A DNA stretch of 24,985 nt, taken from IMG/VR virus record IMGVR_UViG_3300033069_001204, positions 64,001 through 88,985 of that record. One strand, given 5' to 3'. Positions 1-24,985 of this stretch are shown piece by piece (positions within the stretch are counted from its first letter, which is position 1; every line of letters begins with the position of its first letter). This DNA comes from a virus. Lineage: Duplodnaviria > Heunggongvirae > Uroviricota > Caudoviricetes. The translations under genes were made by a program, and so were the position numbers. The notes beneath the pieces are model-generated. The model searched no databases and was not told the DNA's origin. It worked only from the letters and a program-made list of their open reading frames with translations.

Positions 1-3000
1 GGAGCCGTCTATTAGAATGGTGGACTGATTGCCGGACTTGCTGAAGTAGGCGCGATGATCGCCTCCGGCCATTCTCTCCATCTCAGGAGTATTGACGAAG
101 CGGACGTTGAGGTTCCCATCCTGGACCGCCTTGGAGAAGTCGCCGTATGTGGCCATATACTTCCGGAGTCCATCATCCAAAGCCAATTCGGAGATGGGGC
201 TCGGCAGATCCATGGCGTCCGCGGCCTGGCCCAGCTTTGAAGCCATGGCCTTGAGCGCTGCTCCCTGGACTGCTGCGGCCTGCATCTTGTCTCCGAGCTT
301 TCCTGTGGACTGGAAGCTCTCCATGATATTCGACAGATGGGTGTTCGCCTTGTCCAGATTATTGGACTCCAAAGCTTCGGCGAATCTGGTGGCCATGGTC
401 TTGAGCCTGGAATTGGTGACTCCGGCCCCTTTCAGGACTTCAGGAAGCTCCTTTGGATTATCGAGCATGGCCTCCACCACTTCGCCGATATCCCTCTGCA
501 CCTTCCCGCGTGAGAAACCGCCAAGGAAGAATGCCATCCATGAGGATATCATGGAGGCTCCCAACTCATCCACGATGTTATTCACAGCCTTGCTGGAGGC
601 CGCGCCCTCCTGGGTCAGGGCATTGACTATATTCGAGTCATCGTGGAGAGCCCTGGTGACATCCGCCGCCAGGCTTCCCACTGCATTGGCTCCGGCCACG
701 GAAAGATAGGAGTCCAAGCCGGCCCTGAAGAATCCCGGTCTGGCTTTGGCAATTTCCTTGCTCGCTGTCGAGCCGGCATAATTCAAGAGGTCTGGAAGCA
801 CCTTGCTCTTGGAGAGGAATGGAGCCACCACCTTCTGGAAGGGAGTATAGTTCAAAGCGGTCTGCGCCGCGGCATTCACAGCGCCCTCGGATGCCGCCAC
901 CTGGAAGGCATCTGATGCCGCCATGCCCTGGGAAGTCAGCTTATCGAAGGCCTCATTGAAAGAGGAGCTGAATGCCTGGATTCCGGCCGGTGCCAGGAAC
1001 CCCAATTGAGTGGCCCCCATAATGGCATTGGCGGACATGCCGGCAAGCCGGGCGGCCCTTCCCACTATTCCAGCCGGAATGAGCATGGAGCCAAGCTGGA
1101 CGCCTCCAGTGGCGAGAAGGTCCACAACTCCATTCATTGAAAACTTATCGGAGCGCTGCTCCTTGGAGGGCATGAGATCGGGGCTCGTCTCCATCGCAGT
1201 GGCTATTGTCTGCTGGGCTTCCGTGGTAGCCTTTCTCAACTCCTCAGCCTCCGAAGCATCCCCCACCTTGCGGCCCAGGACATCAAGCAGCCCTCCAGGA
1301 CGATTCGTCAGCTCTCCAGGTCTGGACTCCGACTTGGCCGTTCCGGTCCCAAGCTTGTCCTCCAACCAACGGGAGCTTCTATCGAGAAGGCCTTGGGCCT
1401 TGATGAGCTTATTGCCCAGAGCCTCATGGGCGGCCGCGCTGGCGGTTCCATAGGTCTTCAAGACATCCAAGGCGACCATGGGGACGGCCTGCAGCAGACC
1501 CCTCTTCGTGGAGGCCCATGCCTGCTCATACAGGTTTCGGGACTCCGGACGATCCTTTTCAATAGAGGCGACTTCCAGGACCTGATTGGCGGTCCCTAGA
1601 AGGAATTCGGATATCTGCTTCCTCTGGTCTTCGGGAAGGCTGCGGAATGCGGGGTCCGACATGAGGGTGTGCATGCGTCCCAAGACGGACTTGCCGAACT
1701 GCTCCAGCTCTTTGGGATCAGGGACGGCGTCGTCTTCGGATGACAATAACTTCGCCGCCTTCTGGCGGATATAGACGAAAGGGCTTCCGCCTTCGCGAAC
1801 GTCCCTCCCTTCTTGTAAAGCCTTCTCGTTCTCCTCATCTATGGCCTTGCGGGCGTCCTCATCCAGAATGGACTGCTCCTCCGGAGAAAGCTTGGCATTG
1901 GGAAGAATGTCAGGAAACTCTCCCATAATTCTCTGGACGGCCTGATCCTGGCTCTCGCCTTCCTGCCGCTTGAGGCCGACAAGCGCGTGCATTGCTTCGT
2001 CCGCCCTTGCCTTGCGGTCAGGAGGAGTGTCGGCGCTGTTGGGACCATACAGCATTTCCCAGATGGCTTTCTGGAAGGCATCCGGAGTCGCTTTCTTGGC
2101 CTGGGCGCTTTTTCTCAGAGCATCGATGCGGTCGGCCTGGGCCTTTGCCTGGGCCTCCGCAGCCTTCTCCTTCTCCAATTCCGCAGGGGTCTTGACCCAT
2201 GAAGTGGGCTTGCCGGTCTCGGGATCGATATTGACGTTGTCCTGCTTGGCGAGCTCCTCCGCATTGGCCTTGATGAGATCGTCCGTCCTGGAAAGCGTCA
2301 TGCCGTTGGAGGTCTTGTATTGCTCAATGGCCTTGGCGATGTAGTCGGAGTCCGGCAACCCTTCTCCCTTCGCTCCCATGGACTCCTGCTGCTTGTGGAG
2401 ATCCTGAGCATAGGTGGTGGCCTCCTCCGGGGTCTTGAAGGTCCCAAGGCTCTTGCCCGTCCTGCGATACTGCTCAATGGCCTCCTCATTCGACATGATG
2501 CGGCCATCTTCGCTGACAGTCGGAATCAGGACTTCGCCATCCGGAGTCCCTATGCTGATTGATCGAACTGTGCTTGTGGTGCCATCCGGATTCTTGACCT
2601 GGGGCCGGTTCATTACGTCTATATTCCCCTGGGCCTGGGGAGTGACTTCGGATGGGACGACGTATGCTGGGGCTCTCTGTGCGGCGGCGGCCAGGGCCGT
2701 GTTCCTCACCCTGGCCAGCTCATCCCTCTGCCTCTCATCATCTGACTGGGCCTGACGCACGTATGTAGCATCCCTGACCTTGGATGCCAGCGTCTCAGGA
2801 GTATCTCCAGGAGCCGCCATCAATTCGGCTTTGACATCCTCTGGGAGCTCGCTGGACTCAATGAGGGCATTGTGTTCGCTGATCATGGAGTCCATGTCAG
2901 AGTCATCGAAGGAAATCATATTATCAGAGAATGGAGCCGGCTCATTAGGAGTCGGTGTTGCGGCTGGAATGGCAGGAGCGGCTGCGGCTTCTGGAATGGC

Positions 3001-4302
3001 TGGGGCAGAAGGGGCTGGAGCCTCCGCTTTCGGAGAGGGAGAGCCACCCTTTGTGGAAACGGCGCTATCCGACTTCTTCAGGGGGATTCCAAACTTCTCT
3101 TCGACCCACTCCTCTGTGGGACTGAAGCCAATATCCTTGACCGCCTTCACGTTGGCCGATATGGCGGTGAGGTCGTCAGGGGAGATATCGAAACGAAGCT
3201 CGCGTGTCCCATATCGGGCCTCTTCAAGAGGGCGAATGACCTGGTTGGTGATGGTCTCGCTGAGGAGCGAGCAGTCGCCTTTGAGAATATCCTGTCTGAC
3301 GTTCTCCTGGGCCTGTCCTTTGCTAAACCCACCTGTGGGACCGCTTGTGGCCTGCTGGCCTAGAATGAGAATGGCTGCCACCTTGTCGTGGTATTCCAGC
3401 CACTCAAGGAAGTTTCCGTTCCCGCTTCCGGTCCCGGTAGTGACGTTGAGGCTGGTTATCTCAGCGCCATTCGTGCAGACTCCGGCTCCTTGCGCTCCGA
3501 GATTGCGCAACTGGTCGACAAGCTCGGCTCTGCGAGTGGCATCCCTGAAGTCCTGCTCGCTGATCTTGCCGATAAGGAAGGGTATGCCGAACTGCTCAAG
3601 GTAGCGGGCCTTCTCCCTGGTGGCATGACTGTGATAGAAGAAAATCCAAATCAGGGACCGCATGAGGCCCATCGTGGAAGGAATGCCCAGAGTGACCATA
3701 GGAGTGTGAATGACGAACTGATGGGCTATGTTTGTCGTGATGGGGATACGGACTCCTGAAGTCACGGGGGCCAGAATGCACTGGCCATCGGGACGCCATT
3801 CCACATTCATCGGCTCGATGAGGGAGAATTCCTTAATATGGGAACGACCCTTGCCCCACACATTGGCTCCAATTGAGAAGCCCATTTCCGTAGCAGAACA
3901 CAAGTGTGCTATGAGGCGGGTGATTCCGGCATCCATGAGAATGTCGCGGACCTCATCCCTTTTATGCTGATTGTCGCCTCCCAGAATGGTCCAGTCAGTC
4001 GCAAGGACCGCCTGCTTTCTGGTCTGGATATGAGCCCTTATGACGGGGCTCTTCTCTATGACGTCCTTGAAGAGCGAGCACTGATCCCTGGAATAGCCAT
4101 ACTTGGCCGCCGAAAGGACCTTGATGATGAGAGAGGCATCTACGCGAATGTTGCCTTGCTGAAGAAGGTCGATGTATAGGTCGGTGAGGAATGAGGGATC
4201 TGCTGGCGTCGGCAGAGACAGGCCATCGACTCTTGCAGGAGAGGTGGACGATGAACGGACAAGGTCGCCATCGTGGGAAATGACATCATAGATGCTCGCC
4301 AT
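1..4302 (-). CDS. Giant protein (at least 1,434 aa, 3' end outside window): N-terminal Mu gp29/DUF935-like portal domain, Pro/Ala linker, then a large virion/ejection-protein-like region
   Basis: Hand translation from ATG at 4302 (GGAG 7 nt upstream; in-frame TGA at 4324-4326) showed no stop down to base 1, which explains its absence from the ORF track. Residues 1-~410 carry DUF935-type motifs: [92 protein letters not shown] chain of long antisense shadow ORFs in one register supports a single continuous gene. Confidence 0.85.
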
Positions 4303-4331
4303 AGGAATCTCCAGTAGTAGTTTTCATCTCC

Positions 4332-4359
4332 AATATAGTCCAAAAACGACAAAAATCAA
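4332..4359 (-). promoter_or_regulatory. Possible sigma70-type promoter upstream of the giant gene
   Basis: Minus strand reads TTGATT-16 nt-TATATT in a conspicuously T-rich patch of an otherwise GC-richer genome, about 30 nt upstream of ATG 4302. Confidence 0.35.
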
Positions 4360-5009
4360 TTCTTGGACAGGAGCTTACGTTTGACGGCATCGCGCCGTTC
4401 CACCACTGAGACTCCGTTCTTCAATTTGACAGTGAATACCCGATCGGCTATGTCTTCAAGTCCATGGAATTGTGTGATGATAATGAACTGCACTCCAAGC
4501 CTCCTGGAAATGGACTTGACCATCTTCCACATTGACTCCTGCAATTCAGAGCCGTTCAGATTCTTGAATGGCTCATCGAAAATAAAGACATTGCGAGTCC
4601 GATTGGTGGAGAGCAACCACATGGAAATGCGGAGCGCGAAGGATGCTATGTCGGAGGCTCCATGTCCTGACTCCTCCAACGGCTCGACCCGGAGGCCGTC
4701 ACGCTCAAAGAATACGTCGGCTTCGGTCTGCCCACGTCTTTGTGTGAACTCCACGACCACCTTATAGGGTTCAGGGAATACGGCGGCCTCGGCCATGGAG
4801 GCGAGTTCGGAGATCTGGAACTGGAGCTGCCTCTGCGTGGCTTCGGCCACCACACGGATGACTCGGGCCGCCTCGGCAATGTTCTTCGACTCAATCACCA
4901 GATTCTTCAGTGTAGACTTCGACTCCTCCAATAGCCGCTCATGGGCCTTTCTCTGGCCCATAAGCTGCATGACATTATTCCTGATCGTCTGAAGTCGTTC
5001 GTTTGGCAT
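4356..5009 (-). CDS. sbcC: SbcC/Rad50-like ABC ATPase, C-terminal half (split gene)
   Basis: Short coiled coil followed by a signature-like ESGHG, Walker B/D-loop FIFDEPF and an IIITQ switch region. No Walker A. Start placed at ATG 5009 (MPNERL; GGAGAGGG upstream) rather than the track's 5030. Confidence 0.8.
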   Translation of the reverse strand: MPNERLQTIRNNVMQLMGQRKAHERLLEESKSTLKNLVIESKNIAEAARVIRVVAEATQRQLQFQISELASMAEAAVFPEPYKVVVEFTQRRGQTEADVFFERDGLRVEPLEESGHGASDIASFALRISMWLLSTNRTRNVFIFDEPFKNLNGSELQESMWKMVKSISRRLGVQFIIITQFHGLEDIADRVFTVKLKNGVSVVERRDAVKRKLLSKN

Positions 5010-5238
5010 ATTCCCTCTCCAGACGTTCAAGACCTTTGGATAAGTCGGACTCCAGAACCTCCAACTTCGACTTCATGCCCTTCAGCTTCTTGCGCGCCTC
5101 CTCTATGGAAGAGCAGCCATATTCGGACTTGAGGACCGCCTTCAATTGCTTCAGCTCGCCCTGCTTCTCCTGGCGGCTCGCCTTGTCTTTGTCTATTCTG
5201 GCCCGCAGCGCCAGAAGCGTTTCAGTAAGATTCCCCAT
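4975..5238 (-). CDS. Small coiled-coil protein, probably part of the split SbcC complex
   Basis: 87 aa, heptad-rich Lys/Glu/Leu sequence, RBS GGGAGG, sits between sbcD and the sbcC C-half. Confidence 0.7.
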   Translation of the reverse strand: MGNLTETLLALRARIDKDKASRQEKQGELKQLKAVLKSEYGCSSIEEARKKLKGMKSKLEVLESDLSKGLERLEREYAKRTTSDDQE

Positions 5239-6058
5239 CTATTGCCTCCCATATTAGACTGCTCACTCTTGAATTGGTTGGGTTGGCCCCCAAATACTCG
5301 CGCATATTGGTCCTATAGTCCATGACTATTCGTCCCGACTTCTCCATCTTGGAAATGAACCTATCCATTCGATCATCCATCTCATCCCCCTCCTCCTTGG
5401 CATCCTCCAGGACCACGCCCTTCTCTATTGGAATCCTAATAGCGTGGACAGACGACCCATCCCAATGATAAATGGTCGGGCGGAATGCCGCCTGTATGGA
5501 AGTCATTCTCATCATGGAACCGGGATTCACTAGAAGTCTAGGCTCCCTCTCAAAGACGAAGCTTTGATGATTATCCCCTGTGATGACAAGCTGGGCCTTG
5601 GTCCTGTCCAGAATCTCATCCGCCGACTCCCCTGGAATCTTCTCCGATGGCCGGTCGTCGGGATGCCAGACGAAAGTATGAAGCATCTCCACGCCTTCAG
5701 GGCATCCTATGGATAGGTTCGGGACTCCTGATAAAATGGCGGAAAGCCGGCCATCCAGAATCTTGTCCTCCCGATGATTTGGGCAGTCATGGTTCCCAGG
5801 CTTTAGAAGAATGGGAATGCTGGACTTGAGCCTGTCGATTATCTCCGATAGGAATGTGGAGGTCGTCCTATTCTTGCAAATATGGACCAGATCCCCGGCA
5901 TGGAGAATTGCCTTGACCTTCCTGGACTTGGCGGTCTCCATAATGAAGTCCAGCTTCCTCCACTGAGCTGCCAGATAATCATCCGTCCGGCATCGTGGGG
6001 AGTCCTCCCTGAGATGGGTGTCCCCAATAATGAGCATGGAATCGGCTATGGAGAGCAT
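5222..6058 (-). CDS. sbcD: SbcD/Mre11-like metallophosphoesterase nuclease
   Basis: Calcineurin-like motifs GDTH, AGDLVH, PGNHD, HTF, TGDNH and VNPGS. Confidence 0.9.
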   Translation of the reverse strand: MLSIADSMLIIGDTHLREDSPRCRTDDYLAAQWRKLDFIMETAKSRKVKAILHAGDLVHICKNRTTSTFLSEIIDRLKSSIPILLKPGNHDCPNHREDKILDGRLSAILSGVPNLSIGCPEGVEMLHTFVWHPDDRPSEKIPGESADEILDRTKAQLVITGDNHQSFVFEREPRLLVNPGSMMRMTSIQAAFRPTIYHWDGSSVHAIRIPIEKGVVLEDAKEEGDEMDDRMDRFISKMEKSGRIVMDYRTNMREYLGANPTNSRVSSLIWEAIDGESY

Positions 6059-6645
6059 CTTCTGGGCCTCACTAGCGGCAGTTTATTTCTGATAGGTTCC
6101 CTACGCATCTGCATTATCTTCTCCTTCAGGCTCCAGACACGCATACATCCCATGTGGAGCAGGTGCCTAATTTCAGACTCCTTCAATGGAATGGCCTCCT
6201 TGCGCACGCTAGCGGCGCGGATGATCCTGGCGGCATATCTTCCGAGACGATGTTTCTCCAGATGATTATAAGGCTCCTCCCATCTGACCGCGATAATCCC
6301 TGCCTTTTCGGGGATGTTTGGATTGTCGGCCAGATGCTCCGGGACTGCAAAGAACAGTTGACGAATTGGCCCCTCCATGTGAAAGCTGTATCCCATGGCA
6401 TCCTGGTCTCCCATTACTCGCGCCCAGCGTGGCCCTTTCCTCATATCAGCCTTGATGTCGGATGCCGAGACCTTGATCTCAATCTCTTTGAGATATCCGG
6501 ATTTGCTGAGGACGACCAAGTCAGCTTCGTGGCGCAGTCCAATTCCCCATGACACGTTTGGGATGATTATGTGCTGTCTCCAATTGAACAATCTGGCGAC
6601 CGCCACCTGGACATCAGAAGCTGTGATTTTCGGGACTGAGGACAT
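6046..6645 (-). CDS. MmcB-like PD-(D/E)xK nuclease
   Basis: EADLVVLSKSGYLKEIEIKVSASDIKAD matches the D...E.EIK.S..D..AD pattern of MmcB-family proteins. Confidence 0.7.
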   Translation of the reverse strand: MSSVPKITASDVQVAVARLFNWRQHIIIPNVSWGIGLRHEADLVVLSKSGYLKEIEIKVSASDIKADMRKGPRWARVMGDQDAMGYSFHMEGPIRQLFFAVPEHLADNPNIPEKAGIIAVRWEEPYNHLEKHRLGRYAARIIRAASVRKEAIPLKESEIRHLLHMGCMRVWSLKEKIMQMRREPIRNKLPLVRPRRCSP

Positions 6646-6646
6646 T

Positions 6647-7102
6647 CTATTTCCTTTTGGAATCCTGTTCCCTGATTATCTTCCTGGCATCCTCGTAGTC
6701 CTTTTTGGAACCTCCTGGGATACATATTGCGAAATGCTCTTTCACCGGGACATGCTCGGCGTCTGATGAGTCATAATGGCTCAATGGATGCTCATCGTTG
6801 TGGAATTCTATTAGACAAAAGTTCGCCACGTCTACAAGAAGCTGCCTATTCCCGGTCCTGGAATACTCAGCAAGGCGCTTCAAGCTGGCATCCACGTAAT
6901 CGTATTTTGGCTTGTTCGGATCCTCCAGCCTGCCATATCGAATAGCTCCCATCAGTAAACAGGCTCTCATCTTGGATTCAAACTCTGGGCACCACTCAGT
7001 CTTCCTCAAGACGTCTATGGCGTAGTCAGCCTCCAGTTTTCTGGAAGAAGCCATGCCACAGTTATCAAGAAGCCGCTTCCTCAGATGCTCGGATACCGTC
7101 AT
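6647..7102 (-). CDS. Conserved phage all-alpha protein, possibly dATP/dGTP diphosphohydrolase-like
   Basis: MGAIRYG...YDYVDASLKRLAEY..TGN...LVDVANFCLIEF resembles the GA.KYG...Y.DA..RHL core of phage dATP/dGTP diphosphohydrolase N-terminal domains, but the RH pair is KR here. Confidence 0.4.
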   Translation of the reverse strand: MTVSEHLRKRLLDNCGMASSRKLEADYAIDVLRKTEWCPEFESKMRACLLMGAIRYGRLEDPNKPKYDYVDASLKRLAEYSRTGNRQLLVDVANFCLIEFHNDEHPLSHYDSSDAEHVPVKEHFAICIPGGSKKDYEDARKIIREQDSKRK

Positions 7103-7773
7103 GGAAGCACTTCCACATCATCGAATATTATTGGGACAAGGAGCCGGAAGTCGGAAAGAAGAGGGAGCATCAAAGCTCTCATCTGGGGATGGGCGGCTGG
7201 GGCAGTCCTGAGAGCGAAGATATGCCTCCATTCCCGGAAGTTGGCAGTCACGACGATCTCAGTCTTGACAGAGTTGTTAAGGACTTGGCGGGCTTCTTGG
7301 GGCTGGGCATCGTGATGAATCATGTCTTTGTATGTGCGCTCTGACTCTTTACAAGAACGATACCAAAATCCAGACTTGCCATCTCGAATCACGACCATCT
7401 CGCGGTCCGCCGATGCCATGGCAGCGTCGATATTGACGATATCGTCTTGAGGGAGGACTAACCAAACCGGCTTGATGAATTCCATGTCTCCATCATACTT
7501 GACGTATCTGGTGCTCTCCTGCGCAAATGACGCCAGCCGGTGTCTGACCAATTCATGAGAGACTCCCCGATCTGTCACGAATCTGACAGTCGCCATGGCA
7601 TGCTCTAGCATGGCTTCATGACCTCTTTTGATCAGTTTGGTTATCAGCATCTCCGCTGAGCCATCAGCTATACGCCCCTCGCTTTTATAGCAGGTCCGGG
7701 CAGCCCTCTCAATCAACAGAAGGGGCTCTGGCGTCATGGACTCTATCTTGTGGGACTGTTCTATGATCTTCAT
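7099..7773 (-). CDS. thyX: Flavin-dependent thymidylate synthase
   Basis: ThyX signature SHELVRHRLASFAQESTRY, plus EARQVL and NFREWRH. Confidence 0.95.
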   Translation of the reverse strand: MKIIEQSHKIESMTPEPLLLIERAARTCYKSEGRIADGSAEMLITKLIKRGHEAMLEHAMATVRFVTDRGVSHELVRHRLASFAQESTRYVKYDGDMEFIKPVWLVLPQDDIVNIDAAMASADREMVVIRDGKSGFWYRSCKESERTYKDMIHHDAQPQEARQVLNNSVKTEIVVTANFREWRHIFALRTAPAAHPQMRALMLPLLSDFRLLVPIIFDDVEVLP

Positions 7774-8192
7774 TTCTTCTCTCCCATGAGGGACCAGCCT
7801 TTGACATTGCCGCCTGGAATTATAAGCTCCTTTCCAGGCTTCGGAGGCTCGACCTTCTTCACCTCAGAGACGAATGTGGCGATGCTCACTCCCATTCCCG
7901 GACAACCATCATCGGCCATCTCAGCCAAGGCCTGGCAAATGGAATCCTCAAGGCTTTTGGCACAGGCCAGCCATCCCTTTATTCCGGAGGCCCTATGGAA
8001 TAGGATGGTCTTGTATGGGACCGGACAGCAATTATGGACTTGGACGCCGACTCCGACCTGGGTCAGGGTGAATATAACTTGGACCTTGCCGTCCAGATCA
8101 AAGATCATCTGCTTGTTCTGCGGTCCGAGATAATGGCCCTCCACGCTGAAGGACAACGCGCCGTCCTGGGTCTTGGACATTTCGATGTTCAT
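7770..8192 (-). CDS. Hypothetical protein
   Basis: Fills the gap between sbcC-N and thyX, with a 4-nt overlap of the thyX start. Start moved to ATG 8192 (AAGGAG upstream). No recognised motif. Confidence 0.7.
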   Translation of the reverse strand: MNIEMSKTQDGALSFSVEGHYLGPQNKQMIFDLDGKVQVIFTLTQVGVGVQVHNCCPVPYKTILFHRASGIKGWLACAKSLEDSICQALAEMADDGCPGMGVSIATFVSEVKKVEPPKPGKELIIPGGNVKGWSLMGEKK

Positions 8193-8200
8193 AATACTCC

Positions 8201-9244
8201 TTATTTTGGTTTTCCACACAATGGACATTTTTCAGGCATGAGCTTCTTCAAGCGAAGCTCGGCATCCACTATCTCTGAATCCAAAGACACGATTCCAGCC
8301 TCCATAAGTTCGATTCTCGAAATGAGGCTTTCAAGCTTCTCAGATTCCGGACTCATGCTTTTCATGGCCTTGTTCTTGGACTCCAAAGCCACGAGTCTGG
8401 AGCCGATATCCTCCAGAGAATCCCAATTGGATATCGCCTCTTCAGCCTCATCCATGGAATCCAAGTGAATGGCCAGGGCCTTCACGGATCTCCGCAAGGC
8501 TGTGCGGTCCCGATCCATGGACTCCAAAGAGGATAGGCTGGCATCCATTCTTTCCACATAAGCCGACTCAGCCATGGACAGATCAATGGAGTCCAGATGG
8601 CGCGTTATCCTATCCATTCCATTGATGGATTCCCTCAGCCCCGTAATGGCGAGGTCCTTGGACTCCAGAGCCTCCAGATCCGACACCATGTCATCCAAGA
8701 ATTCCAATGACTCCAGAGCGCTCTTCGCTTTGGCGCAGTCCTGCTCGGCATACTTCTGTCGTTCGGAATTCTTCTTGCCGGCATTCTGTATCCATTTTAT
8801 GGAAGAGTCAATGACAGTGAGGTCAGCGACCTCATTGATCATCTTGGCAATCTGCCCAGGAGTGGAGGATAGCAGGAAATGCGGAGAGGATTGGACGGAG
8901 TGGTTCAGGGGTCCCATATTGAGAATATTGGACACGTCCTCCGGGACTCCCTGGTTCAAGGCGGTCAGAGGCTCCTCATCATTGATGACGTAGTTGTCGT
9001 TCTTCCCCACATTCCGGACAATGGTGTCCCCCTCCTCTACAGTCAGGGCGAGACGGCAGGATGAACAGTCCCGATTGATGAACCTGGCGGATGATGGCCG
9101 ATTCTGCTCCACCTTGCGAATTGCCCGGTCTAGGGAGGACTTCCCGGAGTCCGAGATGCCAAGGACGGCATTGACTCCAGGATGGAACACAAACCGGGAA
9201 TTCTTATGTGACTGGAATCCCACTATATCAATCGACTTCAGCAT
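8201..9244 (-). CDS. sbcC: SbcC/Rad50-like ABC ATPase, N-terminal half ending in the zinc hook
   Basis: MLKSIDIVGFQSH, Walker A GISDSGKS, Q-loop region HSVQ, long coiled coil, terminal CPLCG. ATG 9244 overlaps the resolvase stop (TGATG). Confidence 0.88.
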   Translation of the reverse strand: MLKSIDIVGFQSHKNSRFVFHPGVNAVLGISDSGKSSLDRAIRKVEQNRPSSARFINRDCSSCRLALTVEEGDTIVRNVGKNDNYVINDEEPLTALNQGVPEDVSNILNMGPLNHSVQSSPHFLLSSTPGQIAKMINEVADLTVIDSSIKWIQNAGKKNSERQKYAEQDCAKAKSALESLEFLDDMVSDLEALESKDLAITGLRESINGMDRITRHLDSIDLSMAESAYVERMDASLSSLESMDRDRTALRRSVKALAIHLDSMDEAEEAISNWDSLEDIGSRLVALESKNKAMKSMSPESEKLESLISRIELMEAGIVSLDSEIVDAELRLKKLMPEKCPLCGKPK

Positions 9245-9870
9245 CAGGATGACTTCAATTTGAGTTTGAGCTTCGGCTTCGATTCTATCTTTTGGACGGG
9301 CTTTTTGAAGACCTCCGGCGATGCCCACTCCACGAACTCATCAAGACGCATGAGAATCCAAGGATATTCTCCATTGGGAATATGAATCCTCATTCCTCCC
9401 ACGTCCTTTCCTGGAGCCCCGGATACGGCCTCTATGCGGTGCTGCAATGGGAGGGGATAGGCGATGACGGCCTCCTTGCGGTCCCTCTTCGCTATGAGGA
9501 CTGGGAACCTGCCGCCCCCCGCCCTCTCAGCGGAACACTGGGCCTGGATGAGAAAATTCTCAAAGGTCTGGGGATGGGTCCCCCTCAGCCTATCCAAGGC
9601 GTCCAGAATGCACCAGGAGCCATAGCCTATTTTTATCTCGATACAGCATACGTCCAGGAATGGCTGGCCTATAGGATCGATGGCCTGCAAGTCCCCATAC
9701 TGTCCGAACGTGGAGCGGCCTCTCATGGCCCTTTGCGTCCCCCAAGCTCCGGAGCTCATGGTCCTTGCGAAAACATCGTCCCTCTCCAAACCGGTCCACC
9801 ATCTTGAGAGGACTCTGGCTATCTCCCTCTCAAATGAACTTCCTTTCGCCTTTCCTCCGCCTGGTCTCAT
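9244..9870 (-). CDS. Holliday junction resolvase (Hjc-type)
   Basis: GKAKGSSFEREIA, RTMSSGA, GDL and IEIK motifs. Confidence 0.85.
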   Translation of the reverse strand: MRPGGGKAKGSSFEREIARVLSRWWTGLERDDVFARTMSSGAWGTQRAMRGRSTFGQYGDLQAIDPIGQPFLDVCCIEIKIGYGSWCILDALDRLRGTHPQTFENFLIQAQCSAERAGGGRFPVLIAKRDRKEAVIAYPLPLQHRIEAVSGAPGKDVGGMRIHIPNGEYPWILMRLDEFVEWASPEVFKKPVQKIESKPKLKLKLKSS

Positions 9871-10781
9871 TCTTCATCCTTTCTAGCAAGGCCCAAGCCC
9901 CTGCGCTTCTTCATTTTATTTCTTACGGGATCGGACTCTCCTGAGAACAAGGTCTCCCATCTCAGGAGCATATCCTCCTCCAGGAATGAATCCATGCCAT
10001 ACTTAGAACATACATTCAAAAATCCTGGCATGCTATAGCGGTTGGGTATTTTATCCTGAAGTTCCACACCGGCCAGAGGAAGGCTCACGACTTTCAGATT
10101 CCTGGCGATGACATCCTTTCCGGCCTCAATTGATTGGAATGCCTTGGATGCCGGCTTCAGCTCGCCTTTCAGATACTTGATGGCGGTCTTCTCTCCCACT
10201 CCGGGGATGCCGGGGACAGTATCTGAGGAGCAGCCGCCAATGGCTTTCACCATAACCCACTGCTTAGGCTTTATGCCATATTCGGAGAATAGGCGGCTGG
10301 AGGTCATCATCTTATTCTTATTGGGATTGTAGCAACGACATCCATGCAGAAGCTGGAACAGGTCCTCATCAGCCGAGACGATGACGAAGCTCCCAGGCCA
10401 GGTCTTGATTATCTCCCCAAAGAGATCATCAGACTCATATCCTGTGGACATCAGGATGTTCTCAAATCCAATCTCAGGAAGTATCTCCTCTCTCAGAAGA
10501 TCGAACTGGCGGAGGGCATCCTGGAGATCCTCACGCTCTTCGTCCGTCAGCTCCTTCCTCTTCTTATACCAGGGATATCCAATCTTTCGAATTGATTTGC
10601 GGCTATCCCAGCATAGGACTAGGTCATTGGTCTTGAACATCTCGCTAAGATGGAGAATCTGGGACAGGTATCCGAAGATGACGCCAGTCCCTTTCGCTCC
10701 ATGGGAAAGGCCCTTCATGGTGTATCTGGCGCGATGGCCCAGATAATTGGAGTCTATCAGGATGGTGTCGGAATCAGTCAT
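9867..10781 (-). CDS. 5'-3' exonuclease / flap endonuclease (Pol I N-terminal, T4 RNase H-like)
   Basis: ILIDSNYL, YESDDL, SADEDLFQL and helix-hairpin-helix GCSSDTVPGIPGVGEKTA. Confidence 0.93.
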   Translation of the reverse strand: MTDSDTILIDSNYLGHRARYTMKGLSHGAKGTGVIFGYLSQILHLSEMFKTNDLVLCWDSRKSIRKIGYPWYKKRKELTDEEREDLQDALRQFDLLREEILPEIGFENILMSTGYESDDLFGEIIKTWPGSFVIVSADEDLFQLLHGCRCYNPNKNKMMTSSRLFSEYGIKPKQWVMVKAIGGCSSDTVPGIPGVGEKTAIKYLKGELKPASKAFQSIEAGKDVIARNLKVVSLPLAGVELQDKIPNRYSMPGFLNVCSKYGMDSFLEEDMLLRWETLFSGESDPVRNKMKKRRGLGLARKDEE

Positions 10782-11946
10782 ATAAGGACTTCCATTTGAG
10801 GCTTATCGCCTCCTCCCTGGCGGCCCATACTTTTCCCGCTATCTTCTGAACCCTTCGACGTAGGCCATTCTCCCTAATGAAATTGGCGAGCTCCTTGCGA
10901 TACATGGGGGTATCGCAGAGCTCATGAGCCACCACTTTGCCTCCAGCCTTCTTTTTCCGGCCGGTATCCTCATCCTCGGATGCTGCTTTGGCCTTGGCTG
11001 GTTTCCAGTGGTCGTTGTCTATAATGAAATCGACCATGGAGCCGACATCATCGATTCCATAATCGTAGTATATGCAGAATGTCGCGGATCTCCGCTTTCC
11101 AGTCAGCTTATTTTTGATGACCTCGGCATTGACTTTCACGCCAATCTCCAGGTTCTCATAGACCGAGCTCTTGATATGCTCGATGACCTTCAGCTTGATT
11201 CGATGCGAGCAGTAGAACTCTATAGAACGGCCCCCGCCCGGAGACTCCTTTTCCTGGAATCTTTGCGCCCCGACCTTGTCCCTGACCTGAGAAATGAGGA
11301 TCAGAGGGGATTTGGCATCCCATAGCTTCTTTTTCACCATGCGGAGATTTTCGGACATCTTCTTCTGGCGAATCATATTATAGCTGCCAGCAGAGTCCTC
11401 AGTGTCCTCTCCGGCTTTTCTGGCCTTGTCCCTGGCCTTGAGATCCTCTTCAGCCTTTTTGATTTCTGAATTATCAGTGAGCGAGTCCACCGAATCCAGG
11501 ACATACACAAAAGGAGTCTTGGACTTCAGACGACGGAGGATATTGTCTTTGAAGTCATCGATAGTGTCGCTATTGATGGGCTCGTCGTCCACAATTCTAG
11601 GGGACTGAATTCTCTTCGCGAGCCTCTTTCCAAATATCTTTGAGACGTCGAAGTCGTCGGCATGCTCGACGTCGTCGTCTATGAGATCGTATTCGTCGAA
11701 TTCAGGAAGAATGGAGGCTTCGGCCTCTCCACTCATGGCCAGTATGGTCTTGCCGGCGTGCGTCCCTGAAAAGATTTGAACTATTCTGCCACAGCGAATC
11801 GCTCCGAATGGAGTGTCGGAACATGCCAGATTGAGCATGGTTGATCCGAATGGAAGGAGCATTCTATCCCCTGGCGCTTCCACGTCCAGGTCTGATTCCG
11901 TGGTTTCGGGCCGGCTCTTCAACGCCAATTTGATCTTCTCAGACAT
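10774..11946 (-). CDS. recA: RecA/UvsX-like recombinase
   Basis: GRIVQIFSGTHAGKT (Walker A variant), VLDSVDSL (Walker B), ISQVRDKVG, GGRSIEFYCSHRI, KNKL. Start moved to ATG 11946 (GGAG upstream). Confidence 0.9.
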   Translation of the reverse strand: MSEKIKLALKSRPETTESDLDVEAPGDRMLLPFGSTMLNLACSDTPFGAIRCGRIVQIFSGTHAGKTILAMSGEAEASILPEFDEYDLIDDDVEHADDFDVSKIFGKRLAKRIQSPRIVDDEPINSDTIDDFKDNILRRLKSKTPFVYVLDSVDSLTDNSEIKKAEEDLKARDKARKAGEDTEDSAGSYNMIRQKKMSENLRMVKKKLWDAKSPLILISQVRDKVGAQRFQEKESPGGGRSIEFYCSHRIKLKVIEHIKSSVYENLEIGVKVNAEVIKNKLTGKRRSATFCIYYDYGIDDVGSMVDFIIDNDHWKPAKAKAASEDEDTGRKKKAGGKVVAHELCDTPMYRKELANFIRENGLRRRVQKIAGKVWAAREEAISLKWKSLYD

Positions 11947-11962
11947 ATAGCTCCTAAGAAGC

Positions 11963-12005
11963 CCCCCTTCCAATCCTCTCCACACCCAGGAGGATCAGAA
12001 GGGGG
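11963..12005 (-). terminator. RNA hairpin between ssb and recA (terminator, attenuator or stabiliser)
   Basis: Minus-strand RNA CCCCCUUCUGAUCCUC pairs with GAGGAUUGGAAGGGGG (16 bp, two G-U pairs, 11-nt loop) and is followed by a weak GCUUCUU tract. Confidence 0.6.
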
Positions 12006-12013
12006 ACAATCAC

Positions 12014-13318
12014 TCAGTTCTCTTTGTCGTATGCTTCCCGGCAGTCATCGTAGATCTTGCATCTCTCGCATGACTTCTTCTTGCCGACGTCCTTTCCGAA
12101 ACGATATCCGCTCGGACACTCAGCGCTCAGAGAGGAGTCCTCGTCGTCATCCGAAGAGGGCTTCTTCCTTTTGACTGGCGGATCGTCGTCATCGTCATCC
12201 CTGGACAGAGGCTTCTTCTTTTTGGGAGGCTCGTCCTCGTCGTCATCGGAGGCCTTTTTCAGCTTCCTTTTGATTGGAGGAGCGTCCTCGTCGTCCTCGT
12301 CTACGAGCTTTTTCTTCTTGGGAGGATCATCATCGTCGTCGAGGACTTTCTTTTTCTTAGGGACCTCATCCTCGTCGTCCTCTGAAACCGTCTTTCTCTT
12401 TTTTGGAGGGACCTCATCCTCGTCGTCTTCGAGGACTTTCTTTTTCTTAGGGACCTCATCCTCGTCGTCTTCATCTACGGGCCTTTTCTTCTTGGGAGGT
12501 TCGTCTTCATCATCGTCGAGGACTTTCTTCTTTTTGGGAGGTTCGTCCTCGTCGTCTTCGTCTACCTCCTTTTTGACCTTCTTCGGAGCCTTATCCGAAG
12601 CATCCTCATCCTCATCGACATCCGCGCCCATCAGCATGGCGCGCAGAGTGTCATAGGAATGGATGATGAGAATGGAGTCGAGGTCGCACGCATCCGCCAA
12701 ATCGGCCTTCGTCACGGGTTCCTCTCTGCTGACGAAATCGATGCGATTGGTGGAGTAGTAGACGTTCTTCTTGTAGGTCTCTTCGGAGAATCGGATGGTC
12801 AGGGATGAGCCGGTCTTGACCTCGGCGAAGTCCGCCAGGGAATCATCGCCTTCATGGATCTCCTGGTCGAGCCACTTCTGGAAGAGGTGATGGCTGACGT
12901 CCCAAATGAACTTGTTGCCTTCCCTGTCCTTTACGTTGTAGAGATACCTGAGCTTGGGGCGAATGCTTTCGGCATCCTCAGCTTCGGCATCCGGGTCCTT
13001 CTTGAGTCTGGCGAACTCTTCGCAGATGGGACACTTCTTGCCTATGGTCTTGGGGCATACCACTATGGCATCGTCCGGACCGACGGCGCGGTGGACCTTG
13101 AATCCCCTGCGATACCAGTCGCTTCCTGCCGGGACATCGTCCAGATTGGGCTCCTGGGTGACCTTGTATGGAATGAAATCCAGAGTGGCCTTCTTCTTTT
13201 TCGGATCGACCTGGAAAAGCTCAACTCCTGTGGGAAGCTTCAGATACCCCACGTCCCTGGAGCCCGAGCTTTCCGCCTTGCTCTTGATGCGATCCCGCAT
13301 CGACATCTTCTCTGCCAT
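12014..13318 (-). CDS. ssb: gp32-like single-stranded DNA-binding protein with a long charge-block repeat tail and a C-terminal four-Cys domain
   Basis: HRAVG...VVCPKTIGKKCPICE zinc-type motif, RYLYNV, position between uvsY-like and recA-like genes, RBS AAGGAG, tail ending CPSG...CERC...C. Confidence 0.75.
   Translation of the reverse strand: MAEKMSMRDRIKSKAESSGSRDVGYLKLPTGVELFQVDPKKKKATLDFIPYKVTQEPNLDDVPAGSDWYRRGFKVHRAVGPDDAIVVCPKTIGKKCPICEEFARLKKDPDAEAEDAESIRPKLRYLYNVKDREGNKFIWDVSHHLFQKWLDQEIHEGDDSLADFAEVKTGSSLTIRFSEETYKKNVYYSTNRIDFVSREEPVTKADLADACDLDSILIIHSYDTLRAMLMGADVDEDEDASDKAPKKVKKEVDEDDEDEPPKKKKVLDDDEDEPPKKKRPVDEDDEDEVPKKKKVLEDDEDEVPPKKRKTVSEDDEDEVPKKKKVLDDDDDPPKKKKLVDEDDEDAPPIKRKLKKASDDDEDEPPKKKKPLSRDDDDDDPPVKRKKPSSDDDEDSSLSAECPSGYRFGKDVGKKKSCERCKIYDDCREAYDKEN
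12130..12620 (-). repeat. About 10 imperfect coding repeats of (acidic run)-(P/V)P-(Lys/Arg run)
   Basis: Protein units such as DEDDEDEPPKKKK. A ~40-bp perfect direct repeat occurs at 12340-12379 and 12430-12469 (90-bp spacing). Confidence 0.92.
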
Positions 13319-13451
13319 CTTGTTCTCCTTTTTGATTATCCTGGTCAGCCCGACATGAGCGGACCACTGCGTGTGCTATTAATCTTGCTACGACGTATAG
13401 CCAGAAAGGCGATAGGATCGCGGCCAGGAAGAGTGCCAAGACCCAAGTCAT
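13221..13451 (-). CDS. Small putative membrane protein
   Basis: Hydrophobic N-terminal ~30 aa and ATGA coupling to the upstream stop at 13448-13451, but it overlaps the ssb start by 98 nt. Confidence 0.45.
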   Translation of the reverse strand: MTWVLALFLAAILSPFWLYVVARLIAHAVVRSCRADQDNQKGEQDGREDVDAGSHQEQGGKLGLQGRGVSEASHRS

Positions 13452-13975
13452 CCCTTACCTCCATTCATCCGTTTGAAGACTTTGCGTTTCACGGCTTCAT
13501 CCGCCTGAACCTGACCCACCATCGAAGCTCCGCTCCCTTCGGATGGTCCGATGAAATAATTGGAAAGGTAGAGGCGCGTCAAATATTCCAAAGAATCCTT
13601 CTTATGCTCCAAGGCTCGCACCGCCCCGGTCAAGACGTCCGATTGATATTTGGCGTCCATGGCCCGGGTCACTGCGCTGAGATACTCCTTGTCCTCTAGA
13701 ATGGCCGCCTCTATGGCCTTGTCAGTTATTTTAAGCAGCCCGTGCTTCCCTGGATTCTTCCTGATGATGGATGCCTTTTCGGCTTTAAGCGCCTCTAGGA
13801 CGTTCTTGCAATGCTCGACCTCGCGCTTGGCCCTGGACGACATCCTGCATATCTTCTCAAAGATCCTAGGCTGGCGCACCCATTCGGAATCCAGCTCATT
13901 GATGTCTATGGATAGAAGCTTTGAGAAATCGTATTCTTCCAAGTCATCGAATTCTTCCAAGTCTGAAGAAGCCAT
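13448..13975 (-). CDS. uvsY: UvsY-like recombination mediator
   Basis: Helical protein with IDINELDSEWVRQP...KITDKAIEAAI...ALEHKKDSLEYLTRLYLSNYF, next to ssb and recA-like genes. RBS GAGGAG. Confidence 0.65.
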   Translation of the reverse strand: MASSDLEEFDDLEEYDFSKLLSIDINELDSEWVRQPRIFEKICRMSSRAKREVEHCKNVLEALKAEKASIIRKNPGKHGLLKITDKAIEAAILEDKEYLSAVTRAMDAKYQSDVLTGAVRALEHKKDSLEYLTRLYLSNYFIGPSEGSGASMVGQVQADEAVKRKVFKRMNGGKG

Positions 13976-13987
13976 AAAAATCTCCTC

Positions 13988-14016
13988 ATAATATTATACC
14001 GGGACTGACCTCAGTC
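13988..14016 (-). promoter_or_regulatory. Perfect TATAAT -10 box with an adjacent short inverted repeat upstream of uvsY-like
   Basis: Minus strand TGACTGAGGTCAGTCCCGGTATAATATTATGAGGAG: GACTGA/TCAGTC inverted repeat on the plus strand next to TATAAT. No good -35. Confidence 0.3.
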
Positions 14017-14955
14017 AGATCCAGATACGGCCTCAAAACATGAAAGAATTAATCCAGATTTCCCTGTATAGAAATAATTCTCCTTGAAGCAGGACATGAT
14101 GAGATAGATCTTCGTGGCCTCGTTCTTGCCGGATTGCGTATCGGTCTTCTTGTTCATGAGGACCGCCGACAGATATCCCAGAACTCCACGCCTGATGGAC
14201 TCCGGCTCCTCCGCGATATTGGGGATGATGCCGGCAACCACCTTCCAGGGCTTGCCATACATCATGGCCTGGCAGAGATCCTTGATGGCCTTCTCGGTGG
14301 TCTGGACAACTTGGGCCGCCTTCTTCATGTCCTCTGGATCCAAATCACGAATCTTGTCCAGAACCATCAGGGCCTGTCTCAAGCAGCCATCGGCCTCCTC
14401 CGCTATTTTTTCCAGGACATCATCCGGAACCTTGAATCCTTCCGTGTGAATGATCTCCTTCATGAGCCCGACGCAGGCGTCTATGGGGACAGACTCCATG
14501 CCAATCTCATGACATCTTGAACGAACGGTCTTCAGCAGCATCTCAGGATTGGTCGTGCAGAGCAGAATATAGACATGCCTTGGAGTATCCTCCAAAAGCT
14601 TCAGAAGGGCCTCCTGCGCCTCCTTCGTCCACTTATGACACTCGTCTATGATCCATACCCTGCATGGGCATTTGTTGGGACGAAGCTGGCTGCTCCTTAT
14701 CAATTCCCTGGCGGTATCGATCCCTCTGAAACTGGCTGAGTTCCACTCCTGAAGGTCACGATCCGTGCATTCCAATTTGGCGGCCAGGACCCTTGCTATG
14801 GAAGTCTTCCCCGTCCCGGCCGGTCCATAGAATAGAAAGACATGAGGCATGTCCTTGCGGTCCCTGGCCAGTAATGACCTCAGTTCCTTGATGACCTTCT
14901 TGTTGCCGATGAAATCATCGAAATCCTGTGGACGATACTTCTGATATAGAACCAT
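14011..14955 (-). CDS. Clamp-loader AAA+ ATPase (DnaX/RFC small-subunit-like)
   Basis: LYQKYRPQDFDDFIGN, FYGPAGTGKTS, IIDECH, SRC arginine finger, ADGCLRQAL. Confidence 0.92.
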   Translation of the reverse strand: MVLYQKYRPQDFDDFIGNKKVIKELRSLLARDRKDMPHVFLFYGPAGTGKTSIARVLAAKLECTDRDLQEWNSASFRGIDTARELIRSSQLRPNKCPCRVWIIDECHKWTKEAQEALLKLLEDTPRHVYILLCTTNPEMLLKTVRSRCHEIGMESVPIDACVGLMKEIIHTEGFKVPDDVLEKIAEEADGCLRQALMVLDKIRDLDPEDMKKAAQVVQTTEKAIKDLCQAMMYGKPWKVVAGIIPNIAEEPESIRRGVLGYLSAVLMNKKTDTQSGKNEATKIYLIMSCFKENYFYTGKSGLILSCFEAVSGSD

Positions 14956-14966
14956 GAAACCCTCCT

Positions 14967-15302
14967 TTAGTTCAAGCCGTCTATCCGACGACCGGTGTTC
15001 TTCTCGACTTGGACCGCCCTATCATCCCAGATCTCCATAGTCTCGAAATCCTTTTCGGCAGTCACCACCACGTCCTTGCCGAAGTTCTCCCTGAACCATG
15101 CCCTCACCTTCGCGATCTGCTCATCCCTGTCCTTGTTATTGGATGCCGCCCTGGCCGTCAAGATATGAATTGGGACGCCTTGCGCGATCCAGCCTCTCAC
15201 TCTTTTGGCCATTCGCTCCACCGGCTTCCCAATCTTGCCTCCATTCCACCCATGGTATTCCGCCAGGGTCCCATCCAGATCGATGTCAATATGCCCGCTC
15301 AT
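14967..15302 (-). CDS. Small HAD-family phosphatase (phage polynucleotide kinase phosphatase-like)
   Basis: DIDLDGTLA (DxDGT), ILTAR, and K...IWDD motifs. Confidence 0.8.
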   Translation of the reverse strand: MSGHIDIDLDGTLAEYHGWNGGKIGKPVERMAKRVRGWIAQGVPIHILTARAASNNKDRDEQIAKVRAWFRENFGKDVVVTAEKDFETMEIWDDRAVQVEKNTGRRIDGLN

Positions 15303-15305
15303 CGC

Positions 15306-17747
15306 CTACTCCTTCTTCTTCCAGGTTTCTGTTTCAAAGTCCCATTCTTTCTTCTTGACCCATGGCTCATCCGGACGCGCCACTTCGAAGTCGATGTCCA
15401 AAGGAATGATAATCCAGGGCCATATACTGGAAAGCTCATGCCCTATTCTCCGGACCTTCCTCGTTATTGGAATGAGCTCGTCGGGATGAATCTCCATTAT
15501 CATGGAGTCATGGATCTGACCAATAATCAAGGACTTCATGCCTTTGCGATCCAGCCATTCCTGGGTTATAAGGGCCGTCTTCAGGAGGCAGTGGAATGCG
15601 GCTCCCTGAACCACATAATTTATCACGTCATTCCTGGACATCAAGCCACTGCATCTGAAGCCAGTAAACATGTCGGCATATCCATTCTTGCAATAGGCCG
15701 CATAATGCCGATCCTTCCAATCGGAATACTGCGTATACTTCTCGAACCAAAACTTATGCTCGACCTTCTTGATGTGGTTTTCGAACTTGGCATACGTTCC
15801 GAGGCCCACTGACTTCAAATGGGCTCTCAGAGGAATTCCGCTAGCCGTCTTGAGGCCCATGAGATCTATGGACTCCCACAATGCCTTGGCGCAGTTGACG
15901 TAGTAATCCCCATAGCATTGCGGAAATACGAACTTGTTCTTTCCGCAATAGCGAATCCTCTTTTCCATCTCCTCCAATGGAAGACAGTAGCAGTCCATGG
16001 CGGAGTCCCGGTGCATGTCCCCCTCAAGGACATCAGAGATCCAGACCGGGTCCTTGTGGTAGCAAGCGCCGACCCGGACCTCCAGGCCTGAAAAGTCGAA
16101 CTCACCGAGCATCCAACCCTTATGCCTTGGAATGATTCCACTACGGATGCACCTTGCCTGCTCCTCATCCCTAATAGGCATGTTTTGGAAGTTCGGCTTT
16201 TGGGAAGAATTATGCACGCATATCTCATTGGCTATGAAATTATGGGTGTCCTCAACCTCAATGTCGTAGACATCTACTTTCATCTTGAGAGTTTCGATGT
16301 GGTCAATGATATGATTGTCCACCGTAACAGAACCTGGAAAGCATAGTCCAGTCTGATTAGACTGGATCCGATCATATGAGATGCCATAAGAACTCATCAG
16401 ATTCTGTAAACGGTAGAATCCAAACCGCATAAAGGACATCGTTTCCGATAATCCTATCCGCTTCAATGATCGAACCAGCCATCCTTTTGACCAGTATCTA
16501 CCATCCATTCCATAGCGCATAGATGCCTTTTTCAGATCCACGTCATTTTCAGAAGCATATTTTTTGAAGGTGGTGAAATCCATCTCCACAGAACTGGCTT
16601 TGCCACGCGCTTTTGATAGGAGACGTAGACATCTGAACTTGCTTAATCCAAGATATTCGGGATGATCCTTTCCTTTTCTTGGGTGCATTCTGCCTTCTGC
16701 AAAAGCTCTCTTTATGCCTTCAATATTCTTCTGACGAATATGAAAATCATTGAAGTGGCAGTGATGCTTGCTGTGATTCGATTTCGACATGACTTTGAGA
16801 TTATCAGGTGAGTTGTTGTAATGATTGCCATCCAGATGATGGACGACCATTCCATCAGGAATCTGCTCTCCTAATTCAGATGCTATGAATCTGTGCTCTA
16901 TGACGGTCTTTCCTGTGAAGGCTATCCTATCTCGGAACCTTCGACCGGATAAGACGCGTCTTTTAGGTTGCCTATGGTCAGTCCTGGCCACCTCCAGATT
17001 CATCAGATTCCGCGCTTCGCAGTATGTCCCATCGACAGTTCTAATTAGATGCTCTGGAGTCACATCCAAGTAGCCATATCTTCCAGGGCCGCCTTTCCAA
17101 TGGACTCGGATGATCTCACGATGCCCGGTCATTCCAGACCATTTGACCTTTTTTATTCTGGGCTGAAGGCTGTCGTCGTATGAATAAACCAGATCCCCTT
17201 TTCGAATATCTTCAATATTCTTGTCTCCGCATGGGGTCATTATGCGCGATCCTTTAGCGACACATGACCTAAAAGTAACGGGCACATTCAAACCGAACAT
17301 AGGATGGATGTAGCCATCCACCTCCTCTCTCAGAATGCTTCGGATGTAGGTGGAATAGACCTTTCCCATTTTCCGATACTGCATGAGAATCTTTGCGAAT
17401 GGCATATCCATCTTTTCCAGAATGGTCTTGTCCACAGAGCCCAGACCTTTGGCGGTCATCTTGTCCCCGACCCATCCCAGATGGTCATATATCACCACCC
17501 TGAGCTGATCATTGGAGTCCATATTGAAGGCGTCTTTGAACTTCTTCTTCCACCAACGACCTTCATCGGTCTCAAGGAATTTAGCCTCGATCTCCTCCAA
17601 CGTCCTGGCGATATTGGTCTTCTCTATGGCATAATGCTCAGGGCTTATCTTGATGCCGTTGCGGTGCATTCTAGCGAGCAGGAGGGAGCCGGCATGGAAA
17701 AGGGAATAGGCCTCTGGCATATCTATCTTTGGCTTAATGGACGGCAT
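15306..17747 (-). CDS. polA: Family A DNA polymerase, polymerase domain only, interrupted by an intein
   Basis: Motif A DFSGLEVR, motif B GKNKFVFPQCYG, motif C QIHDS. RBS AAGGAG 7 nt before ATG. 461 aa after intein removal. Confidence 0.95.
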   Translation of the reverse strand: MPSIKPKIDMPEAYSLFHAGSLLLARMHRNGIKISPEHYAIEKTNIARTLEEIEAKFLETDEGRWWKKKFKDAFNMDSNDQLRVVIYDHLGWVGDKMTAKGLGSVDKTILEKMDMPFAKILMQYRKMGKVYSTYIRSILREEVDGYIHPMFGLNVPVTFRSCVAKGSRIMTPCGDKNIEDIRKGDLVYSYDDSLQPRIKKVKWSGMTGHREIIRVHWKGGPGRYGYLDVTPEHLIRTVDGTYCEARNLMNLEVARTDHRQPKRRVLSGRRFRDRIAFTGKTVIEHRFIASELGEQIPDGMVVHHLDGNHYNNSPDNLKVMSKSNHSKHHCHFNDFHIRQKNIEGIKRAFAEGRMHPRKGKDHPEYLGLSKFRCLRLLSKARGKASSVEMDFTTFKKYASENDVDLKKASMRYGMDGRYWSKGWLVRSLKRIGLSETMSFMRFGFYRLQNLMSSYGISYDRIQSNQTGLCFPGSVTVDNHIIDHIETLKMKVDVYDIEVEDTHNFIANEICVHNSSQKPNFQNMPIRDEEQARCIRSGIIPRHKGWMLGEFDFSGLEVRVGACYHKDPVWISDVLEGDMHRDSAMDCYCLPLEEMEKRIRYCGKNKFVFPQCYGDYYVNCAKALWESIDLMGLKTASGIPLRAHLKSVGLGTYAKFENHIKKVEHKFWFEKYTQYSDWKDRHYAAYCKNGYADMFTGFRCSGLMSRNDVINYVVQGAAFHCLLKTALITQEWLDRKGMKSLIIGQIHDSMIMEIHPDELIPITRKVRRIGHELSSIWPWIIIPLDIDFEVARPDEPWVKKKEWDFETETWKKKE
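16209..17264 (-). mobile_element. Intein (352 aa) with an HNH-type homing endonuclease
   Basis: Begins CVAKGSRIMT (Cys1), block B VTPEH, ends VYDIEVEDTHNFIANEICVHN followed by Ser+1. Internal VHHLDGNHYNNSPDNL...H. Removal restores TFRS-SSQKPNFQN. Visibly more AT-rich than the flanks. Confidence 0.95.
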
Positions 17748-18942
17748 GCACGTGCTCCTTCTGATTCAAAGCGAGCCAGAATGTGAATAGCGAATCCTGG
17801 GCATTGTATTTATACATGAGCCTTTTGGGGGCGCTGAACACCTTGTTGAAATCATTGGAGTTCCTGCCCTTCAGATAATGCTCGACGTCCTTGGAGTAAT
17901 CCGGGATTCCAAAATTGACATACGTCTGGAATTTCAGATTGGAGCTTGACGATCTATTGTCCATAATATGGGCCGCCAGGACAGTATCCAGGTTCCAGTT
18001 TTCAACCTGGGTCTTCAGAATCTCAATGGACCAGGTATCTTCGAAAGCCATATTGGCGGCATACTTCTCCGCTTGGCTGGAAAGGAATCTCTTGAGATAG
18101 GGCGTGGTCGTCTCATTGGGCATGAAGCTGAATGAGTGGTTCCACTTGTCGCAGATGGAGGCATAGGCTATGGCATGGCCCTGACGTTGGGGCTTGAGAG
18201 CAGTGGTCTCATAGTCGAACGCAGCCACAGGGGCTTTACATGCCGCACGAATCCTATCAATCACATCATCATCCTTCAGGTCATATTCCAAATAGGAATC
18301 CACCTGTTCCATGATTTTTGGAAACCGCATCGCGAGATGGTCCAAAGCATGGCTGAGATCCGTATGGAATATCTTCTCTACGGCATCCTCCTGATTGCGA
18401 TGCCTATTGATGAAGCTGGGATGGAATGTGGGACAGAGCCAGCAGCCGAGCCTCTGGTCTGGAATTCCCCAACCTCTCCATAGAGTAATTCCTCCTCCAT
18501 CATCCTCCACCGACAAGCCGCCAAGCAGACATTCCATTGCCGTGGAACCCAGCGCTATGACTATTTTCGGTTTGAATGCTTCAATCTCCTGCATCACCAT
18601 GGGCCTGCAGCACGATACCTGCATTGGAGTGGGGGTCTCATTCCCAGGGGGCCGACAATTGACCGCATTCATCTTGCGACAGTCGCGATCCAGATCGATG
18701 TCCAGCGACTCTAGATGGCTGCGCAGAAGCTGTCCGGCCTGTCCTATGAGCTGCTTCCCTCTGGCATCCTCCTGCTCCCCTGGAGCCTCAGCTAGAATGA
18801 AGATGCCTTTCTCCCCCTTCCCAGTAGCGGGCATTTTGGGGGAGAGGCACTTCCGATATAGGCCGCACTTCTCACAGGACGTCTTGGAACGTGAGAGCGG
18901 AGTCTTTATCTGTTGGCTATTCAGGAAAAGAGGCATGGTCAC
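17734..18942 (-). CDS. Family 4 uracil-DNA glycosylase fused to a Pol A-type 3'-5' proofreading exonuclease (N-terminal part of the split polymerase)
   Basis: CEKCGL, EAPGEQED, NAVNCRP, CC and FHPS (UDG-4 with Fe-S cysteines), then FDYETT (ExoI), NMAFED (ExoII), YNAQDS (ExoIII). Confidence 0.92.
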   Translation of the reverse strand: MTMPLFLNSQQIKTPLSRSKTSCEKCGLYRKCLSPKMPATGKGEKGIFILAEAPGEQEDARGKQLIGQAGQLLRSHLESLDIDLDRDCRKMNAVNCRPPGNETPTPMQVSCCRPMVMQEIEAFKPKIVIALGSTAMECLLGGLSVEDDGGGITLWRGWGIPDQRLGCWLCPTFHPSFINRHRNQEDAVEKIFHTDLSHALDHLAMRFPKIMEQVDSYLEYDLKDDDVIDRIRAACKAPVAAFDYETTALKPQRQGHAIAYASICDKWNHSFSFMPNETTTPYLKRFLSSQAEKYAANMAFEDTWSIEILKTQVENWNLDTVLAAHIMDNRSSSSNLKFQTYVNFGIPDYSKDVEHYLKGRNSNDFNKVFSAPKRLMYKYNAQDSLFTFWLALNQKEHVHAVH

Positions 18943-20018
18943 TCACCATCCTCTTTGGACTCCTTCGCAGCCTTCTTGCGGCTCTTTGGCTTTTCGACGA
19001 CTTCTGGAGAGGCCATGCTCACTATGTGGATGAAGTCAGCCCCTTCCATCTTGATCTTTCCACAGATGTCATCGGGATCTCCTATGATGACCTCGTTCAG
19101 GAGCTCCAGCATATCCATCAGGAATTCCGGATGGACCTGGAAGCTGATCGGTTTTCCGGAGTATTCTATCTTGGCCTGCTCCCTGCACCAGCCCTCCTCT
19201 CCACGGCCCTCTACGGATATCATGCCCTCCTCAATGAGCATTGTGATCTTCTCATCCTGAATGAACTCCGATGCCGAGAAGATTCTCGCCCGCTCAATCA
19301 TCGTCTTGAGCCTCTTGGGAATCGTGATGGAAGTCCCCTCGACCTTCACAATCTCCGAGAGATCGGGATACTTCGCGGAGTAGTTATGGCAGGAATAGAT
19401 GACGTTCTCTTTGGTCTTGAAGTGAATCCATCCTTTGGATAGACCATAGGACGTTATCTCAAACTTCGCAAGATTCGGGACGGTGGCGGCCGGGATGAGA
19501 ATCGGGTCCGGCATCTTGGAGGAGAGCTTGTAGCGCGTCATTCTATTATCGTCAGCGGATTCCGCATAGGAGCCTTTGACATTGATGCAGGTGAGAATCT
19601 GCTGGGTCATGTCGGAGGAGGCCGAGAATGAGCAGAAGTCCAGAGCCTTGATGAGATTCTCAGGGACTGGATGCCACTTCTCAGGCTCTCCGATCTCAGA
19701 GATGTCCAGACGGATTTTCGGGTCCACCGGGATGCCCGCCGAACTTCTGCCTCCTGAGATCATCAACTCCGAGTCGTCAAGCTCCAAAGTCAGGGTCTCG
19801 GACTTGCTCTTTGTCACATAGGATATCAGCTTCTCGGCCGGGACGGCGGCCTTGAAGTCCGACTTGAATGGATAGCTCACCGAGATCTCGTCATTGTATG
19901 TCCGAATTCTCCCATCCTTTATGATGAAAGATGTGGACTGCGGCATGATCTCCTTAGCGGCGAGCCCTGGCTTTACCGCCAATAGAGTTTGAAGAAACTT
20001 CTCTCTGTTCACTTCCAT
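18939..20018 (-). CDS. dnaN: DNA polymerase sliding clamp, beta-type
   Basis: Size and three-domain pattern of beta clamps: L..VKPGL..KEI, TYNDEI, A..D..RM.RY, YPDL, F.VHPEFL.D.L. Adjacent to the polymerase genes. Confidence 0.8.
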   Translation of the reverse strand: MEVNREKFLQTLLAVKPGLAAKEIMPQSTSFIIKDGRIRTYNDEISVSYPFKSDFKAAVPAEKLISYVTKSKSETLTLELDDSELMISGGRSSAGIPVDPKIRLDISEIGEPEKWHPVPENLIKALDFCSFSASSDMTQQILTCINVKGSYAESADDNRMTRYKLSSKMPDPILIPAATVPNLAKFEITSYGLSKGWIHFKTKENVIYSCHNYSAKYPDLSEIVKVEGTSITIPKRLKTMIERARIFSASEFIQDEKITMLIEEGMISVEGRGEEGWCREQAKIEYSGKPISFQVHPEFLMDMLELLNEVIIGDPDDICGKIKMEGADFIHIVSMASPEVVEKPKSRKKAAKESKEDGE

Positions 20019-20166
20019 TGATGTCTCCTTTGATCTTGTGAAATATTTCAGTTGTCTGGAATTGGTTCGTGGATATGTGATGATAGGAAAGAAGTCTATG
20101 CTTTACGGGCAGGACCTTTTCCTTTCCTTCCGTCCTTGGAGCCACGGAGGCCAGGTATATTATCAT
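19954..20166 (-). CDS. Mini-protein resembling the N-terminal module of the TGT/DpdA-like protein
   Basis: MIIYLA-17 aa-RLLSYHH, purine-rich RBS-like AAGGGG upstream. Overlaps the clamp start by 65 nt. Confidence 0.6.
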   Translation of the reverse strand: MIIYLASVAPRTEGKEKVLPVKHRLLSYHHISTNQFQTTEIFHKIKGDINGSEQREVSSNSIGGKARARR

Positions 20167-20314
20167 CTATCGTCCCCTTTTTTACGTAGATATCCATTTT
20201 GTCCCCATGCTCTCTTGAATGCCAGAAGCTCGTCAATCGGCTTCGGCATTCCCCAGCAGTCAAAGCATTGCCCTGAGTGGCATCGAATATCCATGTCGCC
20301 AGATATATCTTCAC
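20096..20314 (-). CDS. Mini-protein resembling the N-terminal module of the TGT/DpdA-like protein
   Basis: GTG start directly after the upstream TGA with GGAGG RBS. MKIYLA-19 aa-RLTSFWH. Confidence 0.65.
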   Translation of the reverse strand: MKIYLATWIFDATQGNALTAGECRSRLTSFWHSREHGDKMDIYVKKGTIDDNIPGLRGSKDGRKGKGPARKA

Positions 20315-20896
20315 TCAATCCTCCATGTCTGAAAGAGCTTTGCATAGGGATGGGTGGGACCCTAACAAAGTCCGGGAACCCTCGATGGGAATCCAAGTCA
20401 GGTACTTTCCTGAGATCTTGCAGTTCATCCTATTGGCATTTCCGGAATCTTCGGACATCCAGAAACACCGCTCTATTGTGGTCCTCATCATCTTGGGAAT
20501 CCAGGCCACTTTAAAAGGAGCGACGTAGGATGTTGGTATTCCTTTCTTGTCGCAGTCAGTGACGAATAGGACCCATCTATTCTGGAAGAATTCAAAGGTA
20601 TCCCTCACCTCATGGCAACCAGATGGAGCCTTCATATAGAGCGGGTCATAGTTGAAACGGATCTCCATCTCAAATAGGCCATGGGGATTCTTCACTCTTC
20701 TGGTGAATCCTACATCCGTTTTTCTTGAGATGGCAGAATTATCCCAGTTCCCTTCCTCCACATCCTCCATCATCGGATAGCAAAGCAGATACAGCCCTTT
20801 GGATATCGAGTCCTTGTTTATAAAGGCATCCAAGGCTTCCCGGCGCTTCTGAGCCTTCATCAGGTCTTCGTGAATCTTGCCACCCCTCGTCATCAT
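20315..20896 (-). CDS. Hypothetical protein
   Basis: 193-aa ORF filling the gap on the coding strand. No recognised motif. Confidence 0.65.
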   Translation of the reverse strand: MMTRGGKIHEDLMKAQKRREALDAFINKDSISKGLYLLCYPMMEDVEEGNWDNSAISRKTDVGFTRRVKNPHGLFEMEIRFNYDPLYMKAPSGCHEVRDTFEFFQNRWVLFVTDCDKKGIPTSYVAPFKVAWIPKMMRTTIERCFWMSEDSGNANRMNCKISGKYLTWIPIEGSRTLLGSHPSLCKALSDMED

Positions 20897-20969
20897 CTTG
20901 ACACCCTTCCCATCGCAATCTCCATGAATTAAGCGGACCCCTAATCATCAATCGCCCCATGATGTCCAG

Positions 20970-22016
20970 CTAGCTCCTCAACAGTCCGAATCCCGATATG
21001 CCCCTAATTCTAAATCTCCAGGGCCACTCAGGAATTCCTTTTTCGAGCTTCATAAAGAAGCGGACATTGAACTCATCCCTTTGGCGATACTCATTGCTGA
21101 GTCCGGGCTGCTCAACCACCTCGACCTCACGTTTCCCGCCCTTCGGCTTTCCGGACCACCGCTCGCCGTCCTTCAGTTCATAGGTCTCCTTCTCCTTCCT
21201 GAAGACAGAGGAGCCCAATTCAAATCCCATCTCATGGACATACTCCAGCAGGATGTTCCTCTGGGCTTTGGGAAGGGTGGTGATATGAGCTCCGGCATCT
21301 CCCTTCGTGGGAGACTGGCTGGATACACATACCTTCCACACATTCTCATCGTAGGCCCAGGAACTCCCCCTCTTTTTCGGGACATAGATGCTTCCCATTC
21401 TGGAGGTCATGACCCATGAAGTGGAGTCTGTGGAGAACCATGGATAGCGAAGCAGAAGAGGGATGGAGGTCAGGCCAAAGCCATGGATCTTCCACTGGGG
21501 CCAGCCATCCTTATCGCAGATATACTTCGAAAACAAATGATCCAGCCACTTCGTCAAAGGGGCGTTGGCTATTGGGACCATTCCTCCGAATGCGATATAC
21601 TTGTGCTCTTTCAGGTATGTCTTGAGATACTTCTCATCGTCGCCATAGTGGAAGCAAGGCAGTGGAGACAGGCCAGCCTTCTCCATAATCCTCTGATTTT
21701 TCAGAGTCCCCTCGGCACTGCCGATTACGTCCAAATTGGCATACACCGAGATAATGCTTTTATGCTCTTTGATGAAGGCGATGTATTCCTGAATATCGAT
21801 CTCAGCCTTCATGGTGAAGGCAGAGAATGCTCCGCTGTCCAGGAATAGATCGACTTTTCGATCCACTGTCTTTAGTTTGTCTTTCAAGTCCTTAATCCCT
21901 CTCAGGTAGTGATATGCCCATAGCCGATGCTTCCATACACGATTGAGTTCAGTCTCTCTTTTTTTGCAGGGTCCCACTGCTCCGCCACCAGCGGCTCCGG
22001 CAAAGAATAGATTCAT
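20970..22016 (-). CDS. dpdA: tRNA-guanine transglycosylase-like protein (DpdA-type DNA base-exchange enzyme candidate)
   Basis: LFLDSGAFS, YANLDVIG, PCFHYG, IAFGGMV, IHGFG, YPWFSTDSTSW, and position beside folE/queC/queE. Subfamily and DNA versus RNA substrate cannot be fixed from sequence alone. Confidence 0.8.
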   Translation of the reverse strand: MNLFFAGAAGGGAVGPCKKRETELNRVWKHRLWAYHYLRGIKDLKDKLKTVDRKVDLFLDSGAFSAFTMKAEIDIQEYIAFIKEHKSIISVYANLDVIGSAEGTLKNQRIMEKAGLSPLPCFHYGDDEKYLKTYLKEHKYIAFGGMVPIANAPLTKWLDHLFSKYICDKDGWPQWKIHGFGLTSIPLLLRYPWFSTDSTSWVMTSRMGSIYVPKKRGSSWAYDENVWKVCVSSQSPTKGDAGAHITTLPKAQRNILLEYVHEMGFELGSSVFRKEKETYELKDGERWSGKPKGGKREVEVVEQPGLSNEYRQRDEFNVRFFMKLEKGIPEWPWRFRIRGISGFGLLRS

Positions 22017-22414
22017 AGGACAAGGAGATCTCTTTTGGCCAACAAAGTGAGATGATCTATGACCTCCTCTACAGAATCATATTCTATCCCGGCGGAGATG
22101 ATCCATGGATGCCTGGCCAGATTGGAGTCCGGGACTATGATTAGATTCTCTTTGCCGAAGAAGCTGGACAGAGCCAGCTCTCCAAGAGTCCCAGGGGAGG
22201 CTTTCCAAATATTGAACACCACCACATCGCTCCTCATGATGTGGGCGGTGTCGATATCCACTATCTCATTTGGCGGAGTGTTGGAGGCGTCGATTTTTCT
22301 GGGATCGAAATACTCGAACCAAGGACATGCCTGGATGATTTGGTCCCTCCAACCATTCACCTCGACCTCAGAGCATCCGCACATTGGACCGCTGAGATAG
22401 ATTCTTCTTTTCAT
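22013..22414 (-). CDS. Nucleoside 2-deoxyribosyltransferase / nucleotide N-glycosidase-like protein
   Basis: IYLSGP, FDP, D...IMRSDVVV, SPGTLGEL. Start placed at ATG 22414 (GAGGT upstream); GTG 22426 is the alternative. Confidence 0.75.
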   Translation of the reverse strand: MKRRIYLSGPMCGCSEVEVNGWRDQIIQACPWFEYFDPRKIDASNTPPNEIVDIDTAHIMRSDVVVFNIWKASPGTLGELALSSFFGKENLIIVPDSNLARHPWIISAGIEYDSVEEVIDHLTLLAKRDLLVL

Positions 22415-22422
22415 GGCGGACC

Positions 22423-23355
22423 TCACTTGATCAATGCCATGAATTCGGCCCTGGTCTCAGGCTTGTCCCTAAACGCGCCTTTCATGCTGGAGGTGACCAT
22501 GACAGAATTCTGCTTCTCGACTCCGCGCATCCTCATGCAAAGATGCTGGGCCTCTATCACGCAGGCCGCTCCTTTGGCTCCGAGATGAGTCATCAAAGCC
22601 TCCGTGACTTGATCCCCTATTCTTTCCTGGATCTGCAGCCTCCGGGAAAAGATCTCCATGAGACGAACGAGCTTCGAGACTCCCACAACTTTTCCATTGG
22701 GAATATAGCCTATGTGGCATTTCCCTATGAATGGGAGCATGTGATGCTCGCATGTCGAGTAGAGCTCGATGTCCTTCACCAAAACCATCTCATCACAGGC
22801 TCCCTCGGTGAATGTCTTGAGGGTGGCTTTGATGTCCGCCTCCTTGAAGGCGTATCCTGAATAGAGCTCCTTGAAGGATTTCAGGACGCGGTGAGGAGTC
22901 TCCTTGAGGCCTTCGCGATTGGGATCATCTCCAATGACCTCCAGAATGCGACAGACGGCATCCTCAGCCGGAGCCTCTCCAGCCTCCCACCAGAACTCCA
23001 CCCAGACGTCAGGGGACACAGTCATTGCGACCCGTGGAAAATCCACACCCATGGGAAATGACATGGTCCGATCTTTTCCAACTAGGGCATAGAACGGATA
23101 TCCAGAATACCTCAATCTGGTCTCTCCTGAATCGACAATGTCGTCGACAATGACCACATCGCCATCCGAGTCCTCAAGATTGGAGATCAGCGGAACTCCG
23201 ATTCGATGGCTGATCTCCTGCGCCACTGGGATTCCCCCTCTAGGAACTCCATATATGGCACTGACAGCAGGATGCTCGCTGCGAATCAGATCAGGCAGCA
23301 GTGTACATAACTGCTTGAATGTATCCACGTCAATCTTGCAAATGGAGGCGGTCAT
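22423..23355 (-). CDS. folE: Type I phosphoribosyltransferase domain fused to GTP cyclohydrolase I
   Basis: N-terminal [19 protein letters not shown] and WVEFWWE (Gpt-like). C-terminal [43 protein letters not shown]. Confidence 0.93.
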
Positions 23356-24068
23356 TACTTCTGCCCGCCTTCCCAGATTGAGAAATACTGCTTGGTATCC
23401 TCATAGGATATGACGTCATGCGCCTTATTGGAGGAGAAGGCGAGAATTCTCTCCTGGCAAGCGCCGCATTTTCCGCATGCCAGAGGCTGGTCCTTGTAGC
23501 ACGTCCGCGTCAGGTTATATGGAGTGCCATGCTCCAATCCATACTTGGCGATGCCGCCCTTGTCGGTCTTCAGGAATGGGGCCAGAATCTCCACGCGGCC
23601 TCCAGTCCCCAAATAGATGGCGGAGTCCATGGCCTTGAAGAACTCAGTCCGGCAGTCCTCGTAAATGGCGTGATCCCCCTGATGGATTCCAAGGGCAATA
23701 TACTGCGCCTCTATGGACCATGCGTATCCCGCAGCCATGGAGAGGAAGATCATATTGCGGCCAGGGACGACGGTCCTTGACATTGTGGCATCCTGATAAT
23801 GCCCTTCGGGGATATCCCCTCCGGATCTCAGAAGATCCGATTTGAAATCGCGCATGGCTCTGGAGATGTCGATCTCCTTGAGGTCGTGGAGAAGTTCATT
23901 GGAGCTATGGATGTCGACGAGCTTCCTCGTCATCTCAAGCTCGTATGGATTGTGCTTGCTCCCATACTGGAATTGGATTGGATGGACATCATAGCCATTT
24001 TCGAGAAGCCAGGTCAGGACTGTGGCGCTGTCCATCCCGCCGGAAAGTGAAAGAACTGCTGAAGGCAT
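23355..24068 (-). CDS. queC: 7-cyano-7-deazaguanine (preQ0) synthase
   Basis: [29 protein letters not shown]...CGKCGAC. Confidence 0.95.
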
Positions 24069-24101
24069 AGTGGAACCTCCTGATGTGTGATGGAAGAAAG
24101 G

Positions 24102-24140
24102 TGGGAGGGAGGGGAGGGAGCGAAATCCCCCTCCCTCCCA
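24102..24140 (-). terminator. GC-rich hairpin after the Lys/Glu-rich gene (likely intrinsic terminator)
   Basis: 13-bp perfect inverted repeat (24102-24114 / 24128-24140) followed on the minus strand by CCUUUCUU. Confidence 0.6.
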
Positions 24141-24150
24141 GTCGCGGAAC

Positions 24151-24801
24151 TTAGGCTATTCTGTAGTGATCCTTGGAAGGCTTCATGATCTCGACGCCCT
24201 TCTCCTTCTGGAGGCGGCCGCCAAGCTGGGCGGAGACGGTTCCGAGCAGAGACTTCTCCTCACGTTCCGGGAACTCCTCCTTGAGCTTCTTCGCGATCTC
24301 CACTTTGGTGAGGCCGATCTTGGGGGCCTTCTTGAGAATCGGGATTATGCTGTTGATGACGCCCGGACCCTTCGTCGGAGGGCCTTTCCTCTTGCCTTTG
24401 ACATCGGCCTTCTTTTCGGGCTTCGCGCCCTTCTTTGTCGGCTTCTCGGGTTCGGACTCCTCGTCCTCTTCCTTGGCCGCCTTCTTGTCTGCTGACTTCT
24501 TGTCCGCCTTCTTATCGGCCTTCTTGGACTTGAGCTCCTTGCGCTGGGCGGCATTCTCCATCTCCAGGGTCTCCATGACCTCCCATGTGGCGTCGCTCAG
24601 AGCCTCGTCGTCGGCCGGTATGGAGTTCTCAAGATCCTTGAAAGCCTCCTTGAGCTCGGTCTCATCCTCGATGTCTCCCAGGACGAGGCCTCCGAGATCA
24701 TAGTTCTGGTCGATCTCCTTGCCGGCTTTGACCATCTTCTGGAAGAGTTCGCTCTTCTCCGTCTTCCCGGCCTTCTCCTTCGCTGCTGTCTTCTTTGCCA
24801 T
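24151..24801 (-). CDS. Lys/Glu/Ala-rich protein with a probable C-terminal winged-helix-like DNA-binding domain
   Basis: Histone H1-like KKADKK tracts and C-terminal VINSIIPILK...LTKVEIAKKLKEEFPER...TVSAQL. RBS AAGGAG. Confidence 0.7.
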   Translation of the reverse strand: MAKKTAAKEKAGKTEKSELFQKMVKAGKEIDQNYDLGGLVLGDIEDETELKEAFKDLENSIPADDEALSDATWEVMETLEMENAAQRKELKSKKADKKADKKSADKKAAKEEDEESEPEKPTKKGAKPEKKADVKGKRKGPPTKGPGVINSIIPILKKAPKIGLTKVEIAKKLKEEFPEREEKSLLGTVSAQLGGRLQKEKGVEIMKPSKDHYRIA

Positions 24802-24826
24802 AACCCATTCTCCTTTTGTTCGTGGG

Positions 24827-24985
24827 TTATTGTATTTTCAAAGTCTTATGAATTTGGACCGATAGACGCCATCCAGGATTGGATTTGACGTATTCCACGG
24901 CCGGCTTGAAGTCCTCAGAGCATGGCTGAATATATCTTTCCACGTCCACTTCGGTGAAGGACTCCCAGTAGTGATCGGCCCTATA
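24827..24985 (-). CDS. queE: 7-carboxy-7-deazaguanine synthase, 3' end only (gene starts outside window)
   Basis: Hand translation ...YIQPCSEDFKPAVEYVKSNPGWRLSVQIHKTLKIQ-stop matches the QueE C-terminal QP...WRLSxQxHK signature. Not in the ORF track. Confidence 0.88.
   Translation of the reverse strand, partial: YRADHYWESFTEVDVERYIQPCSEDFKPAVEYVKSNPGWRLSVQIHKTLKIQ

Follow-up and report, generated by a model that had tools for sequence, protein, structure and literature searches.

Free-standing N-terminal barrel modules beside a phage dpdA gene: putative interchangeable subunits of a split DpdA1

The dpdA locus and its two mini-genes

The window, which is the whole stretch of 24,985 nucleotides that was analysed, forms the last part of an 88,985-nt virus record (IMGVR_UViG_3300033069_001204). 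On the minus strand the genes run in the order queD, queE, a 216-aa ORF, queC, folE, a nucleoside deoxyribosyltransferase-like gene, dpdA, a 193-aa ORF, mini-genes A and B, and the clamp gene, after which come a UDG-like/exonuclease gene and a polymerase gene (Table 1). The record is classed as linear and 69% complete; its two ends (window 24827-24985 and C1:1-about 460) form one intact, continuous queE frame, and the record is therefore probably a complete circle.

Table 1. Coordinates of features in the window; all lie on the minus strand.
Feature	Position	Strand	Remark
Sliding-clamp gene	18939-20018	-	next gene downstream of both mini-genes
Mini-gene B (type 'A.tAPG.E'), free module	19954-20166	-	ATG start, 70 aa
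Mini-gene B, conserved part (about aa 1-48)	20023-20166	-	tail shares 65 nt with the clamp gene
Mini-gene A (type 'ATW'), free β1-α1-β2-α2 module	20096-20314	-	GTG start, 72 aa
Mini-gene A, conserved part (about aa 1-48)	20171-20314	-	tail runs into mini-gene B
193-aa ORF, no family	20315-20896	-	between dpdA and mini-gene A
dpdA	20970-22016	-	parent gene, full-length with its own fused module
DpdA catalytic core (β3 to α8)	20970-21866	-	candidate internal starts GTG (V51) and TTG (L44)
Third module (type V), in-frame aa 1-48 of DpdA	21873-22016	-	a free L005 gene is its nearest relative
A7 then GAGAGA in the fused V module	21953-21965	-	at the position of the (AG)n tract of relatives
folE and queC	22423-24068	-	folE (22423-23355) has a phosphoribosyltransferase-like segment at its N-terminus; queE and queD lie across the record join

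Relatives of the 193-aa ORF occupy the same site, between dpdA and module A, in loci L003, L153, L086 and L130. DNA polymerase A is split over two ORFs (window 15306-18942), one UDG-like with a 3'-5' exonuclease and the other the polymerase, and the polymerase ORF contains an apparent intein with an HNH domain, as annotated in the relative L003. Two proteins are of low complexity and rich in Lys, Asp and Glu (window 12014-13318 and 24151-24801); in the former, DEDEPPKKK units repeat behind a probable single-strand-binding domain. Over the whole genome GTAC occurs at three sites, 4% of expected, GT/AC is depleted (0.63) and GA/TC is enriched (1.29). The scarcity of GTAC suggests avoidance of a host GTAC-cutting enzyme, one that the modification would fail to block.

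The parent gene is a DpdA1 gene by fold, residues and gene context. The predicted model of its product (pLDDT 86.9) has the (β/α)8 fold of the TGT type, and its best structural matches are arcTGT, TGT and 7UI4 (for 7UI4, Z 18.1 and rmsd 3.4 Å over 262 residues). The model consists of β1 at residues 2-6, a helix at 18-25, β2 at 30-34, helices to 48 and β3 at 56-60, and its residue 1 aligns to residue 40 of the Zymomonas mobilis TGT and to residue 4 of 7UI4; the module is therefore the first two β-α units of the barrel. The core carries D60, S61, D96, H123, F180 and D197, which are invariant, together with F64 and the nearly invariant G144-G145, and all the invariant catalytic and pocket residues lie C-terminal to the module. 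Their spacing equals that of D63, S64, D105, H132, G153-154, F189 and D206 in CAjan, a correspondence made by spacing and not by direct alignment. Phage DpdA1 enzymes (CAjan/Seuratvirus, 9g, iggy and BcepGomr gp31; PHROG 887) share this fold and spacing; as in the window, their genes are accompanied by preQ0 genes and precede the clamp gene. The preQ0 pathway genes folE, queD, queE and queC are all present near dpdA, and the predicted function of the enzyme is the insertion of 7-deazaguanine into DNA.

An earlier note, made from the sequence, had described mini-genes A and B as free-standing copies of the transglycosylase N-terminal module. Its coordinates for both ORFs are right, and the spacings within the shared motif pattern are, as it had stated, 19 aa in A, 17 aa in B and 24 aa in DpdA. 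The starts appear plausible, with GGAGG 5 nt before the GTG of A and GGGG 7 nt before the start of B. Neither ORF reaches the catalytic region: both stop before β3, and the DSG, LDV, HGF and DST motifs are absent. Judged by their sequence, the mini-genes are parts of an enzyme and not enzymes themselves. The note had called them the strand-helix-strand of the TIM barrel; they do represent its first portion, but the extent is β1-α1-β2-α2, that is, two β-α units of about 48 aa. Conservation is confined to about 48-50 aa; the tails beyond are read-through sequence that is not conserved, and their final 20 aa extend across the start of the next gene. A classical -1 slippery heptamer (A AAA AAG GGG, window 20176-20185) lies in the tail of A shortly before the start of B, where a -1 shift would terminate A at the ATGA overlap with B; the heptamer is not conserved in L002 or L003.

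Pairwise BLAST similarities are weak. A matches B with E 0.10, B matches DpdA over the KHRL stretch only (E 0.006), and A and DpdA give no match. Because pairwise similarity is marginal, a profile was built from fused DpdA relatives. This HMM, trained on 57 fused DpdA N-termini and on none of the mini-genes, scored B at 21.6 bits and A at 15.5 bits, and 0 of 2,000 shuffles of either mini-gene attained its score. Ranked over the 2,095 stop-to-stop frames of the genome, dpdA came first and the mini-genes second and third. The iterated profile finds just three modules in the genome (A, B and the fused V).

The MKIYLA start of mini-gene A made a nucleoside 2-deoxyribosyltransferase-like identity a candidate. 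It was rejected, since no Pfam or PHROG match to that domain was found for either mini-gene or for 65 A-type members, whereas the neighbouring gene (22013-22426) does match. Pfam, PHROGs, the ESM Atlas, a PDB sequence search and Rfam gave no module matches, an absence that is no proof of novelty. A word-based search with B alone as query found no match, and a search for long fusions of B yielded one 117-aa protein, which is weak evidence.

A family of modules in related phages

Using DpdA, 164 loci were fetched, and removal of near-duplicates left 117. These loci are related, and therefore counts and p-values drawn from them are not independent. The iterated profile gives about 560 module matches in the 164 loci, with at most one on the opposite strand, and most of the 117 loci hold two to five modules, both before and after dpdA. 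Type A is present in 74 of the 117 non-redundant loci and type B in 30, and the A-B order ahead of the clamp gene recurs in L002 and L003. Conserved short homologs are present: the A profile matches 369 clusters at 50% identity, and among the 150 listed nearly all are 41-117 aa long. Searches started from modules return to dpdA in 51 of 54 loci, which overlap with the training loci; this agrees with the expected linkage to dpdA.

Synonymous sites are saturated (pS about 0.8) whereas pN is 0.25-0.4, and this dN/dS-type comparison, also proposed earlier, indicates constraint at the amino-acid level. In the module tree, which is partly circular because subtype labels derive from N-terminal motifs, type A forms one clade (98/100) that includes the core-fused copy in L154 and is the most divergent module lineage; type V forms another clade across phages (98/95). 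The mini-genes are short, divergent and ragged at their C-terminal ends, as decayed remnants of dpdA duplications might be, an origin that the earlier note had kept as its alternative. However, length and motifs are conserved over dozens of phages, constraint acts on the protein, and the lineages are older than the phage genomes. A and B belong to two old lineages and are therefore not decayed copies; we regard a remnant origin as extremely improbable. Mini-genes A and B are almost certainly functional proteins, and their description as free-standing N-terminal barrel modules, linked to dpdA and conserved as proteins, stands.

In the three cultured DpdA1 phages that were examined the N-terminal module occurs once, fused, and never as a free copy, and free modules are likewise absent from the distant DpdA loci; the arrangement is therefore clade-specific. 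A tblastn search of A against annotated phage genomes, a test of low sensitivity, also found no free module. The window's clade thus differs from the cultured DpdA1 phages in that the first quarter of the barrel is multiplied, detachable and, in relatives, switchable.

Pattern matches in L184 and L193, which lack dpdA, were rejected as chance DNA matches. Tandem fusions of two modules, with or without a core, occur in P0059, P0121, P0123 and L015. A second, divergent DpdA/TGT-like gene of the DSG type, with a different N-terminus, is present in L075, L099, L158 and L159. In L003 (4674-6564) a 216-aa HNH-like ORF interrupts dpdA near its 3' end, possibly as an intron or endonuclease insertion, and the last 73 aa form a separate downstream ORF. 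Programmed +1 recoding that would join a module to the next gene was also rejected: the first eight junctions were all +1, but the larger set is mixed, with 58 ordinary -1 overlaps with a stop, 51 +1 run-ons and 7 in frame.

Headless cores, docking and repeat tracts

In 30 of the 117 loci the core is headless: an in-frame stop precedes it and it starts from a Met of its own. Free modules lie nearby in every one of the 30. When one headless core was modelled, its alignment to TGT began only at residue 94 and that to 7UI4 only at residue 87, as against 40 and 4 for the full protein, and in this model nothing fills the β1/β2 slot. A Met within 14 aa of the core is kept in 54 of 59 fused proteins (expected, 17.8), so many fusions may yield a free core too. 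The copy of A fused in L154 and the closeness of the window's fused V to the free L005 gene indicate that the fused and free states interconvert.

The complex of core residues 51-340 with module A was modelled, as the earlier note had suggested for an N-truncated enzyme. It scored 0.91 in three runs, whereas the best of three controls scored 0.00; the 0.91 mark is attained by 58 of 80 solved complexes and by 2 of 110 mismatched pairs. The runs share at least 96% of their contacts, and the partner pLDDT is at least 89. In the model A docks into the slot of this phage's core and the barrel is closed, with β2 of the module beside β3 of the core and β1 beside β8; the tightest contacts are between module residues 25-28 and core residues 56-59 and between module residues 3-5 and core residues 195-196. 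This comparison is usually passed by the two halves of a split gene whose fold has been solved, so the docking shows fit and not binding in the cell. The mini-genes very likely dock on the DpdA core, and they would probably plug into its headless form. The window's own dpdA has no internal ATG for a headless core, the two codons in Table 1 being the only candidates, and this DpdA is full-length, which makes the docking of A and B the weak point of the account in this phage.

The fused module of the window's enzyme makes extra modules unneeded for closing its barrel. This would suit a role in which some free modules, perhaps A or B here, are competitive inhibitors or sinks that lower modification, as would the divergence of the A lineage. 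Yet A is fused to a core in L154 and is the only intact module near the headless core of L021, and the headless core of L057 has only modules of types A, B and C, all downstream. Because these module sets stand beside headless cores, the purely inhibitory role considered in the earlier note (a dominant inhibitor) is disfavoured, and we judge that some modules act in this way to be improbable.

Many sister modules in related phages are out of frame. A motif scan found 270 modules, 49 of them out of frame, whereas among about 280 neighbouring genes only two were flagged, and these lie in a single locus. An (AG)n tract of at least 10 nt is present in 33 of the 49 out-of-frame modules and in 38 of the 221 intact ones, and several further out-of-frame modules break at poly-G. 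Tract density is 2.6 per kb in modules and 0.02 in flanking DNA, a difference of about 125-fold, and the codons for RER/ERE form a pure AG repeat in 67 of 83 cases in modules but in only 4 of 108 in long genes. The tracts sit inside the sister-module ORFs and are selected at the DNA (codon) level, and the core, clamp and queC genes of the same loci are almost never frameshifted. Assembly error was rejected as the main cause of the frame breaks, since such breaks hardly ever occur in neighbouring genes and selection acts on the tracts at the codon level.

Tract lengths differ between close relatives. L154 and L156 are 99.2% identical, and the tracts of their V modules are one AG unit apart in length, a difference that alters the frame. 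A contig of an independent digester study (run X3) matches L050 over 1,262 nt with 11 substitutions; the sole indels in this match are at two tracts, and a third, downstream tract also differs. The V module is out of frame in L050 but in frame, and fused, in the X3 contig. These differences come from assembled contigs of different samples and so show polymorphism, not a switching rate. The tract-bearing types are V, G, H and S. Type A is tract-less and in frame in 65 of 70 cases, type B is in frame in 26 of 28, and no repeat tract was found in the A and B of the window. The A7 run of the window's fused V module (Table 1) is one of only three homopolymer runs of at least 7 in the 89-kb genome, and A7-GAGAGA is a possible switch, perhaps weak or decayed.

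The fused position is taken by different module types in different phages, and direct repeats of 17-38 nt are common to module starts in AT-rich relatives. Both observations would fit silent cassettes that recombine in front of the core and act in cis after DNA rearrangement. Several others do not: modules have their own ribosome-binding-like sites, some headless cores lack any upstream module, A is almost never fused (2 of 77), frame switches in individual modules would have little point in silent copies, and no such direct repeats were found in the window. Silent cassettes are, in our judgement, quite improbable, a little more so than inhibitors.

Proposed role and relation to known systems

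DpdA chemically shields phage DNA. We consider it fairly likely that the mini-genes encode exchangeable subunits, each a quarter of the barrel, of a phage DpdA1 that is naturally split. In this account a core would need one module to become active and replace G by preQ0 in the phage's DNA, and each module type would set a different sequence context or level of modification. A and B would be always-on modules, and other types would be switched by slipped-strand changes in their (AG)n or poly-G tracts. Switching would leave the phage population with several modification patterns at once, as insurance against host restriction and other defences that sense DNA.

The two insertions of DpdA after β1 and β2 (β1/α1 and β2/α2; Ins1 and Ins2) lie on its DNA-binding surface and were proposed to serve DNA binding, the second perhaps aiding sequence recognition (PMC10164549). 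Both fall inside the module, and the loop after β1, the first loop of the module, distinguishes the module types. Since these variable loops line the DNA-binding face, we infer that modules may set the context that is modified. Phage DpdA1 enzymes are motif-specific, for GA and GGC in CAjan and for GA in iggy, and the CAjan paper (PMC7544227) names the choice of target motif by DpdA as an open question. No correlation was found between dinucleotide bias and module type after allowing for many tests, a comparison in which one Seuratvirus locus is itself GA-poor.

Modules might instead complete the barrel and leave the target unchanged, tuning activity, stability, timing, oligomer state or coupling to the replisome. 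Such subunits agree equally well with the docking and split-gene evidence, the module array sits right before the clamp gene, as replisome coupling would have it, and the β1-α1 region of bacterial TGT, which also serves dimer contacts, is a suitable precedent. Many long-lived divergent types side by side, switched singly, nevertheless exceed the needs of a single assembly role, and module divergence is concentrated in the loop after β1, on the substrate face; we hold this alternative to be rather unlikely. Of the 'swappable specificity modules' of the earlier note, swappability is the best reading, given the headless core and the docking model, while a change of specificity follows by inference only. 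That note's interpretation was partly supported; it had missed the core's own start and the repeat-switched sister modules.

Bacterial DpdA (Salmonella Montevideo, PDB 7UI4) and the TGTs of Z. mobilis and P. horikoshii are TIM-barrel transglycosylases like the DpdA of the window, but they are single-chain barrels, and a separately encoded β1-β2 part is undescribed in the literature examined. In phase-variable Type I and Type III restriction-modification systems (hsdS shuffling, SSR-switched mod) a shared catalytic part is combined with alternative or switchable specificity parts. The module system would resemble these by analogy, in having a common catalytic part and switchable parts, but it differs in chemistry and fold, it is phage-encoded, and the piece that is swapped belongs to the catalytic barrel itself. 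Since the modules all share one strand, they cannot be exchanged by inversion. Half- and quarter-barrel complementation of TIM barrels indicates that barrel fragments can associate, as is proposed for the modules; in the parts of that literature available to us the fragment pairs are laboratory fragments or splice variants and not natural arrays of alternative quarters. A literature search, to which most subscription papers were out of reach, found no split or phase-variable DpdA.

Gene callers often miss the mini-genes, as in L002 and L003, and headless cores would pass for truncated genes. A detachable part of 48 residues with many natural variants makes the motif choice of DpdA directly testable by mixing cores and modules. 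We put at about even the chance that these phages have combinatorial, phase-variable epigenomes, in which one core is served by separately encoded quarter-barrels, each with its own target motif and several of them switched by microsatellites. If true, alternative quarters would complete a natural TIM-barrel enzyme in trans, a phage DNA-modification system would show phase variation, and the modules would be a toolkit, supplied by nature, with which a DNA base-exchange enzyme could be reprogrammed.
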